Origin: a virus
Virus record (IMG/VR): IMGVR_UViG_3300025418_000011
DNA: 64,000 nucleotides
Reading direction: 5' to 3' (one strand)
A model generated the notes under the pieces. The model made no database searches and was not told where the DNA came from. It saw nothing but the letters and a program-made list of their open reading frames with translations. Positions 1 to 64,000 of this stretch are shown here, one piece after another (the stretch's first letter is position 1; each line of letters begins with the position of its first letter). The position numbers and the translations under genes are program-made.

Positions 1-1
1 A

Positions 2-3000
2 TCAAATTTGATATATGGGTTATTTCCAGACGTAACTGTTGATTTTTACCCCGCGTCAAATATAAATCCACCCATATACAATTTTTATCCTAGCTTCGTT
101 TTATATAAGCAATTTTCAGACCTTAGCCCGTTAGCTTTAGTATCCTCCGCTAATCCAACCACAAAATTTGCTATCGCTGGCTTTACAGCAGGCACAGGCC
201 CAACAGGAGCCTCTCAATCCAACTTAGGGTATTTCGGAGTTACTTCAAACACAACAATACAAGTAGGCACAGGGACAAGAACATTTACTGTTAATACTAT
301 AGGATCTTTTGCGGCTGGGGATAGTGTCATGGTTACAAACACAGGAGGAATAAACCTCAGCTATATGATAGGAACAATATCTGCTATTTATAGCGGAAAC
401 CGTATGACGATATCAGTTAGCAGTGTTGGGGGTAATGGTGGAACATTTTCTAGCTGGGAAATATCTTTATATTCCACAACATTTCCAGGTCCTACAGGCT
501 CATCAGGCTCATCAGGCCCTGCATGGCCGGATTTACCAATCACACTAACTCCTCCATATTACCCTGGGCTTCCCCCACTACTAACAATAGATAACAGTGG
601 AGCCTTAATTGGAACAGTTTTACCTAATATGCTAAACAAGAGCTATGGGTTGTCTATAACTGCTGTGGATTCTTTAGGAAACCAATCTCCCCCATACAAT
701 TGCATACTGGCATTTGAACCAAGAAAGTCACATGTATTTTGGGACACCCCAGATCCTATAATTTATGGTACCCCGTTAACAGACCAGCAATTAAATGCAT
801 CGTTTGATATATACACCGAGGGTGGAGTATTACTTTATAATTATCAATTAGGAGATGTATTGAACGTAGGAACAAACATTCTAACCGCGGAATACGTATC
901 GTCAGATATAAATGTAGCAGGCTCCACAAAATCTGTATCTCTTGTTATTACGCCTAACCTCATAACAGGGTTATCTTCAGACCAAACTTTTGAGTCTAGT
1001 ACAGGAGCTACTGGAGGTTCAGGTCCTTCATATAACATATTACCTTCTGTTTATTTAAACTCGTCATATACAGAAGATAACCCCTTATTTACTGTAAATA
1101 CTTTAATTTCGCTTGCGGATTATCACAACTTTGGTGGTTATATTTTTACTGCCACAGGACTACCAAATTCTTTAACAATAACTAATACTGGAAAGATTGT
1201 TGGTAGCTATCCGCAGATTTCAGAAATAAACCAAACATACAACGTTACTATAAATTTAGTTAATACTGTTGTTTATTATCCACAATCCGGTGCTCATTAT
1301 AACGATCCCCCTCCATTCAATTTTACGCTATCTATACAACCAATACCCACCAATATTACATGGCCTGCACTAGATCCTGTGGTTTATGGTACACCTATAA
1401 CCGAAGTGCAATTAAACGCAACAGCTGACGTGGCGGGATCTTTCACATATACCCCGGATTACGGCACAGTATTCAACGTAGGCAATAACACCATAACAGC
1501 AGTATTTACCCCAGACAGTGAAGACTATGGTTCAGCTACAGTTACAAACAATTTAACTGTATTGATTAATAAAATCACTTCATTTACCCCAGCAAGCTTT
1601 TTAAATTCATATTATTCTGCAGCCACAGGACCCTCCGGGCCTGTATATAGTCCTAATCCTTCTGAATACTTAAACAATGGACCTTACACAGGAGGCAACC
1701 CGTTGTTTTCTTTTGGTGCTGCTTCTACTGTATATACATACAGCGCAACAGGACTACCTTCTTCTTTAACTGTGGGAGGACTAGGAAATATCATAGGTAC
1801 ACCAAGTACGCAAGATTTGAATAAGGTATATTATATATCTCTATACGCTCAAGGTAATGATAATTACCAAAATAATCGCCCAAGGTCATTTTATTTGAAG
1901 TCTCCTCCTTATAATTTTGTTTTAGATTTAACCCCGAAAAATCACCCAGTATTAACTTGGTCTTCTCCGAATCCAATAACTTATGGTACTCCCTTGAGTA
2001 CAGACCAATTAAATGCCTCTTCAAACGTAGACGGAACTTTTACATATTCTCCAGCCTCAGGGACAGTATTAAATCATATCCATAACACATTGAATACTGT
2101 ATTTACCCCTACGTCTGTAGACTATTACACAGCCGAGGCATCAGTAAATATAAATGTAAACCCAGCAGGGGGCCCGATAGCAATAACAGGAATTTCTACA
2201 ACTCAAGCTATATATCAATCACATACCGGTTCAACAGGCTCAACAGGTACATATTATAATTTCTTGCCTTCTGTTTATCTGGCTGCGGGGCCATACACAG
2301 ACAATAATCCGCTACTTACAGTAAACACGGATGTCTTGGCTTCCGGTTTCATCGCTCAAGGTTTACCAAATACCCTATCTATAAACACCAACGGAAATAT
2401 TATAGGTACCCCTGTAGCTAGTCAGTTAAACGCGATTTATAATGTCACTGTATATGCTAATAATAATGGGACATTATCAAGCGCATTCCATTTTGTACTG
2501 AGTATTCAGAAAGGCATACCACAACTTAATTGGGATAATCCTGCAGATATAGTTTATAAAACACAGTTAATTCCTGGAGCCCAGTTGAATGCCACAACTG
2601 ACGTTTTGGGTAAATACGTATATGATCCCGTCCCAGGAACAATTTTAATGGTTGGTACAAATATTCCGCTACACGTCACTTTCACGCCAAACTCAAGTGA
2701 TTTTATACCCGTCACGAAAACCGTGCATATAAATGTAGTGCCAGCAACAACAAACTTAGTAACCATAACAGGGGTAGCAGTAAATATTCCAGTCCTTAGC
2801 CAAACAAGTCAGGTTAGTTATGTAAAACCTCCGGGCCTAAATTATTCTTTCCCTGTATATGTGAATGTATACACTATTATGCCTTCTGTTTATTTAAATT
2901 CAGGACCATACACAGACGATAATCCATTAATTTCAATAACCACAGATAATCCTCCATTTGGATTTCAGGCAATAGGGTTGCCTGAAGGATTATCGATAAG

Positions 3001-3361
3001 TGCAAATGGAAACATAGTTGGCAACCCAAGCAGTAATGATATAGATAGACTTTTCTCGATATCTATATCTCCCGATAATTTGGTATACAGCGCACAGGTA
3101 ATATATATTACGCTAGGTATACCCAAACAAGATCCGGTAATTACTTGGCCACAAATAACTCACGTAGGTGTTCCCTGGTTTACGGGGGCTTATGGAGCCA
3201 CTGCTTCTGTTCCTGGTACATTCATTTATGCCCCAGATTATGCGGAGTATGATTACGGAGGTAGCTATACTTGGTCAGCTACTTTCTATCCTAGCAACAG
3301 CACTGACTATAATATTATCCCAGCTACCACCACACTTCAGTTAATTGGTCGCAATTATTAA
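2..3361 (+). CDS. Large Ig-like repeat virion/tail-fibre or adhesin protein, 5'-truncated
   Basis: Frame open from position 2. Five copies of a two-domain unit: a putative-Ig (He_PIG-like) G-L-P-x-x-L-(T/S)-I...G-x-I-x-G segment plus a W-x(6-7)-YGTPL...QLNA...GTVL domain (fifth copy degenerate), joined by TGxTG linkers. Confidence 0.7.
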   Translation, partial: SNLIYGLFPDVTVDFYPASNINPPIYNFYPSFVLYKQFSDLSPLALVSSANPTTKFAIAGFTAGTGPTGASQSNLGYFGVTSNTTIQVGTGTRTFTVNTIGSFAAGDSVMVTNTGGINLSYMIGTISAIYSGNRMTISVSSVGGNGGTFSSWEISLYSTTFPGPTGSSGSSGPAWPDLPITLTPPYYPGLPPLLTIDNSGALIGTVLPNMLNKSYGLSITAVDSLGNQSPPYNCILAFEPRKSHVFWDTPDPIIYGTPLTDQQLNASFDIYTEGGVLLYNYQLGDVLNVGTNILTAEYVSSDINVAGSTKSVSLVITPNLITGLSSDQTFESSTGATGGSGPSYNILPSVYLNSSYTEDNPLFTVNTLISLADYHNFGGYIFTATGLPNSLTITNTGKIVGSYPQISEINQTYNVTINLVNTVVYYPQSGAHYNDPPPFNFTLSIQPIPTNITWPALDPVVYGTPITEVQLNATADVAGSFTYTPDYGTVFNVGNNTITAVFTPDSEDYGSATVTNNLTVLINKITSFTPASFLNSYYSAATGPSGPVYSPNPSEYLNNGPYTGGNPLFSFGAASTVYTYSATGLPSSLTVGGLGNIIGTPSTQDLNKVYYISLYAQGNDNYQNNRPRSFYLKSPPYNFVLDLTPKNHPVLTWSSPNPITYGTPLSTDQLNASSNVDGTFTYSPASGTVLNHIHNTLNTVFTPTSVDYYTAEASVNINVNPAGGPIAITGISTTQAIYQSHTGSTGSTGTYYNFLPSVYLAAGPYTDNNPLLTVNTDVLASGFIAQGLPNTLSINTNGNIIGTPVASQLNAIYNVTVYANNNGTLSSAFHFVLSIQKGIPQLNWDNPADIVYKTQLIPGAQLNATTDVLGKYVYDPVPGTILMVGTNIPLHVTFTPNSSDFIPVTKTVHINVVPATTNLVTITGVAVNIPVLSQTSQVSYVKPPGLNYSFPVYVNVYTIMPSVYLNSGPYTDDNPLISITTDNPPFGFQAIGLPEGLSISANGNIVGNPSSNDIDRLFSISISPDNLVYSAQVIYITLGIPKQDPVITWPQITHVGVPWFTGAYGATASVPGTFIYAPDYAEYDYGGSYTWSATFYPSNSTDYNIIPATTTLQLIGRNY

Positions 3362-3404
3362 TCTCTTGTAAAACTGCTTTAAATTAAGATATAAATAAAT
3401 ACAG

Positions 3405-4805
3405 ATGGCTATCAATACTCTTAATTTTTTAAACAAAAACCAATTTAGGAGATACCCTCTTAAATCAGGATCTTCATTGACTTCTATAGACGGTAAAAAA
3501 ATAACAAATGAATTATTTGTAGGGGCGAGTATAACAACCACAATCGATCGTAAAAATATATTTATAAAGCAAGTATATGTGAATGGCTCGAATATAAGGG
3601 TTACTTTAGCTTGCCAGCTATCTAATTCTTTTTTTGAGACATTAGGTGTGTTTTACGGAACAATAACTAGTGACTTCACAAGCATTCCTTTAACAGAAAC
3701 AATGAGATTCACTAGCGGCAGCTTAATAATAGGCACAGCTGACGCAGTTGCAAGCATGGCCGGTACTTATACTTTTGATACAGAAGCCCTGCAATTAGAA
3801 GAATCTACTATTTTTTATTACACTCCGCCAGGTGTTACTAGTGTACAAAACAATGGAGCACAATTAAGGGGAAATGTTAATTTTGGAGTGCTTACCAATA
3901 TAATTAAATCCAGACCAAATAATAATCAAATTAATTTTGGTGTGATAGACACCGTGAGTGTAACAAGCCTGGCCGACAAATCTTCTATTTTTAATAATTG
4001 TAATACTCCTGTAATAAGACATATAGATGGGGCCACACCATTCTACCAAGCTTCAAATTCCGTAGACTCCTCAGGTAACAGTAATTATGTTCCGGAGTTG
4101 CAGGGAAATCTATTTATGGTAGGTATTTCACCAATCACATTTAAAAACGAACAAAATTTAGGAGCTTCAGGAACTTTAGAATATTTAGGAGGCTTAAAAA
4201 CTGAAACATTCTCTGCCTCTACAGGTGCACCAATTACTTTGAATACTCTATGTAACGCTAGAAATTCAGTGTTGCCTCCAACCGCGCCAATTTATATAAA
4301 CTCAGGGCACCTACAGGATCCTACTACCCCAACAGGAACCACAGGTGCCCTTGGCTTGGCTAGTTATTATACAAAATCAAATTACAAACCTGCAAATTTT
4401 TATTCTGCAGTAGATCCAGAATTTGTATGGTGGCCGCAATTTTTTACATACAGTAGCATAACTCCAAATAGCCCGATTGTTGCAAACCAAGGAACAACAG
4501 GAAGTGTTGGATATGCGGCTATCTCCGGTGTTCCATCACCCAAGTATACTCTGACTGTTGTATATGTAAACAAAGGTACAGCAGATTTAACTATATCGTT
4601 ATTTAAAAATGGAGTTAGCCTAAATGGCTTTTACGGAGTAGTTGTAAAAGCCAATAGCTCTGTAACTGTTAGAAGCACCAGCGATAGTAACTATACGTAT
4701 CATGATACATTTATAGGCATTGCTAACGGAGATCATTTTACAGTATCATTTGATTCTGTTTCTGGTGGAGTGTCTACACTGCAGCCATATATATACTATA
4801 GATAA
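3405..4805 (+). CDS. Putative virion structural protein (baseplate/tail), paralog 1 of 3
   Basis: 466-aa beta-rich S/T/G/N-rich ORF; N-terminal motif LNFLNKNQFRRYPL resembles the next two genes. Confidence 0.5.
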   Translation: MAINTLNFLNKNQFRRYPLKSGSSLTSIDGKKITNELFVGASITTTIDRKNIFIKQVYVNGSNIRVTLACQLSNSFFETLGVFYGTITSDFTSIPLTETMRFTSGSLIIGTADAVASMAGTYTFDTEALQLEESTIFYYTPPGVTSVQNNGAQLRGNVNFGVLTNIIKSRPNNNQINFGVIDTVSVTSLADKSSIFNNCNTPVIRHIDGATPFYQASNSVDSSGNSNYVPELQGNLFMVGISPITFKNEQNLGASGTLEYLGGLKTETFSASTGAPITLNTLCNARNSVLPPTAPIYINSGHLQDPTTPTGTTGALGLASYYTKSNYKPANFYSAVDPEFVWWPQFFTYSSITPNSPIVANQGTTGSVGYAAISGVPSPKYTLTVVYVNKGTADLTISLFKNGVSLNGFYGVVVKANSSVTVRSTSDSNYTYHDTFIGIANGDHFTVSFDSVSGGVSTLQPYIYYR

Positions 4806-4808
4806 AAT

Positions 4809-5597
4809 ATGTCTGAATATATTGCATTAGGTTGGCAAAATGAGAATGGATTAACAAATTATCCATTAACTTTGCCGTTTGAAATAAACGATTTGATTGT
4901 AGATGCTTCGTTTATACAATTTGATAATTATGTACCCTCTTTTGTAAACGTACTTATTGGTGCGGACTACATGACATTTAATATCTTATTTGACTTAGGT
5001 GAAGTTACCGCCACATACAACCATTCAGATTATTCAACCGGCGTTAAAAATTTAAGATTTTATGACCATGGTGGCGATAGATATATAGGTTGTTTAACTA
5101 TAGGCGTTGGTGCATTGAAAGCATGGAACAGTTATGTAGGTGAAAACTTAATAGCTGGAGCTTTAACAGGAGGACCTATACCATTCGTACCATCCACAGT
5201 AAAAAGCATCCCTCTCAATGACGCGGTGTATACTTTAGATAGCTCTTACGGGTTTATTTCATTAGGAGCAAATCAAGACATAGCGGACACTTTTACAGAT
5301 ATTGGTGGAATAATTTATCAAACCTCCGCAGGGGGTAACACAATATTTTATAATGCCGTTAATTCCCCTCCATCTATCACGTTTAATGCTGTGGGAAATA
5401 GTGTTCCTCCGGCTACTAACAATATATATCCATTAAAACAAATAAACTTAACAAAACCTAAAAATAATAATATTACCATAGGCGGAAATGATATTATTAA
5501 GTTTAATTCTATAAATAATCAAAATCTTGAAATATATGTCGCCGGTCAAGGCGGAGCTAGTTCTTCTAACTTAGTATTGACCACATTATCTATGTAA
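4809..5597 (+). CDS. Putative virion structural protein, paralog 2 of 3
   Basis: 262 aa; N-terminal LGWQNENGLTNYPL; tightly packed in the structural operon. Confidence 0.5.
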   Translation: MSEYIALGWQNENGLTNYPLTLPFEINDLIVDASFIQFDNYVPSFVNVLIGADYMTFNILFDLGEVTATYNHSDYSTGVKNLRFYDHGGDRYIGCLTIGVGALKAWNSYVGENLIAGALTGGPIPFVPSTVKSIPLNDAVYTLDSSYGFISLGANQDIADTFTDIGGIIYQTSAGGNTIFYNAVNSPPSITFNAVGNSVPPATNNIYPLKQINLTKPKNNNITIGGNDIIKFNSINNQNLEIYVAGQGGASSSNLVLTTLSM

Positions 5598-5598
5598 T

Positions 5599-6501
5599 AT
5601 GGAAGCACTAGAATGGTTAAATGAAAACTCCCTAAGGAATTATCCATTACTTGACGACGTTCCGGCTAATGGTTTACCAGAGAGCGCTATATTAGATTTG
5701 CAGCTGATTTTAAATTCTCCTTCAAACGTATCTGGAGCTAAATTAATAGATATCACAATAAGCAGTGTGTCTAAAGATATTTCAATTAATTTTACAGAAA
5801 ATTCATTTTACTATAGTTTAATCGATAACAACTTAAACACGTTTTCAGACATACAGTTTCCTTTGTATATCAGAAATTCCTCAGGCAGTCTTTTAGTTTT
5901 AGGAGATGGGCTTTTAAAAATACCTGTAAATACTCCTACTACATACAACCTACCTGTTGAGCCCGCCACAGTATTTGAATTTGGAGGTGCTTGGTTGGGT
6001 GTTAGAAGTATTAACCAAACTCCCAACTATGCCACAAACTCGGGAGATATTTCTCCGGCGTTACCCCTGACTTCAATAAGTGGAATAGCTACTGCAGGTG
6101 ACGTGGAGTTTATTCCTGGCTATAACTATCAAATAAATTTTGATAATAGTTTGATAAACATGACTGCGGCATATGCGTTAGGCTTACAAATGGACTGCAC
6201 AACAAGATTTTTACCTCCCCAATATCATGATTGCCCAGATATTGTTTCTTATATTAATGGAATTCCGCCAGACAGCGACGGTATTTTCAAGTTTGTGCAA
6301 GGCAATAACATTTATTTAGTAGACGGGAATTCTGTACAACAGCCTATACAAGATACAAATATATCTCCTCCGCTAGGTAGCTATACAGATATTTCTGGAA
6401 ATCAGCAAACAGGACTTAACAACAACACAGTATTTGTAGGGTTGACATTCTTAGAATCTGATTTATGCTCTCCTGTACAGCTATTGCCTACAAATAATTA
6501 A
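5599..6501 (+). CDS. Putative virion structural protein, paralog 3 of 3
   Basis: 300 aa; N-terminal LEWLNENSLRNYPL; C-terminal SYINGIPPD motif and Cys residues. Confidence 0.5.
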   Translation: MEALEWLNENSLRNYPLLDDVPANGLPESAILDLQLILNSPSNVSGAKLIDITISSVSKDISINFTENSFYYSLIDNNLNTFSDIQFPLYIRNSSGSLLVLGDGLLKIPVNTPTTYNLPVEPATVFEFGGAWLGVRSINQTPNYATNSGDISPALPLTSISGIATAGDVEFIPGYNYQINFDNSLINMTAAYALGLQMDCTTRFLPPQYHDCPDIVSYINGIPPDSDGIFKFVQGNNIYLVDGNSVQQPIQDTNISPPLGSYTDISGNQQTGLNNNTVFVGLTFLESDLCSPVQLLPTNN

Positions 6502-6511
6502 AAATACATAT

Positions 6512-6829
6512 ATGAATACACCTAAGAAAAAAATGGTATTTACAAGTGTTAATCAAATATTAAATTTGATCAAATCCACTCCAGCTCTTCAGCAACTACC
6601 GAGGTTTGCCACATTCAAGAACGCTGAGTTGAGTACTGCCCCTGTTAAAAGCTGCAATTGCTCTAAAAATATCATAACCCCGGATATCAATAAACAGATG
6701 CTTGAGAATACATTATCTTCTCTCACAGATGCCGATTTCTTGACGATCAAAGGAGTGCTTGGACTAGATGAGCTTTGCTATTACAAGCGGATTGCAGGAA
6801 ACGGTAGATTAGAGATGATTTGCGTTTAA
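6512..6829 (+). CDS. Hypothetical protein
   Basis: 105-aa ORF in the operon, contains CxC motif. Confidence 0.6.
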   Translation: MNTPKKKMVFTSVNQILNLIKSTPALQQLPRFATFKNAELSTAPVKSCNCSKNIITPDINKQMLENTLSSLTDADFLTIKGVLGLDELCYYKRIAGNGRLEMICV

Positions 6830-6832
6830 TTA

Positions 6833-7543
6833 GTGGGTATAATAAGCAGTATGAACCCAGAAAATCAGCATATTGCATATTATATAAATTCATCGGCAGG
6901 TAAAAGCATACCATTACCCCTGGAGAGCATAGATGGATCTATAGATTGCAAAAAGTCTATAATCAGGTGCAGGAAAAATTCACCGCTGCAGGAGTATGTT
7001 TCACCCCTAGGTTATAGGGGTTTTCCTGGTGTACCTTATGAGCAAGGAGTTCCAAACCCTGATACATATTATCAGGGAGAGGATATCGTATTAGATAGTA
7101 TGCTTGTTTATCTTGGGGAAATGGTAGACCACAATAAATACACAATTTCTGTAGTAGTTAAGCCTGATCCTCACTCTTTAACTCCCACATGGGTAGGTAG
7201 TATTGATAATGGAATTTATTCTACAGATAGAGTGGGGTTCTACCAGATCTGGATACCGTCAGCAACCACACAGAATCTTTTTGCTGGTTCGTACTATTTA
7301 GACGTTATTCTTAAAGAACACGTCGGTAAAGGTGCTGGCGTTAAAGACCGCACCATGTTCTTGTTAACATATATTTTTAACGTAGAGTATAGCGCAGGTA
7401 GCAAACATCCAGAAAACTCGTCTAACTCTGGCGGTTTGCCTAATAGAGGAGAGCTAGAGAACACCTGGCCACCTGCGGCTGATATAATCGGGACATCAAC
7501 AAACCACAACACATACACAGCTCCTAGTCAGTACCCCCTTTAA
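6833..7543 (+). CDS. Hypothetical, probably structural beta-sandwich protein
   Basis: 236-aa ORF (ATG alternative at 6851); ends the + strand structural block. Confidence 0.5.
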   Translation: MGIISSMNPENQHIAYYINSSAGKSIPLPLESIDGSIDCKKSIIRCRKNSPLQEYVSPLGYRGFPGVPYEQGVPNPDTYYQGEDIVLDSMLVYLGEMVDHNKYTISVVVKPDPHSLTPTWVGSIDNGIYSTDRVGFYQIWIPSATTQNLFAGSYYLDVILKEHVGKGAGVKDRTMFLLTYIFNVEYSAGSKHPENSSNSGGLPNRGELENTWPPAADIIGTSTNHNTYTAPSQYPL

Positions 7544-7602
7544 TTACTCCGCTTATTTTTTGGTATAACTTAATAAGTGGCAATGTTTCGCCATTTATTT
7601 AA

Positions 7603-7857
7603 ATGCTTGTTGCAAAATTCTTAGAAAAATTAGATTGGGTTTCAGACTCTAGGTTGTATAGTTTGTCGTCCCCCTTAAAAGGACACAATTACATAATTGT
7701 GTCCTCCTCAGAAGGACAGATTCCAGACACAGCAATCTATGGCGCAGATAAGTACGGCAATCCTCTAGACTTTGAGGACCTGCCAGGAAGTTACACAGGA
7801 ACAAGTCATATGGAGGCGTTAAGAAGAGCGGGATATATACTTTTTATAAATGAATAA
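7603..7857 (+). CDS. Hypothetical protein
   Basis: 84-aa ORF after TGGTATAACT (7561-7570); overlaps next ORF. Confidence 0.6.
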   Translation: MLVAKFLEKLDWVSDSRLYSLSSPLKGHNYIIVSSSEGQIPDTAIYGADKYGNPLDFEDLPGSYTGTSHMEALRRAGYILFINE

Positions 7858-8041
7858 AAAAGTAATAACAAACCCCGAAGCAAGTGCATTGGGGTTCAAA
7901 GAAAAACCATACAGAAAGTGGCCAGAAGACAAAAATCTAGTAGTCTTAACCATAAACGGTTGGGATGACTTATTTTTTGATCGTGAAGGCACCCTTGTGT
8001 ATCTAACCACACTAAATAAACATGAGTCACGAAATAGTTGA
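7850..8041 (+). CDS. Hypothetical protein
   Basis: 63-aa ORF with coupled overlaps. Confidence 0.5.
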   Translation: MNKKVITNPEASALGFKEKPYRKWPEDKNLVVLTINGWDDLFFDREGTLVYLTTLNKHESRNS

Positions 8042-8306
8042 TAAACTTATAGAGGAAAATAAAAATCTTAAAACTAGGCTTGATATACACGAGAATATTG
8101 CGGTACAACTAACGAATACGATAGGCGAACTCACCCAGGCTCTCGAACAAGCAAAGGCTAAAATAGAGGTACTAGAGAGTGATACGAAGATCGTTAAAAT
8201 TCAAAATAGTGACGACACTTACGTTTCGGTGGACGACATTTTTTGTTTAAGAAAAAAAGACAAAAAAGAAATAGCAAGATTAAACCAATTACTTAACGGA
8301 GTATGA
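8022..8306 (+). CDS. Hypothetical coiled-coil protein
   Basis: 94 aa with heptad-like charged helix. Confidence 0.55.
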   Translation: MSHEIVDKLIEENKNLKTRLDIHENIAVQLTNTIGELTQALEQAKAKIEVLESDTKIVKIQNSDDTYVSVDDIFCLRKKDKKEIARLNQLLNGV

Positions 8307-8404
8307 CCAGAAAAAAAGAAGACCTTCTCTGCCTAGTGGCTACATCATTTGTTCTCCTGATTATTTCAGGATTAGCAATTAATTCACTGACAGGAAATAA
8401 ATAA
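8303..8404 (+). CDS. Small single-TM protein (33 aa, MTRKKEDLLCLVATSFVLLIISGLAINSLTGNK)
   Basis: Manual translation; ATGA overlap with upstream stop; basic N-terminus then hydrophobic stretch. Confidence 0.4.
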   Translation: MTRKKEDLLCLVATSFVLLIISGLAINSLTGNK

Positions 8405-8443
8405 CCCCCCCATAATATAGCTTAACTTTTCAGGTATAATAAA

Positions 8444-8471
8444 TTGATAACAAGATTTGTTAGGCTATATT
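8444..8471 (+). promoter_or_regulatory. Sigma70-like promoter for the ncRNA island
   Basis: TTGATA-N16-TATATT; predicted start about 8478-8481 matches the 5' end of hairpin RNA A. A 13-bp inverted repeat (8414-8426 / 8459-8471) overlaps the -10. Confidence 0.45.
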
Positions 8472-8480
8472 TTTTAGTTT

Positions 8481-8608
8481 ATAGATTCGGATCTGTGTGT
8501 CCGCTAATTAGCTAAAGGTCCACGGCTGATATTGTGTGTACAATGGCGCTCTGCTCGGCCGAGCACCGCATAGAGACACATAGCAAACGGGCACACAGAT
8601 CCATCTAT
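8481..8608 (+). ncRNA. Candidate rod-shaped ncRNA A (unassigned, possibly 6S-like)
   Basis: GGATCTGTGTGTCCG (8489-8503) pairs with CGGGCACACAGATCC (8588-8602), 15 bp with one G-U; ATAGAT/ATCTAT outer pair; apical TGCTC-GGCC-GAGCA; no ORF. Confidence 0.6.
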
Positions 8609-8622
8609 TTTTGTAATGCTAC

Positions 8623-9015
8623 TTGCGATTAGTCTGGACTATAACCAGAGTCGTAAACCGTCTCAAGTCGGGAAGAGGTGGAATCATGGCCGCCTGAAAA
8701 GCAGAGAGCAAAAAATGGCGCAGCAAGGAATAAACTGACGAGTTTATTGAAAGGGTTTCCAACTTATTGGTGGAAACTGGTGTGGCACAACCCCCACACT
8801 AAATGACAATCTCACGGATACTGCAACCACCGTGAACAAATCATTCGCCTCACCACGAGGTTTGCAGACATCGTGGTAGGAACGCGCCTAAACCTTTTAA
8901 AATAATTCTGTGAGTAGAGTATGGGTAATTCCCATAACACGCTCTGTAAAGATAAACAACCTAATGCTGGGTGTTATTTTTACAGATCACGGTGATGATC
9001 ACACAGAGTTATTTT
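8623..9015 (+). ncRNA. Candidate large multi-junction ncRNA B (unassigned)
   Basis: About 390 nt ORF-free and relatively GC-rich; at least 10 helices traced by hand, with G-U wobbles consistent with the + strand. Confidence 0.6.
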
Positions 9016-9053
9016 TTAACCCCTGAAACCAAACAACCAACCAAAACCAAAAA

Positions 9054-9827
9054 GTGAAAAACGTACGCAGGATAGATTGGTCAGCACGTAAAGAAAAACG
9101 AGACAACGACATCTACCTAAACAAAGAGCTAAAGAAGCTGTTGCGTTATAGAGAAGATATCAACATACTCTCTCTGCCTGGTGAAAAATGGCTATGGGAG
9201 CGGCAGTTAATTCAAAATTTCCCTGAAAATAAGTTCAATATTGTTGGTGTTGAATCTGATCCTTATGTGAATGAATCTTCAAGAAATTTTCTAAAGCTCA
9301 ATCACAAGAATAAAAGAAACCAGATTGATCTACTAGACCAAAAAACATCATGGGAAGATGTAGTCACCAGGAAATTTAATTCCAGCTTGTTTGATAGCTC
9401 AACAGCTGAATTTGATATAATCTACGGTGATTTCATGGGTACCTTTAACAGAAATATAATAGAGTATATCTCACACATGCTAGAGGATAAAAAAATGATA
9501 AAGCCCTTGGGTAATATTATTTTTACATTCCTGCTTGGACGTGGATTGAGGGATATCAGAGAAGAAACCCTAGAGATAGGCAGAGCATCAAAATATTCAG
9601 ATTTACTTTATTTTGATGATGACATGCTGTGGAACAGATACAGCAGTAATACCAAATCTGATGAAGTTCATCCTTATGCTATCGGCATTATGGAAACTAT
9701 CTTACAGCTTGGTAAGAAATTCGGAAAAGTTCTACTCCCCTCAAAACCACATATATATTACAGTCCGGGAAGAGATGAAAACCATCTTGTTCCAGAGGGC
9801 AGCTTTTGCTTTACACTGATAAAGTAA
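9054..9827 (+). CDS. Class I SAM-dependent methyltransferase-like protein
   Basis: ILSLPG (motif I-like), IVGVESD (acidic end of beta2), FDIIYGDFMG (motif IV-like). Confidence 0.55.
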   Translation: MKNVRRIDWSARKEKRDNDIYLNKELKKLLRYREDINILSLPGEKWLWERQLIQNFPENKFNIVGVESDPYVNESSRNFLKLNHKNKRNQIDLLDQKTSWEDVVTRKFNSSLFDSSTAEFDIIYGDFMGTFNRNIIEYISHMLEDKKMIKPLGNIIFTFLLGRGLRDIREETLEIGRASKYSDLLYFDDDMLWNRYSSNTKSDEVHPYAIGIMETILQLGKKFGKVLLPSKPHIYYSPGRDENHLVPEGSFCFTLIK

Positions 9828-9850
9828 TTGAATAAGCTTTTGTAACATTT

Positions 9851-10285
9851 GGGGGCGTAATTGGAAATCGACTCCAGGAGTTGATATCAGCCTACATGCA
9901 GAGGATCTCAGTTGGCCTCTATAATCATCTGGGAAAAAAATAAAAGCAAACTCTAACGAGATGCTTGCTCCTAGCCTCGCTGAGGCGGATGCCATTCTTG
10001 CAAAGTATGGCTACGCTGACAGCGAGCTTCTCGCTGCCTAACCGCAGCGGCTTGAAGCCGCTAGTAGTAAAACGCTCTCTGGACGCCCGATGCCGGAGAG
10101 ATACAAAAGGGTACCTCAATTATCTTGTGAGGGTATAATTTAGATACGACTCAATTCGCGTTAAGTTGAAGATCCATCTGTATCCGCTCAGCGTACTGGT
10201 ACAGATGAAATAGGCTGAGCTAAGCATGTAAACGGTTGTTAGATATTTCTGGAACACACGGGTTCGAATCCCGTCGCCTCCACCA
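9851..10285 (+). ncRNA. ssrA: tmRNA; tag ANSNEMLAPSLAEADAILAKYGYADSELLAA* (9946-10041)
   Basis: 5' GGGGGCG pairs with CGCCTCC-A-CCA including G3-U70; T-arm GGGTTCGAATCCC; ATAAAA-GCA resume context; tag ends LLAA-stop. Confidence 0.95.
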
Positions 10286-10288
10286 ATC

Positions 10289-10502
10289 TACTGATGAAAA
10301 TCAGTACTCCTCCTGGGGATAATCGTATCCCTTGCTCATAGTCTAACGGTTACAAAGTGACTATCTGTGACTACTCAGACAAACGAGACCGCGGTTCCCA
10401 GTACGTGTAATCCCTCTATCATTAACAGGCATGTTGGATAGAAACGCAATTAGTCATTGCGGGGGAAAGAAGCTAACCGCGGGTTGAGGAAAAATTTCCC
10501 CC
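10289..10502 (+). ncRNA. Candidate structured ncRNA C directly after tmRNA
   Basis: Hairpins TACTGAT-GAAA-ATCAGTA, GGGATA-ATCG-TATCCC, ATAGTC/GACTAT, TCTATC/GATAGA, CGCAAT/ATTGCG and GGGGAAA/TTTCCCC; potential pseudoknot CCGCGGTT (10389-96) with AACCGCGG (10475-82). Confidence 0.5.
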
Positions 10503-10548
10503 CAACAATAGATATAAAAACCACTGTGAGAAGCAGGGCATTGCGCTT

Positions 10549-10867
10549 TGTGTATATGTGGAAATCCCGAAGATAACATATTAATCCTCTCAGGGGCTAC
10601 AGGTGATGCTCTCTGAGGAAAAAGGAAGTTAACCATCTGGGAGCTCTATTGTCTGGGGACTTTTGTTTTGGTAATGATCTTTTATCGGTTAGATCATGTG
10701 TGTTGGAACCGTCTGTGGCCGCGAGATGTATATCTTTCCCGCCCAAAAAAATAACAGATTGAGCATACAACAGAGTCCAAATCTCAAAACATGCTCGGTA
10801 ATAATAAACCAACAACCAATATTTTCCTGGTTTGCCACACATACACAGGAGCACTGGTCCGGCAGTG
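10549..10867 (+). ncRNA. Candidate ~320-nt multi-domain ncRNA D
   Basis: Long-range helix TGTGTATATGTGG (10549-61) / CCACACATACACA (10835-47), 12 of 13 paired, enclosing several hairpins. Confidence 0.55.
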
Positions 10868-10929
10868 ACTAACACAATCCGGAAATTTTTTATTTGATTA
10901 TTGCCCTCTATGCGGATAATTATTTATTT

Positions 10930-11012
10930 GAGCCCAGGACAACCAAAAACCCTCTGGTATTAGGCGGGAAATCTGATGGAAAGCAGAAATCTATAAGCCC
11001 TGTCCTGGGCTC
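10930..11012 (+). ncRNA. Candidate 3-way junction RNA E / 3' terminator element
   Basis: Perfect 12-bp GAGCCCAGGACA/TGTCCTGGGCTC enclosing ACCA/TGGT and GGC..TCTG/CAGA..GCC arms; followed by TTATTTTTT. Confidence 0.5.
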
Positions 11013-11040
11013 TTATTTTTTAACTATTCAAAAAACCCAT

Positions 11041-11069
11041 TTGACACACCAAAAAACTAGGTGTAGGGT
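11041..11069 (+). promoter_or_regulatory. Sigma70-like promoter, near-leaderless transcript
   Basis: TTGACA-N17-TAGGGT, ATG 9 nt downstream at 11078. Confidence 0.45.
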
Positions 11070-11077
11070 TATCCACC

Positions 11078-11377
11078 ATGACAAACACACAACACACAAA
11101 AGAAAGCATTCTAGAAGAAGCCGTGCGGGTTACTTCGGGTGATCGTAGAAGAGATTATGATCATCCAGAGCCCAACCATAAACGTATAGCTACTATGTGG
11201 AACGCTTATCTCAGTATCAGAAAAGATCCATTGGCAGAGATATCACCATATGATGCAGCTATGCTAATGGTTCTATTGAAAATCGCCAGAGATGTGTATA
11301 CATCAAAGCGTGACAATTTTGTAGATGCTGCGGGATATATCCGCTGCGCTGCAATAATTGCCGGTTACGAAGAATAA
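11078..11377 (+). CDS. DUF6378-like phage protein
   Basis: ILEEA..VTSGDR..DY.HP...RIA.MWNAYL...LKIAR....DNFVDAAGY pattern. Confidence 0.75.
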   Translation: MTNTQHTKESILEEAVRVTSGDRRRDYDHPEPNHKRIATMWNAYLSIRKDPLAEISPYDAAMLMVLLKIARDVYTSKRDNFVDAAGYIRCAAIIAGYEE

Positions 11378-11392
11378 AAATAAAACAAACAT

Positions 11393-11536
11393 ATGGAAAT
11401 AACACAAGCAGGAATCGGTTTCGGAACAGCGCTGGCTATCACCATTTCATGGAGCCTTCATCAAAGTATTCTATGGGCGATTGTTCATGGTATCTTGGGA
11501 TGGTTCTATGTAATCTATTTCGCAATCACCCGATAA
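11393..11536 (+). CDS. Small 47-aa membrane protein (MEITQAGIGFGTALAITISWSLHQSILWAIVHGILGWFYVIYFAITR)
   Basis: Manual translation, below ORF-track cutoff; two hydrophobic helices; resembles a widespread small bacterial membrane family. Confidence 0.7.
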   Translation: MEITQAGIGFGTALAITISWSLHQSILWAIVHGILGWFYVIYFAITR

Positions 11537-11550
11537 AATCCCCCCAAAAT

Positions 11551-11691
11551 TGACCTGACTGTATGGAAGAGAACATACATTTGTTACGCAGTAAGTTGTC
11601 TGCAGCCACCCTGTCCCTCTGGAAATTCCGGGGGAGAGCTTCGAAGCCCAGGGACACCAAAACAGTGAAGGGTTAGCGTCCTTCCAGGTCA
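11551..11691 (+). ncRNA. Candidate ~140-nt multi-branch ncRNA F
   Basis: Closing TGACCTG/CAGGTCA; arms TGTATG/CATACA, GCAG/CTGC, TGTCCCT/AGGGACA (branched) and GAAGG/CCTTC; intergenic. Confidence 0.55.
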
Positions 11692-11706
11692 TTAAATTTA
11701 AAAAAT

Positions 11707-11907
11707 ATGATATTCTCAAATAAACTACTTAAAACATGCAAATCGTACGACAAGTCCAAGTTCTTGTCGCGTAGACCCAAGGGTATGAAAGAAGCCGACT
11801 GGAAGGAGTATGTTGCGGACTTCAAGCTAAACAAGCTTATTGTTCTAGGCAATGCTCCAAAAGCCCCCGCAAGAAAAGAATCCAGACCTCAGGAGGATAA
11901 GGAATAA
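11707..11907 (+). CDS. Hypothetical basic protein
   Basis: 66-aa ORF abutting the next gene. Confidence 0.5.
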   Translation: MIFSNKLLKTCKSYDKSKFLSRRPKGMKEADWKEYVADFKLNKLIVLGNAPKAPARKESRPQEDKE

Positions 11908-11908
11908 T

Positions 11909-12532
11909 ATGGGCATGTTCGATACTGTATTTGTAGAGAAAGCTCTGCCCCTCTCTCCTGAGGTTAAAAAAGCGTTCAAGGGTAAAGACTGGAAAAAGAT
12001 CGACTTTCAAACGAAAGATTTAGATCTAGCCATGGCTTATTATTATCTTAAAGCTAACGGTAACTTGTACTTAGAGAAAATAGAGGGCAGTTACGAACCC
12101 CTCGCTGAAGAAGAAATAAAGAAAAATAAGAAAAATAAATTCTATCTTAATTATAAGTTCATTGAAACAGGTCGTGAATTAGTTAAAACAAATATTTGCG
12201 GAACTGTACAAATATACGCTAGTGAGTACGATAACGCCGGTAACGAGTGGTGGGTTGAATTTGAGCTGGTTCTACACAATGGAAAGCTTAAAAAGGCCAA
12301 ACAAATCAAGGCTGAGCTTGTGCATACCGCTGAAGAAATAGAACAACAGCGGGTAGATTTCGAGCAGCGCCATGAAAAGGTATACAATCATCCCTGGAAT
12401 AAGACCAAGAGAGTACTAAATAAGATTACATTTAATTATTGGAACTCATCTTGGAGAGGGGTTGCCAGAGGAGTAAGATTCCTTGGTTCCAGACTGGACA
12501 ATCTTGGAATGTGGATATATAGATATATGTAA
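11909..12532 (+). CDS. Conserved phage hypothetical protein (MGMFD-type N-terminus)
   Basis: ATG at 11909 gives MGMFDTV, an N-terminus typical of a common phage family. Confidence 0.65.
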   Translation: MGMFDTVFVEKALPLSPEVKKAFKGKDWKKIDFQTKDLDLAMAYYYLKANGNLYLEKIEGSYEPLAEEEIKKNKKNKFYLNYKFIETGRELVKTNICGTVQIYASEYDNAGNEWWVEFELVLHNGKLKKAKQIKAELVHTAEEIEQQRVDFEQRHEKVYNHPWNKTKRVLNKITFNYWNSSWRGVARGVRFLGSRLDNLGMWIYRYM

Positions 12533-12538
12533 TGAATT

Positions 12539-12719
12539 TTGACGGCAGCATCATAAATACGACCGGACCATCCCTTCCTCAATCTTCACGGTTGATAGGT
12601 ATACCGGTGTGGTCGGGTAGAAGAGCTCTAAACGGTATGGCACCCTATAAAGCGCTGAGTAACTTCTTTAACCATGGTAACCCGGATGTTGAAAAGATTC
12701 TGCAGGATCGTTCCGTCAA
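12539..12719 (+). ncRNA. Candidate ~180-nt multi-branch ncRNA G just upstream of tRNA-Pro
   Basis: TTGACGG/CCGTCAA closing helix; CAGCATC/GATGTTG; CGACC/GGTCG; GGGT/ACCC; AGAAG/CTTCT; GATTC-TGCA-GGATC. Confidence 0.55.
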
Positions 12720-12726
12720 TGTTTTA

Positions 12727-12801
12727 CGGGGTGTAGCTCAGCTTGGCTAGAGCGCTTGCTTTGGGAGCAAGATGTCGTCGGTTCGAATCCGGCCACCCCG
12801 A
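12727..12801 (+). tRNA. tRNA-Pro (TGG), CCA not encoded
   Basis: Full cloverleaf CGGGGTG/CACCCCG; anticodon arm CTTGC-TTTGGGA-GCAAG; T loop TTCGAAT. Confidence 0.95.
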
Positions 12802-12810
12802 TAGATTTAT

Positions 12811-12881
12811 TACCCTTTGGTGTAACGGTAGCACAAGAGATTTTGGCTCTCTTTGTCATGGTTCGAATCCATGAGGGGTAG
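12811..12881 (+). tRNA. tRNA-Gln (TTG), CCA not encoded
   Basis: TACCCTT/AGGGGTA; AGAGA-TTTTGGC-TCTCT; CATGG-TTCGAAT-CCATG. Confidence 0.93.
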
Positions 12882-12968
12882 TTTTGTTATGTCGCTCATA
12901 ACTGAAGGGCATAAGCAGGAGTATGGCCAACGAGTATAAAAATAAACCCTGCACAACTTATCACACAA

Positions 12969-13409
12969 ATGAAAACATACACAGAAACTAAAGATAAAAA
13001 AAAGTTTGATTGGTTCAGCTTTCTAGCAGAACGTATCAAAGAGCAGCCCAAAGGCGTTACATCCGTTGATAATATGCCAGACAAAGATATTATCAACACG
13101 AGAAAGAAATTTAAAAAAGAAATAAAGATGGCAGGTGATTGGGTTACCTGCGCCTGCGGAAACCAATGCAGCATTCTTGATAGAGATTTTGATGGTGAGC
13201 CCGTGGATGACAAACTTGCTGAGTTAGGTTCAGATTTTTATTATTATGTGAACGACCTGGATTGGAAAGAGGCAAAAACGACCCTCAAAGAAATCGAAAA
13301 GCTTTCAGCCAAACTAATCCAGGAAAAAATCCAAACCAGTAAGAAAATTCTTACGTCTTTAGGATATAAAGTAATTGAACCTGAGTTAAAAAAGGTTAAC
13401 AATAAGTAA
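12969..13409 (+). CDS. Hypothetical protein
   Basis: 146-aa ORF between tRNAs; DWVTCACGNQC motif. Confidence 0.65.
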   Translation: MKTYTETKDKKKFDWFSFLAERIKEQPKGVTSVDNMPDKDIINTRKKFKKEIKMAGDWVTCACGNQCSILDRDFDGEPVDDKLAELGSDFYYYVNDLDWKEAKTTLKEIEKLSAKLIQEKIQTSKKILTSLGYKVIEPELKKVNNK

Positions 13410-13415
13410 ATTCAA

Positions 13416-13490
13416 GCACGATTAGCTTAGCGGTAGAGCAGGCCCTTTACACGGGCAAGGTCGGGGGTTCGATCCCCTCATCGTGCACCA
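13416..13490 (+). tRNA. tRNA-Val (TAC), CCA encoded
   Basis: GCACGAT/ATCGTGC-ACCA; anticodon loop TT-TAC-AC. Confidence 0.93.
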
Positions 13491-13499
13491 CTTTAAAAT

Positions 13500-13582
13500 G
13501 GGTAGATACCGAAGCGGCCAAACGGGGAGGACTGTAAATCCTCTGTCATTAGACTTCGAAGGTTCGAATCCTTCTCTGCCCA
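13500..13582 (+). tRNA. tRNA-Tyr (GTA), long variable arm
   Basis: GGGTAGA/TCTGCCC-A; GAGGA-CTGTAAA-TCCTC. Confidence 0.95.
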
Positions 13583-13597
13583 TATATTCAACACACA

Positions 13598-13816
13598 ATG
13601 GCAAAGCAAAAAGAAACAAAAGTAGATCATTATAAGGCTACGGAGAGTATGTCAGAGGCCGAATGCCTGAAGTACTGTAAGAAGAAAGCAGAAGAAGATA
13701 TAGCGGAGTTCAAAAACCTTAGTTTTGATAAGGATATGTTGATCAGTGGTTATATGAAAATGTATTATCGTCCCACTAAAAAGAAAGATGAGAGTACTGT
13801 ACTTACCAAAATTTGA
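13598..13816 (+). CDS. Hypothetical protein
   Basis: 72-aa ORF with ACACACAATG leader. Confidence 0.55.
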   Translation: MAKQKETKVDHYKATESMSEAECLKYCKKKAEEDIAEFKNLSFDKDMLISGYMKMYYRPTKKKDESTVLTKI

Positions 13817-13974
13817 CCGGTTGGTTGTGGGTAGAGCTATATTATCCAAAGAGCATTCAGAAAGCCTAATAAAAGAAGCAGGAGCCGCAGTGCGATTCGG
13901 GGCAAAAGCCACAGAGGAAACACTCCTAGGTAAAGTATTCCTAGCAACTAAAAAAACAACAAACTAACACACAT

Positions 13975-14349
13975 ATGGGATTAGACATGTACGCATACGC
14001 CGTGGAAGATCATCCAATGGCAACAGCTCTCAGTATACCGAAGGGAGCAGAGGCGGTAGAAATTCAATATTGGAGAAAGCATCACGATCTGCACGGTTGG
14101 ATGCAGAAGCTCTATATCAGTAAAGGTGGTACAGGTCAATTCAACTGCACCCCAGTTCAATTAACAGAGGAAGATTTAAATAACCTTCATTGCGCTATAG
14201 AAAGTTCACATTTGCCGCAAACTAGAGGTTTTTTCTTTGGAAATAATCCTCCAGACGAAGACTCTAATTCAGAAGACCTTGCGTTTATAGAAAAAGCCAG
14301 GACCGCTATACGAAACGGTAAGAAGGTTTATTACGATTCTTGGTGGTAG
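13975..14349 (+). CDS. Conserved phage hypothetical protein (MGLDMY / YWRK / YYDSWW family)
   Basis: Signature MGLDMY...YWRKHHDLHGWM...YYDSWW. Confidence 0.8.
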   Translation: MGLDMYAYAVEDHPMATALSIPKGAEAVEIQYWRKHHDLHGWMQKLYISKGGTGQFNCTPVQLTEEDLNNLHCAIESSHLPQTRGFFFGNNPPDEDSNSEDLAFIEKARTAIRNGKKVYYDSWW

Positions 14350-14364
14350 TTTCAGTTCGGTGCG

Positions 14365-14402
14365 GGCTGCTCTCTCTGTCTCTCTATCCAGGGAGGGCAG
14401 CC
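14365..14402. terminator. Hairpin between convergent genes (probable terminator)
   Basis: 14-bp stem GGCTGCTCTCTCTG/CAGGGAGGGCAGCC (2 G-U on +), 10-nt loop. Confidence 0.55.
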
Positions 14403-15685
14403 TATTCCGATATTATAGGTACTTTATACGCAGTTAATTGAATCATGTTCAATACCTGCCTCACATACCTTTCATTTATAAACGGAATACCTAAACCAAG
14501 ACTCATAAATTGCTTTCTTATTCCTTTGGAGAATAGGTGAGAGCTGTTAAAAAACTTATCATTCATCTCAAAAGGAACAACACTGTTTCCGTGATGAATG
14601 AATCCATGCCAGTAAAAAGAGTCTTCATTGTTCTCCGTTTTTTTACGTATCTCTTTTACCTCTAATGCAAAGTTTGTAAGCTGTTCCTCCTCACGCTCTT
14701 TAACCAAGAAATAAGAAGTACCCCTACGCACGAATGTTTTACCCTGCACGGTGAATTGCTGCTCTCTGGATTCTCTCCAAGAGCGCATCAAGTCTTCTCC
14801 AGATCTTTCACCTAATTCTTTGACTTGCTCATATGATAAGCTAGCCACATGGTGATGCAGGTTAGGAGTGCCCTCTTTACCAATCAAAAGATCCATAGGA
14901 TCTATGTTAAATTCAGACCTCCTGGCTTCGCTCCAAATCCTTATCAAACTAGAAGTATCTATTTCAGGAGGCAAATCTATGTTTTGATTTGTCCACCAGT
15001 CTGCTTTGTAATTCCATGTAAAGCCCTTCTTAATTTTTAGATCATTGAAATCAGCTAGTACGGTATCACAGAGCTTACCATACCATCCCATTTCACCGTT
15101 CATGTATATTTTTTCTCTTTCTTGGGGTGTCTGAAACTTAGCAATTTCTATAGAGCATATGTGTTTAGGTGAAACAAAAGTAGGAATCATTAATACCTTC
15201 TTATACTTCTGTTTTGGTCCGAGATTTAATTTAGGAAATGCTTTTACAACGTTTTCGGTAAGATAACCAATCTCGTTTTCCAGAAATCCAGGCATACCTG
15301 CCACTGTGAGGATATCCTTGAAATACATAACTTTATCTCCGTGCCTGGCTCTGTGAGATACAGCCTCCTCTTTTGACAACAACCAGGCACCTTGATACTG
15401 AGCATGTAGGTAATAGTTACTCCATAACTTTTTCTCTGCATACTCAGATCTAGGAAGCTTGAAATCCAAGCAGTCATCAAAATTATCTAATACAGTGGTG
15501 TATAATTTTGGCCAGTCATTAGCTTCAAAAAAATCAAACACAGTACCCACAAACGAAGAGGTTTTAGACCTTGCAAACCAACCAAACACTGGTATTCTTA
15601 CAAAATCAAAATCTTCTTCTCTTAGTCCCAATTTAGAGACTAGTCTGGGTAGATTAATTTTGCTATTAAAATCATTGATATTCAT
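14402..15685 (-). CDS. Hypothetical protein, possibly degenerate primase/helicase-associated
   Basis: 427 aa; C-terminal LTNFALEVKEI...WHGFI recalls domains N-terminal to phage/plasmid helicases; weak. Confidence 0.45.
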   Translation of the reverse strand: MNINDFNSKINLPRLVSKLGLREEDFDFVRIPVFGWFARSKTSSFVGTVFDFFEANDWPKLYTTVLDNFDDCLDFKLPRSEYAEKKLWSNYYLHAQYQGAWLLSKEEAVSHRARHGDKVMYFKDILTVAGMPGFLENEIGYLTENVVKAFPKLNLGPKQKYKKVLMIPTFVSPKHICSIEIAKFQTPQEREKIYMNGEMGWYGKLCDTVLADFNDLKIKKGFTWNYKADWWTNQNIDLPPEIDTSSLIRIWSEARRSEFNIDPMDLLIGKEGTPNLHHHVASLSYEQVKELGERSGEDLMRSWRESREQQFTVQGKTFVRRGTSYFLVKEREEEQLTNFALEVKEIRKKTENNEDSFYWHGFIHHGNSVVPFEMNDKFFNSSHLFSKGIRKQFMSLGLGIPFINERYVRQVLNMIQLTAYKVPIISE

Positions 15686-15709
15686 GTTAAAATAAGGTAA
15701 ATATAAATT

Positions 15710-16762
15710 ATGAGTTCATTCAACTTCGACCAGTCTACAGATTATTCAAATAAAGATCTTTATAAGCTCTTACGTGTTTCTGATTTGCCTGCATATGTGA
15801 AAACCGCATCTGTGGACGACTATGACACACTTCAAGGTCTTCCAAAAGAGGCGTTTGCAGATGAAACGAGAAGGATTTATCCCCTGAACACTCCTGCGCG
15901 TACTTTTGTAAGCAATGCATATTTTATTAGTAAGAAGGCCGATATACAGAAAATATACGGCGAAGGTTATACTAGTCAACTAGAAAACAAAATTAAAGAA
16001 GCCGCCGAAATCTTTGAGATTTCTGAGGATATCTCTAATTACTCTCAAGAGTTTGTTAAGCAGGCCAACTCTGATTACCCCGAACAATACCTCGGCCAAT
16101 TTGAATTGGCTGACGGCAATGTTCTAAATCTTTATCCTGTTAAAACTGCCGCAGACCTGAGGGAAAATGTTGAGCATATTGTGGGACACATGCATCAATA
16201 TCCATTCGCATGGAGAACCAAGATGGCCGAACAGGCTATTAAGATCGCCAAGGATTTATCCGTGGACGACATTCCTGACCTTCTCTTGAAATATGCTGGT
16301 TATTTTTATCCTGACTTCGGCGGCTTAAAGACCGAGGTGTGGAGAAGAAGCACAAAGCTTAAGCAGGCAGAACATAAAGAAATGTATGAAAAGCTCGCAG
16401 AAGACGTAGAGAATATCTCTTCTGTGGAAGAGGTTATGAAGCTGGCTGAAACTCTTTTCCATGTGGAAAACATGGAAGGGTTATATGATAACGTCAAGAT
16501 TGCCCAGATTTTAAAAGATCCTGTGGACATGATATTCACCAAGAGCATAGATAAGGTCGCAGAAGATCTTAACTTTATAGAAGCTCACGGAGATAAGTAT
16601 TTAGTAGATGACTTGCAGAAAGTTGGTAAGGATAAGTATGAGGAAGCTTTTGGTTTTGATCTGGATCCTACGGACTCAGTGAAACTGGCTGAGGTTTTCC
16701 CCACCATGCCTAGGTCAGACATTAAGTTATTCGAAGAAATTTCGGGAGTTAGACCCGTATAA
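15710..16762 (+). CDS. Hypothetical, probable head-associated protein
   Basis: 350-aa acidic helical ORF with recurring K-x-A motifs (VKTAS, VKQAN, VKTAA); near terminase. Confidence 0.5.
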   Translation: MSSFNFDQSTDYSNKDLYKLLRVSDLPAYVKTASVDDYDTLQGLPKEAFADETRRIYPLNTPARTFVSNAYFISKKADIQKIYGEGYTSQLENKIKEAAEIFEISEDISNYSQEFVKQANSDYPEQYLGQFELADGNVLNLYPVKTAADLRENVEHIVGHMHQYPFAWRTKMAEQAIKIAKDLSVDDIPDLLLKYAGYFYPDFGGLKTEVWRRSTKLKQAEHKEMYEKLAEDVENISSVEEVMKLAETLFHVENMEGLYDNVKIAQILKDPVDMIFTKSIDKVAEDLNFIEAHGDKYLVDDLQKVGKDKYEEAFGFDLDPTDSVKLAEVFPTMPRSDIKLFEEISGVRPV

Positions 16763-16785
16763 TAAATAAAAATAAAATAAACAAT

Positions 16786-16828
16786 ACCTCCCACGCCTCT
16801 CAACGATGCGCACCAAGGGAGGTTTTTT
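16786..16828 (+). terminator. Intrinsic terminator
   Basis: ACCTCCC/GGGAGGT stem followed by TTTTTT. Confidence 0.6.
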
Positions 16829-16848
16829 ATTTTACACACCCACACAAA

Positions 16849-17070
16849 ATGAAAGTAAACCACAGAACAAAATTATTATTTAGAAGCTATACAGGTAGAG
16901 TTAATGTAACATTTATGATATTGTTTTCTATTTGTGTTATTTGGGCATATGTAAGTTATTTGGATAAAGTTAAAAAAGATGCAACTATTCCTTGGTACGC
17001 CCTGTTTTTCAGGGTTAGCCCACAGCCTTCATGGAACTACGCCTCACCCTTCGATGGGCAAAGCAAATGA
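16849..17070 (+). CDS. Small single-TM protein
   Basis: 73 aa with one hydrophobic segment; ACACAAAATG leader. Confidence 0.5.
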   Translation: MKVNHRTKLLFRSYTGRVNVTFMILFSICVIWAYVSYLDKVKKDATIPWYALFFRVSPQPSWNYASPFDGQSK

Positions 17071-17258
17071 AATATGAAGTAAAAATAAAGAAGATATATA
17101 GCTTGATAATACCTGTGGAAGCAGATGCCCCATGGGAAGCTAAAGACAAAGCTGCCGAAATTTTAAAATCAGGAAAGTATCCTGACGGCTCAAAATTACA
17201 ACCATTCAAATATGAACAAACCCTACCTCCAGTAGAGTGGGGGTTCTGGGAGATATAA
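17067..17258 (+). CDS. Hypothetical protein
   Basis: ATG at 17067 (ATGA overlap): MKYEVKIKK...PVEADAPWEAKDKA. Confidence 0.55.
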   Translation: MKYEVKIKKIYSLIIPVEADAPWEAKDKAAEILKSGKYPDGSKLQPFKYEQTLPPVEWGFWEI

Positions 17259-17260
17259 AT

Positions 17261-17728
17261 ATGCAACCTGTAGTTAAAGTATTTTGGGAGAAAGGTAGAC
17301 ATGCAAGGCGGATAGAACCTCCTGTGGATTTATTGGATTGGAGGAACACAGACTTAAAAGATATACTCATCAACTGCAGAGCCGAAGGCTATAACACCAT
17401 AATTATAGCCAGGCCTCAGTTATGGCTTAAAACCTATTACAAGGTATTTTGCGTAATTTGGTCTCTGTTGGAAAACCCGTTCCATAATCCCGGAGCATAT
17501 AATGACGAAAATCCTTGGCATTTATGGTCCAGCTCTTCTTGTAAGTTATATTACAAAAATACAACCATACACAGGAGCCAGTGGACTTGTGATAGGATTA
17601 ATTTTGACAGCTGGACAAATATACCTATAGAGACCACAGAAAGAGTGCATGCCGCGGTACAAATGATTTATAATCAGGGTAAAGAGTATTTCACTATGGA
17701 GGAACCACCTCCGCAGCAAAATAATTAA
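17261..17728 (+). CDS. Hypothetical protein
   Basis: ATG at 17261; Trp-rich 155 aa. Confidence 0.55.
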   Translation: MQPVVKVFWEKGRHARRIEPPVDLLDWRNTDLKDILINCRAEGYNTIIIARPQLWLKTYYKVFCVIWSLLENPFHNPGAYNDENPWHLWSSSSCKLYYKNTTIHRSQWTCDRINFDSWTNIPIETTERVHAAVQMIYNQGKEYFTMEEPPPQQNN

Positions 17729-17782
17729 TCCATCTCTTGCAAAAGAGTATAATCATTGATATCTTATCTGAACTTGAATTAA

Positions 17783-17855
17783 CGCAGGGTGGACAAGCGG
17801 TTAAGTCGCGTGGCTCATAATCACGAGATCCCGGGTTCGATCCCCGGCCCTGCCA
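17783..17855 (+). tRNA. tRNA-Met (CAT), initiator-like
   Basis: C1 unpaired (C1:C72), A11-U24, anticodon loop CTCATAA, T arm CCGGG-TTCGATC-CCCGG; anticodon stem CGTGG/TCACG. Confidence 0.85.
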
Positions 17856-17870
17856 AATTCTAATCTTCTC

Positions 17871-18425
17871 ATGAAATCCTCTAAAGAAATATTAAAAGAC
17901 GAAACTGCCCCATTAATGGCCCTATTATATGTTATTCAGAAAGCGTTTGGGGTAGACTCTTTTAGTTGGGAGCCACAGATTCTTAGAAATGAATTAGAGC
18001 ATGAGTTTGATGTCACTCTAACAGATTTACAATCTGATAAACTGCAGGCCGCGCTTACCATATTAACAACTAATATGTACGAGACTGACCTGAGAACTTT
18101 TGAGGTTTGTACTAGCTTAATAAATCATAATCATCAAGATTTTGAAGACTTTGAGCCTTTAGAGGCCGAGGAGCTTATTGTGGGCATGACAGAGGTTATG
18201 TTACTCAAGATGGAAGAACTAGAATACAGCCAGGCGGTTAGAGCCTATGCTGGGTGGGTATTCCATGAATACGGCTTCTGCAAGGCTCCTGATTTATTTC
18301 CTGATGCTATTATGCCAGAAGGATATCCTACTGACGGAGATGATACAGAGAAGAACAAAGCGTTAGAAGAAATATTTAACATGAAAGTAGACAAGGTTAC
18401 AGAATATATGACAAAACACAGCTAA
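17871..18425 (+). CDS. Hypothetical acidic helical protein
   Basis: 184-aa ORF near terminase. Confidence 0.65.
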   Translation: MKSSKEILKDETAPLMALLYVIQKAFGVDSFSWEPQILRNELEHEFDVTLTDLQSDKLQAALTILTTNMYETDLRTFEVCTSLINHNHQDFEDFEPLEAEELIVGMTEVMLLKMEELEYSQAVRAYAGWVFHEYGFCKAPDLFPDAIMPEGYPTDGDDTEKNKALEEIFNMKVDKVTEYMTKHS

Positions 18426-18426
18426 T

Positions 18427-19563
18427 ATGATCAGAGACAACACACACCTGTTCGAGGCACCAGCTGCCTTAGGACAAATCCGAATAGAGTATTTGTATAA
18501 CCTAAAGTATGGAACAATTCCATCTAAGTTGAACATTAATGAATCTCTATATGCAGACAAAACAATCAAATATGTATCCAAGCATTTTGATAGCTTCTCG
18601 ATAGAATATACTTCTAGAGGCGACTCATTATCTCGTGGTACTTATTGGATAGGTAAAGTCGGCACAACTTTCGAGGGAGTAGTATTAGAAACTAGCGACT
18701 CAGAGCATGGTGAGTATCCGTCTATATCAGGAGAAGAGTTTGCTATCAGAAGAAGAGGCGGTAAAAAGAAATCTGAAGAACCAGAGCTTTGCACAATATC
18801 GGCTGTAGGTCCTGATGAAAAAGTATTAAAGAAACTTTGGGAAACCTTAAAAGAGTTTAAGTATGTATCCAAGTCAAAGATATATCTATTAGCTACACAG
18901 TATGGTGAGGTAACTTTAAAGCCCTTGGATGTGCCTGAATCTACTTCTGATTTAGCTCTAAACTACGGCTCTAAATTTCCACCTCTGCACGACGAGATAA
19001 TAAATTCTCTAAACAATAAGAGCTCTGGCTTGTACTTGTTCTACGGAGAACCAGGCACAGGAAAGTCCTCATATATTAAGCATTTGTTATCTGTGATCTC
19101 AGAGAGAAAGATTGTTTATATCCCTATCAATCTTATAGACCATTTGATTTCACCAGACTTTATTCCGTTGCTCATGAACAATAGGAATATGATCTTGGTG
19201 ATAGAAGACGCAGAAAAGGCTCTGGTATCTCGTGAAGAGAATACCGGTAACGCATCCATTGTGTCTGCTATTCTGAATCTTACAGACAGCTTTATCAGCA
19301 GCACATTGAATGTAACTATCATAGCCACATTCAATACAAAGAAAGAAAATCTTGATAAGGCCCTCCTTAGAAAAGGTAGGTTAAAGTTCAGTCATGAGTT
19401 CGATAAGTTAAGTGTGGAAGATGCTCAGAAGTTAATAGACTCTCTAAAGATAGACCATAAAGTAGAATCGCCTATGACTATCGCAGAAATTTATTATCTC
19501 ACGGAGGATAACCACCTTAAAGAAGAAGAGCCCAAAAAAGTTATTGGGTTTGGAGGAGTTTAA
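18427..19563 (+). CDS. AAA+ ATPase (single domain, BCS1-like)
   Basis: Walker A GEPGTGKS, Walker B VIEDAE, SRH DKALLRKGRL. Confidence 0.9.
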   Translation: MIRDNTHLFEAPAALGQIRIEYLYNLKYGTIPSKLNINESLYADKTIKYVSKHFDSFSIEYTSRGDSLSRGTYWIGKVGTTFEGVVLETSDSEHGEYPSISGEEFAIRRRGGKKKSEEPELCTISAVGPDEKVLKKLWETLKEFKYVSKSKIYLLATQYGEVTLKPLDVPESTSDLALNYGSKFPPLHDEIINSLNNKSSGLYLFYGEPGTGKSSYIKHLLSVISERKIVYIPINLIDHLISPDFIPLLMNNRNMILVIEDAEKALVSREENTGNASIVSAILNLTDSFISSTLNVTIIATFNTKKENLDKALLRKGRLKFSHEFDKLSVEDAQKLIDSLKIDHKVESPMTIAEIYYLTEDNHLKEEEPKKVIGFGGV

Positions 19564-21263
19564 ATCTCCCTAGCACTGCTACTTGCGCCCTGGAGAACAA
19601 TATCTCCAGCGGCCATGTAGGCGGCGCAAGCGGCGAATACAAGGCTGTGCATGGCGTCGTCGGGCTGGTTGGGATTATGGTTATAGAACATCTCCTGGCC
19701 ATACAGGCCGTCTTTTACTTCAACATATACGTTTAAAAGATCCTGCATATAGTCAGACACATCTTCCCAGTTAGGAAACAGGATCTTGCCTTCTTTTATT
19801 TGACGGATCACCAGAGATATAACATCAGACCTGTGCAGTATCCATCTGTTTTGTCGCCAGTCATAGTCACCCATGTCAAAGTACTGAATCACTTTACTGC
19901 GTCTATATGCAGCTAACTGTGATCTTGTTGGGCTGGTCATTTCGCAGAGTTTTATTCCTCTGATAGGATCAGGTCCAGAGTCAGACACACAATAGGCATT
20001 ATAGCCATTTGCTATCTCGGATATGCTCTTTATGTGTGCTTCATGATCAAAACCAGAAAAAATCTTAACAAAAAATACTTCAAATATCCCATCGTTTCTC
20101 AATGCTCCAACAGTGCATACTGTTCTGCTCTGCACCATAGAAACACCCCAATCCACACCCACAGTAAATATTTTATACCTTCCCCTATTCTTCAAGAATA
20201 CGGCATGCTTATCGCTGCCAGGCTCAATCATATTACCAAGTACACAATTCTTTCTAAGTTCTTCTTCAGTAATTGGCTTTGTACCTATATCAAAGCTCAA
20301 GCCCAGTACCTCATTCATTATCTTTTTCTGATCATATTTTCCGCTAGTGCATTTTTCATAAATTTCTTTCCACTCTTTTTCGCTCTCGTTGAAGAATGGT
20401 AAGATTGGCTGCGCAAGATGATATCCCGTCATTAAAAAATTCTTGGGATTACCCGCAGCCCATTCTCCTTGCCTAGCATCTAATTTTTTAGAGCATTTTG
20501 AACAACTCAATCCATGAGGTAAAATCATTTTCATAGGGTCATTGCCTTCTGTAAGGCTATTCCAATGCCCACACCCACAACGCATCATCCACTCCAGTTG
20601 GTTTGTTGTTTTCCACAAACTATGAATAGTATTCGAGGAGTCTAACGGCGTACCTGCGAATATCTCTCGTTTGTAAGGACTCAATGCCATTGTTTCCTGG
20701 ATAATAGGTATCTGGTCATAATGTATGTCCTGCACCTCATCATAAACAATACAATCCACGGCGGGACCACGAACTCGCGTTGCATCATCTTTAACATAAC
20801 GAAACAAGATACTACTTCTAGTGTCCCCTAAAATCTTTTCAAACACATCATTCTTATCCCAGCCTTTCACCAACATATTCTTAACCTTAGGGCTATCAAA
20901 TCTAGGTGGAAGGTAATTACTAGAAAAATATTTAACAGTTAACTCCTGCGGACCAATATATAGTAGCTTGTAGTAATTCCATCTCAACATGTTTAAACAA
21001 ACGAAATTACTCAAAAGTGTACTCTTCAAAGTTTTACGACTGCACTTAAGGAGCAATTTCTGCGGCATATTGTCATAAATATGCTTAAGCATCGGGAAAT
21101 CATTTAAATCTTGAAGCCTGCCCTCATTATCAAACAAGTAGTTCTCGACAAAATGAGAGGGAGGAAGTACCGAAAACATTAGCTGTCGAGCACGAAAAAC
21201 TGACTCCTTGGTTCCTGCCTTGAGCAGTTTTTCTATAGTTTCTTTAACATCGTAATGGGACAT
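19560..21263 (-). CDS. terL: Terminase large subunit (GpA-like)
   Basis: SRKTLKST Walker A, RVRG..VDCIVYDEVQD Walker B, CxC/CxxC Zn motifs, GVDWG nuclease motif. Confidence 0.85.
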   Translation of the reverse strand: MSHYDVKETIEKLLKAGTKESVFRARQLMFSVLPPSHFVENYLFDNEGRLQDLNDFPMLKHIYDNMPQKLLLKCSRKTLKSTLLSNFVCLNMLRWNYYKLLYIGPQELTVKYFSSNYLPPRFDSPKVKNMLVKGWDKNDVFEKILGDTRSSILFRYVKDDATRVRGPAVDCIVYDEVQDIHYDQIPIIQETMALSPYKREIFAGTPLDSSNTIHSLWKTTNQLEWMMRCGCGHWNSLTEGNDPMKMILPHGLSCSKCSKKLDARQGEWAAGNPKNFLMTGYHLAQPILPFFNESEKEWKEIYEKCTSGKYDQKKIMNEVLGLSFDIGTKPITEEELRKNCVLGNMIEPGSDKHAVFLKNRGRYKIFTVGVDWGVSMVQSRTVCTVGALRNDGIFEVFFVKIFSGFDHEAHIKSISEIANGYNAYCVSDSGPDPIRGIKLCEMTSPTRSQLAAYRRSKVIQYFDMGDYDWRQNRWILHRSDVISLVIRQIKEGKILFPNWEDVSDYMQDLLNVYVEVKDGLYGQEMFYNHNPNQPDDAMHSLVFAACAAYMAAGDIVLQGASSSAREI

Positions 21264-21419
21264 AGTACAAGAAAGAAGTTAGGTAAAAATCAAAAACAAA
21301 TCAACAACTTTGTTACAATATATAATTTTACATATGAAGCGCTCGAATCGCTTATTTCAGTTGTTACCCCAAAGGCAGAGGTAAATAAAAAATATTACCC
21401 AGTATATAGGAAAAGGTAG
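21255..21419 (+). CDS. Possible small basic protein (54 aa) overlapping terL start head-to-head
   Basis: Manual translation MGHSTRKKLGKNQKQINNFVTIYNF...YYPVYRKR*; fills the intergenic gap. Confidence 0.3.
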   Translation: MGHSTRKKLGKNQKQINNFVTIYNFTYEALESLISVVTPKAEVNKKYYPVYRKR

Positions 21420-21432
21420 TATAATCGTAGTT

Positions 21433-21630
21433 ATGAGTAAAACAGCAATTTATTATAAGGTCAGAGACAGGCTTAAACAATATGTATCTCCGGTAATAAA
21501 GCCGCTATTAGATAAATATTATACAGGCAGTAGCAAGTCTGCTCAGCGCAAGGATTTGGCGGATAGTTATGCCCAACAGGTGCAACCCCCTCCTCAGCCG
21601 CAGGCACCACCTAGGCCAAAGAAAGTATAA
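21433..21630 (+). CDS. Hypothetical basic protein
   Basis: 65-aa ORF. Confidence 0.55.
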   Translation: MSKTAIYYKVRDRLKQYVSPVIKPLLDKYYTGSSKSAQRKDLADSYAQQVQPPPQPQAPPRPKKV

Positions 21631-21651
21631 ACCAGCAAGCTAACACACACA

Positions 21652-22116
21652 TTGAAAAAAAAGGCTAAAAAGGTTAATAAAAAGACAGAAGTAGTAGAGG
21701 TAAAAAAGAGAGGCAGAGGACGCCCAAGAAAAGTAATTCAGCCAGAGCCTCCTGTTGCGGTTAAAAGGAAAAGAGGTAGACCTCCAAAGGTTGTATTAGC
21801 ACCACAAGTTGTGGTTACAAAAGCCAAGCCTAAAAACAAACCGCGAGAGTCAAAGCCTGCTGTTGTTAAGACAATAAAAAAGCAAGTAACCCCGTCGAAT
21901 TCGACGGAGTTTAAAATAAGCTCTCATGAGCTGTATGGTGCAGCTGTTTGGTTGCTATCGAAGTTACCTCATCACGAGGATGAATATATCAAGAAGATGG
22001 CCAGAAAGAGAGGTACAACACCATTGAATACCATCATGGAGCATATGCTAGACTTTTTTGGCGTTAAAGGCACAGAAATCGGACAGTTACTAAAAGAAAC
22101 ACACAAACCACAATAA
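21652..22116 (+). CDS. AT-hook DNA-binding protein
   Basis: Two AT-hooks KRGRGRPRK and KRKRGRPPK; Lys-rich; RHH-like C-terminus. Confidence 0.7.
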   Translation: MKKKAKKVNKKTEVVEVKKRGRGRPRKVIQPEPPVAVKRKRGRPPKVVLAPQVVVTKAKPKNKPRESKPAVVKTIKKQVTPSNSTEFKISSHELYGAAVWLLSKLPHHEDEYIKKMARKRGTTPLNTIMEHMLDFFGVKGTEIGQLLKETHKPQ

Positions 22117-22120
22117 ACAC

Positions 22121-23689
22121 ATGGAATTCACACAAAAATTCAAAAATTATTACAAAGCACATTATCCTAGCCTGTTCATTCTCACCCACGAGGAAGAACG
22201 GGTGGTTAAGGACTTATTAGAGTTATTCTCTAATGACCAGGTTACAAAATTACATGCCTGGGATGCTCAGCGAGGGTTGGTTAATTTGAAAGATAATAAT
22301 CAAAACCATCCCGAAGGGCTTAACAACAGCACAGAGCTTCTCAAGTATCTGCAAGGATACAGAGAAGAGGATAATATCTTTATCCTAAAAGATTTTCACC
22401 TGCATTTCGACAAGGTGATTAACATTCGTTTACTCAGGAATCTTTGGAACATTCTAAAGAGTAAGGGCAATATGATTGTATTGGTTGGTCATAAGTTTGC
22501 AATCCCTGCGGAGATGGAGAAAGAAATCCAGCTTATAGATTATGATCTTCCGGGTGTTAAAAGCATAGGAGAACGCCTGGACTACATCATCGACTCTGTT
22601 AATAAAGCCAGAGAAGATAAAAAGATGGAGATCATAGAGGTTCCCCAGGACATCAAAGAGGCAGCTATAGAGGCAGCCAAGGGTATGACCTTTGGAGAAA
22701 TTGAGAATGCGTTTGCAATGGCATATACCTCTGCAAAAACATTCAACAAAGAATTCACCTCCACGGTGTTTGATGAGAAGATCCAGCAACTCAAGAAGAA
22801 TGGATTGCTCACATATATCCCTAGCGATATCTCATTTGATAACGTAGGTGGTTTGAGCGGGCTTAAGAGCTGGATTCATTCCAGGAAGAAGGCGTACACC
22901 CAAGAAGCCAGGGAATACAAACTCCCTCTCCCAAAGGGTATTCTCATTGCGTCTGTGCCGGGTACAGGTAAAACGCTGATCAGTAAGTCTATTGCCAAAG
23001 AATTCGATTGCCCATTGTTTCAGTTTGATATGGGCTCCGTGTTCGACTCGCATGTAGGTAACAGTGAGCGTAATATGCGAGAAGCTATCAAGGTAATCGA
23101 GAGTATCGGCAAATGCGTTATTCTTATTGATGAGATAGAAAAGAGCCTCAGTAAGGATGCCGTATCAGGTAAGGGAGACACAGGTGTTAGCTCTCGTATT
23201 TTCGGTACATTCCTTGGCTGGTTGAATGATCGTACTAACCCTGCGTTCATTGTGGCCACATCGAACGATCACACTATTCTTCCTTCCCCTCTTATTCGCA
23301 AAGGTAGGTTTGACCAGCTTTTCTGGGTAGATCTTCCTTCAGAGCAGGAGCGTAAAGAGATCTTTAGCGTGGTGCTTAAGAAGTATGGTAGAACCCCCGA
23401 TAACTATAACCTGAAGAAGTTCGTGGATGAATCCGACGAGTTCACAGGCGCAGAGATCGAGGATGTTATAAAGTCAGCATTGTTCAGGGCGTTTTACGCC
23501 GGTAAAGAAATATCAGATAAAGAAGTATTGGCAGAACTTGACGAGTTCATCCCGTTCGCTCATTCGCACGAGGAGGACTTGCAAATCATGCGTAAACAGG
23601 CTCGCGGTAAGCTGGTTATGCTTAACGACGAGGGAGAAACACAAACAGTAGAAACCGCTATGCGCAAGCTTAGCATATCAATGGACTAA
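22121..23689 (+). CDS. ycf46: Ycf46-like AAA+ ATPase
   Basis: Degenerate N-terminal AAA (FILKDFH), DVGG-like NVGGL, Walker A VPGTGKT, Walker B LIDEIEK, IRKGRFD. Confidence 0.85.
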   Translation: MEFTQKFKNYYKAHYPSLFILTHEEERVVKDLLELFSNDQVTKLHAWDAQRGLVNLKDNNQNHPEGLNNSTELLKYLQGYREEDNIFILKDFHLHFDKVINIRLLRNLWNILKSKGNMIVLVGHKFAIPAEMEKEIQLIDYDLPGVKSIGERLDYIIDSVNKAREDKKMEIIEVPQDIKEAAIEAAKGMTFGEIENAFAMAYTSAKTFNKEFTSTVFDEKIQQLKKNGLLTYIPSDISFDNVGGLSGLKSWIHSRKKAYTQEAREYKLPLPKGILIASVPGTGKTLISKSIAKEFDCPLFQFDMGSVFDSHVGNSERNMREAIKVIESIGKCVILIDEIEKSLSKDAVSGKGDTGVSSRIFGTFLGWLNDRTNPAFIVATSNDHTILPSPLIRKGRFDQLFWVDLPSEQERKEIFSVVLKKYGRTPDNYNLKKFVDESDEFTGAEIEDVIKSALFRAFYAGKEISDKEVLAELDEFIPFAHSHEEDLQIMRKQARGKLVMLNDEGETQTVETAMRKLSISMD

Positions 23690-23690
23690 C

Positions 23691-24695
23691 ATGGACAGTA
23701 ACAACAAAATATCAGAAACGCTTCAGAAGTATTACGACAAGGTTTTCGAGGATGGTAAGCTCGTTAACGTACACATTGCGATGTGGGGCATGAGCTACAG
23801 CCTCACAGAAGAGGACATCAAGCTGGATCAAAAGCTGCCAGAAATGATTCAGCTGGGTAAAAAGATGCTCATCAAGCCCGCGGTGCATAACTTGTTCCGC
23901 AGCTTGCAGCAACGTGCCCGTAACTACCTGTATTCAAACTCGTTCCAGTTTCCCCTGGTTCCCCAAGCACACTTCGTTCCCAAGGCGAGGTATGTTGAGG
24001 TGTATCAGAAGCTCAACGAGTACAAGGAGGCATTCATTAATATGCGGGATGAGTTTATCGAAAAGTATCCCACGTATAAGCAGGAGGCCATCGACTACTA
24101 CAAGCAGTTTGAGGATCAAGTCAAGGTAGAGGACATGGAAAACCTATATCCAGACGTTGAGAAGGTTAAGTCGAAGTTCTCTTTCGATATTGTGTCGTTT
24201 GAGGTTAAGCTGCCCACGGAGTTTTCTAATGTGGACATACATACGGAAATTGGCCGTGAGCAGGCAAACAACGAAGCAAAGGTTGCAGCAGCCAGAAAAT
24301 ACAGGGAGGAATATTCAAATCAACTCAGCACTCATATGAGCAAAATCAATGAGTTTGTTGGCGATGTGATTGATACCCTGCGTTCAAAGGTTGTAGAGCA
24401 TTGCTCTGTTGTGTTGGAAAAAATCTCCAAAAAGGAGGTTGTTTCAGAAACCAATATCAAGACGCTGATGAAGCACATCAATGAGTTTCGTGATCTTAAC
24501 TTCATAGAAGATAAGAACATCGAGGCAGAGCTTAGCAAGGTTGAAAACCTGCTTAAGGGAAATAAGGACCTGGCTAAAGACAAAGATGCCGTTAAAGAAC
24601 TGCAGTCTATGCTTACTGGGGTAATCACAGAGGCTAAAAATGTTAGCGATGTGGCTAACATCTCCGGGGAGTATTTCCGCAAGCTGGAAGTATAA
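23691..24695 (+). CDS. DUF3150-like coiled-coil protein
   Basis: LGKKMLI...RARNYL...FVP..Y.EV..KL pattern, seen next to Ycf46-type ATPases. Confidence 0.5.
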   Translation: MDSNNKISETLQKYYDKVFEDGKLVNVHIAMWGMSYSLTEEDIKLDQKLPEMIQLGKKMLIKPAVHNLFRSLQQRARNYLYSNSFQFPLVPQAHFVPKARYVEVYQKLNEYKEAFINMRDEFIEKYPTYKQEAIDYYKQFEDQVKVEDMENLYPDVEKVKSKFSFDIVSFEVKLPTEFSNVDIHTEIGREQANNEAKVAAARKYREEYSNQLSTHMSKINEFVGDVIDTLRSKVVEHCSVVLEKISKKEVVSETNIKTLMKHINEFRDLNFIEDKNIEAELSKVENLLKGNKDLAKDKDAVKELQSMLTGVITEAKNVSDVANISGEYFRKLEV

Positions 24696-24696
24696 T

Positions 24697-25026
24697 ATGT
24701 TTAATAAAGAGGAGAATGTGTTAGACCTACCCTCATTTGATATGCTCTGGATCTCCTTTAGGGGGGATCCAGAGAACATATTTAGCTTAATAATTCCATA
24801 TTGTGAGGTGAGCAACGGAGAGGTAAGAGCTATATCTCACGATAACATATCAATACTCGCGAAAGAGGAGATGTTTGACATCCCTCCTGACGAGTTTAAA
24901 GAGATTATTGAAAATTCTCTAAACACCTGCTGGGAAGAACAGGGGTTTAAGAGAAAAAAGATAATCAGATTAAGTGTGCAACCTGCAAAAACAAATAAAG
25001 TAATACAAATACCGATAAACACATGA
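24697..25026 (+). CDS. Hypothetical protein
   Basis: ATG at 24697. Confidence 0.55.
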   Translation: MFNKEENVLDLPSFDMLWISFRGDPENIFSLIIPYCEVSNGEVRAISHDNISILAKEEMFDIPPDEFKEIIENSLNTCWEEQGFKRKKIIRLSVQPAKTNKVIQIPINT

Positions 25027-25412
25027 GTCATTCAGTAAAAATTAAAACAAAGTTTAAAAACAAGCGATTGTTGCTTAATACATTCGAAAACATGGGTTGG
25101 AAGGTTGTAGAAAACCAGGTATGCACCACTTATCCCACAGACCCAAGCAGGAATGTGGTGCACCAATATGTAGCCCTGAACCCATCCCCTATGGGATATG
25201 ATGTAGGCATAGATATCAATAGTGACGGTGAAGCACAGTTTACCTGCGACTTTTACGATTCATCTATCGCAAAACAGCTAGGTCATAACTTGCAATATAT
25301 TAAACAGAATTATTCATTAGCTGAAGTAAAGCAGTTCATGAATGAGGAGGATTTGAACTACAAAGTGGAAACATTATCCACAGGAGAATTAAAAATAATC
25401 GCAACCAAATAA
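25023..25412 (+). CDS. DUF1257 (Ycf35-like) protein
   Basis: MSHSVKIKTKFKN...LLNTF..MG...YDVGI...QNY..AEV...G.L.I pattern. Confidence 0.75.
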   Translation: MSHSVKIKTKFKNKRLLLNTFENMGWKVVENQVCTTYPTDPSRNVVHQYVALNPSPMGYDVGIDINSDGEAQFTCDFYDSSIAKQLGHNLQYIKQNYSLAEVKQFMNEEDLNYKVETLSTGELKIIATK

Positions 25413-25430
25413 ACCCAACCAAAAACAAAT

Positions 25431-25694
25431 ATGAACAGCAACGAATTCGAATCCATCTCAACGCAGCTCGAAAAGTCCATCGTGGAAACACTCTACAACG
25501 AGTGCCAACCATATCCACCCGCCAAGGTGTATGTTCACCGGCATACCCTGGTGCCTGAGAAGTCACCAGGTTGGGCCAGAGCTAAGGTTACGTATGTGGT
25601 GTATTGCCCAGGGGAGAAAACACACTCCGTAAATATTCGTTTCCAACACGACAAAACCGGCAGGTTTATTCGTAACTCTATGCAATATGTCTAA
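25431..25694 (+). CDS. Hypothetical protein
   Basis: 87-aa ORF with A/C-rich leader. Confidence 0.6.
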   Translation: MNSNEFESISTQLEKSIVETLYNECQPYPPAKVYVHRHTLVPEKSPGWARAKVTYVVYCPGEKTHSVNIRFQHDKTGRFIRNSMQYV

Positions 25695-25884
25695 GAGTAT
25701 TGTTTTCATTATAGATAAAACCGGCAACGTAAAAGTCGACAAGGTAGAGGGTTACGGATCCGGTTGCTTAGAGGCAACAAAACTCATTGAGGATAGGCTC
25801 GGTGGTGCTGAGGAAGGCACCAGAGAGATGACAGAGGAATACAATGAGCCTATTCAAAACAAAGATAACCAAATAGAGTTATAA
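25687..25884 (+). CDS. DUF2997 protein
   Basis: IVFIIDKTGNVKVDKVEGYGSGCLEATKLIEDRLG...T.EY pattern. Confidence 0.8.
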   Translation: MSKSIVFIIDKTGNVKVDKVEGYGSGCLEATKLIEDRLGGAEEGTREMTEEYNEPIQNKDNQIEL

Positions 25885-25885
25885 T

Positions 25886-26158
25886 ATGCGCAGCGTTATC
25901 TATATAGACAGCGAGGGAAACCTCTCTGGACTATCAGATAACCTTTTCGACAAGCTTGCTACCCTCGGTCAGAGGGTAGTCAAGCGAGTCTCTAACATAG
26001 AATTCAATCCAAGAATCCAAATGTGGGAGGCAAAAGATCTAAAAGGGAATGTGATAGGAACACATCAATTCAGGGAAAAACTCATTGAGATAGAGAGAGA
26101 CTACCTAAACACACAAATAGAAAATAATTATGGAGCGAATAATGACAAGCTTCCTTAA
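25886..26158 (+). CDS. Small conserved partner of Ycf46/DUF1257/DUF2997 modules
   Basis: IYID..G......L..LG....KRVSNIEF....MWEA pattern. Confidence 0.55.
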   Translation: MRSVIYIDSEGNLSGLSDNLFDKLATLGQRVVKRVSNIEFNPRIQMWEAKDLKGNVIGTHQFREKLIEIERDYLNTQIENNYGANNDKLP

Positions 26159-26522
26159 AAAGGAAGAAATAATCAGAGGTAATGTTACCGAGGTATTAGC
26201 TGTGGAGTTAGTCAAGAACCGTAATGAAATCTATTATGTTTTTGAAAACTCTCTATGTGGACGCACGGGAAATTACAGCAAGACCGAAATATTAAAAGTT
26301 TGGATGGATGAGGAGCTAGCCAGGGACATGTATAATCTTTCCCTGGAGAATAAGACATCCAAGGGGTATACATTTGTAGAAGATGGGGATAATCTATACG
26401 GCCTAGCCCATATGCTTGACTATACCCAAGAATATGTGGATAGTGATAATGCTGTCGCACCCGGCAGACCTAATACACAAAAGATAGTTTTCACGGAACA
26501 ACACAGAAAATTAGAAGCATGA
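26130..26522 (+). CDS. Hypothetical protein (WGR-like C-terminal motif)
   Basis: 130 aa; ARDMY..SLENKTSKGYTFV. Confidence 0.5.
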   Translation: MERIMTSFLKKEEIIRGNVTEVLAVELVKNRNEIYYVFENSLCGRTGNYSKTEILKVWMDEELARDMYNLSLENKTSKGYTFVEDGDNLYGLAHMLDYTQEYVDSDNAVAPGRPNTQKIVFTEQHRKLEA

Positions 26523-27613
26523 GATTTTTAGCAATATCCGACGAGCATTTGGGGAGTAAGCTGTATAACTTTCAAGAGCTAGAAAATGACTGCAGAGCTC
26601 TATTCTCTAAGACCATAGACTTGGCCATAGAGTTAAAGGTAGATTATCTGGTTAGCGTGGGTGATCTTTTCGACAACAACAAGCCATCGTCAGAGACCAT
26701 AGACTTTGTGGCCTCAGAGCTACGCAGGCTGCGCTCGGCTAGTATACGCCCATTAGGTATTGCTGGAGACCACAGCAAGCCTGTGGATGGAGTTACATGG
26801 GAAAAGATCGCAGGATTCGATCCTATAAATTCAGAGCCTGAGTTTGTGGGAATAGACTATAATGATAATCCGCAACATGTGATAGATTTATTGAATCAGG
26901 AATTAAACAGCAGACCCACAAACTCTGTTAAGTTTATATTCCTGCACCAACAAGTACCAGAGCTATTCTTCTTTATCTCCGAAAAGAAAAAGGTTTCTAT
27001 CAAAGATATAGATTTCTCCAACCAATGCGGGTCTATACAAGCCATATTCTTGGGAGATATACATAAGAGACTGGAAATGTGGTATCATGACCCTGTTTGC
27101 GATAGAAAGATATTCGTTGGCTATTGTGGAAGTCTGGGTGTGACTGCCGCAGACGAAACAAGCAAAGACGGAATCTATTACTGGAATGAGGATAAACTGG
27201 ATCTGGTAGAATATGAGCTGCCTAGGAAGTTCATAACACTGAATATAGATAAAGATAACATAGATAGCTTTGCTCCTTCTGAATATGCAAACTATATGTA
27301 TGAGCAAAATCGTCCTGTGTTTCTTTGCAAATATACTTCAGAGGTATCCGGACAGCTAGACAAGCTCCAGTTTTTGTACAAACTTGGAATAGTTAAATTC
27401 ACCAGAATCAAGTTAGATAAAAACAATCAAGAAGAGTGCGTTAATATCAGATCTGAGCTTAAAACCACAGACAGGATATCTCAAGTATTGCATGAGCTTA
27501 CTAACGGTAAAGAAGAAGCTGATGCCTTATATAACACAGCGGTAAAGCTTTTAACAGAGGATGATCCAGCTAAAATACTGGACGAACTAAAAGCACAATT
27601 ATTAATTAGCTAA
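26519..27613 (+). CDS. sbcD: SbcD/Mre11-like nuclease
   Basis: DEHLG, VGDLFD, AGDH, LGDIH phosphoesterase motifs; upstream of SbcC. Confidence 0.85.
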   Translation: MRFLAISDEHLGSKLYNFQELENDCRALFSKTIDLAIELKVDYLVSVGDLFDNNKPSSETIDFVASELRRLRSASIRPLGIAGDHSKPVDGVTWEKIAGFDPINSEPEFVGIDYNDNPQHVIDLLNQELNSRPTNSVKFIFLHQQVPELFFFISEKKKVSIKDIDFSNQCGSIQAIFLGDIHKRLEMWYHDPVCDRKIFVGYCGSLGVTAADETSKDGIYYWNEDKLDLVEYELPRKFITLNIDKDNIDSFAPSEYANYMYEQNRPVFLCKYTSEVSGQLDKLQFLYKLGIVKFTRIKLDKNNQEECVNIRSELKTTDRISQVLHELTNGKEEADALYNTAVKLLTEDDPAKILDELKAQLLIS

Positions 27614-27614
27614 A

Positions 27615-27956
27615 ATGAAAAACACCACAGTTAAAAATTTGTTACCATCGAAAGATGTATACCTGCAGTTTGATGAAGAGGAATTGCTTACTTACGGCTG
27701 GGAGAAAGGGCAAAAATTCACTCTAGAGACCAGAGAAGACGGTTCTGTTGTTTTGAGGCCATACGTTAAACTAGAATTGGATTTATCGGAATTCCCTCGT
27801 GAAGTCCTGGAGTACTTTGTACGCATTTCTTGCGAGGAAGATAAGAGCGTTAATGACGTTATAGCTGACGTAATTAGCAGGGGGCTAGAAAAACTAGAGA
27901 TCCCCAATAAACAAAACAGCAGCGAATCAAAACCTACCAAAAAGAGTAAAAAATGA
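27615..27956 (+). CDS. AbrB/MazE-like plus RHH-like DNA-binding protein
   Basis: GWEKGQKFTLETREDGSVVLRP swapped-hairpin-like motif; KSVNDVIADVI. Confidence 0.55.
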   Translation: MKNTTVKNLLPSKDVYLQFDEEELLTYGWEKGQKFTLETREDGSVVLRPYVKLELDLSEFPREVLEYFVRISCEEDKSVNDVIADVISRGLEKLEIPNKQNSSESKPTKKSKK

Positions 27957-28489
27957 GCCCAGATCTGGAGCAAAAATTAGTTGAAAACTACCCTGATTTC
28001 TTCAGCGGTAGAAACGAACCACTCACACAAAATCTAATGTCATTTGGTTGTGAATGTGGTGATGGTTGGTATGAGATTATAGATACCTTCTGTAAACTCA
28101 CGCAGAATACACTCAAGTCCAATCGTAGATATGCTAAGTTAAAACCAGAATACTGTAAGGGTGATCAGGAATTCGATAAATATCCATCTCCTGTATTTAA
28201 GTTTTTACAGATAAAAGAAAAGTTCGGAACACTCAGGTTGTACTTTGATATTACATATCCAACGCCTCCAGAGAATCACGACACTTTCGAAGAATCTTCA
28301 ATAGATAAAATCTTCGACGAGGTATGGACAACAATCCACGCATATGAAAACTATGCAAGCTACTTGTCTGGTAGAACTTGTGAGGATTGCGGTAAGCCTG
28401 GAAAAGTATATCAAGGAGGTTGGTTTAGAACACTATGCCCATGGCATGCGGAGCAATCAGGTAGATTAGAGAATGAAGAATTACCATAA
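27953..28489 (+). CDS. Conserved phage hypothetical protein
   Basis: CGDGW...QIKEKFGTLRLY...TCEDCGKPG...TLC signature. Confidence 0.75.
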   Translation: MSPDLEQKLVENYPDFFSGRNEPLTQNLMSFGCECGDGWYEIIDTFCKLTQNTLKSNRRYAKLKPEYCKGDQEFDKYPSPVFKFLQIKEKFGTLRLYFDITYPTPPENHDTFEESSIDKIFDEVWTTIHAYENYASYLSGRTCEDCGKPGKVYQGGWFRTLCPWHAEQSGRLENEELP

Positions 28490-30546
28490 TGGAACTTAAA
28501 AAACTAACACTTAAAAATTTCAGAACACACCGTAAGTTAGAGATAGACTTTAAGAGTGGAATAACTGGGATTGTTGGAAATAACGGCACAGGCAAATCCA
28601 GTATTGTGGAAGCCATAATCTTTCTGTTCACGGGGGAAGGTTATGGTTTTAAAGGTGATATGCTTTCTGTAGGTGAAGAATCTGGCTATGTTATGGGTAA
28701 CATAATGATTGATGGAAAAGAGGCAGTGTTAGAGAGACACCTCGACACATCAAAGGTTAACTTTAAATATGACGGAATCACCTATAAAAAGTCAGGAGAA
28801 GTTGCCGAGATATGGGATAAGCTGTTCCAAATAGATAAAAATATATTTAAAAATATCGTTGTGGCCAGACAGGGCGATATTGCATTGCTTTTCTCTGGTG
28901 ATAACTCTGTGAAAGAAAAGATATTCCAGAAGATATTTCTAGTACCTAATACCACAAAGGTAAGAGACACAATATGGAATAAATATATCAAAACCGCTCC
29001 TCCTGAATATCCGCTATTGGACGAACCCGCCATACTGCAGGAAATAAAAGATATTTCAGAAAGTTCCGCAGATATTAAAAAGACGTTAGATACGCTTGAT
29101 CCCGACCTTTCTGGCACACATGCAGACTTGATATCTAGATTAAAATATTTAGACTCCTGTAATCAGGCAGAAGCAGAAAGGAATGTAATTTCTGAAAAAA
29201 TCGCAGAGTTAGAAAATAATAAACTAGATATTTGCGAAGAAATTAACAAGATAGACACAAAGCTTAACTCTGTGGACATCTCTGATATAACTGAAAAGCT
29301 GCAGGAGTTGAAAGCCTCTAGACCGCTCTATGAGAATAAAAAGCAGTTAACGGATTCTTTGGTTGCTTCTAATAACAAAAAACCCGAAGAAGTACCGCAA
29401 GAAGAAATAGCTAGGTTAGCTACCCTCAGGGAGAATCTGAATAAACTAAAAACAGAATATGATGTTCTGGCTAAAGACTACAATGACGCTATCCAAACGG
29501 TAGACAATTATAAGTCCAAGGGGTTGTTAGACGTGGATAATTGCCCACATTGTGGGTCGGAATTAAAAGACATAGGCGTGTATATCGCTCATATGGCTGA
29601 AAAGGCAGAGGAGATTCATAGCAAGATTCAAGTTATCCAGAAAGAATACAACGATATTTCGGTAACTATTAAGGACATAGAGTACAACAAGAATTTATTT
29701 GATAGTTGGAAAGCTGATAACGATAAGATATTGGCGGGTCTGGCTCCTTTAGAAGGTATATCTTTTGATCAAAATGACTATGAGATATACTCGGCAGTAG
29801 TTTCTCAATACAACTCCATGAGTTTAGAGAAACAGAAGCTGAGTCAGTCTCTGCCTTCTATAGAGTCCGGCATCTCTAGCCTAAATATCAAGAAGGCTAC
29901 TTTGCCTGCATATGATCAGGTAAAAATCTCGATAGAGGTTGAGCAGGACGATATACAGCAAAAAATAAATAATATTGTCGGAGCATTAGAAACCAGCAAA
30001 GATCTTCAAATAAAACTCGCCAATAATGAAAATATGATCTCCCTGAAAAGGGGAGAACTGGAAAGAAACGAGAACACCAAGAAACATAACTCCGCAAGGA
30101 ATAAATATGTTGGTATTCTTAATGACTTGTATGAGATGCTTGCCACATCTCAATTTCCAAGAAAGCTTATACAGACATATAGCTCAAATGTTTCAGAGTA
30201 TCTTTCAGAAAATCTAAGAAACTTCAATTTCCCGTATAGGGCAGAAGTTAATGATAATTTCGGAATAGATGTTTTTGATGATCAGGGTAGAAAGTTACCT
30301 TCTGTGTCAGGCGGCCAGGAAATTATGATAGGTGTGGCATTGCGACTGGCATTGCATTCTATGTTCGGAGAGGCTTTCCCTATGATGATATTTGACGAGG
30401 GATCGGTTCATCTTTCTCAAGAGTCAAAAAAGAATTATTTTGAAGTCATAAAGAACATGAATGAGATGAGTAAGCTAAAACAAATAATAATAATCGACCA
30501 CGATGAAGATTTGATAGATGTGGTGGATAACACTGTAAAATTATGA
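28489..30546 (+). CDS. sbcC: SbcC/Rad50-like ATPase
   Basis: GNNGTGKSS, coiled coils with CPHC zinc hook, signature SGGQ, Walker B IFDEG. Confidence 0.92.
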   Translation: MELKKLTLKNFRTHRKLEIDFKSGITGIVGNNGTGKSSIVEAIIFLFTGEGYGFKGDMLSVGEESGYVMGNIMIDGKEAVLERHLDTSKVNFKYDGITYKKSGEVAEIWDKLFQIDKNIFKNIVVARQGDIALLFSGDNSVKEKIFQKIFLVPNTTKVRDTIWNKYIKTAPPEYPLLDEPAILQEIKDISESSADIKKTLDTLDPDLSGTHADLISRLKYLDSCNQAEAERNVISEKIAELENNKLDICEEINKIDTKLNSVDISDITEKLQELKASRPLYENKKQLTDSLVASNNKKPEEVPQEEIARLATLRENLNKLKTEYDVLAKDYNDAIQTVDNYKSKGLLDVDNCPHCGSELKDIGVYIAHMAEKAEEIHSKIQVIQKEYNDISVTIKDIEYNKNLFDSWKADNDKILAGLAPLEGISFDQNDYEIYSAVVSQYNSMSLEKQKLSQSLPSIESGISSLNIKKATLPAYDQVKISIEVEQDDIQQKINNIVGALETSKDLQIKLANNENMISLKRGELERNENTKKHNSARNKYVGILNDLYEMLATSQFPRKLIQTYSSNVSEYLSENLRNFNFPYRAEVNDNFGIDVFDDQGRKLPSVSGGQEIMIGVALRLALHSMFGEAFPMMIFDEGSVHLSQESKKNYFEVIKNMNEMSKLKQIIIIDHDEDLIDVVDNTVKL

Positions 30547-30770
30547 GTGAACAAGAAAATAATATAAAACAAAACATCGCCTCTTTGATAATCACGACTG
30601 CGTCATTGTTTCATGCTTGGAACAGCAGAGACAAAAGTACAAAGTTAACAGATATAGCGCAATCTACCGCTAACAGGGTATTGTCTGGCTCAAAACCGAA
30701 CAATAATCCCAGCAAGCCAAAAAACAAAAACCGTGGAACACAAAAACCTACAAAAGCTAAGAACGTATAA
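30543..30770 (+). CDS. Hypothetical protein
   Basis: 75-aa ORF with ATGA overlap. Confidence 0.45.
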   Translation: MSEQENNIKQNIASLIITTASLFHAWNSRDKSTKLTDIAQSTANRVLSGSKPNNNPSKPKNKNRGTQKPTKAKNV

Positions 30771-30924
30771 CTTAAGCCCTACGGTTAGGGTTATTATGTT
30801 CGTAGCAATTTATGTGGGATTGCTTTTAGATAAGCCCTATATAAATTTTATACTGGGTGGACTAGGAGGAATATTGATATACCCCATCATTGAAAGTTTC
30901 TTGAGAGAAATCATAGAGGATTAA
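30733..30924 (+). CDS. Small two-TM membrane protein
   Basis: Two hydrophobic segments. Confidence 0.45.
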   Translation: MEHKNLQKLRTYNLSPTVRVIMFVAIYVGLLLDKPYINFILGGLGGILIYPIIESFLREIIED

Positions 30925-30925
30925 T

Positions 30926-32401
30926 ATGCAGATAGAAATAACCAGGTTTGATGGTGGGTTGAGACTAAAGCCGTTTACTCCGTATATGGCCAAGTATCTC
31001 AAGTATCATCATAGAGAAATGCAGACTATACAATACAAACGCGACTGTGTGTTTGTAGAAAAGCTGCTGTACTCTTTGGATAGTGATGGTTATGCATTCA
31101 CGTTGCCTGGGTTTTTCCATCAATTAACAGGGTTGATTCATAGGAATCATGACACATATAACGTGATTGACCTACGGTCAGCCCTGCCCCCTGTGGATTG
31201 GGAAAGAATAAAACAGTTCAAACTTAGAGACTATCAGATACCGCTGGTGGCTGATTTGATAATAAAGGGAGAACAAGACAGTGGAGTAATCAATGCGGCG
31301 GGTGGAGTTGGTAAAACCCATATTGCCGCAGTTACTTACGCCGCGTGGAATGGCTTAAACACAATATTGGCTATTCCGTTAAAAGAAGTAGTTAGACAAA
31401 CCTACCAGAAGTTTAAAACATTTTTCCCTGAAAAGCATGTAGGTCTTGTTGGTGATGGTGTGCATGATGTTAGTAATGACATAACAATCACCACATTCAA
31501 AAGCCTCAAGAGTTGCTCACTGGAAAAATGTGAATTATTACTTGTTGATGAAATGCAATCCGCGGGTAGCCCTACATTTAAGAACTGCATGGAGGTTTTG
31601 CGACCTAAACGTGTGTTCGGATTTAGTGCCACCACAGAGGGTTTATTCAATAACAGTGATAAGCTATTGGTTGGTTTGTTTGGTGAAGACTTGATTTACT
31701 TTCCATACACAGATGCAGAAGAATCAGGAGCTGTTGTGCCTGGGGTTGTGTATATGTTAAATATGCCCAAAGACTATGTGTTTGGGGCATACTCATCTAT
31801 AGAAACCAAGATAAAGCACGGCATCAAGGGCTGTGCTGTTAGGAACGAGCTGATTGGGCAGGTATGTACTAAGATACCAGAAGGGTGGCAAACTATAATA
31901 TTTGTGGATCATGTGAAAGATCACTTGATTCCCCTATATAAATATTTACCACCAGGTACAAAGTATTTACACAGAGAGTCTAGCAAAAAATCAGTAGGCT
32001 CTTTTGCACTAACAAACAAGCAGCAAAAAGATATAGCTCTGGAATTCGCTAATAACGAATTTCAAAGATTAATTGCCACAGATGCCTTCAGGGCGGGTGT
32101 GGATATTCCTAACTGCAGAGTCGTGATACAGGGAGCAGGTGGATCATCAAAGGTCGAAGTACTTCAGGAAGCTTTGAGAGGCAGTAGAATACTTACCCAA
32201 GAGCAGATAGATAAGTTTGGGTTAACAGAAAAAACCCACTTTATCCTGATTGATTTTATGGATGACCATGACCCTGTGCTTAACGGAATGGCTAGAAAAA
32301 GAATACAGTATTACAAGGAGCAAGGCTGGAAAATAAACGAAGTTGATAGTATTGAAGATATTGATTGGCATCAAACCAAGCATATCAAAAAAATCAGGTA
32401 A
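30926..32401 (+). CDS. SF2 helicase (UvsW-like)
   Basis: GGVGKT, VDEMQ, SAT, ATDAFRAGVDIP, QxxxRGxR motifs. Confidence 0.88.
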   Translation: MQIEITRFDGGLRLKPFTPYMAKYLKYHHREMQTIQYKRDCVFVEKLLYSLDSDGYAFTLPGFFHQLTGLIHRNHDTYNVIDLRSALPPVDWERIKQFKLRDYQIPLVADLIIKGEQDSGVINAAGGVGKTHIAAVTYAAWNGLNTILAIPLKEVVRQTYQKFKTFFPEKHVGLVGDGVHDVSNDITITTFKSLKSCSLEKCELLLVDEMQSAGSPTFKNCMEVLRPKRVFGFSATTEGLFNNSDKLLVGLFGEDLIYFPYTDAEESGAVVPGVVYMLNMPKDYVFGAYSSIETKIKHGIKGCAVRNELIGQVCTKIPEGWQTIIFVDHVKDHLIPLYKYLPPGTKYLHRESSKKSVGSFALTNKQQKDIALEFANNEFQRLIATDAFRAGVDIPNCRVVIQGAGGSSKVEVLQEALRGSRILTQEQIDKFGLTEKTHFILIDFMDDHDPVLNGMARKRIQYYKEQGWKINEVDSIEDIDWHQTKHIKKIR

Positions 32402-32465
32402 ACTTCATTTGACTATGGTGGTGTGGTGGGTTAATTTCCATCACACCACATCAAATACACACAAA

Positions 32466-33383
32466 ATGGTAAATAGCTACTTACTCAAAAAACTAAAAGA
32501 CAGGTTTGGAAAAGCCAAGGGTGTGAGTGGAGGTAGCTACAGAGTATGCTGTCCTACTTGCGATCCCAAGGATTCGAAGAAGATGAAAAGATACATCTCT
32601 CCTGGGTGGGCAGTGAGTAATTGCTTTATTTGCGGGCAGATGCTCAAGGTTAGTGATTTACTCAAAGGAGACGCGCTAGAATTTCAATCATTCTCCTCTT
32701 CTGAGGTAGATCAGCAAGAAGATTATCCTCACGCCAAGACTCCACCATACACAGATATCGTGGGCTTTGAATCACTAGATGAAAATCATCCAGCGGTGCA
32801 ATTCTTAAAGAAAGACCATCTCACAAACTTTGAATATTACTTCTATCTGGGGGTAGGATACATACCTCAATCAGGAGGAATAAATATATCATTTGACTCT
32901 GGGTTCAAGATAAACACAGCAGAGAGCATACACTTTCCTATAATACACAGAGGAGAATATGTGGGATGGCAGCTCAGGTTTATTCCTGGAACATTCAACG
33001 GTGATCGCTTGCAGTATATGCGTTACCTCCATCTGTTTCCTAAAGGAGATTATCTATTCAACTATGATGTGGCTAAAAAATTCGACCATGTGATAGTTGT
33101 AGAGGGGGCAAAAAAAGCTCTCAAGTGCATGAACGCCGTGGCTACATTAGGTAAGGGCATATCTTCTAATCAAAAACAACTCATACAGGAATGGAAAAAA
33201 ATAACCATAATGCTTGATGGTGAAGATGCAACACAGGAAAAGGCCAGAGAGTTGGCGGAAGAATTCAATGCTAACGGCAGGAAGTGTATTAATGTAGATC
33301 CTAGAGACTATGGATTCTCCTCTCCTGACGAAGCAACCACAGAGGATTTAAAGAAAATCATAAAAGACATATGGACGAAGTAG
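32466..33383 (+). CDS. DNA primase (Zn finger plus TOPRIM)
   Basis: CPTC...CFIC; VVEG..KAL; MLDGED; start MVNSY at 32466. Confidence 0.85.
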   Translation: MVNSYLLKKLKDRFGKAKGVSGGSYRVCCPTCDPKDSKKMKRYISPGWAVSNCFICGQMLKVSDLLKGDALEFQSFSSSEVDQQEDYPHAKTPPYTDIVGFESLDENHPAVQFLKKDHLTNFEYYFYLGVGYIPQSGGINISFDSGFKINTAESIHFPIIHRGEYVGWQLRFIPGTFNGDRLQYMRYLHLFPKGDYLFNYDVAKKFDHVIVVEGAKKALKCMNAVATLGKGISSNQKQLIQEWKKITIMLDGEDATQEKARELAEEFNANGRKCINVDPRDYGFSSPDEATTEDLKKIIKDIWTK

Positions 33384-33913
33384 AAGATTCTGAATTGCGA
33401 GATTTAAAAGACAGACTAGAGAGTGAATATATCAGGCTGCGTTGTTTGGTGCAGCCTCACTATATCTATCATTCTGCTCCTGCATTTGAAAAAGCGTTTA
33501 AGAAAGCCGCTGTGTTCTGTAAGGCGCACAAAATAACCCCAGAACAATATGCTATTGCCCTATTGGAGAGCTTGGATGGGCATAGGGAGAATTTTTATCC
33601 AAGTTATTTTGGATCCACTTCAGCAAACCAAGTGGCTATAGATTATAGTAAAAATTTCAGCGTTCCATTAGAGGAACTGTATGAATATCAGAAAGAGATG
33701 CTAAGGCACATGGTGCTGGAGATGGGTAGAGATGCCGTATCTACTTTGTTAAATCCAAGGCTAAGATTTTATGCCTGGTTCAGAATACTAGCCACAAAAG
33801 AGCCAGTAAAAGAAATAATCGAAGCTTACAGTGAGGCAGCGCGGAAAGAGATGACGGCCGAGCTCTTAACGTTTCTTAAATCCAAACAATTAGACGTAGA
33901 AAGAATACAATGA
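33371..33913 (+). CDS. Hypothetical protein between primase and helicase
   Basis: 180-aa helical ORF. Confidence 0.65.
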   Translation: MDEVEDSELRDLKDRLESEYIRLRCLVQPHYIYHSAPAFEKAFKKAAVFCKAHKITPEQYAIALLESLDGHRENFYPSYFGSTSANQVAIDYSKNFSVPLEELYEYQKEMLRHMVLEMGRDAVSTLLNPRLRFYAWFRILATKEPVKEIIEAYSEAARKEMTAELLTFLKSKQLDVERIQ

Positions 33914-35322
33914 ATAACGATATTTACAATGATGCGGATTTTATTGAACTGGTAATAAAAAATATTATCAGAGAGCCAAAGGTTTTTGCCCTGGCTAAAA
34001 ACCTAAAAATCGTGCCTGAAGACTTTGGCGGAATAGATATATACAAGGCATTTATACAAATCGCTCTGGAGATCAATGAAGCACCTATAAACGAAAAGTT
34101 GATGCTTATTAATCTGAAGAGCTATCTGAACAAAGGGGCACTAAGTAAAGGCCAAGAGGAACAGATAGGAGAATTCTACGGATGGATCTATGATGACAGT
34201 CCGCTGAATTCAGACTACATCATGGAACATCTGCCTAAGATGTTGAAGCAGCGTAGATTTGGGGCGATTCTTAGAACCGCAGAAAAAGATCCAGATAAGA
34301 TTGCAGCTAGCTTGAACTCATTGGTGTTCGACTTTAAGGACGCAGCTATCAACGAAGAGGAATTATCTTTCACGCCTTTCGACCGCCCTGTGTTCGGTAA
34401 AAAGAGAAAAACTTTCCCTACCGGGTTTAGAGAGATTGACGCGATAATCAAGGGACTGGGTGTTCAAGAGTTTGGAATGATCCTGGGTTACTCTGGTGGA
34501 GGCAAAACGGCAATGGCTGTACATTCTGCATTAGAGACATGTAAGCTAGGGCATAGGGTAATGTATCTGTCTATGGAAGAACCTGCAGAGCATATCATTG
34601 CTCGGTTCTATTCTAACTATTTTTGCGTGAGCTATTCTGACCTTCACCAGGGAAAAGCAGTAGCTGAGGCCGAGGTAATAAGTAAATGGAATGATATGAC
34701 CGACGAGGAGCGTGAGGTTATGCGTAATTTGAAAGTTGAAAACTTAAAAGGCATAGCCATGACCGCCAAAGATATCGGAGCTTATCTGGACAGGTATGCA
34801 GAAAGAACAGGATTTATTCCGGAGGTTGTTTATATAGACCAGATGGATTACATGGAGCCCGCTGAAAGTACAGACGCATCTTGGGAGAAATACTCAAAGA
34901 TAGCTTTCGAGGTAGAAGATTTATCAAACCACTTGATTAATGGGGAACATAAGTTTTCTGTATGGCTGCTTCACCAGGCCACTGGAAAGATGAAAGGCCA
35001 CTTTACAAACGCAGAGATATCTGGATTCAAGGGAGTGATCAAGCCTGCAGATATTGTGGTAGGTATAGGAAAGGACGGACCCGATGCCAAGATAGTTAAT
35101 ATTTTCTCTATCAAGGCCAGACACACAAAGAACTTCTTTGTTCCTCACAGAGCAAATATGGAATTTATGCGTTTTGATACATCCGATGTTGGTGGAGAAG
35201 CCAGAGAGCAAACAGAAATAGATTTAGTACCAAAGCTAACAGGTAAAAAAAATAAATCTAGGTTTAATAACATACCTGACAAGCAACAACTATTGCCGTC
35301 AGCAGATGGTAAATTTTTATAA
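33910..35322 (+). CDS. dnaB: Replicative helicase (DnaB-like)
   Basis: GYSGGGKT, YLSMEE, YIDQMD, KARH. Confidence 0.88.
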   Translation: MNNDIYNDADFIELVIKNIIREPKVFALAKNLKIVPEDFGGIDIYKAFIQIALEINEAPINEKLMLINLKSYLNKGALSKGQEEQIGEFYGWIYDDSPLNSDYIMEHLPKMLKQRRFGAILRTAEKDPDKIAASLNSLVFDFKDAAINEEELSFTPFDRPVFGKKRKTFPTGFREIDAIIKGLGVQEFGMILGYSGGGKTAMAVHSALETCKLGHRVMYLSMEEPAEHIIARFYSNYFCVSYSDLHQGKAVAEAEVISKWNDMTDEEREVMRNLKVENLKGIAMTAKDIGAYLDRYAERTGFIPEVVYIDQMDYMEPAESTDASWEKYSKIAFEVEDLSNHLINGEHKFSVWLLHQATGKMKGHFTNAEISGFKGVIKPADIVVGIGKDGPDAKIVNIFSIKARHTKNFFVPHRANMEFMRFDTSDVGGEAREQTEIDLVPKLTGKKNKSRFNNIPDKQQLLPSADGKFL

Positions 35323-35323
35323 A

Positions 35324-35530
35324 ATGACTACACAAAAAGATCACACATTCATTATCAAATCACCTCCTACATATAATCCGGCAATAATATCAGTAGAGAT
35401 ACATCCAGAGGCTTCTCTTATAGAAGTGATGGACGCTTTTGAGAAATTCTTGATATCTGTGGGTTATATTTTACCAGAAGGAACAAAACTGGGATTTGAG
35501 TATGACCCACCACAAGCTAACCATATATAA
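35324..35530 (+). CDS. Hypothetical protein
   Basis: EVMDAFEKFLISVGY motif common in phage small proteins. Confidence 0.6.
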   Translation: MTTQKDHTFIIKSPPTYNPAIISVEIHPEASLIEVMDAFEKFLISVGYILPEGTKLGFEYDPPQANHI

Positions 35531-35532
35531 TA

Positions 35533-38226
35533 GTGAACGAAAATAAAGTAGAAGTAAAACCAAGAGGAGGCCCTGGAGCAAAATACATGATTGTATTTTC
35601 TCACCCATCAAAAGACGATTTACAGGTCGGTTACTTCGGTAGGGCGGGAGGTTCAGCTAACGAAGTAATAGATGCCATAGAAATAGCGGAAATACCTATA
35701 GAAGAATGCTACTTCACGGCTATGGTGAGAAACGGAATAGGTAGCAAACCCAAACCCCCGGCAGAAGACATTGAGTTTTGGAGTGAAAAGTTAGACAAGG
35801 AAATAGAAGAGATAAAGCCAAAGATTATCATTAGCCTGGGTGCGGAGGTATTCAAGAGAATGATGAAGACCAACATGAAGATGGGAGACTATGTTGGTGA
35901 GATCATAGATTCTCCTTATGGTAAGCTACTTGCAAATTATTCCGCAGGTATGGTTACTGTGCAGGATCCTACAAAAAGACCTGAATTCCAGGATATCTTC
36001 ATGCTGGCTAAGAAGGCTGTGGATAACAACCTCCAATATGATAAATACACATATAAGATAGTTAATTCTCCTGAGGAGAACATAACTATTCTTAATGATT
36101 ATATATCCAGGGGAATGTTCTCTATAGGTTATGACGCTGAGTGGTACGGAAGTAAATTCACGGATGATGAGGTGATGTATGAGTTTCAGTACTCGTGTGA
36201 GAAAGATGTTGCTGTGGTTCTTAACATAGCCCCTGACGGCGAACACGAGAATCTTGAGCTACTGAACACCATGAAGCTCATTCTAGAGCATCCTAAAGCG
36301 GATAGATTGGGCTGGAACATCAGGGCTGACGATTTACGACTAACACATAGAGGTTTCAAACTAGCAGACGAGACAATGGGCTTTGACGGAATGAAGGCTG
36401 TGGCTTTCTATGATTCCAGATTATCCAAGGGGTTGGATACCGGCATTAAGAAGTTTACAAACTACACTCCTTACTATGTGCCATTCTACAGGAAAATGCG
36501 TGAGCATAAGTTACCCAAGAATGCGCTGGCCAAGATGAAGTTTTTCGAGCCTGAAGTGTACTATGACTATTGCGCTGGTGACGCTGTTTCTCACAGAGAG
36601 GCATGCCTGAACATGCGGGGTAATTTCCCTAAGCACTTATGGCGTTACTACAGCGAGGTTTATCTTCCTCTCACAAACTACTTCCTGGATATGGAAAGCA
36701 CAGGCATTCCCATAGACATGAAAGTTTTAAGAGAGATTACGGATAAATATGTTGAAAAGTATGAGAGCCTCAGAACCGAGATGGATGAATTCATGGAGAA
36801 AAACTTTGGTATAAAAGGATTTAATCCAAACTCTTCTCTACAGAAGAAGGATTTCATGTTTAACATACTAAAGCTTACTCCGGCATATTATACAAAGGCA
36901 GGCAAATCACCCAAGCCCAGAGTATGGTATGAGAAGCAGTCACCTCAGACTCAAAGATTATTCTCTCCATCAACTAATGGTAAATCCTTGTCCACTATCA
37001 AGTTCGAGCTTGAGGAGGATATGGAAGAGAATGACTCAGAAGAACTGAAACTGAAGCACAGGGCAGTAGAGCTATTGTTGAATATTTCTAGGATAGGTGT
37101 ATTCGCTACAAAGTTCTTATCCAAGAAAGGCGTTACGTTAGACGAAGCTGAGCAGTTGGATGGAGAAGAAGCTGATGAAGACGAACCACTTAAACAGAGT
37201 TATTGGGCAGCTATTGCTGGTGATGGAAAAATCCATGCTAGCTTCTTCGAGCTACTAAAAAACTTCAGATCTTCTAGCTCACCTAATGTGCAGAATCCTG
37301 CTTCAAAGGTGTTGGCGCACATTCCAAATATCTTCGTACCAGGATATTCATTAATGCCCACAGAAGAGCAGAAGAAACATAGCGATAAATTACCGGCGAA
37401 TATAAGAAACATATTTTATTCAGGTGATCCAGATTATCATTGGGTAGAGCTAGACATTGCTGGTGCAGACTTGGCGATTATGGCTTTCCTCAGTGGAGAT
37501 CCTAAATTCATAAGCGACATCAGGGCAGGTAATTTCCATCAAACAAAAATGAGGGAATACTTCCAAGATCCTGAACTATCAAAGAAAGATGTTTCTAAAT
37601 ACGTTATATCCAAGAGTATTACATTCCGGGTTTCATACACAGCAGGATTGGATTATGCGGCTATACCTATTCAAGCTGAAATCTATGCAGAAAACGGATT
37701 GAGGGTTCCGCTAGAACTGATCCAATATGCTTTGGATACCTGGAAGAGATATGACACATACATGGCTTATAGAGAAGCCTGTAATGCAGAGGTTAATGCA
37801 CATGAAAGAATATCTAACGCAAGAGGCATGCAGTTATCCTATGAAAAAACAGATAACTTTGGTATAAAAGCAGGATGGTTGAATGAGAGTTTGGCTTTTC
37901 CTGTGGCTTCTGAGTTAGCTTTGTTTATGTGGGAAGCCTCTGTGAATGTGCGTAAAATATTGAAAGACGAAGGTTTATGGATGAAATATATTTATCCAGT
38001 AAACGTAGTTCATGATGCTAATTACTGGGTAGCTCACAAGGATCTCATGAATGGTAACTACCTGCCAGAGATTCTTAGATATGTTTTCTGTGATTATACA
38101 AAAATTGCCACAGGAGATAATCTTGGTTGCGAGCTAGTGGTTAGCGACAGATGGAAAGGTAAGAAAATATTCGAAAAAGAAACTGTTTGGAATAAATCCA
38201 AGCAAACCTGGGAATGGGCTAACTAA
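35533..38226 (+). CDS. polA: Family A DNA polymerase with N-terminal UDG-like domain and 3'-5' exonuclease
   Basis: UDG-fold EIEEIKPKIIISLGAEV; exonuclease YDAE / YCAGDA; R.SSSSPNVQN; motif A ELDIAGADL, motif B SKSITFRVSY, motif C VVHDA. Confidence 0.88.
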   Translation: MNENKVEVKPRGGPGAKYMIVFSHPSKDDLQVGYFGRAGGSANEVIDAIEIAEIPIEECYFTAMVRNGIGSKPKPPAEDIEFWSEKLDKEIEEIKPKIIISLGAEVFKRMMKTNMKMGDYVGEIIDSPYGKLLANYSAGMVTVQDPTKRPEFQDIFMLAKKAVDNNLQYDKYTYKIVNSPEENITILNDYISRGMFSIGYDAEWYGSKFTDDEVMYEFQYSCEKDVAVVLNIAPDGEHENLELLNTMKLILEHPKADRLGWNIRADDLRLTHRGFKLADETMGFDGMKAVAFYDSRLSKGLDTGIKKFTNYTPYYVPFYRKMREHKLPKNALAKMKFFEPEVYYDYCAGDAVSHREACLNMRGNFPKHLWRYYSEVYLPLTNYFLDMESTGIPIDMKVLREITDKYVEKYESLRTEMDEFMEKNFGIKGFNPNSSLQKKDFMFNILKLTPAYYTKAGKSPKPRVWYEKQSPQTQRLFSPSTNGKSLSTIKFELEEDMEENDSEELKLKHRAVELLLNISRIGVFATKFLSKKGVTLDEAEQLDGEEADEDEPLKQSYWAAIAGDGKIHASFFELLKNFRSSSSPNVQNPASKVLAHIPNIFVPGYSLMPTEEQKKHSDKLPANIRNIFYSGDPDYHWVELDIAGADLAIMAFLSGDPKFISDIRAGNFHQTKMREYFQDPELSKKDVSKYVISKSITFRVSYTAGLDYAAIPIQAEIYAENGLRVPLELIQYALDTWKRYDTYMAYREACNAEVNAHERISNARGMQLSYEKTDNFGIKAGWLNESLAFPVASELALFMWEASVNVRKILKDEGLWMKYIYPVNVVHDANYWVAHKDLMNGNYLPEILRYVFCDYTKIATGDNLGCELVVSDRWKGKKIFEKETVWNKSKQTWEWAN

Positions 38227-38227
38227 T

Positions 38228-38428
38228 ATGACCATCAAGAAAAAAACAAAATTAGCAATTAGTAAAACTGAAGAATGCCCGTGCTGTGGAAGTGAAGACT
38301 TCTCTAGCTGGACGTGTAGGAATACAGCCGGAGATACCTGTGTAGTAACAATGTGCAACAGGTGCAGCTACGAGGTATCAGACACAGTGAAAGAAAAACA
38401 AGAAGCAGAAGAACACATTCAATTTTAA
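38228..38428 (+). CDS. Small zinc-ribbon protein
   Basis: CPCC...C...CNRC. Confidence 0.65.
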   Translation: MTIKKKTKLAISKTEECPCCGSEDFSSWTCRNTAGDTCVVTMCNRCSYEVSDTVKEKQEAEEHIQF

Positions 38429-39162
38429 TGGCTAAAAGCTTACTAAGTTTAAAGTTATCAGAAAACAGGAAAACAAGATTCTTTAAAGAGCATAAGAATA
38501 CTTTTGGGTTAAAAACAGGAGAGATTAATGAAGGTGGTACCTGTCCAGGAGCGACCAAGGGTAAAGAGGGTTGCTTGGATGTTTGTTATGCCTGCACCAC
38601 AAGCAGGATATACAAAAACTACAAGAAGACAGAAGATTACAATACTTTCATGTTACTCAACGCAGATTACTCACTAAAGGTTGAAATCCTTAGAAATACA
38701 TTGTTGAAGTTTCTTCTTAACGGAGGATTCATGAAGCAGTATTTCCGCCTACACATGGGTGGGGATTTCTTCAATGAGGAATATGCAAGAGCTTGGGCCC
38801 ATGTTATGGAGGAATGGCCGCTAGTAAGATTCTGGGGATATACCAGATCCTTATTTGCAATACCTATCCTGGCTGAGGTAAAAAACATGTCTATCTATAT
38901 TAGCTGTGACCCAGTTAACATAGATGCTGTGTTAGAGGCATATGAGCCGTATAGAAATTATCCTAATGTGGCTATTGCCTGGATGGGAGATAACTTCCCC
39001 GAGGACAAAATAAATGACAGAAAATTCCTAACATGCCCCGCTGTAGCAAAGCAGTTAAAGAGTACAAAAGACTATGGTGCCTGTAGCAGATGCAGGGCCT
39101 GTATAGATAGAACTCTTAAAACAGGAGAATTGAGACACATACAATTTCCTATCCACAGATAG
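38428..39162 (+). CDS. GP88-like protein
   Basis: TCPGAT...C...CYA, FRLHMGGDFF...Y..AW, FWGYTRS, C-terminal CP...C..CRAC. Confidence 0.75.
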   Translation: MAKSLLSLKLSENRKTRFFKEHKNTFGLKTGEINEGGTCPGATKGKEGCLDVCYACTTSRIYKNYKKTEDYNTFMLLNADYSLKVEILRNTLLKFLLNGGFMKQYFRLHMGGDFFNEEYARAWAHVMEEWPLVRFWGYTRSLFAIPILAEVKNMSIYISCDPVNIDAVLEAYEPYRNYPNVAIAWMGDNFPEDKINDRKFLTCPAVAKQLKSTKDYGACSRCRACIDRTLKTGELRHIQFPIHR

Positions 39163-39217
39163 GAATAAACAAAAACAAAGCCTATCCATAGTGACCAGGC
39201 GCAACAAAACACACAAA

Positions 39218-39961
39218 ATGAAACTGAAGATAAACACCGCAAACATGCGTACTGTAGAAGTTAATGGGCAAAAAGCCTATTGCGTTAGTGACTTGATCGA
39301 CTGTGCCGGAATGACTCCCGTGAATACGTTCAAGAAAGACGGGGCGGTATTCATGTCCCGCGTTACTGTGGGAGGAGTTACCCGTAATCGTCAACTTGTT
39401 AATGTTAATGACGTGGATACATACAACCTACTCTGTGACCAAACAGCTGTAAAGACTGTGGAGGTAACACAGCAGAACATCACTGGAGGAACTTCCGTGA
39501 AGGTTGTTAATACTAACGATCAAATCGCTGAGGAAATCCCGACTGATGTAATGCAGGATATTACTGCAGCTCGAGCACTACCCACTCCTCCTAAGCTCAG
39601 CCTGGAAGAGGTGCGTAATCATATCTCGTCACCAGAAGAAACCGCCAAGCGGAATCTCAAGAGTGAGATCAACAAGCTTGTGCATAAGGAGGCAATGAGG
39701 CAAATGAATGCCAAGCAGATCACTCCCAAGCAGGAAGAGGAGAATGATCGGTACGAGCATCGCACAGCCTACAAAGCATTGTACGCTCAGTTTGATCGTA
39801 TTATGCGTATCGAATTAGGTAAGCAGGGATATACCTTAGAGGAATGTGGACTAGGAAAAGCAAAAAACTATTCCGGTACTACATACATTGATCGTATCAC
39901 GAATGCTGGCTACTTGGAGAACCTGCACATCGTGGCTCAAGCAATGTTTGAGCAGAAGTAA
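39218..39961 (+). CDS. Bro-N/antirepressor-like DNA-binding protein
   Basis: MRTVEVNGQKAYCVSDL resembles Bro-N; helical C-terminal domain. Confidence 0.5.
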   Translation: MKLKINTANMRTVEVNGQKAYCVSDLIDCAGMTPVNTFKKDGAVFMSRVTVGGVTRNRQLVNVNDVDTYNLLCDQTAVKTVEVTQQNITGGTSVKVVNTNDQIAEEIPTDVMQDITAARALPTPPKLSLEEVRNHISSPEETAKRNLKSEINKLVHKEAMRQMNAKQITPKQEEENDRYEHRTAYKALYAQFDRIMRIELGKQGYTLEECGLGKAKNYSGTTYIDRITNAGYLENLHIVAQAMFEQK

Positions 39962-40220
39962 AGTGGATATTGATATCCATAAAATTGTAAGCGAGGTAAA
40001 GCCCTTTTTGTCAGGCGAGGCCAAATCAATAGAGGATGCTATAGAGTACCTTAAGAGACTTTTGGCTCACTACGAAAGTCAGCTACATTCAGAGCAGTCA
40101 TTAACGGGTGGAGATAGTTCAGCCACCCTTCCAACAGCAGAAGCAGTTAACGGCACTGCAGGAGATACTCAGGCATTGAGTACATCCCAGCCGGAAAGTA
40201 AAACAACAAAAGGTGAATAA
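39888..40220 (+). CDS. Hypothetical protein (true start uncertain, likely near 39962)
   Basis: ORF fills the gap before the Ubl gene. Confidence 0.4.
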   Translation: MIVSRMLATWRTCTSWLKQCLSRSKVDIDIHKIVSEVKPFLSGEAKSIEDAIEYLKRLLAHYESQLHSEQSLTGGDSSATLPTAEAVNGTAGDTQALSTSQPESKTTKGE

Positions 40221-40274
40221 TCACCCCGCAGGTAAACAACAAAAACACAACAACCAACCCAAAAACACGCAGTT

Positions 40275-40541
40275 ATGAACAAGAAATTCGTCGTCAAGAT
40301 CTCCGACAACACGGGCCACACCGAGCTCGCAGACCAGACCATCGACCAGGCGGTTGATGCCATCACCTCCAAGGTTGCCTCTCATGCCCACTGGGTATGG
40401 GTTGATGGTCAGCTGTTTGAGTTCGACGGTAATGATGTTACCTCGGACAAGAACCGCGAGAAGCTCGCTACTCGCCTGGCTGCAGCAGAAGACACCAACA
40501 TCGTACTCTCTGGTACTCTGGTTGGTGGCGCCTCTCTGTAA
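40275..40541 (+). CDS. Ubiquitin-like (beta-grasp) protein with C-terminal GG-ASL
   Basis: Strand-strand-helix-strands-strand pattern (KFVVKISD-GHTEL-TIDQAVDAITS-WVWVDGQ-NIVLSGTLVGG); JAB and E1 genes 3 kb downstream. Confidence 0.7.
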   Translation: MNKKFVVKISDNTGHTELADQTIDQAVDAITSKVASHAHWVWVDGQLFEFDGNDVTSDKNREKLATRLAAAEDTNIVLSGTLVGGASL

Positions 40542-40555
40542 TTAGTCTGTTATAT

Positions 40556-40587
40556 TGTGGGGAAGAGGTCCGATCCCTCTCCCCACA
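40556..40587 (+). other. tRNA minihelix-like hairpin, copy 1
   Basis: 7-bp TGTGGGG/CCCCACA, A bulge, 5-bp AGAGG/CCTCT, 7-nt loop TCCGATC. Confidence 0.5.
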
Positions 40588-40614
40588 CATCAAAAATAAA
40601 CACACATACACAAA

Positions 40615-42687
40615 ATGGAAATATCACTTAAAAAATTTAATTCATTAGTAAATAACTTTAATAAAATAAAAAAATTCGCTTCCGGTGGTAGTGTGAGGTT
40701 CGATCATGACTGGCAGAAGATGAACCATGGTATTCAGTATCCTTATGACCCCGCAGTGCGACTGAAGATTAGTGATCTGAAATTTAAAACACTCCAAGCT
40801 GCATGGAGTTACTCAAAGATGAGCAAGATCCCTGTGCAGGGTCTTGACATAGCTCCATTGTCAAAATCAAGAACAACTCCAGGAAGCGCTGGTGAGAGAT
40901 TCTATTCAGACACCAGAGCAGATAAGGTAGACACCAAGGGAATTGTTAAGAAGCTCACAAAAACAAACGGCCAGGAACTGGCTAAAGCGTTTAAGAGCAT
41001 GCGTTTCATCCCGAAGGAAGTACCTGATAGTCTGTATCTTCCTTTTATTTTTCAAAATGCTCCATTAGAAGTAATGGAGGGTGTGCATACCTATAGGCTG
41101 GTATACACCAATACACCACATTCGTCCTCTGTTTTGATTATTGGTAGAGATGACGACGATATCTATGACTATCTCGACAAGGGATTTTTCATGATGGTGG
41201 TTAAAGAAGTCTCTAGTAATGGAAATGAAAAGCGGCATTTGGTAATCACGAACCAACTGGATGTACATACCATGCATGTATTCCTACTGGTTACTATGGA
41301 TGCAAAGCTTACCTCATTCCTCAAGGGAGGTTGCTTTATACACTCCAACGAGGCTCAAATGGTTAGGCTGAAGATGGAGAAACGTCTATCAGCAAGGCAT
41401 AAGGTAAAGTATGATGAGCTCAGGGCCTATATAGAGAAAGACTATCAAAACAATACCTCTTTGATTGTTATCAATAAGCTCATGACGGGAGAGATTGAGA
41501 AGACCAGTATCAACAATATCACTCTCACAAAAACTTCCGCCACATATGAGAATCTAAGTCTGGAAGCTCCTGATTTACTTGATGTTATATACAACAAGAT
41601 TAACTTCGGTGGAGAGTTCGATATATATTCTATAATAGAGGCATACTCAGAGAATACAAAAGAACAGGTGGATGAGAAAGAGGTGGCAGAGGGTACATAC
41701 GAGTTCCCAGAGATAAAGATCAATGGATTCGCCGTGAATATCTGCAAGACCCACACAGGTGTAAGAAAGATTAATGGTAAGAGGATAAATGCAGCAGAGG
41801 TAGGCAAGGTACTATACAGGGCGAGCTGTCATCACAGTCTTGCCGAGTATAATCTGTTTGTTGCCCGTATTAGCAAGATGAGCATCAGATGGCATGATGC
41901 TATCGCTAATGGTCTGCCTGTTAAAATGCACAGCGTTATTACCAGAGAGGAGTATAACTCCGAAGAGCCCAGCTCCACAGCCCCGGCAGTTAAATTCTGG
42001 ATTGATCCAGCTGCCCGCTGTATCAAGATCAGGGTAGAAGGAGATGACGGAGGCAAGGTAAGCCTCGGAAGACTCATCACCAAGATAGACACGATCAACA
42101 AGAAAACCAATGACCGTTGGTCTAACAAGGCAGGTAAATCCCGTAGCTGGCGCTGGGCTCGTGAAGAGCTTGCAAAAGCTATCAAAGATTGCTGTACACA
42201 TACCACAGTAACCAAGAACGAGGACGGTACTACCAATACAATAACCACAACTTCTGTAACAGGAGAAGACATCAAGAAGATTATCGATGTTGCGGACGAA
42301 GCCAAGAAAAAGGCCATAGAACGCAGTAAAGAGTTCTTGAACAGTGCGGTTAAAGTCACAGGAGCAGAGCAGATTGAGTTCCTGGGTAAGAAAGCGTTCA
42401 AGGTTCAGGGCAGTCTGAGAACATATGCAATCGTTGTGGAAAATGCCAAGGTTTATGACTTCGATACAAAGCAGTATCGTTGCATTGTGAACGACGGGCA
42501 TTTCCGTGGTGTTGGCTATGATGATATCGCAGCCAGACTGTATGTTCTTAAGAATGACTCTGTTATGCAGAAAAAGATCGGAACACTGCAAGGAGGAGCA
42601 CAGCCTCAATATGAGAATGTGCATAACGACTACCAACCAGAAAGAGATGTAACAGAAGAAATTATTGAGAAACTAGACTTGGCTTAA
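40615..42687 (+). CDS. Large hypothetical protein next to Ubl (candidate conjugation partner)
   Basis: 690 aa, no family recognised; C-terminal YRCIVND...D.IAARLYVLKND domain. Confidence 0.75.
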   Translation: MEISLKKFNSLVNNFNKIKKFASGGSVRFDHDWQKMNHGIQYPYDPAVRLKISDLKFKTLQAAWSYSKMSKIPVQGLDIAPLSKSRTTPGSAGERFYSDTRADKVDTKGIVKKLTKTNGQELAKAFKSMRFIPKEVPDSLYLPFIFQNAPLEVMEGVHTYRLVYTNTPHSSSVLIIGRDDDDIYDYLDKGFFMMVVKEVSSNGNEKRHLVITNQLDVHTMHVFLLVTMDAKLTSFLKGGCFIHSNEAQMVRLKMEKRLSARHKVKYDELRAYIEKDYQNNTSLIVINKLMTGEIEKTSINNITLTKTSATYENLSLEAPDLLDVIYNKINFGGEFDIYSIIEAYSENTKEQVDEKEVAEGTYEFPEIKINGFAVNICKTHTGVRKINGKRINAAEVGKVLYRASCHHSLAEYNLFVARISKMSIRWHDAIANGLPVKMHSVITREEYNSEEPSSTAPAVKFWIDPAARCIKIRVEGDDGGKVSLGRLITKIDTINKKTNDRWSNKAGKSRSWRWAREELAKAIKDCCTHTTVTKNEDGTTNTITTTSVTGEDIKKIIDVADEAKKKAIERSKEFLNSAVKVTGAEQIEFLGKKAFKVQGSLRTYAIVVENAKVYDFDTKQYRCIVNDGHFRGVGYDDIAARLYVLKNDSVMQKKIGTLQGGAQPQYENVHNDYQPERDVTEEIIEKLDLA

Positions 42688-42700
42688 AAATCAAACTCCA

Positions 42701-42877
42701 ATGAAACGCGTTCCAAAAAATAAAAAAGTAAAGGCGCAAATAAAGATTGGTAATACCCATAGCAGGGAATTGATGGTTAGTAAGCTACTCAGTGTATTCA
42801 ATAGAATCACAAATAATAGAATGTATGCGGAGTGTAAGAAAACAAACTTCGCGGATATAGACTATTACGGAAGATAA
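42701..42877 (+). CDS. Small basic protein (58 aa)
   Basis: Manual translation MKRVPKNKKVKAQIKIG...DYYGR*. Confidence 0.45.
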   Translation: MKRVPKNKKVKAQIKIGNTHSRELMVSKLLSVFNRITNNRMYAECKKTNFADIDYYGR

Positions 42878-42887
42878 AAGTAACCCA

Positions 42888-42912
42888 GGGGTGGGTGGTT
42901 ATCACCCACCCC
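42888..42912 (+). promoter_or_regulatory. GC-rich intergenic hairpin
   Basis: 10-bp GGGGTGGGTG/CACCCACCCC, weak U-tract, 14 nt before ATG 42927. Confidence 0.4.
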
Positions 42913-42926
42913 GCAACTTTAATAAT

Positions 42927-43586
42927 ATGATCAAGAAATACGTAATCGATATAGAGACAGAACCACTTGAAAAAGAAGAGCTTGCTCCGTTTGTTCCGGA
43001 GTTCAAGGCAGATAGCCGACTAAAGGATCCTGTTAAAATCGCAGAAGATCTTAAGTCCAAGGAAGTTAACTTCTACGAGAAGTCCACCTTGTCTGCACTA
43101 ACATCTAAAGTATGTGCATTAGGCATCTGGGAAATTGGTAAAGAAGAGCCTGAACTGTATTGCGCTATGGCAGAAGAAAAGCTGATTAATATTTTCAGCG
43201 ATCTTCTCACATTCAGCACAGACGCTAATGGTGCTTCTGGAAGAGCCTACGAGATAATCACATTTAACGGAAACAATTTTGATATTCCGTTTCTTTGCCG
43301 CAGAGGTCTGAAGTATGGTAATAACATGTTCACCAAGTTCTTCAGAACAGATGGTGGCATTGGTTATGATTCCGGCCTTGTGGATCTAGCGGTTATGTGG
43401 GATTGTCGGCGCAAGGATTACACCAGCCTGAAAGAGTTGGCGTTACACCTTGGTGTGGGCGACAAACCAAAAGATGACAAGCTATTCTATCAGAAGTACT
43501 CAGAAAACCCAGAGGCCGCAAAAGATTATCTAAAGAATGATCTGATCCTCACCAAGAAGATTGCGGAAAAGTGGGGCCTGGTATAA
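42927..43586 (+). CDS. DEDD 3'-5' exonuclease (PolB exonuclease-like)
   Basis: VIDIET, TFNG..FDIPFL, Y..ND motifs. Confidence 0.85.
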   Translation: MIKKYVIDIETEPLEKEELAPFVPEFKADSRLKDPVKIAEDLKSKEVNFYEKSTLSALTSKVCALGIWEIGKEEPELYCAMAEEKLINIFSDLLTFSTDANGASGRAYEIITFNGNNFDIPFLCRRGLKYGNNMFTKFFRTDGGIGYDSGLVDLAVMWDCRRKDYTSLKELALHLGVGDKPKDDKLFYQKYSENPEAAKDYLKNDLILTKKIAEKWGLV

Positions 43587-44032
43587 TGGGCATTATAAAA
43601 GAAATAAATAAAAAGTTATCCAGAGTTATTACGGGGGCAGCGATAAGCTGCCCCCTAGATAACGAGGAAGAGGGGGGAATAATACTCACCAAGAACGAAA
43701 TTGATTTTGTTTTTGTTAAAGTAAAAAATCTCCATGCCGGTGAAGAAGTAGCCTATGGTCTTTATGTCACAGATCCTAAAGACTTTGGCGAGAAAGTTAT
43801 ATCTATGATAGGTAAGGGTTGGAATATGTATGCAAGCTTTCATACACATCCTCAATTCGCACCTACTCCTAGTCAGCTTGATTACGATAAATTATTCCAA
43901 GGATTCAAATATAATTACATATATTCTAAAAAACACAGAGCCTTTTCATTCTCTGAATGGTCACCACAAAAAGACCTTCATACATTTGTAATGGGTCTGG
44001 AAACACTACTACACATAACAAACAATGAATAA
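43586..44032 (+). CDS. JAB/JAMM (MPN+) metallo-isopeptidase
   Basis: EEGG...FHTHPQFAPTPSQLD, the canonical E-x(n)-H-x-H-x7-S-x2-D; TAATG coupled start. Confidence 0.88.
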   Translation: MGIIKEINKKLSRVITGAAISCPLDNEEEGGIILTKNEIDFVFVKVKNLHAGEEVAYGLYVTDPKDFGEKVISMIGKGWNMYASFHTHPQFAPTPSQLDYDKLFQGFKYNYIYSKKHRAFSFSEWSPQKDLHTFVMGLETLLHITNNE

Positions 44033-44621
44033 AATAAAGAAAATCGGAATTGCAGGTGCTGGCGGTATTGGTTCTAACTTATTGGCTATACTATTCGACT
44101 ATGGATTTAATCGTAAGCAGTTCGATTACTCCAGTGTGGATGTTGATATCTATGACGACGACACTGTGGATACCAGCAATCTTCTTCACCAAAACTACAA
44201 GATTGATGACGTTGGTCGCCCTAAAGTAAAAGTGCTAGAGGACAAATATGTGGTGAACGGCATTAATAAGTTCATGGATGAAAAGGACTTCAAGAAATAT
44301 GATGTAATCTTCAGCTGCGTGGACAGTATGCAGTTCCGTAAAACCCTGTATACCTGGGGGTTTGAAAACAAGGACAAGGCTTTCTGGATAGATGGTCGTT
44401 GCACCAGCCGTCAAGGTGCTTTGTTTAATTCCAAGCTTCCAGAGGACGAGCTGAAGAAGTATATCAATGACGAGGAGATCCGGGGAGGTTGCTTGCTAAA
44501 GCACGAGAAAGAGTCAAACATCAGTCATACTCTTCCTACTGTTGTGGCAGGCATGATGGTTCAAACGTTCCTTAATTTCATAAGAGGAGAACGAACAGAC
44601 AAGAAGCTGTTCATGATCTGA
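44025..44621 (+). CDS. E1-like ThiF/MoeB adenylyltransferase
   Basis: GAGGIGS, DDDTVDTSNLLHQ, VGRPKV, SCVDS..R, WIDGR; candidate catalytic Cys in GGC. Confidence 0.9.
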   Translation: MNKIKKIGIAGAGGIGSNLLAILFDYGFNRKQFDYSSVDVDIYDDDTVDTSNLLHQNYKIDDVGRPKVKVLEDKYVVNGINKFMDEKDFKKYDVIFSCVDSMQFRKTLYTWGFENKDKAFWIDGRCTSRQGALFNSKLPEDELKKYINDEEIRGGCLLKHEKESNISHTLPTVVAGMMVQTFLNFIRGERTDKKLFMI

Positions 44622-44941
44622 TGGATTATCAGGAAACAAACAAGCGCATCATTGAAAATAAACTCAGGGAGTGCCTTGACAAGGTCTGCCAGAGACTACA
44701 TATTCAAATAGATGAATGGAACATTGACGAAAAGCTCGCAGAGGCCATTATTCGCGAGTGGAACAAAATTCCACTGGATTATTCTGGCTACCTGCGGTAT
44801 TGGTTTAGTCAATATGACAACATATACGCAGTGGCAGAAGCCATGAGCACAAAACTAGGAGATCAGTACTTCCTTTTTACAAACCTGAACGAAGAAAATC
44901 CAACAAACATAAACAATAACCCACAAACAACACAAAATTAA
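44621..44941 (+). CDS. Hypothetical protein coupled to E1
   Basis: TGATG overlap; 106 aa. Confidence 0.6.
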   Translation: MDYQETNKRIIENKLRECLDKVCQRLHIQIDEWNIDEKLAEAIIREWNKIPLDYSGYLRYWFSQYDNIYAVAEAMSTKLGDQYFLFTNLNEENPTNINNNPQTTQN

Positions 44942-44943
44942 TT

Positions 44944-46023
44944 ATGGCATATATCAAACCTAGTCTTAAATTTGAGGGAGCTGAAACCGGCCAAGCCGTA
45001 AATACTGCTCCTTATATTCGTGAAAACGTAAGAAGGATGATCTTCAACAAAAACACCAATCAGCAAGGTGTTTATGTTTATTTCCTGAGCGGCTACAAGG
45101 CTGACTCTTTTGGTAATGGTGTATGGTACAAGTCTATCGACATCCGCGATAATTTCGGGGATAAGTTCAAGGAGAAGTACTATGTTCCTAATCGTTATGA
45201 AGACCCTGCAGAGTATTTTGCAAATAATTACAAGGGTCTTGGTTATGCAGATAACGATGAAGCAAACGCCACCGTTAATGTTAACGGCAAGCAGTTCAAG
45301 AAGTATCCGAACTTTGGTAGGATCACAAAGCGTCTGATCTTTAATGTTGTTTATGCTAATAACATTTCGGCGGGTGCTCATGTGCTGGATCTTCCTAGCT
45401 ACAATGGTGCAAGCCAGATTCTTGAATGGATGGGCAAGCTGGATGTGTCCGGTAATCCTCGTCCTATGATCAATGATCCAGAGCGCGCACTCCCTGTGTT
45501 TATTCAGCTCAAGGAGAACAGCTCTAATCCTTGGTGCATTAATATCGAGACATCTCAGCCAGCTGTACTTCCTCCTGAACTCACGGAGTCAGAGAATCTG
45601 TATAACCTGGACGATGTATTGATTGTTAAGAGCAAGGAAGAAATCATTGCCAAGCTCAGGGATATGTATCCCGCTCAAATATTTGAGCATTGCATGGATG
45701 GTTTTCCTGGCCTTACTCGTAGTGCTCGCGTTCCTGGTATAGAGCGCACCTCAGGTGGAATTAATCCCCCTGTGGCGGCTCCTGTGGTTGCGCCAGCAGC
45801 CCCAGTTCAGGCTCCGGCAAGGATACAGCCAGTATTCTCTGGACCTATTCAGAAGGCCCAGATCGGTGCACCTATCAACACAGAAATTCCTTCTGCCCAG
45901 TCAAACCAGCAGGACCAGGTGTTTGCTGACCCAGGCGAAATCGACCTGAGCAAGCTTCCACCTAACCCTATGGCTAGACTTAATTCAAAAGAAGCAGCGG
46001 TAAACTTCCTATCTAGCAAATAA
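44944..46023 (+). CDS. Putative single-stranded DNA-binding protein
   Basis: Aromatic/basic N-terminal domain with a Pro/Ala low-complexity tail, directly upstream of RecA; positional inference. Confidence 0.45.
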   Translation: MAYIKPSLKFEGAETGQAVNTAPYIRENVRRMIFNKNTNQQGVYVYFLSGYKADSFGNGVWYKSIDIRDNFGDKFKEKYYVPNRYEDPAEYFANNYKGLGYADNDEANATVNVNGKQFKKYPNFGRITKRLIFNVVYANNISAGAHVLDLPSYNGASQILEWMGKLDVSGNPRPMINDPERALPVFIQLKENSSNPWCINIETSQPAVLPPELTESENLYNLDDVLIVKSKEEIIAKLRDMYPAQIFEHCMDGFPGLTRSARVPGIERTSGGINPPVAAPVVAPAAPVQAPARIQPVFSGPIQKAQIGAPINTEIPSAQSNQQDQVFADPGEIDLSKLPPNPMARLNSKEAAVNFLSSK

Positions 46024-46030
46024 TTAAATC

Positions 46031-47221
46031 ATGGATATAGAAAAATTCCTGAACGGTATTAAGAAGGACTTTAAAAAGTCTTTCAAAGAAGAGGCTGAAA
46101 ACCTAGAGCTGAACACAGTGGACAAGGAACTTCCTCCCACAGGAATTGTTCTAGATAATCCATTGATGGAGTATGTATTCGATCGTAGGTTTGTAGCCTA
46201 CGGTCGATGCTACCTTATCTACGGAAAGAAGGGTTGTTCTAAGACCTCTTTTCTTTTCGAACTGGCTAAGGTCTTTCAGCGTCAAGGTGGTAAGTTTATA
46301 TGGGTGGAAACAGAAAATGCTCCTGACTTCGACTATATGAAACGTCAGGGTGTTGATCCTGAGAATACCATATATCACAATCCAAAGTCGTTAGAAGAAG
46401 CCCTTACATTGATCAAGGTAATCATAGAGAACATTCCCAAGGCTGACCCTGAGGGCAAGATGCCTATCATGATTGCATTAGATTCTATTGCTGGTGCTGC
46501 TACCGACTATGAGCGTGAACAAGACACCATAGGAGACACCAAGGTTGGCGAGCATGCCAAACTTATGAGTGGATTCTACAGGCACATCATTCCTTATCTC
46601 GAGAGTGAGAAAGCTATTCTCGTGGTTACCAATCAGTTAAAAGAACAAATTGGTGGGATGACAGGGTTCGGTCAGGAAAAGCCAGAAGCCCTTATTGGTG
46701 GTGAAGCCCAAAGATTTAATTCTACCTACCAGTTTAAGGTAGCAAGAACTAAAGATATTGTGCTAGACGACCACGTAGGGGTTAAGCGCAAAGCCGGATC
46801 CACACATAGCCTGGTTGTAAAAAGAAACAAGCTTGGCCGAGAGGGGAATAGCCAAAAGGTAGAGTTTGATCTATACATCAACGGAGGTATTGATTGGTAT
46901 ACTCCATTGGTCAAACATCTAGGAGAAGTGTATACCTCTATCGTTGGAAAAACAGGAGGATGGTATACCTGGAAAATTCCTGATATTAAATGGACTCCGC
47001 CGGATGGTGATGGCTCTGAAGTAGCTATCGATACAGATAAAAAATATCGTGACCAAGATCTGGCTTACGTTATAATGAATAGTCCACAGGCAAAAGAGAT
47101 TGTGAGAGAAGCATTTGGAATCCCAGATATGCCTGATCCGCAAACAGCTCAAGCCATCGAAGCTAAAAACAAGACCAGAAGAAAGAGAAAGTCTGATCTA
47201 GAAATAGATATGGAAAACTAA
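46031..47221 (+). CDS. recA: RecA/UvsX-like recombinase
   Basis: PTG, YGKKGCSKTS P-loop variant, ETENA.D, IALDSIA, VTNQL, GGEA..F.ST, VKRNK. Confidence 0.88.
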   Translation: MDIEKFLNGIKKDFKKSFKEEAENLELNTVDKELPPTGIVLDNPLMEYVFDRRFVAYGRCYLIYGKKGCSKTSFLFELAKVFQRQGGKFIWVETENAPDFDYMKRQGVDPENTIYHNPKSLEEALTLIKVIIENIPKADPEGKMPIMIALDSIAGAATDYEREQDTIGDTKVGEHAKLMSGFYRHIIPYLESEKAILVVTNQLKEQIGGMTGFGQEKPEALIGGEAQRFNSTYQFKVARTKDIVLDDHVGVKRKAGSTHSLVVKRNKLGREGNSQKVEFDLYINGGIDWYTPLVKHLGEVYTSIVGKTGGWYTWKIPDIKWTPPDGDGSEVAIDTDKKYRDQDLAYVIMNSPQAKEIVREAFGIPDMPDPQTAQAIEAKNKTRRKRKSDLEIDMEN

Positions 47222-47222
47222 A

Positions 47223-47408
47223 ATGACAGAGTATTTGGACAAACTGGCTAAGATAGCCCTGCTAATCAAAAAAATGGATTTGCCTGACTATCGAAAGTCA
47301 GTAAAACATAATGATGATTTACGTTGGCTGAAAAATAACCTCGAAACCAGGAATGGTAAGCATAAGAACTATGCAGAGGTTATGGCACTGATCAACGAAA
47401 TGATCTAA
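47223..47408 (+). CDS. Hypothetical protein
   Basis: 61-aa ORF; LPDYRK...L.WL..NL motif. Confidence 0.6.
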   Translation: MTEYLDKLAKIALLIKKMDLPDYRKSVKHNDDLRWLKNNLETRNGKHKNYAEVMALINEMI

Positions 47409-47444
47409 TCTTATAACCGGCAGACTAACCCACCTACATTATTA

Positions 47445-47945
47445 ATGCACTATATAGGTATAGATAATGGCGTTACAAACAACGGAATAGGTGTGGTTAG
47501 TTCTGCTGGTGAAGGTTACTTGTTCAAACTGCCGGTTAAGAAAAACTTCTCTTATACAAAAAAAGAGAAAAAAATAACCAGGATCGACTATCCTAAGCTA
47601 GTGGAGACTTTTAATAAAATAAAAGATTTATTCCCGGGAGAGAAAATAGAAGCTGTGTTAGAACGCCCTATGGTGAACAGCACTAGATTCGCTGCTTCTA
47701 TGAGTGCTATGCGGGCTGTGGAAGCCACGCAGATAGCTCTGGAAGCCTGTGACATACCTTACTCTTTTATAGACTCAAAAGCCTGGCAGAGGGTATTGTT
47801 GTCCGCCGAAGCTAAAGGAGAAGAACTGAAGGCCGAGAGTCTAAAAGTAGGCAAAGAGCTTTTCCCTAAGCTACCTTTTAAAAAAGATGCTGACGGAATA
47901 TTGATCGCTGAATACTCTAGACGAATGGCAAACCGAGTATTGTGA
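47445..47945 (+). CDS. ruvC: RuvC-like Holliday junction resolvase
   Basis: IGIDNG, VLERP, WQ, DADGILIA. Confidence 0.8.
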   Translation: MHYIGIDNGVTNNGIGVVSSAGEGYLFKLPVKKNFSYTKKEKKITRIDYPKLVETFNKIKDLFPGEKIEAVLERPMVNSTRFAASMSAMRAVEATQIALEACDIPYSFIDSKAWQRVLLSAEAKGEELKAESLKVGKELFPKLPFKKDADGILIAEYSRRMANRVL

Positions 47946-47972
47946 AATACTCAAAACCCAAACACAAACACA

Positions 47973-48242
47973 ATGAAGAAAGCCAAGAAAAATTCAAATT
48001 GCAACGACACCAAAATAAAGCAAGAGATTAATTGCGCCATTCAGGAGCTCATGGCTTCTGGAGACATCCCTAAAGTCAGGGGCAAGAAGCTTACTGTTAC
48101 AGACGGTTCGGAGGTTCGCTCTATGGCCTCTAAGCTGGCCTGGTCCACTCGTCGTTTCAACGACCTTCTGGAGGATTACTCTGATCTTGTGGATAAATAC
48201 CACGACCTCAAGCTCAGCGCAACCCTCGCAAAAGCTAAGTAA
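47973..48242 (+). CDS. Hypothetical basic protein
   Basis: 89 aa with C-ending codon bias and A/C leader. Confidence 0.6.
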   Translation: MKKAKKNSNCNDTKIKQEINCAIQELMASGDIPKVRGKKLTVTDGSEVRSMASKLAWSTRRFNDLLEDYSDLVDKYHDLKLSATLAKAK

Positions 48243-48266
48243 AACAATCCCAGAGATTGCCGAATG

Positions 48267-48306
48267 GGCCCACAGTGATTAATTTCGCTGTGGGCCTTAA
48301 CTTTTT
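48267..48306 (+). terminator. Intrinsic terminator
   Basis: 12-bp GGCCCACAGTGA/TCGCTGTGGGCC followed by TTAACTTTTT. Confidence 0.65.
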
Positions 48307-48320
48307 AATACCATGAATTA

Positions 48321-49073
48321 ATGCATTACGTACAACTTAACTTCCTAGGAAACTATCTAAACAAATCAAATGATGAACAACTAAATTTATTTAATAAAGA
48401 ATTATCTCCCACACAGAGCAAGAGAACGCCTACATATAGCAAGGTTGAAAAGTTTTTCTGCTCTCTGGATAGAGGTGAAATTAATAAATACACAGACTAT
48501 TGGGAATCTGTGGCTCCCAAGACTAAGTCAGAAATGTTTCAACGCTGGTTGTTTGCATTTATGAGTGTGCACACTAGCTATAAATCTAATGTCACAGGAT
48601 ATAACGCAATCAAAGATTGGGAGGATTGGATATTGGATAAGCCAAAGCTAGGAAAGCTAATCCAGGATTCTGGAGTTGGGTTGCACAACAATAGGCTTAA
48701 ATTCATATCCAGGTTTGCTGACGACTTCTGGGATAACTCTAAAGAATTCCTAAAGTCTCCTGATGAGAAGTGGACAGAGTACAGGGATAGGCTTATGGGT
48801 AGAGTGCTAGGTTTGGGACCTGCAAAAACTAGTTTTTCGCTAGAGATGTGCTTTCCTAACCAAGCATTCATCACCTGCCTGGACACTCATTTGTTTCAGG
48901 TTTACGGGTTAGATCAGGCAAAAGACATACGCCAATACGACAAGATAGAGAGCCATTGGCTAGATATGAGCAGAATGTGGAATATTCCGCCGTATATCGC
49001 CAGGTGTATCTTCTGGGATCGTAAGCAGGGTAAAGAAGACAGCAGATACTGGAGCTATGTACTCGAAAACTGA
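48321..49073 (+). CDS. HhH-superfamily DNA glycosylase-like protein
   Basis: VLGLGPAKTSF (HhH with Lys) followed by CLDTH (Asp). Confidence 0.65.
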   Translation: MHYVQLNFLGNYLNKSNDEQLNLFNKELSPTQSKRTPTYSKVEKFFCSLDRGEINKYTDYWESVAPKTKSEMFQRWLFAFMSVHTSYKSNVTGYNAIKDWEDWILDKPKLGKLIQDSGVGLHNNRLKFISRFADDFWDNSKEFLKSPDEKWTEYRDRLMGRVLGLGPAKTSFSLEMCFPNQAFITCLDTHLFQVYGLDQAKDIRQYDKIESHWLDMSRMWNIPPYIARCIFWDRKQGKEDSRYWSYVLEN

Positions 49074-49473
49074 GCTACCCCCAAAGGTACGGGTATATAG
49101 GAACCTCCATAAAAAACGTTGGAGTGTTCAACATAAAACAAAGAAAGGTTGGAGGGTGTGGAAACACACAGATGAAATAATTCTCGAGAACGCCGTACTC
49201 GATGTAAAAAATGCCGGCCGGGAACGTGTTATCTTCACAAAAAGAAAAAACGTTCATGCCTTCGTTATAGGCGAACCTACATTCGTCCGTGGTTTGACGT
49301 TAAACTCACCGAGACCAAATTTTAAAAAAGAAATACCTATAACTTATAATCCTTATGACCATGCTACTTTTATAAATAAAAACACTAAAGAATATATATT
49401 TAACGCCAAAGAAATCTTGTTGTCCTTCTTACTAAACGAAGAAAATAAACCGGAAGTCTGGGCAAATCTATAA
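49057..49473 (+). CDS. Conserved phage hypothetical protein
   Basis: VRVYRNLHK..WSV...GRERV...RKNVHAFV.G...YNPY signature. Confidence 0.75.
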   Translation: MYSKTELPPKVRVYRNLHKKRWSVQHKTKKGWRVWKHTDEIILENAVLDVKNAGRERVIFTKRKNVHAFVIGEPTFVRGLTLNSPRPNFKKEIPITYNPYDHATFINKNTKEYIFNAKEILLSFLLNEENKPEVWANL

Positions 49474-49479
49474 AACTAT

Positions 49480-49510
49480 TAGGCCATAGGGTCCGATCCC
49501 CTGGTGGTCT
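49480..49510 (+). other. tRNA minihelix-like hairpin, copy 2
   Basis: AGGCCA/TGGTCT, 5-bp TAGGG/CCCTG, loop TCCGATC; 9 nt upstream of the HNH ATG. Confidence 0.45.
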
Positions 49511-49519
49511 TAAATTAAT

Positions 49520-50065
49520 ATGCCACACAAAGATCCAAAAAAAAGAGCTGAGTACAGTAAAAAATACTATGAAGCTAATAAAGAAAAAAGAGATGAGCAT
49601 GATAAAAAATACTATGAAGCTAACAAAGAAAAAATAGCTGCACGGAAGAAAAAACACTATGAAGCTAATAAAGCACAAATAACTGAGTGCAATAAAAAAT
49701 ATCGTGAAGCTAATAAAGTAGAACAAGCTGAGTATCATAAAAAATACAAAAAAGCTAATCCGGAGATAGTGGCTAGAAATAGACTAACAAGAAGAAATAA
49801 ATTAAAAATAAGTGTAACTCAATCCCCTGAAGATAATTTAATCGTAAAGCAAATATACCTGTTAAGAGATAGGATAAACAAATGTGTTGGTATTCCAAGA
49901 CTCATGCACGTAGACCATATAATTCCGGTATCAAGAGGCGGATCGCACACTCCAGGGAACCTGCAAATACTTCCAGCTAAGCTAAATCGTAAAAAAGGAG
50001 CAAAGTTAATAAATATATCAACTAATTTTCAAAATGAAAACACTAATACTGATAATCCTGGTTAG
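49520..50065 (+). CDS. Free-standing HNH endonuclease
   Basis: YYEANKE(K) repeats, then HVDHIIP.SRGG.H...NLQIL.A..N..K. Confidence 0.9.
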   Translation: MPHKDPKKRAEYSKKYYEANKEKRDEHDKKYYEANKEKIAARKKKHYEANKAQITECNKKYREANKVEQAEYHKKYKKANPEIVARNRLTRRNKLKISVTQSPEDNLIVKQIYLLRDRINKCVGIPRLMHVDHIIPVSRGGSHTPGNLQILPAKLNRKKGAKLINISTNFQNENTNTDNPG

Positions 50066-50143
50066 TCTTTTATCAGGCTGCTGGGCTATGAGTCCTCCAA
50101 GCGGGGTTGAAACAGGAGCGGCTCCTCTTTGGATGCCTAACAG

Positions 50144-50293
50144 ATGAATCAATTAATATTCAACTATGTGATTATGTTGATGTATTTGATCAACGCAATC
50201 TGGTGGGGAGTTAAACTTAAATGGGCAGACTCCCTGTATTGGGTATTTGCATTCGGTATAACCGCCTGCGTAACATGGGGCTATAAGAGATGA
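50144..50293 (+). CDS. Small two-TM membrane protein (49 aa)
   Basis: Manual translation MNQLIFNYVIMLMYLINAIWWGVKLKWADSLYWVFAFGITACVTWGYKR*. Confidence 0.6.
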   Translation: MNQLIFNYVIMLMYLINAIWWGVKLKWADSLYWVFAFGITACVTWGYKR

Positions 50294-50446
50294 AAATACT
50301 TGAAAAGATAGACGATATCATAAATTTAATAACCATAGCTGTACTTGACCTCACTTTCAGAGAAAAGCACAGTTATCTAAAAAAAGAACAAAACCACAAA
50401 GAAACACAAATGAAAAACAAGGACACATATATCTGGGAGTTTTAAA

Positions 50447-50647
50447 ATGAATATTTATCAACAAGACGATATTCCAGAGGCGGAATTCACGGTAAAGCCT
50501 CCAATCGCGCAGGTGGGGCCTAGATATATCTTTTCACCCACAGGAAATCCCAACGATTTTGCCATCGTGGTATTTTCCAGGCCTAACATAATAATCAGAC
50601 TTCTTCAGAGGTTAATCCTTGGCTTCAGATACTACAGCGTAAAATAA
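50447..50647 (+). CDS. Hypothetical protein
   Basis: 66 aa; coupled to the next gene. Confidence 0.5.
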   Translation: MNIYQQDDIPEAEFTVKPPIAQVGPRYIFSPTGNPNDFAIVVFSRPNIIIRLLQRLILGFRYYSVK

Positions 50648-51102
50648 TGAAAAACTATATCACTGTTTGGAGAGATAAGGGACATACCAGGAAAAAAGTT
50701 CCAGGAGCAGATTTATGCGACGGATTACACTGGAGCGACGAGCGCTTGGTCTCCGGTGCTGAATATATTGTTAATATAAACCCATCACTCAGAACCGTGA
50801 GCGATAAGAAACAATTCTGCGCCAGTATTTCTGTGGGGCATAGAGCATATACATACACAGGAAACATGTGGTATAGAGATCCACAAGATGGAACCAGATT
50901 ACTGGGCAGAGATAGAAAAATATCCAGAGGATTGGTTTATGGTAGTGTTCAACATGAGAATGACTTTGATATTCATGGTTATTCTGTTGTTGGTGTTCCT
51001 GTCTCAGAAGAAGTAATGCTAGGAGCTATGAGAGTTTTTCTTCTAGCAAGAACAGAATTTACTAGTATATTTAGAGACGATGAAAACTTTGATAATCCCT
51101 GA
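50647..51102 (+). CDS. Hypothetical protein
   Basis: 151 aa; TAATG coupling. Confidence 0.55.
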   Translation: MKNYITVWRDKGHTRKKVPGADLCDGLHWSDERLVSGAEYIVNINPSLRTVSDKKQFCASISVGHRAYTYTGNMWYRDPQDGTRLLGRDRKISRGLVYGSVQHENDFDIHGYSVVGVPVSEEVMLGAMRVFLLARTEFTSIFRDDENFDNP

Positions 51103-51877
51103 TGTACACCAAAGAGTATATCAAGTAGAAAAGGCGCTTAATGGAGTAGAATACGACAAGGTTGTTTTCTTGGGGGACTGGTTTGACTCCTTCTACCAAC
51201 CTCCTCTTGTGTCTGGCTTCGAGGCTACTTGTATATTTTTAAGAGAATTAATATCTTCTCACCCCAGGAGGGATGACTTCACTTTTCTTGTGGGTAATCA
51301 TGATATTAATTATATTTTTAATAACACATCAGCCAGAGGACATAGGCATATAAAGAACAATCATTACTACGCTTCTGGATACACTCAAAACAAGTGTGCG
51401 CATTTTAGAAAAACTTTTTTTGAGAATGGATTGAAGGATTCTTTCTTTATAGAGAATTTTAAAATCGCACACTTCGAGCAGGGGTGGCTGCTTTCGCATG
51501 CCGGTTTTATTCCTGAGAGTATACCTTACGGAAGAGATATAACTTGGCATGTGGATGTTTTGCTTCCTGATGTTTGGGAGAACTTCAGAAACATATACCA
51601 CCCTAGAAATACAGCAATATGCTCTGTAGGAGTGGCTAGGGGAGGTAGAGATGCCTTCGGCGGCCCCTTGTGGTTAGACTGGAATGATGAGATGTATGCT
51701 GACCCACTTGTGGGAAACCAGATAGTCGGTCACACAACATTGAGTCAGCCAGGTAATTATATACATGTAGGAGAGAACGAAAAAGAAACAGTATGCTGGA
51801 ATCTTGACACATGCCTGCATTATGGAATATTGATTGATGGTGCATTCACTCATCACAAATATTCTGAAATACCTTAA
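51080..51877 (+). CDS. Calcineurin-like metallophosphoesterase
   Basis: PDVH, LGDWFD, VGNHD, SHAG, VGHT. Confidence 0.88.
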   Translation: MKTLIIPDVHQRVYQVEKALNGVEYDKVVFLGDWFDSFYQPPLVSGFEATCIFLRELISSHPRRDDFTFLVGNHDINYIFNNTSARGHRHIKNNHYYASGYTQNKCAHFRKTFFENGLKDSFFIENFKIAHFEQGWLLSHAGFIPESIPYGRDITWHVDVLLPDVWENFRNIYHPRNTAICSVGVARGGRDAFGGPLWLDWNDEMYADPLVGNQIVGHTTLSQPGNYIHVGENEKETVCWNLDTCLHYGILIDGAFTHHKYSEIP

Positions 51878-52124
51878 TCTTGTTATCTTCGCCATTCTCA
51901 TATCTAGGGTGTGGGCTAACGAAGATAACAAGATAACCAAGGACCCCTATGCGACCGTGTATGAAATATATGACTATCACCTGAGCCATAGCTATAGAAT
52001 GCATGCCCCAGGCGCAGATAAAACCAAGAATATATGGTTATGCGGAAAGCTAGAGGTATATCCTGATGTTTTCGGTAAAGTCGAACTACAGAAAGCAATG
52101 ACATGCCTAACTATTGAATTCTAA
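51834..52124 (+). CDS. Hypothetical protein with signal/TM segment
   Basis: Hydrophobic N-terminal segment. Confidence 0.45.
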   Translation: MMVHSLITNILKYLNLVIFAILISRVWANEDNKITKDPYATVYEIYDYHLSHSYRMHAPGADKTKNIWLCGKLEVYPDVFGKVELQKAMTCLTIEF

Positions 52125-52296
52125 TATGGAAAAAGAAACATTTATATATTTGTTAACCTTTATCGCAGTTAATTCTTTATTCATCAATGTTATATTATTG
52201 GTGAGAATAGATGTGATAAACAAGTTATTAGAGTTCATGAAGTTTTCCGCACATGTGTTGTACAAAGAACTAGAAAACTTAAAAAACCAAAAATGA
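52114..52296 (+). CDS. Small single-TM protein
   Basis: Hydrophobic N-terminal helix. Confidence 0.5.
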   Translation: MNSNMEKETFIYLLTFIAVNSLFINVILLVRIDVINKLLEFMKFSAHVLYKELENLKNQK

Positions 52297-52541
52297 AGAT
52301 GATTGAAATCTATCAATTAACAAAAGTGTTAGAAAAGTTAATGGCTAAAATTGACACTATCATAGAGCAGAATGAAACCATCATAGCCCAAAACAACCAG
52401 CGTTCGGCGGCGGATATCTCAAAAAATACAGACGTTGTGTATACCGGGCTGGGCTCATATTATTATAATCCTGACCCATATATTCCAAAAGTTTCAACAA
52501 ATCATCCAACTTGCACAGAGAATATTCCTTTTGAACTATGA
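52293..52541 (+). CDS. Hypothetical protein
   Basis: ATGA overlaps at both ends. Confidence 0.55.
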   Translation: MKMIEIYQLTKVLEKLMAKIDTIIEQNETIIAQNNQRSAADISKNTDVVYTGLGSYYYNPDPYIPKVSTNHPTCTENIPFEL

Positions 52542-53005
52542 ACGGATATCAGCAGAAAGTAGTTCAAACAATAGCAAGACACTTCGGGATTCCAAGAAAG
52601 ATTTATACTCCTGTGGTATCAAGCTCACTAGCTCAGCATAATCAAATTTATTTTGAATTATATAAGCTAGAATCAGAAAGTATTTCTATTCCCACAGAAA
52701 TAAAGTATAAAAAAATATACTCCTCTAAAGAGAAAGAGGTGAGCATAACTAAGCTCTGGAATTTAAATAAATTAAAGCAAACACTTCTTTACGCAAACTA
52801 CAATGACATAGCATCTAATGATCCAGAAGATACATTGTTTTGCTATGTTCACGGAGCTGATGTTTTTGTTATGTATAATGCCTCGGAATATAATGGTCTT
52901 GGAGGTATTTTTACAAAAGAAAATACTGATAGCAGAGAAGGTATAGTTATTGAGCTCCTAAAAAACTACCTTGAAAATAATTTCAAGAGAGAAGAGTGCT
53001 GTTGA
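52538..53005 (+). CDS. Hypothetical protein
   Basis: 155-aa ORF. Confidence 0.6.
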   Translation: MNGYQQKVVQTIARHFGIPRKIYTPVVSSSLAQHNQIYFELYKLESESISIPTEIKYKKIYSSKEKEVSITKLWNLNKLKQTLLYANYNDIASNDPEDTLFCYVHGADVFVMYNASEYNGLGGIFTKENTDSREGIVIELLKNYLENNFKREECC

Positions 53006-53033
53006 GCCCCCCTGGGTTAGCATTAAAATTAAT

Positions 53034-53042
53034 TGGTATAAT
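53034..53042 (+). promoter_or_regulatory. Extended -10 promoter TGGTATAAT
   Basis: TG-n-TATAAT in the intergenic gap; similar sites at 7561 (TGGTATAACT) and 54605 (TGGTATTAT). Confidence 0.45.
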
Positions 53043-53143
53043 ATTTTGTAGTCGCCTACTTTTGGCCTGGGTTAATTTCTTCTAATGTTAGAAGAGCCCA
53101 GGCTAATTTGTTAGCGATTAACACCCCAAAGCCAGATATACAC

Positions 53144-53995
53144 ATGATCCCTATTCCAATATCCGACGAAATCAGAAAAGCGGTTGAGCAGGCAGAGGCA
53201 CAGAGAAACTCAGTTAACCCTACCGAAGTAGTTGAAGTTCTGGATAGTAACCCCAAGGCCATGACGATCGATCAGATCGCTGATAAGCTTGTTAGTGGGT
53301 TGCATTTTGCGAAAAGGGGTGAAAAGAAGCAGGCGAAAGTTAAAACAAAACCGATTAATAAACCTGAATTTGCCAATAAGGTAAAGCACAGGATTTTAAG
53401 CAGCATCAGACCGCCACGTACACTGCTAGAGGTTTTGGAGAAGACCATAGCAAAAATAAGTCTTAACTCTGACTTTGCCTCTAGGTACGAAGCATTGGCA
53501 GAACTAGGAAAGCCTAAGCTAACAGTGCATAACACATATGTAGCAAAGATAGACGAAAACAGGCTTACATATGTGGAAAGCATAGAGATGCTTTCGGAGC
53601 TGTTAGGGCAGGTAGATGAGAACCTGGTTAAACGTGAAATACACTATTACGGTAATGATAGGCACAGCGTTAATCTTTTTAACGTGCCTCTGCCCAAGGG
53701 TTACCTAGCATCTGTGGGTGTAATTCACCTGGAAGACGTACCAAAGAGAGTAGTTCAGCAGGGCGATGTTTTTGTTAATGAAATGCTTGGACATATGCAT
53801 ATGTTCAGCAGTCATCCCCCTATGCTAGCGGATAAGTTTAAAGACGGACTTTATAATTCAATCAGTTTGAAGATAAATAAGTCTGATTCTACACTTATTA
53901 GCTGGATGCCTGGACTAGATCCAAAGCATATGAAGTATATGGAGTTTAATAAAAACCTGTGTATATTAGGGTCAGTTAAATGCGAAAATCAATAA
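53144..53995 (+). CDS. Hypothetical protein
   Basis: ATG at 53144 (TTG alternative at 53108). Confidence 0.65.
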   Translation: MIPIPISDEIRKAVEQAEAQRNSVNPTEVVEVLDSNPKAMTIDQIADKLVSGLHFAKRGEKKQAKVKTKPINKPEFANKVKHRILSSIRPPRTLLEVLEKTIAKISLNSDFASRYEALAELGKPKLTVHNTYVAKIDENRLTYVESIEMLSELLGQVDENLVKREIHYYGNDRHSVNLFNVPLPKGYLASVGVIHLEDVPKRVVQQGDVFVNEMLGHMHMFSSHPPMLADKFKDGLYNSISLKINKSDSTLISWMPGLDPKHMKYMEFNKNLCILGSVKCENQ

Positions 53996-54198
53996 TATAT
54001 ATTTTCTCAGGACTTGTGGTGCTGGGAGTAATAGAGCTATGCGATAAAAACATATCTATATATGCCGCCGCATACATAGCTTTTGTGGTACTTCTGAGCT
54101 CTGCTGTGCTTATAGGTGCAAGAATAGCGGCCCATAAAAATATGGGTTATCGTGTTAATAACATACCAAAGATGAATTATAGTGGGAAAACAAAATGA
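53980..54198 (+). CDS. Small two-TM membrane protein
   Basis: Two hydrophobic segments. Confidence 0.5.
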   Translation: MRKSIIYIFSGLVVLGVIELCDKNISIYAAAYIAFVVLLSSAVLIGARIAAHKNMGYRVNNIPKMNYSGKTK

Positions 54199-54550
54199 AC
54201 CATATATTTTAAAACTGGTAAAAGCCTTGCCTATAGTTGATTTTGTAGAATTCAACTTCGGTAAAGAAGCTAATGTTATTGTGCATGATACTGTAGCTCC
54301 AGACTTATTGGATTGGGAAACCGCCATAAGGCTCAAAGGGCTAAAGAAAAAAATCGGCACCAATAAAGAAGTCATTGAGAGATTAAAACTTCCACATATA
54401 TGCATAGGTGAGCCTATATATTATAAGTATTGCTATGAGTATTATGTGAAGTTCAATACAGATAAAAAAATATCACAAAATCATCTAACAGATGAGGAGA
54501 TAACAAAACCAGTAGACAATATAGATTTGTTTGCTAAACTTCTTTTGTGA
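54182..54550 (+). CDS. Hypothetical protein
   Basis: 122-aa ORF before a terminator. Confidence 0.55.
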   Translation: MGKQNEPYILKLVKALPIVDFVEFNFGKEANVIVHDTVAPDLLDWETAIRLKGLKKKIGTNKEVIERLKLPHICIGEPIYYKYCYEYYVKFNTDKKISQNHLTDEEITKPVDNIDLFAKLLL

Positions 54551-54558
54551 TAATTTTT

Positions 54559-54592
54559 AAAAGGAAGACCCTAACAGGTTTTCCTTTTTTTT
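54559..54592 (+). terminator. Intrinsic terminator
   Basis: AAAAGGAAGACC/GGTTTTCCTTTT followed by a T-run. Confidence 0.7.
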
Positions 54593-54631
54593 AGCTATTA
54601 GTTGTGGTATTATTAAAAATAAATAAATAAA

Positions 54632-54913
54632 ATGAACCCACAGGGATTCAAATTACCTAAGCAATTTCTCTCTCAGTTGAGTGAGTTTTCAAGAGGATAT
54701 TATCTAGCGGTTGTAAACGATAGGGGAGAAATAGAGTCTTTTGAGAGTTATGATAATCCCACAATAAGACTCGGGTTACTTAATTTCGTAGACGCTCAAT
54801 CATCCGCAGCCCAAGAGAATTTAAGAAATCAGGCACTCCATATGGAAGAAATGGGTGATAGAGACTCCAGGCCACCTAAGGCTGGAGGTCCTGACGAAGA
54901 TGATGACGATTAA
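54632..54913 (+). CDS. Hypothetical protein
   Basis: 93 aa with acidic tail; own promoter-like site at 54605. Confidence 0.65.
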   Translation: MNPQGFKLPKQFLSQLSEFSRGYYLAVVNDRGEIESFESYDNPTIRLGLLNFVDAQSSAAQENLRNQALHMEEMGDRDSRPPKAGGPDEDDDD

Positions 54914-54925
54914 TATTTTAAGAAA

Positions 54926-55510
54926 CTAAGAACAAAAAGTTTCTTTTAAAGCGTTGTCTCTATTTAACCAACCTGCTAAGTCTCTGCCAAAAGTATCAGG
55001 ATGGAATGAGGCTAACCTCTTATACCTGCTATTGGCTTTAGATATCAGAGCTAAAGATAATTCATTCTTATCAGATATCTTTAATACTGCAGACATTGTT
55101 TGAGAGCCAATTATTCCATCACAGGTTACCTTTTGTCCGTAATCACAAAGACACAACTGAAGCATCACGATAGCGGTTTCTATACCGCAGTTAACACCAA
55201 AGTTAGCCAATACAGGGCCTAGAGGATAATTCAAATCATCTCCTGAGCATTTATTCCAATAGTCTATTTTATATTTAGTAGCGACCCAGATAGGTGTAAT
55301 TCCTTCGGCTGGAAATTCATCATCTCTGGCGGTGAGTCCAGCCACGGTGATTCCGGCACCATCTCCATCATCTTCTGATAATATGAATCCCGTTGTTTTG
55401 TCTATTGTGCACTCCCAATCCAATATAAATTTCAACCACTTCATGAACACAGCTGTTCCGGTGGCTACTGCCAATATATCCGCCTTTGTCATTTGAGCTA
55501 TAGACACCAT
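54926..55510 (-). CDS. Endolysin, GH108-like lysozyme with C-terminal PG-binding domain
   Basis: W-E...DDGDGAGITVAGLT, NFGVNCG, DGIIGSQT, GWLNR; start at 55510. Confidence 0.8.
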   Translation of the reverse strand: MVSIAQMTKADILAVATGTAVFMKWLKFILDWECTIDKTTGFILSEDDGDGAGITVAGLTARDDEFPAEGITPIWVATKYKIDYWNKCSGDDLNYPLGPVLANFGVNCGIETAIVMLQLCLCDYGQKVTCDGIIGSQTMSAVLKISDKNELSLALISKANSRYKRLASFHPDTFGRDLAGWLNRDNALKETFCS

Positions 55511-55514
55511 AATA

Positions 55515-55868
55515 TTAAATATCTGTATCTTTAGCTTTAGCGGATAATTTTGTCTGCACTGCCTCGGCGGCCGCCATGCCGAGCTTTCCGATATTCCCAC
55601 TTACGTTTTCCGGAGAATCTGTTTCTCCGAATTTGCTTCCTGTTTTAGCTGCCGCCAAAGCACCTATTGTGAAAGCGAGTAGATCGGATAAATTTTTAGG
55701 AATATCTATCATGTTGTTTATTGTGTGATTTATGGCGTGGTGAACTATCACATAAACCACACAGCCCACAACTGCCGCGACCACGAGGAATAAACAGACT
55801 CTAATACTACTTGGAACGCCATTGGCTTCCGAAAGTACAGCTTTGAGCCAGTTTATTATTTTTTGCAT
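55515..55868 (-). CDS. Putative holin
   Basis: SSIRV plus two TM segments; directly upstream of the endolysin. Confidence 0.55.
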   Translation of the reverse strand: MQKIINWLKAVLSEANGVPSSIRVCLFLVVAAVVGCVVYVIVHHAINHTINNMIDIPKNLSDLLAFTIGALAAAKTGSKFGETDSPENVSGNIGKLGMAAAEAVQTKLSAKAKDTDI

Positions 55869-55869
55869 T

Positions 55870-56343
55870 TTATGGGATTAATCCAGAGAGCCAGAGTAAT
55901 ATATATCTACCTAGACCATAGCCAAGAATTAAGCCCAAGCCATAGCCAGCAAGAGGAGCAAAAAAATCCCAAGGGGGAGGAGCTAAATATAAGAATTTAC
56001 CCAAGAATCCTCCAAACCACATAGAGAATAATATAGCGAAGCAAATAACAACAACGTCTCTCTGCTTGGCTGCGCTAACTGCGGCTAGTTTGTACTTATC
56101 TCTATCTTCCTCCGCGTGTTTTAAGTTAAGCTCAGAATCATTATATTTTTTCTGTACTTCAGCTAAGTCTGCTTTGGTTTTTTTTACCTCATCTTCAGCT
56201 GAGTTATAAAGGTTTATTAACTCCCCTGAAGCTTTAATAATCACAGATTCAGGCAAGTTATCTATGTCATGGCGAGATAGATTGGCTTTTGCATAAAAGC
56301 ATAAACCAAAAAAAATTAAAAAATTAATCAAATACTTGTTCAT
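55870..56343 (-). CDS. Spanin-like membrane coiled-coil protein
   Basis: N-terminal signal, coiled coil, two C-terminal TM segments; in the lysis cassette. Confidence 0.4.
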   Translation of the reverse strand: MNKYLINFLIFFGLCFYAKANLSRHDIDNLPESVIIKASGELINLYNSAEDEVKKTKADLAEVQKKYNDSELNLKHAEEDRDKYKLAAVSAAKQRDVVVICFAILFSMWFGGFLGKFLYLAPPPWDFFAPLAGYGLGLILGYGLGRYILLWLSGLIP

Positions 56344-56525
56344 TTTTTATTATGGTCTGTTAGCCAGGTATTAATAATAACTGCCTTATACTCCGCTGTA
56401 TTTAATGTGCTATCCAAAGCATCTAAATCTTCCTCAGTGTTTTCTGTGACTGAGGTTTGTTTTAAATGCGTTGTGGCGCATCCTGCAAATAAACTTACCA
56501 ATCCTAAAAGTATATATTTTTTCAT
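56340..56525 (-). CDS. Small lipoprotein (o-spanin-like)
   Basis: MKK plus hydrophobic stretch plus lipobox LFAGC. Confidence 0.6.
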   Translation of the reverse strand: MKKYILLGLVSLFAGCATTHLKQTSVTENTEEDLDALDSTLNTAEYKAVIINTWLTDHNKK

Positions 56526-57007
56526 GGTTTTTTATTTAATAGGTCTTTGAGCTTATCTATTGTTTCGGCCTCAGTTATATCTCTCTGGGTATTATCTTTT
56601 TGTATTTGGCGAACGTCTGAAGCCATCATTCTTATTTGTTCGCTGATATTTTCGTTAGACTTGTGATCTGCAGAGAAAAACCAAACTACTCCACCTAACT
56701 GGAATAGGAAAGCAAATGACCCTGTGAATAAAAATCTCAGTATAAGCCCTTTAAGTTCTTTATAGTTGTGGGCAGTCTCTCTTAAAAATAAGAAATCTTC
56801 TTTCATCCTATCCACCGTATCCGCCAGAGACTTCATAGAGCTCTTTAGTCCGTTATTACCGTCTATACCTATCACAGAGGCTAATGCATCTCTGGCGATA
56901 TCTCTAGTATTCCTTAATTCAATAGATAAATCATATATCTTTCTATTGATTTCGGCTAACGCAGCATCATTAACCTCTGATCTAGTGCTGTTTTCTTCTG
57001 TGCCCAT
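56522..57007 (-). CDS. Single-TM coiled-coil protein (lysis-associated)
   Basis: Coiled coil, TM at about aa 90-110, short C-terminal domain. Confidence 0.5.
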   Translation of the reverse strand: MGTEENSTRSEVNDAALAEINRKIYDLSIELRNTRDIARDALASVIGIDGNNGLKSSMKSLADTVDRMKEDFLFLRETAHNYKELKGLILRFLFTGSFAFLFQLGGVVWFFSADHKSNENISEQIRMMASDVRQIQKDNTQRDITEAETIDKLKDLLNKKP

Positions 57008-57133
57008 AATTTAATAGAATGATACAAAACGGGCTATTTATTGTCAATTATATCTCAATAATTCAAATGAACTTAAGATATAACCTTCTCAGAGCATACC
57101 TACAAAAATATAGGTATGCTCTGGATTTATTGG

Positions 57134-57328
57134 TTACTTACTGAAACGAGCGTTCAATACTCCTGAACCGTTAGGCTGAATAGAAATATTCAACGCTACG
57201 AGATCAGCCCAGGACTCTGTGCCTGGCAATGTGATCACAGGGGTGAGGGCTGCGACTATTGCTTGCACATCAGCTGGCTGAAGTACTGTGTTTGCTGTTA
57301 CTGGCTGCGGGTTTAATGTTATAGGCAT
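57134..57328 (-). CDS. Hypothetical small protein
   Basis: 64 aa; followed by hairpin AGAGCATACCTA/TAGGTATGCTCT (about 57091-57122). Confidence 0.6.
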   Translation of the reverse strand: MPITLNPQPVTANTVLQPADVQAIVAALTPVITLPGTESWADLVALNISIQPNGSGVLNARFSK

Positions 57329-57376
57329 TATTGTTGTGTCTGGTTTTTTCCGGTTAGACTCTTCCGGTTTTTAAAA

Positions 57377-58486
57377 TTAACTAAGACTCTCTTTGGCTGC
57401 GCGCTGACCTTTGAGAAGATCTTCGTAAAATTTTAAATTGGTTGTATGCATTGGTTTATCTTGCTCTGGGCATATAGCTAATGCTTCTTTACAGGCGGAA
57501 TATCCTCCCGCAAAAGAATTAGTATAAAATCCAGCAACACTCTTATAAATCAGTGCTTTATAATTATACGCAAAAGCGTCAGTAAATAAAGTTAATCCTT
57601 CTGATGATTTTCTATGTGTACCTTCATGTGCATATGCGTAAGCCATCTCATGCTTTCCCAATCTTGTGAAATAATCAGCAAGAAATAATAAGGGCTCCGC
57701 TCTTCTAGGGTCTACATAATGGGCTTTTAAATAAGTTAAAACAATATTTGGCTCGGGGTGACCAAGCTGCTCCATTAGTTTTCCCGCCTCGTAAAAAGAA
57801 ACACATGCTTCTTCTGACCATCCTCCCATATCTCCTCTGGTCATATACCACTTTAGTGCTTCTTCCGGTTTTCCTGCGTCTCTATAGCTTTGAGCTAAAT
57901 AGAACATACTCCTGGTGTCTTTGGGATCTTTTTTTACTTCCTTTAAAAGAATTTCAGCATCTTTTAAATATTTATCAGGATCCGCACTTCTAGAACCTCC
58001 AACACCTGCCGCGATATGTACTCCACTTAATGTTCCTCCGTCTTTGCCTCCCCATTCGAGATATTCATGGAGCACACCAAAGTACCTCATTTTGGCGGTA
58101 TTTTTAATAATGTGTGGTCTGAAATATTTTATGCCTCCTAGATGAATTTCTACCCAGTAAAAATCTTTATCTGAATCTAACTGGCTTTTCCAATTTTTAT
58201 CCTCAATAACAAACTCATCATCAGCGTCCATCATAACTATGTACTTGGCCTTCTTTTCTGCCGCTTCTATGCACATATTTCTATTGGTAGAAAAATCATG
58301 CCATTTATGGTGAAGATATTCGCCAGGAATACCTTCTAACTTTTTAGTAGCCAATTCTTCACTCTTATCTGTAGATCCGTTGTCTGCTAAAACCCAATAA
58401 TCTATGTAGGGAATAAAAGGATCTATGCACTTCTCAATTACGTGCTCTTCATTTTTTAATATTACTGCTAATGCAAGTGTGCTCAT
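57377..58486 (-). CDS. GT2 glycosyltransferase with C-terminal TPR repeats
   Basis: LKNEE..I..C, DNGSTD, DFSTNRN, MMDADD (DxD), GVLHE; FYLAQSY TPR. Confidence 0.88.
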   Translation of the reverse strand: MSTLALAVILKNEEHVIEKCIDPFIPYIDYWVLADNGSTDKSEELATKKLEGIPGEYLHHKWHDFSTNRNMCIEAAEKKAKYIVMMDADDEFVIEDKNWKSQLDSDKDFYWVEIHLGGIKYFRPHIIKNTAKMRYFGVLHEYLEWGGKDGGTLSGVHIAAGVGGSRSADPDKYLKDAEILLKEVKKDPKDTRSMFYLAQSYRDAGKPEEALKWYMTRGDMGGWSEEACVSFYEAGKLMEQLGHPEPNIVLTYLKAHYVDPRRAEPLLFLADYFTRLGKHEMAYAYAHEGTHRKSSEGLTLFTDAFAYNYKALIYKSVAGFYTNSFAGGYSACKEALAICPEQDKPMHTTNLKFYEDLLKGQRAAKESLS

Positions 58487-58558
58487 GTTGTTTGTATTGT
58501 TTTCTTTGATTTGTAAGAATCATTAGAAACATTACACAGTTCAGAGTCAATTGCAAAA

Positions 58559-59602
58559 TTAATAATTCGTTCTACCTATCATGGTATTAAAAAAAGCTAT
58601 GGCGTTATTAAAATTTAAAACATCCGCATCAGTCAATCCTGTGCCTATAGAATACATGTACATTGTTCTATCTGTTATGTTGCTTATCTGCTTATTCGCA
58701 GCTCCGTATGTTCCTGCCGTGCCTCTGCCAAACACCATAAACGTAGAGGTATCTAGATTAGGGGCTGTGGCGGTTTGGGTGTTAGGGTTAACTCCAGATC
58801 CCGATTTCATAGGTAAGTTACTGGATAGTCCACTTCTATATATTGTGGAGTAACTACTGCTAACACGAGAACCCACAAAAAACCCCAAAGGATTAGACAT
58901 AGGAGAAGCTAATGTACCTCCTGCGGTACTGTTCGCATCCTGGCTATAGCAGTTAAACCTGGAAACCTGTCCTGCGTTTCCACTATAGGCTGGCTGAAAT
59001 GTAAAGTTCTGTCCTCCTGAACCATTCACACCTAAGTCAGTATTTATGGTTATATTACCTCCTGGCGAACCTCCACTTATATAGCATGAGAAGTGCACTG
59101 AATAATTTGTTAAAGCTGAGTAATTTTGAGGTACAGTTGTGTCTATTATTTTCAGTGTATTCGAATTGGTGTTTCCTGCGATGGTTCCGGCAGATTGATA
59201 GTTGGCGTTAGAGGATGCATTAAATCCTGTGGTTAATGACCAATCTCCAGCACCAAAAGGGCCTTGTGTGCCTGAGTTCGGAGCATATCTACCATTATAG
59301 TCATAACCTATACCTGCTGTGGCTATTAGCGGAACAAGAGAGGCTTTCCAGTCTCCTCCGCAAAACAGGTTCATTCTTAAAATTTTTGAAAGTACACCTG
59401 TCTGCCTCAAGCTGTTTAATAAATATATAGATGCATTGTATACTGTTGTGCTGGGAGCTACTCCACCAATAGTGCTTATTCTGTTCAACCAATCTTTGGT
59501 TAGCTGTACATCTATATAGTTCCAAACTAAATTGCTTCCCAGATAAGCCGAAGTTACCTGAGATGAACCTATTTTTAAATTATCTGCTGGATGCAGTATC
59601 AT
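58559..59602 (-). CDS. Tail-fibre tip/receptor-binding-like protein
   Basis: N-terminal LKIGSSQVTSAYLGSNLVW adaptor-type motif; beta-rich body. Confidence 0.55.
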   Translation of the reverse strand: MILHPADNLKIGSSQVTSAYLGSNLVWNYIDVQLTKDWLNRISTIGGVAPSTTVYNASIYLLNSLRQTGVLSKILRMNLFCGGDWKASLVPLIATAGIGYDYNGRYAPNSGTQGPFGAGDWSLTTGFNASSNANYQSAGTIAGNTNSNTLKIIDTTVPQNYSALTNYSVHFSCYISGGSPGGNITINTDLGVNGSGGQNFTFQPAYSGNAGQVSRFNCYSQDANSTAGGTLASPMSNPLGFFVGSRVSSSYSTIYRSGLSSNLPMKSGSGVNPNTQTATAPNLDTSTFMVFGRGTAGTYGAANKQISNITDRTMYMYSIGTGLTDADVLNFNNAIAFFNTMIGRTNY

Positions 59603-59606
59603 GCCG

Positions 59607-62600
59607 CTATGCCCCTACTATGATATAAAGCGTGGTTGCGTTAGGTGGGTTTAAAGCATTGTATGCAGCTTGCCCTATTTTTACAATATTTGTAACAGTA
59701 GAGTCGGAAGAAACCCTGCTATTTATTTGTGTTTGCAGTTTTTCTAATGCTACTAGCGCTGTATCAGAAGCTAACACAGAAGTATTACTTGCACCAGTGA
59801 AACCTGTTAATGTTGTGGATAATACTCTACTTTGTTGGAAATACTGATTAGTGGTTCCTTCTGTTACATTGTCGGTTGTTAGGTTAACCACACCGGAATA
59901 TCCATTAACACTGATTACCTCGTCACTAGCAGGAGATTGCTGCCAATGTGTGCCATTATAAATTACCCAATCACCAACCTGGAAAGTTAATCTATTCGCG
60001 CCAGGGCCTGTGGCAGCACTAGCTCCTGTAGCTCCATTACTGAAAGATACAGTGCCCGCCGCAGAAACGTTGTATACACTTCCGCCTGAAACCCCAGTCA
60101 TTCCATCAGTTAATTTAGGGCTGTTGTTAGCTGCACTCCATACTCCTAGGTATTCCATCACTGTACTAGGTAGCTGACTAACAGGAACTTTTCCTCCATT
60201 GTCTAGAGAAGCAACCCCATTCGAGGCACCAACCAAAGATGGGTTTAATGGGGTATATCCAAGTGCTGTTGTAACTTGCTGTGAAGTTATTTGTCCTCCA
60301 CTAGTTATTTGCCATGCACCTCTAACTCTTGCGTATTGGTGTAGTGTGTCAGGAGCATCCGTGATTAATGGATTTCCATTTAATTCACAACCGCCAGGAG
60401 AATATATAGAGACCTTTGAGGTCGACTCGTAGTCGTTTTTTATTATCAACTGCTTTGTGGTTCTGGAAGAAACTATAGCTGCTGAATTTCCTAATCCATC
60501 ATAGCTGCCGCCATACATCCTAAACCCGGCACCATTTACAGACGCTCCTTGATTTATCCATCCAATATAAAGTTCCTGTGGTTGGTAATTGTCATATGTG
60601 TAGTTTAAAACATGCAGAGCTTCAGGTTGTAAATAAGTATAGCTCCCACCTATCGACATGCTTTCAAAAGTAACACCGTCTCCTCTATTGAGACTTTGGT
60701 CGAATGGGTTTCCTCCAGCACCACTAACTCCGCTAACAGGTACCCAACTTCCGTTTATCCTGGCATATTGGTGAAGTGTATCAGGTGCATCTGCCTGAGA
60801 AGCCATCGCTCCTATATTATTAGCATAAAGATTACCAGAAATATCTACACTAGCAGCACCATATGCTAAATAAAGAGAACCATCTGAAGAAATTCTCCAA
60901 GAGCCAAAAACGTTAGGGTTATTAATTATATTTCCCCCACCATCATAAGCAGGGGCTCCTATATAGTCTGTAGCATCTACAGCGTTAAATATAACATTAC
61001 TGGTTGTATCTAATCCTTGGTTATACGGCAATGGATGAACGTGGTCTGCTCTTGCGGCTATTGTGGATGTCCCTGCCGAGGGTACATTTTCTGGATGCGA
61101 AGGTAGTGGAGAAGGTAATGGAACAACTGTGCCCCAATACCTGCCTGAGGCTAACCAAGGAAATGCTGGAACTGTTGAACTATAATCCGCATTACTGGAG
61201 ATAGTTCCATTATCCCCCACAAAAGAATGATAATTCGCCACCAAGCACCATGTAGGTACAACACTACCGTCCGGACCGATCGACATATTGGTTACAACTA
61301 ATGACTGATATTGATTGTTTCCTATCAGTGAGGACAGTTCTGTACCTGTGTGATAATAAACAGGATAACCATTATATGTGCCGTTTTGCACAAACAGCAC
61401 ACCGTTGTATGTGCAAGCCGTGGGAGATAACCCAATTTCGGGGAAGGGTAATTTATGTACGTGATCGAGCCTTGCGGAAAGTTTTGAGGTACCTGCAAAA
61501 GATTCAGATCCCACGGGTTCAGGGTCTGCTGTTAATCTAGAAACAGTCATTCCTGAAGGCCAACTAAAATCAAAAATTGATAAATTGTTATCATTCCAAA
61601 AATAAACAGCTGGTCCAGGATTACCTTGAGCATCAATATACTGAAACAAATATTCACTGAATGTCTCTAAATAACCGCCAATATCTTTTTGGTCGAAGGT
61701 GACAGCTATAATCCATCTTGACCCATCAGGAGCATTGTAGTCCCATTCACCAGCGTTACCCGTAACTTTAAACACTGCTGAACCTCCGGGGAGACCTGGA
61801 ATGGTCCCTATAGATGGATTTCCAGAATAACTTATATAAGCTTTATCTGAGACATAACCCCCGAACGGGCTAACCCAGTGTCCATTTACTCTCGCGTAAT
61901 TTTGAAGTGAATCAGGAGCATCGTTCTGAGAGGACATTGTGCCCAAGTTTGGGGCACTCACGTTCCCTATAGGGTCTATATTAAAAAAATAATTACCTGC
62001 CCAAAAGTTACCTGCGTTATCTATAACAACAGAAAGGTTTGAAAATTCAGCAGAGCCGTCTGCATATAATTCCCATCTCCCATCTTTACCAATTACGTTT
62101 TTAGAAAAATAAGCAAAGTCTGGCCTAAGTGTCGCAGACCCTCCACCCAAACTTGCGTTACCCGAAGAATCAATATGCGTTGTGCCTCCGTTTAATAACA
62201 GAGAATTAAACGTAACATCGTTTGTCGTATTGAGTAGTTGGTCAAAAGGATTTCCTGTTTGAATAGCCTGCCAAGCTCCTTTCGTCCTAGCGTACTGATG
62301 AAGCGTATCGGGAGCATCTCCTATAGGTATATAGCCAAGAGCAGAGGTAACACCTGTGGCTGTGATTGTGGCGGCGGGCCCAGTGTCTCCCTTAGGTCCA
62401 GTAATCCCAACACCAGTAGGTCCAATAGGTCCTGTAATCCCTACACCAGTAGGTCCAATAGGTCCAATAGGTCCAGTAATCCCAACACCAGTAGGTCCAA
62501 TAGGTCCAATAGGTCCAGTAATCCCAACACCAGTAGGTCCAATAGGTCCTGTAATCCCTACACCAGTAGGTCCAATAGGTCCTGTAATCCCTACACCAGT

Positions 62601-64000
62601 AGGTCCAATAGACCCAGTGATTCCAACACCAGTAGGTCCAATAGATCCAGTGATTCCAACACCAGTAGGACCAATAGGGCCAGTGTCTCCCTTAGGGCCA
62701 GTGATTCCAACACCAGTAGGTCCAATAGGTCCGATAGACCCGGTGTCTCCCTTGGGTCCTGTAATCCCTACACCGGTAGGACCGATGGGTCCGATAGACC
62801 CAGTGTCTCCCTTAGGGCCAGTGATTCCAACACCAGTAGGTCCAATAGACCCAGTGATTCCAACACCAGTAGGCCCGATAGACCCAGTGTCTCCCTTGGG
62901 TCCAGTAATCCCAACACCAGTAGGTCCAATAGGTCCAGTAATCCCAACACCAGTAGGTCCAATAGGTCCTGTAATCCCTACACCAGTAGGACCGATAGGG
63001 CCAGTGATTCCAACACCAGTAGGCCCAATAGAGCCAGTGATTCCAACACCAGTAGGACCAATAGGGCCAGTGATTCCAGTAGGACCTATTGTACCAGTTG
63101 AGCCTGTAGGCCCTAGGATGGATGCAAAAGGTCCTTGGGGAGTAGATAAATTCCCATTAGCATCTATAAGCACAAAGTTTAAATTACCAGAAGAGTCTAC
63201 GGATATATTGTATATTCCTTGCCCTGTAACTCCAGTAGGCCCTGTGACACCTACTCCTGTAACTCCAGTTTGTCCAGTAGGTCCAAGTATAGATCCGCCA
63301 GGCACTATAAATGGTCCATAAACATTATTTAACCAGTCTATATAATTAACATTTAAATTATAATTAGCATCTAGGTATATATTCTCTATACCCATACCTG
63401 TAACACCATAGGTTGTGCTAGTGACTGTTATCGGACCAATATTTAAAAACCCCGCTACGGATTGATAGTTAGGAGACGGAGCAATGTTATTATAAACCCA
63501 TACATCTACAGGCCCGGTTGTTCCGCTTGCGGGTATATAATATGCATCGCCCAGTGTTTTAGTCGGCAAGCTAGAAAGCAATGAGGAAGCCGTTAATGAC
63601 CCTTTTATAGTGAATGCATTACTTCCTGCTGCACCTTGAGAGCCTGTGCTTCCTGTTTTTCCTGTTGCTCCTGTTACTCCTTGAGGGCCCGTGCTTCCTG
63701 TTTTTCCAGTTCCGCCTGTACCTCCGGCGGGTCCTGTACCTACCACACCAGAAAGTCCTATTCCCCAATAACTATATGTACCTGTTCCAACAACCTGGAA
63801 AATTGAAACAGTCCAGCTTGTGCCTGCCATACTGGTTATAATACCAACCATATATTGAGTAGCAGAGCGGCTGAGTATTACGTAGTTTCCTACAGTAAAT
63901 GCGGTTGGTCCTGCGGTATAAGAAACTACAAAAGTTTTTGTTCCTAGGGTTAATGATAATGCTGTTGTAGAAATTACTCCCGAATAACCTGCACCGGTAT
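59607..64000 (-). CDS. Collagen-like tail-fibre protein, 5'-truncated
   Basis: Frame stays open from 63851 to the window edge; Gly-X-Y repeats; three DAPD(T/S)L(H/Q)xYAR..G.W motifs; two AR.DHVH.LP motifs; SVNG and [13 protein letters not shown] motifs. Confidence 0.8.
62377..63110 (-). repeat. Coding tandem repeat (33-nt core; GPTGVGIT x17 with GPI/GSI/GPKGDT spacers)
   Basis: Counted in the translated ORF. Confidence 0.9.

Follow-up and report, generated by a model that had tools for sequence, protein, structure and literature searches.

A twister ribozyme and conserved structured RNA modules around the tmRNA and tRNA genes of an uncultured freshwater phage

Large ornate RNAs of the GOLLD and ROOL families lie near tRNA islands in phages and prophages (bioRxiv 10.1101/2024.12.08.627333; PMC5737381), and phage T4 carries the stable RNAs rnaC and rnaD next to its tRNA cluster (PMC9697503). 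Twister and pistol ribozymes occur near phage genes and other ribozymes, and a role in processing polycistronic transcripts has been put forward for them (PMC4604425, PMC6765202); both are common near phage genes, their biological role being still open (PMC6765202). Here we describe an RNA island within a 182-kb uncultured freshwater (lake) phage, analysed in a stretch of 64,000 nt (the window), in which four ORF-free gaps (A-D) surround a tmRNA and tRNAs (Table 1). The original prediction put this intergenic DNA at about 1.5 kb; its freedom from long ORFs is upheld under table 11, TAG=Q and table 4, and the measured total is larger (1,805 nt). A 72-aa ORF across gap D is interrupted by a 14-nt indel in relatives. 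The predicted excess of GC is present but modest (gaps 42-47%, adjacent ORFs 36-42%, window 40%).

Table 1. Features of the island and its borders, in window positions.
Feature	Position	Strand	Remarks
33-aa ORF	ends 8404	+	borders gap A
Gap A	8405-9053	+	between 33-aa and 257-aa ORFs
Promoter-like box	8428..8470	+	TATAAT at 8435-8440; near-invariant in window, L042-L044 and L106
Module A1	8489..8603	+	15-bp closing helix enclosing two inner hairpins; inverted repeat I2
Twister ribozyme (by covariance models)	8610..8712	+	phage subtype, type P1 with P3 and P5
Modules A3/A4	8802..9020	+	hairpins 8802-8845 and 8848-8880; branched domain 8900-9014; U-tract tail
257-aa ORF	9054-9827	+	between gap A and tmRNA
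tmRNA	9851-10285	+	known family, island anchor; ARAGORN; Rfam RF00023, 98.9 bits
Gap B	10286-11077	+	directly 3' of tmRNA
Module B1	10307..10491	+	185 nt, multi-branched, 7-bp closing helix
Module B2	10501..10658	+	158 nt, 14-bp closing helix
Module B3	10687..10893	+	3' end an invariant H-type pseudoknot (10852-10883) and U-tract (10886-10891)
Module B4	10925..11024	+	12-bp helix around branched loop, then U-tract; terminator-like
DUF6378 ORF	11078-11377	+	followed by 47-aa ORF, then gap C
Gap C	11537-11706	+	followed by 66-aa and 207-aa ORFs
Module C	11551..11691	+	141 nt, multi-branched; ends 16 nt before start of conserved 66-aa ORF
Gap D	12533-12726	+	between 207-aa gene and tRNA-Pro
Module D	12537..12721	+	185 nt, multi-branched; between 207-aa gene and first tRNA
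tRNA-Pro and tRNA-Gln (known)	12727..12882	+	processing would define 3' boundary of D
Element E	12892..12958	+	short, conserved; just outside the span of the original prediction

The island resembles GOLLD and ROOL in its phage or prophage setting, its proximity to tRNA genes and its heavy structure, a likeness of context and not of membership. Neither GOLLD (RF01998) nor ROOL (RF03087) gave a hit reaching its gathering score, nor did either when each gap was searched by itself with E values of up to 10 allowed, and the parallel drawn in the original prediction survives only as an analogy of place and size. While each of these families is one conserved 600-800-nt fold, the island is made of 110-200-nt modules that vary independently. 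Against Rfam 15 (4,227 models), A1, A3/A4, B1-B4, C and D had no family match, the best matches being chance-level microRNA and snoRNA models with E above 1. The expected set of new phage RNA motifs is thus borne out for most of the island, the exception being the segment at 8610-8712, which belongs to a known class (see below). As with rnaC and rnaD (species 1 and 2) of T4, small structured RNAs adjoin a cluster of phage tRNA genes and share its strand; unlike the island, the T4 locus has neither ribozyme nor tmRNA, and rnaC has a tRNA-like T arm, which the island modules lack. With filters off, model R1, which covers module D only, found no homolog in the T4 tRNA region, its best score there being 7.4 bits, outside both rnaC and rnaD. 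The island adds to phage biology several conserved structured RNAs outside described families and a small covarying pseudoknot common to other phage RNA loci, and it enlarges the group of phage RNAs that keep company with tRNA genes (T4 rnaC/rnaD, GOLLD, ROOL). To our knowledge, none of the earlier members of that group has a known function.

The island is common to five related IMG/VR contigs (two further lineages). The gaps are 74-86% identical to those of relatives (in the comparison with L043, 74% for gap B, 86% for C and 82% for D), compared with 78.5% for the tmRNA and 56-73% for the coding genes; identity of A3/A4 is 66%. C and D are constrained to the same degree as the tmRNA. Substitutions relative to these contigs follow a 3-base periodicity in the flanking ORFs and not in the gaps, mismatches build up at third codon positions in ORFs only, indels in the gaps are not multiples of three, and the loops of the gap modules are invariant while their stems covary. 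The gaps are conserved, structured, non-coding RNA modules.

Whole-gap folds were better than dinucleotide shuffles for gap A (z -7.9 on the + strand, -5.3 on the - strand) and gap B (-3.8 and -6.1, respectively). Covariation, measured as compensatory base-pair changes in the alifold consensus relative to column shuffles, bears out the original prediction in homologs from related phages: compensatory changes in the gaps were two to six times the column-shuffle level, with 31 in gap B against 9.7 in shuffles (maximum 15) and 8 in gap D against 1.2. The tmRNA control gave 15 against 5.0, and coding controls had no excess (ORF257 21 against 17.1; ORF207 16 against 17.9). It is important to note that these comparisons cover C and D in three lineages (six contigs including the window) and B1-B4 in two, each covarying pair representing one or two events given the few lineages, and that column-shuffle energy z-scores are unspecific, a coding control having reached -4.9. 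The predicted long-range closing helices are confirmed, with covariation, in A1, B1, B2, B4, C and D, and the third lineage (L095/L106) contributes further independent compensations in C and D.

The preference for the + strand that had also been claimed is, by alifold energy, clear for D (-55.3 kcal/mol versus -35.4 on the - strand) and C (z -7.3 versus -3.6) and small for B1-B4 (B1, -59.4 versus -55.3; B2, -44.4 versus -38.2); in A1 and A3/A4, energy does not separate the strands. The twister, tmRNA, tRNAs and U-tract tails are all on the + strand. Folding of gaps A and B above shuffles on both strands, together with the appearance and disappearance of modules as discrete indels, would also suit DNA-level elements such as a replication origin, recombination or packaging sites, or mobile palindromic inserts. 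We consider such elements, or unrecognised small protein genes, very improbable: G-U pairs give the + strand consensus of D an advantage of 20 kcal/mol over its complement, matches to the twister model are confined to a single strand and invariant loops lie beside covarying stems, and the missing codon periodicity, the non-triplet indels and the lack of ORFs under recoded stops argue against small genes.

Within gap B, B1 has 59 consensus pairs (13 compensatory) and B2 has 48 (7 compensatory). B3 contains a 38-nt block identical between window and relatives, and its pseudoknot was found again in five other phage RNA loci (L084, L094, L095, L096 and L097), with covariation at three of the five pairs of stem 2 and 100% of cells in that stem paired, versus 25-42% when slid. 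B4 contains inverted repeat I13 at 100% and five compensatory pairs, and is matched in a terminator scan. Conservation from 10307 to 11024 is continuous with few indels, and the single clear terminator stands at the end of gap B, as might be expected if gap B, over about 720 nt, or gap A, over about 530 nt, formed a single giant ornate RNA, similar in size class to GOLLD and ROOL and perhaps multimeric; the location, in a phage and beside its tRNA and tmRNA genes, is also that of GOLLD and ROOL (bioRxiv 10.1101/2024.12.08.627333), and a 6-nt palindrome in the invariant loop of D could make self-contacts. Such a giant RNA is nevertheless improbable in our estimation, considering that every domain has its own closing helix, that a U-tract stands inside gap B at 10886, after the pseudoknot, that gap A is divided by a ribozyme, and that GOLLD and ROOL stay unmatched even in searches of small regions. 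Relatives point the same way: A1 is deleted in L043, and G009, which is without the 257-aa ORF and B1/B2, retains the promoter-like box, a Pistol ribozyme, the tmRNA, the pseudoknot, C and D. Some relatives can dispense with A1 or with B1/B2, and modules are gained, lost and swapped singly. From these losses and exchanges of individual modules in relatives, we read the island as a series of modules, each closed on its own (A1, A3/A4, B1-B4, C and D), and not as a giant RNA.

Identity of module C exceeds that of every flanking gene, and its consensus has 43 pairs, 6 of them compensatory after L095 is added. Model R3, built for C, scored 193.0 bits on the window and 197.6 bits on L106, scores that are not independent since both are in its training (L106 8827-8999 falls within L095:2660-2840, one row of alignment A11); no further match to R3 occurred in 555 kb. 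Module D has 62 pairs, 10 of them compensatory, including the closing helix, and model R1 scored 197.1 bits on L106, which is outside its training set.

Not all of gap A consists of RNA motifs: part of it is a promoter-like box, itself conserved, and tails that resemble terminators. The box, a putative promoter, is probably the start of the first island transcript; its motif is not enriched within the window, and the hairpin that the window folds there is not preserved in relatives. Alifold of A1 with L042 and L044 gave 37 pairs, 7 of them compensatory versus 1.8 in shuffles. A3/A4, with 61 pairs and 11 compensatory versus 5.0 in shuffles (maximum 8), is the least well supported module; its 12-nt tail (9009-9020) is identical to that of B4 (11013-11024).

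Between A1 and A3/A4, covariance models identify the segment at 8610-8712 as a twister self-cleaving ribozyme. The Rfam model RF03160 aligned over its full length (1-68) with 29.6 bits (E 2.8e-4, 661 nt searched), below its gathering score of 67.2 bits, and the segment was missed in larger Rfam searches. Model R2, trained on 29 independent phage twisters of one subtype drawn from IMG/VR loci found by pattern, gave 51.2 bits (E 1.8e-12). The subtype pattern occurs at 40 IMG/VR loci, with a matching 5' half in 39 of them. P1 (8610-8613 with 8709-8712), P2 (8617-8620 with 8700-8703) and P4 (8658-8659 with 8670-8671, 10-nt loop) follow type-P1 order. Marks of a twister are a U-A dinucleotide, lying in the internal loop between P1 and P2, and a conserved G after P2 (PMC6154101); here UAA at 8614-8616 would supply the cleavage dinucleotide and a GAGAG strand at 8704-8708 the putative conserved G, an AAA strand being also present. 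Pseudoknots T1 (A8621-U8668, C8622-G8667) and T2 (8662-8664 with 8706-8708) are both compensated relative to the Rfam consensus (GC:GC to AC:GU and CCC:GGG to CUC:GAG), and all 40 loci share this variant. Relative to RF03160 (clan CL00120), the window twister has a large P3 and a rare P5, the latter present in 1% of twisters (PMC6154101). The Rfam twister-P1 threshold overlooks a whole phage subtype. Cleavage is predicted between U8614 and A8615.

At the same slot, between promoter-like box and A3/A4 and upstream of the tmRNA, relatives have a Pistol ribozyme (RF02679; 60-61 bits, its gathering score being 34.5) in L042-L044 and G009, or, by genome, in G006, G007, G008 and G009; the window's own genome (G000) has no Pistol match at E up to 10. 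Pistol would cut in the same manner as the window twister, although its fold is unrelated and its cleavage site lies near the 3' end of the motif, that of the twister near the 5' end. Two unrelated ribozyme classes at one position in conserved, otherwise syntenic RNA loci of sister phages suggest that selection acts to maintain the cut as such. The slot provides a concrete substrate and product, namely A1 and what comes after it.

We consider it probable that the modules of the island, each folding separately, form a string on the + strand that is transcribed as long precursors and cut into pieces. Precursors would start at the promoter-like box (about 8435) and at later starts; twister self-cleavage would free A1, ending in a 2',3'-cyclic phosphate, and give a 5'-OH to the RNA downstream; the ends of B and D would be defined by the action of host RNase P and of 3' trimming on the tmRNA and tRNAs; and transcription would stop at the terminator-like branched hairpins with identical U-tract tails. 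The original prediction had envisaged release by tRNA/tmRNA processing; given the twister, release is probably by ribozyme self-cleavage as well. Co-transcription, actual cleavage, and the stability and function of the released RNAs are what we infer. That A1, B1-B4, C and D are stable RNAs in phage takeover of translation or RNA metabolism is a guess, made because the modules keep fixed company with the tmRNA and tRNAs, its sole ground.

Alternatively, the modules may be cis-acting transcript parts (leaders, trailers, processing guides or stabilisers) of the tmRNA, the tRNA array and small mRNAs. C precedes the 66-aa ORF in all lineages, D always stands before the tRNA array and abuts a tRNA, B directly follows the tmRNA, the 5'-OH left by a twister cut is a plausible stability device, and polycistronic transcript processing has been proposed for ribozymes (PMC6765202). 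We judge this unlikely, since C and D show higher conservation than the genes that would benefit from them, are multi-branched with 43-62 pairs and invariant loops, which exceeds the needs of a stabiliser hairpin, and C has no visible expression platform, neither a terminator nor start-codon masking. Offered tentatively, as less likely than not, is an extension of the preferred string of modules to an operon punctuated by ribozymes and comprising at least six new RNA families (A1, B1, B2, the B3 pseudoknot, C and D), with twister and pistol as interchangeable cassettes at one fixed processing slot and released RNAs acting in trans during infection.

Examples of such trans action are RNA-only assemblies, or modulators of ribosome rescue or translation alongside the phage tmRNA. 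Element E is 77-86% identical to its counterparts in L042, L043 and L106, and its position among the tRNAs is shifted in relatives.

The intergenic DNA from 8.4 to 12.7 kb had been described in the original prediction as an ORF-free, GC-richer island of structured RNAs, a description borne out by four gaps (A-D) between ORFs, which sum to 1,805 nt and have a GC content of 42-47% versus 36-42% in neighbouring ORFs (Table). They surround a tmRNA (98.9 bits in Rfam) and tRNAs for Pro, Gln, Val, and Tyr, all identified using both ARAGORN and Rfam, and the + strand carries every gene between 5.6 and 14.3 kb. The parent IMG/VR record is 182,120 bp (approximately 93% complete), and the sequencing runs containing the entire window derive from freshwater metagenomes. 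Outside the window, at 10-15 kb of the oriented genome, lies a further tRNA cluster (Ile, Leu, Met, Glu, Ser, Arg, Lys). C/A-rich, unstructured leaders lacking a Shine-Dalgarno sequence precede ORF starts at 9020-9053, 10800-10820, and 11025-11077, and may be informative on translation initiation in the host.

Table. Features of the island, DNA identity between the window and relative L043 (with mismatches at codon positions 1, 2, 3), and compensatory pairs in consensus structures versus column-shuffled alignments.
Feature	Position	Strand	Identity (mismatches)	Compensatory pairs	Shuffled mean (max)
Gap A	8405-9053
A1	8489-8603			7	1.8 (5)
Twister	8610-8712	+
Mid gap A	8614-8791		unalignable (40%)
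A3/A4	8802-9014, then tail			11	5.0 (8)
U-tract tail	9009-9020	+
tmRNA (control)	9851-10285	+	78.5% (flat)	15	5.0 (8)
Gap B	10286-11077		74% (60, 63, 63)	31	9.7 (15)
B1	10307-10491
B2	10501-10658
B3	10687-10893
B4	10925-11011, then tail
U-tract tail	11013-11024	+
47-aa ORF	11393-11536	+
Gap C	11537-11706		86% (flat)	3	0.7 (2)
Module C	11551-11691
ORF207 (control)	11909-12532	+		16	17.9
Gap D	12533-12726		82% (flat)	8	1.2 (5)
Module D	12537-12721
ORF257 (control)			64.7% (82, 50, 136)	21	17.1
All ORFs compared			56-73% (strong third-position excess)

Homologues of the 257-aa protein encoded near the tmRNA (ORF257) form just two clusters among 5.8 billion proteins, one at 96% identity (P0001) and the other at 59%, the latter leading to IMG/VR contigs L042, L043, and L044, in which the whole island is syntenic at about 70-75% DNA identity; an IMG/VR search with this protein alone returned no locus. 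A later motif scan recovered G009 (loci L095 and L106), which represents a third lineage; comparison of the island rests on three lineages in all. Distant relatives (L002-L006, L033-L041) were reached via the 207-aa protein (ORF207; 41-46% amino acid identity). Their common ground with the island is confined to the tmRNA and the adjoining 207-aa gene, and no module homologue was detectable in them by blastn, nhmmer, or covariance models of module D (R1) or module C (R3). Apart from tRNAs, no similarity to the region was found among INPHARED cultured phages; a 20-nt invariant of gap B is present in the three close relatives only, and paralogues elsewhere in the genome were rejected. Only the 207-aa gene keeps its place next to the tmRNA, tRNAs, or a twister throughout the relatives, both close and distant. 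An AlphaFold model of its product (pLDDT 78) consists of a beta sheet and a long helical hairpin, and gave no fold match against the PDB.

When the window was compared with L043, identity in the gaps and the flat distribution of mismatches over codon positions (Table) indicated that the gaps do not encode protein and are selected as strongly as the tmRNA. Recoded stop codons were ruled out, as neither TAG=Q nor table 4 yields a long ORF in any gap, and small ORFs within the gaps were rejected on comparison with relatives. In the comparison with dinucleotide shuffles named in the original prediction, gaps A and B fold far better than the shuffles, and do so on both strands. Since column-shuffle energy z-scores proved unspecific (coding control ORF257 reached -4.9), the case for structure rests on the excess of compensatory pairs in RNAalifold consensus structures relative to column-shuffled alignments. 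This excess is seen in A1, A3/A4, gaps B, C, and D, and the tmRNA, and not in the coding controls. With L095 added to the alignment, 10 of 62 pairs in D, including its long-range closing helix, and 6 of 43 in C are compensatory. R1, built without L106, matches the L106 copy of D at 197 bits; R3 also matches the L106 copy of C, a match that is not independent because that sequence stood in its alignment.

Every module has its own closing helix, and modules come and go singly. L043 has lost A1 by deletion. The relatives carry an additional hairpin ahead of the A1 position as well as a 150-nt module 3' of the tmRNA that is absent from the window. This 150-nt module is fused in G009 to the pseudoknot of gap B, and G009 is without the 257-aa ORF and B1/B2. 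Such losses and swaps argue for a chain of modules over one giant RNA. A long-range B3-B4 pairing (repeat I17) was rejected, as it is not kept in relatives. The 47-aa ORF, which is membrane-like, occurs in the window only; in every relative the DUF6378 gene is followed immediately by module C.

The part of gap A that cannot be aligned with L043 contains a ribozyme in each. A permissive Rfam search of L043 revealed a full Pistol ribozyme in this stretch (61.5 bits versus a gathering score of 34.5), which is also found in L042, L044, and G009; the same model search found no Pistol in the window's genome. When gap A was searched alone, a full-length twister-P1 alignment was obtained at 29.6 bits (E 2.8e-4; gathering score 67.2). 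Read according to published twister features (PMC6154101), the sequence displays P1, UAA, P2, a long P3, P4 with a 10-nt loop, a P5 hairpin, AAA, and a G-A-G-A-G strand, and both departures from the pseudoknot consensus are compensated (T1, GC:GC to AC:GU; T2, CCC:GGG to CUC:GAG). Searching with a pattern tailored to this precise variant returned 40 IMG/VR loci (L054-L093), 39 of which were found by script to have a matching 5' half, yielding 29 distinct sequences. A covariance model of these (R2), none of them from the window, scores the window twister at 51.2 bits (E 1.8e-12, E-values of models built here being rough) and also detects twisters next to the 207-aa gene in L002 and L035, two of the distant relatives. 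Judged on sequence, the element is a twister in every testable feature save the Rfam score cut-off. Based on these model matches, the same slot, 3' of a promoter-like box and A1 and 5' of A3/A4 and the tmRNA, is occupied by a twister in one lineage and by Pistol in the two others. The subtype in the 40 loci has U at two consensus C positions of the P4 loop and GAGAG in the 3' strand, and many copies have a conserved upstream leader in common; on these phage contigs it would escape annotation at the Rfam twister-P1 threshold. A weak twister-P1 match (14 bits) in an intergenic gap at 21493-21570 (+) is probably due to chance, since R2 did not find it.

The remaining modules matched none of Rfam's 4,227 families, so that the original view of the island as unassigned RNAs holds for all but the twister. 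The parallel drawn with GOLLD and ROOL extends to genomic place, among tRNA genes, and to the lack of a known function, and T4 rnaC/rnaD are similar in both respects, but neither the GOLLD nor the ROOL model matches the modules. Homology to T4 rnaC/rnaD was rejected (D was tested by a model search of T4).

A 38-nt stretch, the longest in gap B to be invariant, folds into a 5-bp hairpin; its 6-nt loop pairs with five downstream bases across a conserved 10-nt linker, and a U-tract lies 3' of this pseudoknot. Besides G009 (L095), four more phage contigs carry the motif. Stem 2 has three different sequences that are complementary in every case (100% of cells paired, versus 25-42% with the partner slid), and 3 of its 5 pairs covary. 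In L084 and L094 the pseudoknot lies just 3' of a promoter-like site and just 5' of a twister or tRNA-like gene. Our best guess is that it is a transcript-end or transcription-related element. Two matches to the pattern in GTDB genomes both lack stem 2 and were dismissed as chance.

The twister, tmRNA, tRNAs, and both U-tract tails (one identical 12-mer) are all on the + strand. The predicted + strand preference is evident in consensus energies, being strong for D and moderate for C and B1-B4. TATAAT at 8435-8440 lies in a nearly invariant box that is likely the island's first promoter; such boxes are not enriched within the window. A hairpin at 8414-8471 was rejected, as it is not conserved and the promoter box fits better. 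Long + strand precursors are proposed: they would be cut by the twister at a predicted site (8614/8615), generating the A1 3' end 11 nt past its closing helix, and would be processed at the tmRNA and tRNAs by RNase P and 3' trimming, with transcription ending at branched hairpins. We consider it fairly probable that the pieces have some role in trans, rather than serving their neighbours in cis. An abiF RNA motif (RF03085, 50 bits) was also found at 16787-16823, and approximately 20 nt upstream of it is a box one base off the promoter-like box at 8433-8443.

The tmRNA is uninterrupted in L043 and the window. In L042 (9690-10480) and L044 (11110-11890) the T-loop is split by an insert roughly 770 nt long, because of which ARAGORN misses both genes; the insert carries a reverse-strand ORF and probably represents an intron that encodes a homing endonuclease. 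In distant relative L002, a group I intron (4299-4531; Rfam, 85.5 bits) overlaps the last 37 nt or so of the tmRNA match (3910-4335) and runs about 200 nt past it.

What the first reader, a model, noticed from the sequence alone, without database searches (positions are those of the whole stretch)
8623..9015. ncRNA B: ~390-nt RNA with a six-way and a four-way junction
Seen: GGCGC (8717-21) / GCGCC (8884-88) closes five arms: AATAAACT-GACG-AGTTTATT, GTTTCCA/TGGAAAC, GTGTGG/CCACAC, AATGA..TCACGG/CCGTGA..TCATT and ACCACGA/TCGTGGT. A second domain is closed by a 14-bp helix (8899-8912 / 9002-9015) with three inner hairpins. Two 5' hairpins lie at 8623-8656 and 8676-8695. It lacks RNase P, SRP and group I/II signatures, so it may be a new large ncRNA class.
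Basis: seen in the sequence. Interest (0 to 1): 0.7.

Follow-up and report, generated by a model that had tools for sequence, protein, structure and literature searches.

The report
Ribozyme-cut modular phage noncoding RNA
This gene-free stretch of an uncultured lake phage is a chain of a twister self-cutting ribozyme and two conserved folded RNA modules that match no known family. Sister phages carry an unrelated pistol ribozyme at exactly the same spot, which suggests the ribozyme's job is to cut this RNA free from its neighbours.

Summary
The minimum-free-energy (MFE) fold reproduces them (z = -6.2 on +, -2.7 on -), and five related phage genomes support most of them with compensatory changes.

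The element is not one 390-nt RNA of a new class. It is a chain of three parts:
- **Twister ribozyme, 8608-8714.** The Rfam score is below threshold (29.6 bits), but both core deviations are compensated inside pseudoknots T1 and T2. The predicted cut is U8614^A8615.
- **D1, 8717-8888.** A multi-arm junction: six-way here, five-way in relatives. Two invariant hexaloops, CUGCAA and UUGCAG, are perfectly complementary.
- **D2, 8899-9015.** A conserved three-way junction, not four-way.

All five relatives carry a bona fide Pistol ribozyme (60-61 bits) exactly where this phage has twister. Two more distant relatives carry GOLLD followed by Pistol in the same syntenic RNA island.

D1 and D2 match no Rfam family. 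They were found only in this small clade: six phage records and three metagenome contigs.

Best reading: a ribozyme-processed, stand-alone structured RNA of unknown function, possibly self-associating through the complementary loops. This scan has noted similar ribozyme-plus-ncRNA arrays in other phages.

The parts
8433..8471 (+). Promoter-like elements upstream of the RNA chain: GGTATAAT at 8433-8440, conserved in all six genomes, and TTGATA-N16-TATATT at 8444-8471.
   Evidence: Alignment. Consensus scan (10 of 12 matches; the scan as a whole is not above its shuffles).
8481..8608 (+). Upstream module 'ncRNA A', which the ribozyme would separate from D1-D2.
   Evidence: Conserved in the window, G014, G022 and G002 at about 75% identity. 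Absent from G003 and truncated in G001.
8608..8714 (+). Type-P1 twister self-cleaving ribozyme. Stems: P1 8608-13/8709-14, P2 8617-20/8700-03, P3 8623-8656, P4 8658-60/8669-71, P5 8676-81/8690-95. Pseudoknots: T1 pairs C8662 U8663 C8664 with G8706 A8707 G8708; T2 pairs G8667 U8668 with A8621 C8622.
   Evidence: RF03160 gives 29.6 bits, E 4.3e-4, full-length 1-68. The MFE of 8606-8716 alone reproduces P1-P5. T1 and T2 are defined in PMC5408937. It replaces Pistol at the orthologous site.
8614..8615 (+). Predicted scissile bond, U8614^A8615.
   Evidence: Position of the U-A step between P1 and P2 in the twister alignment and in PMC5408937. Cleavage was not tested.
8717..8888 (+). Module D1, a multi-arm junction closed by GGCGC/GCGCC. 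Arm 1 is 8729-8748, arm 3 is 8779-8800, arm 4 is 8802-8845 and arm 5 is 8848-8880.
   Evidence: Model R1 scores 94.6 bits in the window and 72-194 bits in the relatives.
8755..8777 (+). Arm 2 (GUUUCCA/UGGAAAC), an insertion found only in this phage.
   Evidence: Absent from all five relatives.
8821..8826 (+). Invariant loop CUGCAA at the tip of arm 4.
   Evidence: Invariant in all six. It is the perfect reverse complement of the 8862-8867 loop. A 6-nt complementary pair among unpaired positions arose in 1.4% of shuffles.
8862..8867 (+). Invariant loop UUGCAG at the tip of arm 5.
8899..9015 (+). Module D2, a three-way junction. Closing helix 8899-8912/9002-9015, hairpin 8920-8936, long hairpin 8944-8985. 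Invariant junction strands are GUGAGUAGAG 8910-8919, ACAC 8937-8940 and GGUGAUGAUCACAC 8991-9004.
   Evidence: Model R2 scores 110 bits here, and the next best hit in the whole window scores 15 bits.
9054..9827 (+). ORF of 257 aa with no family match. It lies between D2 and the tmRNA (9851-10285) and is an optional insert.
   Evidence: Present in G001 (57% identity). Absent in G003 and G014, where the tmRNA follows D2 within about 45-50 nt. No Pfam or PHROG hit.

Best explanation
The gene-free stretch 8433-9020 is one transcription unit that encodes a chain of RNA modules: ncRNA A, a twister ribozyme, D1 and D2. The twister (8608-8714) cuts its own backbone between U8614 and A8615. That releases ncRNA A with a 2',3'-cyclic phosphate and leaves a roughly 400-nt twister-D1-D2 RNA with a 5'-hydroxyl.

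In sister phages a Pistol ribozyme at the same site cuts 4 nt before D1's closing helix, so D1-D2 is freed with almost no leader. Which ribozyme class is used, and which side it stays attached to, does not matter. What is selected is a break between the upstream RNA and D1-D2.

D1-D2 is a stand-alone, compactly folded RNA whose fold is under selection. It sits in the same tmRNA/tRNA 'RNA island' where more distant relatives carry GOLLD plus Pistol.

What is shown: the fold, its conservation, the ribozyme swap and the synteny. What is inferred: co-transcription, actual cleavage, and function. My preferred guess at function is that D1-D2 acts as an RNA particle like other phage island RNAs, with the two invariant complementary hexaloops of D1 (CUGCAA and UUGCAG) forming a kissing contact.
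For: **Twister**
- The match to RF03160 is full-length, with E 4.3e-4.
- The only changes in the conserved L2, L4 and L1 nucleotides are GC to AC with GC to GU (T2) and CCC to CUC with GGG to GAG (T1). Both keep the pseudoknot pairs defined in PMC5408937.
- The MFE fold of the region alone gives P1-P5.

**Ribozyme swap**
- All five relatives have Pistol at 59.7-61.5 bits against a cut-off of 34.5, exactly between the end of ncRNA A or element X and the GGGCGC of D1.
- The window has no Pistol.

**D1 and D2 fold**
- Covariation is well above both controls.
- Each arm folds on its own in each lineage.
- The strand asymmetry favours +.

**Not a leader sequence**
- G003 and G014 lack the downstream ORF, and D2 is followed directly by the tmRNA.

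**Island context**
- G004 and G011 carry GOLLD (141-150 bits) ending 10-12 nt before Pistol.
- That pair lies between homologues of the same flanking genes as in the window.

**Loops**
- Both loops are invariant in six sequences while the stems beneath them vary.
- The chance of such a complementary pair is about 1.4%.

**Precedent**
- GOLLD and ROOL assemble through kissing loops (PMC12286853).
- Theta ribozymes mature phage tRNAs (PMC10879173).
Against: - The twister scores far below Rfam's gathering threshold (29.6 against 67.2 bits).
- It has one uncompensated change at a conserved position (UAAA to GAAA at 8696) and an A-G mismatch at the base of P4.
- The genome search with the same family did not return it.
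- No terminator-like site bounds the RNA, so its 3' end is unknown.
- Only four distinct lineages exist, so covariation statistics rest on few independent events.
- The loop complementarity shows no covariation because both loops are invariant. It could equally reflect protein binding or another partner.
- Nothing points directly to a function.
Confidence: 0.65

Rival explanations
1. One reading: 8623-9015 is one large ncRNA of a new class, with no embedded ribozyme and with all domains acting together.
For: The whole stretch folds very stably. D1 and D2 always occur together and in the same order in the six genomes.
Against: - The 5' hairpins are absent from all relatives, which have a Pistol ribozyme there instead.
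- Those hairpins fit twister P3 and P5, with compensated pseudoknots.
- A D2-like module occurs alone elsewhere.
Confidence: 0.08
2. The twister match is a chance resemblance. The RNA chain is processed, if at all, by host RNases, and the region 8610-8712 is just a variable spacer.
For: The score is less than half of Rfam's cut-off. The same family gives weak hits in 10 of 14 control genomes.
Against: - The match is full-length and keeps the conserved core nucleotides.
- Both deviations in pseudoknot nucleotides are compensated.
- It sits exactly where five relatives have a different self-cleaving ribozyme.
- The thermodynamic fold agrees with the twister model.
Confidence: 0.12
3. D1-D2 is a cis-regulatory leader (riboswitch or attenuator) for the downstream ORF 9054-9827 or for the tmRNA.
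For: It lies directly upstream of both, on the same strand. Multi-arm junctions with conserved junction nucleotides are typical of aptamers.
Against: - The ORF is absent in G003 and G014 although D1-D2 is kept.
- No terminator or anti-terminator was found.
- No riboswitch family matches.
- A ribozyme-defined 5' end fits a stable RNA product better.
Confidence: 0.07
4. D1-D2 works as a protein-bound RNA (scaffold, decoy or sponge for a phage or host protein). The complementary loops pair within one molecule to lock arms 4 and 5, and there is no RNA-only oligomer.
For: - Long, fully invariant single-stranded junction strands (GUGAGUAGAG, GGUGAUGAUCACAC, AGCAAGG, GGAAC) are typical of protein or tertiary contact sites.
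- Arms 4 and 5 are neighbours, separated by 2 nt.
Against: - No conserved partner gene was identified. The neighbouring small ORFs have no family.
- My own geometric inference, not computed: a fully paired 6-bp loop-loop helix between two adjacent arms of about 16 and 13 layers would need sharp bends.
Confidence: 0.3

Closest known systems
Twister self-cleaving ribozyme, type P1 (Rfam RF03160)
   Same: P1-P2-P4 core with optional P3 and P5, a U-A cleavage step, the conserved L1/L2/L4 nucleotides, and both pseudoknots T1 and T2 formable.
   Different: - The score is below Rfam's cut-off.
- T1 and T2 each carry a compensated A-U pair where the consensus has G-C.
- P3 and P5 are long.
- GAAA replaces UAAA at 8696.
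- It is attached to a large structured RNA in a phage RNA island.
Pistol self-cleaving ribozyme (Rfam RF02679)
   Same: It occupies the orthologous site in all five close relatives and performs the same act, a cut between the upstream RNA and D1.
   Different: - It is an unrelated fold.
- It cuts near its 3' end, so it stays on the upstream product, whereas twister stays on the D1-D2 product.
- The relatives have G-A instead of G-U at the cleavage step. This dinucleotide is only modestly conserved (PMC6154101).
GOLLD RNA (RF02032) and ROOL RNA, the ornate phage RNAs of tRNA islands
   Same: - Large, covariation-supported, multi-junction phage RNAs beside tmRNA and tRNA genes.
- In relatives G004 and G011, GOLLD with a Pistol ribozyme sits in the same syntenic island.
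- GOLLD and ROOL use kissing loops for assembly (PMC12286853).
   Different: - There is no sequence or structure match to either.
- D1-D2 is about 300 nt rather than about 580 nt (ROOL) or over 800 nt (GOLLD).
- GOLLD lies upstream of the pistol, whereas D1-D2 lies downstream.
- Oligomerisation of D1-D2 is only a hypothesis.
Theta (HDV-like) ribozymes next to phage tRNAs (PMC10879173)
   Same: A small self-cleaving ribozyme in a phage RNA gene cluster, placed so that its cut defines the end of a neighbouring structured RNA.
   Different: - The ribozyme class is different.
- The neighbour is a tRNA 3' end rather than the 5' end of an unclassified RNA.
RAGATH motifs, RNAs found near twister- and hammerhead-associated genes (Weinberg et al. 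2015; recalled from memory and from scan note e1-3825705)
   Same: Unclassified structured RNAs that travel with self-cleaving ribozymes in phage-related DNA.
   Different: No Rfam family of any kind, RAGATH families included, matched D1 or D2.
   Same: A phage RNA of 120-170 nt with a junction and two loops that are complementary to each other.
   Different: There is no homology, no packaging-motor context, and the loop pairing here is untested.

Membership tests
Twister type P1 (RF03160) | Nested stems P1, P2 and P4 (P3 and P5 optional) with internal loops L1 and L2 and terminal loop L4. | tested here: met
   The CM alignment covers model positions 1-68. The MFE fold of 8606-8716 alone gives P1-P5.
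Twister type P1 (RF03160) | Pseudoknots T1 (L4 with L1, three Watson-Crick pairs) and T2 (two L4 nucleotides with the conserved GC of L2). | tested here: met
   T1 pairs CUC 8662-64 with GAG 8706-08. T2 pairs GU 8667-68 with AC 8621-22. Both are compensated relative to the consensus. Definitions come from PMC5408937; the sequence is read.
Twister type P1 (RF03160) | Score at or above Rfam's gathering threshold (67.2 bits). | tested here: not met
   29.6 bits, E 4.3e-4 in a 1-kb search. The long P3 and P5 inserts cost score, and the pseudoknots are not scored by the model.
Twister type P1 (RF03160) | Site-specific self-cleavage at the U-A step, giving 2',3'-cyclic phosphate and 5'-OH ends. | not testable with these tools
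   Needs an in vitro transcription and cleavage assay.
Pistol (RF02679), in relatives only | Score above the gathering threshold, with the P1 loop / internal loop pseudoknot. | tested here: met
   59.7-61.5 bits against 34.5 in G001, G002, G003, G014 and G022. UCUAUG and CAUAGA are complementary in the alignment shown. The window itself has no Pistol.
GOLLD (RF02032) | Match to the conserved 3' domain. | tested here: not met
   No hit in 8200-9200 at E up to 10, nor anywhere in the window at gathering score. Relatives G004 and G011 do match, at 141-150 bits.
ROOL, OLE, raiA, RNase P, SRP, 6S, group I/II introns, hammerhead, hatchet, twister-sister, RAGATH families | Any covariance-model match. 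| tested here: not met
   cmscan of all 4227 Rfam families over 8200-9200 at E up to 10 returned only twister-P1 and noise hits.
New family D1-D2 (proposed here) | Conserved fold supported by compensatory changes in independent lineages. | tested here: met
   Only four distinct lineages are available.
New family D1-D2 (proposed here) | Distribution beyond one narrow clade. | tested here: not met
   - Conserved-motif scans of viral contigs returned only the five relatives plus chance matches.
- The metagenome scan returned three contigs that match G001 over the stretch compared.
- The bacterial genome scans returned one chance hit, rejected by the model.
- Models R1, R2 and R3 over 26 related records found only G004's D2-like copy in addition.

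The most novel reading that the evidence does not exclude
D1-D2 is a new self-assembling phage RNA. Ribozyme cleavage frees its 5' end. In the pistol-bearing relatives, the last two G's of the pistol P2 strand are also the first two pairs of D1's closing helix, so cutting would let D1 close. On this reading it fills the same, still unknown, role that GOLLD fills in related phages. The clean twister-for-pistol swap would then be direct natural evidence of what these ribozymes are for in phages: maturation of RNA-island particles.
Probability: 0.2. Interest if true: 0.8.

Novelty: new variant of a known kind. Interest (0 to 1): 0.6.

Why it matters
According to a 2019 review (PMC6765202), the biological role of twister, pistol and related ribozymes in bacteria and phages is still undetermined. 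Here two unrelated ribozyme classes occupy the same orthologous position, between the same conserved RNA modules, in sister phages. That is hard to explain except by selection for the cut itself. It also gives a defined substrate to test: ncRNA A | D1-D2.

Pistol sits directly after GOLLD in the same island of related phages. I found no paper in the searchable library that links the two. This extends the idea that self-cleaving ribozymes mature the large 'ornate' RNAs of phage tRNA/tmRNA islands.

D1-D2 is a compact candidate of about 300 nt, supported by covariation, for structural study. Its built-in pair of complementary loops may drive self-association.

Limits: the distribution is narrow, there are no expression data, and the function is unknown.

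Tried and rejected
**Homologue searches with no useful result**
- BLAST of the region against cultured phages found no match. The best terminase relative is only 30% identical.
- The flanking ORF 9054-9827 gave no relatives when used as bait in viral contigs.
- The 14-mer GGTGATGATCACAC was too unspecific for a scan.
- Ten extra hits to the 17-base D1 motif were chance matches in GC-rich coding DNA.
- The single hit to the D2 motif in bacterial genomes, a Nitrospiraceae MAG, is chance; model R2 finds nothing there.
- Models R1, R2 and R3 found nothing in the 20 more distant relatives except one D2-like copy in G004.

**Other twister or GOLLD hits in this genome**
- A second weak twister-like hit at window 21493-21570 (14 bits) appears to lie in coding sequence and is dismissed.
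- A weak GOLLD-like hit at G000:177443-177685 (15.8 bits) was not pursued.

**Structural ideas dropped**
- I considered that the D2 junction holds a K-turn (GUGA-GUA-GA opposite UGA-UCAC, consensus recalled from memory). The D2-like paralogues do not keep the required G-A dinucleotides, so I do not claim it.
- I considered a hammerhead-like reading of the UGAUGA box in D2. The order of the junction strands does not fit, and no Rfam hammerhead model matches.

**Circularisation**
- The phage has no RtcB and no second ribozyme was found at the 3' end, so I rejected circularisation of the product.

**Technical limits**
- The MAFFT and CM alignments of D1 arms 1-3 were poor. Those arms were therefore judged by folding each lineage separately and by a small alignment.

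Full report
**Setting.** The window is part of a 182-kb IMG/VR phage record. Its closest cultured relative has only 30% terminase identity. Positions 8307-9053 hold no ORF of 60 aa or more; four of 40-47 aa overlap the stretch. The stretch opens an 'RNA island' that also holds a tmRNA (9851-10285) and five tRNAs.

**Observation.** The energy is -128.2 kcal/mol against -95.5 +/- 5.3 for shuffles, z = -6.2. The opposite strand reaches only z = -2.7. So the structure is real, better than chance, and on the + strand.

**The 5' part is a twister ribozyme.**
- A permissive Rfam scan of 8200-9200 gave one notable hit. It is twister-P1, 8610-8712, 29.6 bits, E 4.3e-4, covering the full model, though below the 67.2-bit cut-off.
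- Read against the consensus, the conserved core differs at four places that pair with each other:
  - L2 GC becomes AC (8621-22), and its T2 partner GC in L4 becomes GU (8667-68).
  - L4 CCC becomes CUC (8662-64), and its T1 partner GGG in L1 becomes GAG (8706-08).
- The review PMC5408937 defines T2 as two bulged L4 nucleotides pairing with the conserved GC of L2. It defines T1 as three Watson-Crick pairs between L4 and L1. Both deviations are therefore compensatory.
- The MFE fold of 8606-8716 alone reproduces P1 (six pairs, 8608-13/8709-14), P2, P3, P4 and P5.
- The remaining imperfections are a G where the consensus has U at 8696 and an A-G mismatch at the base of P4.
- The predicted cut is U8614^A8615, six nucleotides after the end of the upstream module 'ncRNA A'.

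**Relatives.**
- DNA polymerase and terminase baits found 20 and 28 related loci in viral contigs, on about 30 distinct records.
- Five of them (G001, G002, G003, G014, G022) hold DNA homologous to this region at 67-76% identity. Their upstream genes are homologous to the window's.
- In all five, the segment corresponding to the twister is replaced by an unrelated sequence that is a bona fide Pistol ribozyme: 59.7-61.5 bits against a cut-off of 34.5.
- The boundaries are sharp. Homology runs to the end of ncRNA A and resumes at GGCGCAGCAAGG, the closing helix of the next domain.
- Pistol cuts at a G-A step 4 nt before that helix. The cleavage dinucleotide is only modestly conserved in the family (PMC6154101).
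- In the relatives the ribozyme therefore stays on the upstream product. In this phage it stays on the downstream product. The common outcome is a break between the upstream RNA and D1-D2.
- In G003, which lacks ncRNA A, the pistol would simply trim a leader.

**The core is two modules.**

*D1 (8717-8888)*
- It is closed by GGCGC/GCGCC.
- Arm 2 (8755-8777) exists only in this phage.
- Arms 1, 3, 4 and 5 fold independently in every lineage, with different stem sequences.
- On a model-guided alignment, the closing helix plus arms 4 and 5 show 10 of 28 pairs changed on both sides. Shuffles give 2.8 +/- 1.3 (0/500), and slid registers give 1-2.
- The loops of arms 4 and 5, CUGCAA (8821-26) and UUGCAG (8862-67), are invariant in all six sequences and are exact reverse complements. 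Such a pair among unpaired positions arose in 1.4% of shuffles.

*D2 (8899-9015)*
- It has 17 of 36 pairs changed on both sides, against 7.5 +/- 1.9 in shuffles (0/500).
- Its conserved form is a three-way junction with invariant junction strands.
- G014 and G003 carry an extra hairpin of about 60 nt between D1 and D2.
- The D2 model also matches, at 33-38 bits, an element lying between ncRNA A and the pistol in G001, G002 and G022. It matches one element in G004 more weakly. All have the same three-way architecture. D2 is therefore a separable module with paralogues.

**Distribution.**
- Fixed-pattern scans for the most conserved D1 and D2 motifs found only the five relatives in viral contigs.
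- They found three metagenome contigs that match G001 over the compared stretch.
- They found nothing real in about 186,000 bacterial and archaeal genomes.
- Covariance models found no further copies in 20 more distant relatives.
- No Rfam family matches D1 or D2.

**Island context.**
- Two more distant relatives, G004 and G011, carry GOLLD (141 and 150 bits) ending 10-12 nt before a Pistol ribozyme.
- tblastn shows that this pair lies in the same island as in the window, between homologues of window ORFs 6833-7543 and 13975-14349. In G011 it sits together with a tmRNA and a tRNA.
- The island is thus a variable cargo site for large RNAs, each accompanied by a self-cleaving ribozyme.
- The searchable library holds no paper linking GOLLD with pistol.
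- Notes from this scan on other genomes report comparable arrangements: pistol before GOLLD, modules ending in a twister, and hammerhead-released RNAs. The kind of arrangement is therefore not unique to this phage.

**Mechanism.**
- Shown: the fold, its conservation, the ribozyme swap and the synteny.
- Inferred: that the modules are co-transcribed from the conserved promoter-like GGTATAAT / TTGATA-N16-TATATT; that the twister is active; and that D1-D2 is a stable product.
- A cis-regulatory role is unlikely, because the downstream ORF is missing in G003 and G014 while D1-D2 is kept.
- For function I can only reason by analogy. GOLLD and ROOL, which live in the same kind of island, are RNA-only cages held together partly by kissing loops (PMC12286853). 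D1's pair of invariant complementary hexaloops could mediate such contacts between molecules, or could lock arms 4 and 5 within one molecule.
- No RtcB is encoded and no second ribozyme was found, so circularisation is unlikely.

**Verdict.** The element is a composite: a divergent twister ribozyme (a known class) fused to two conserved modules of a new, narrowly distributed RNA family. The most informative result is the orthologous twister-for-pistol replacement, together with GOLLD-pistol in the same island of related phages. Both point to RNA-module maturation as the job of these ribozymes in phages.

Noticed in passing
L201:1087-1568 (G004) and L202:1084-1568 (G011): GOLLD RNA (141 and 150 bits) ends 10-12 nt before a Pistol ribozyme (47 and 41 bits). 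The pair lies in the syntenic RNA island of two more distant relatives. No paper in the searchable library links the two.
   Followed up: partly
L054:1253-1361, L052:1392-1497 (-), L055:1400-1505 (-): Element X lies between ncRNA A and the pistol in G001, G022 and G002. It is a D2-like three-way-junction paralogue (33-38 bits to the D2 model), with the same hairpin loop GGAGAUC/GGAGAAC.
   Followed up: partly
L216:1501-1619 (G004:82422-82540): A further D2-like module (19.8 bits to R2; 41.6 bits to R3, which was trained with it) sits at the far end of G004's RNA island.
   Followed up: partly
window 8481-8608: The upstream module 'ncRNA A' is conserved at about 75% identity in G014, G022 and G002. 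It is absent from G003 and reduced to its last ~13 nt in G001, so it is dispensable for D1-D2. No Rfam match.
   Followed up: partly
L051:1703-1716 and equivalents: The last two G's of the pistol P2 3' strand (UUGG) are also the first two pairs of D1's closing helix (GGGCGC/GCGCCC). Ribozyme fold and D1 closure are therefore mutually exclusive until the P2 pairing is released.
   Followed up: no
L051:1864-1927 and L053:1603-1667: A hairpin of about 60 nt is inserted between D1 and D2 in G014 and G003 only.
   Followed up: no
window 9054-9827: A 257-aa ORF with no Pfam or PHROG match lies between D2 and the tmRNA. It is present in G001 (its flank aligns in G002 and G022) but absent in G003 and G014, where the tmRNA follows D2 within about 45-50 nt.
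   Followed up: partly
window 16787-16823: An abiF RNA motif (RF03085, 50 bits, above its cut-off) lies downstream of the tRNA cluster.
   Followed up: no
window 21493-21570: A weak twister-P1-like hit (14 bits) appears to lie in a small coding region. It is most likely chance.
   Followed up: partly
G000:C1:177443-177685 (outside the window): A weak GOLLD-like match (15.8 bits, E 0.005) elsewhere in the same phage genome.
   Followed up: no
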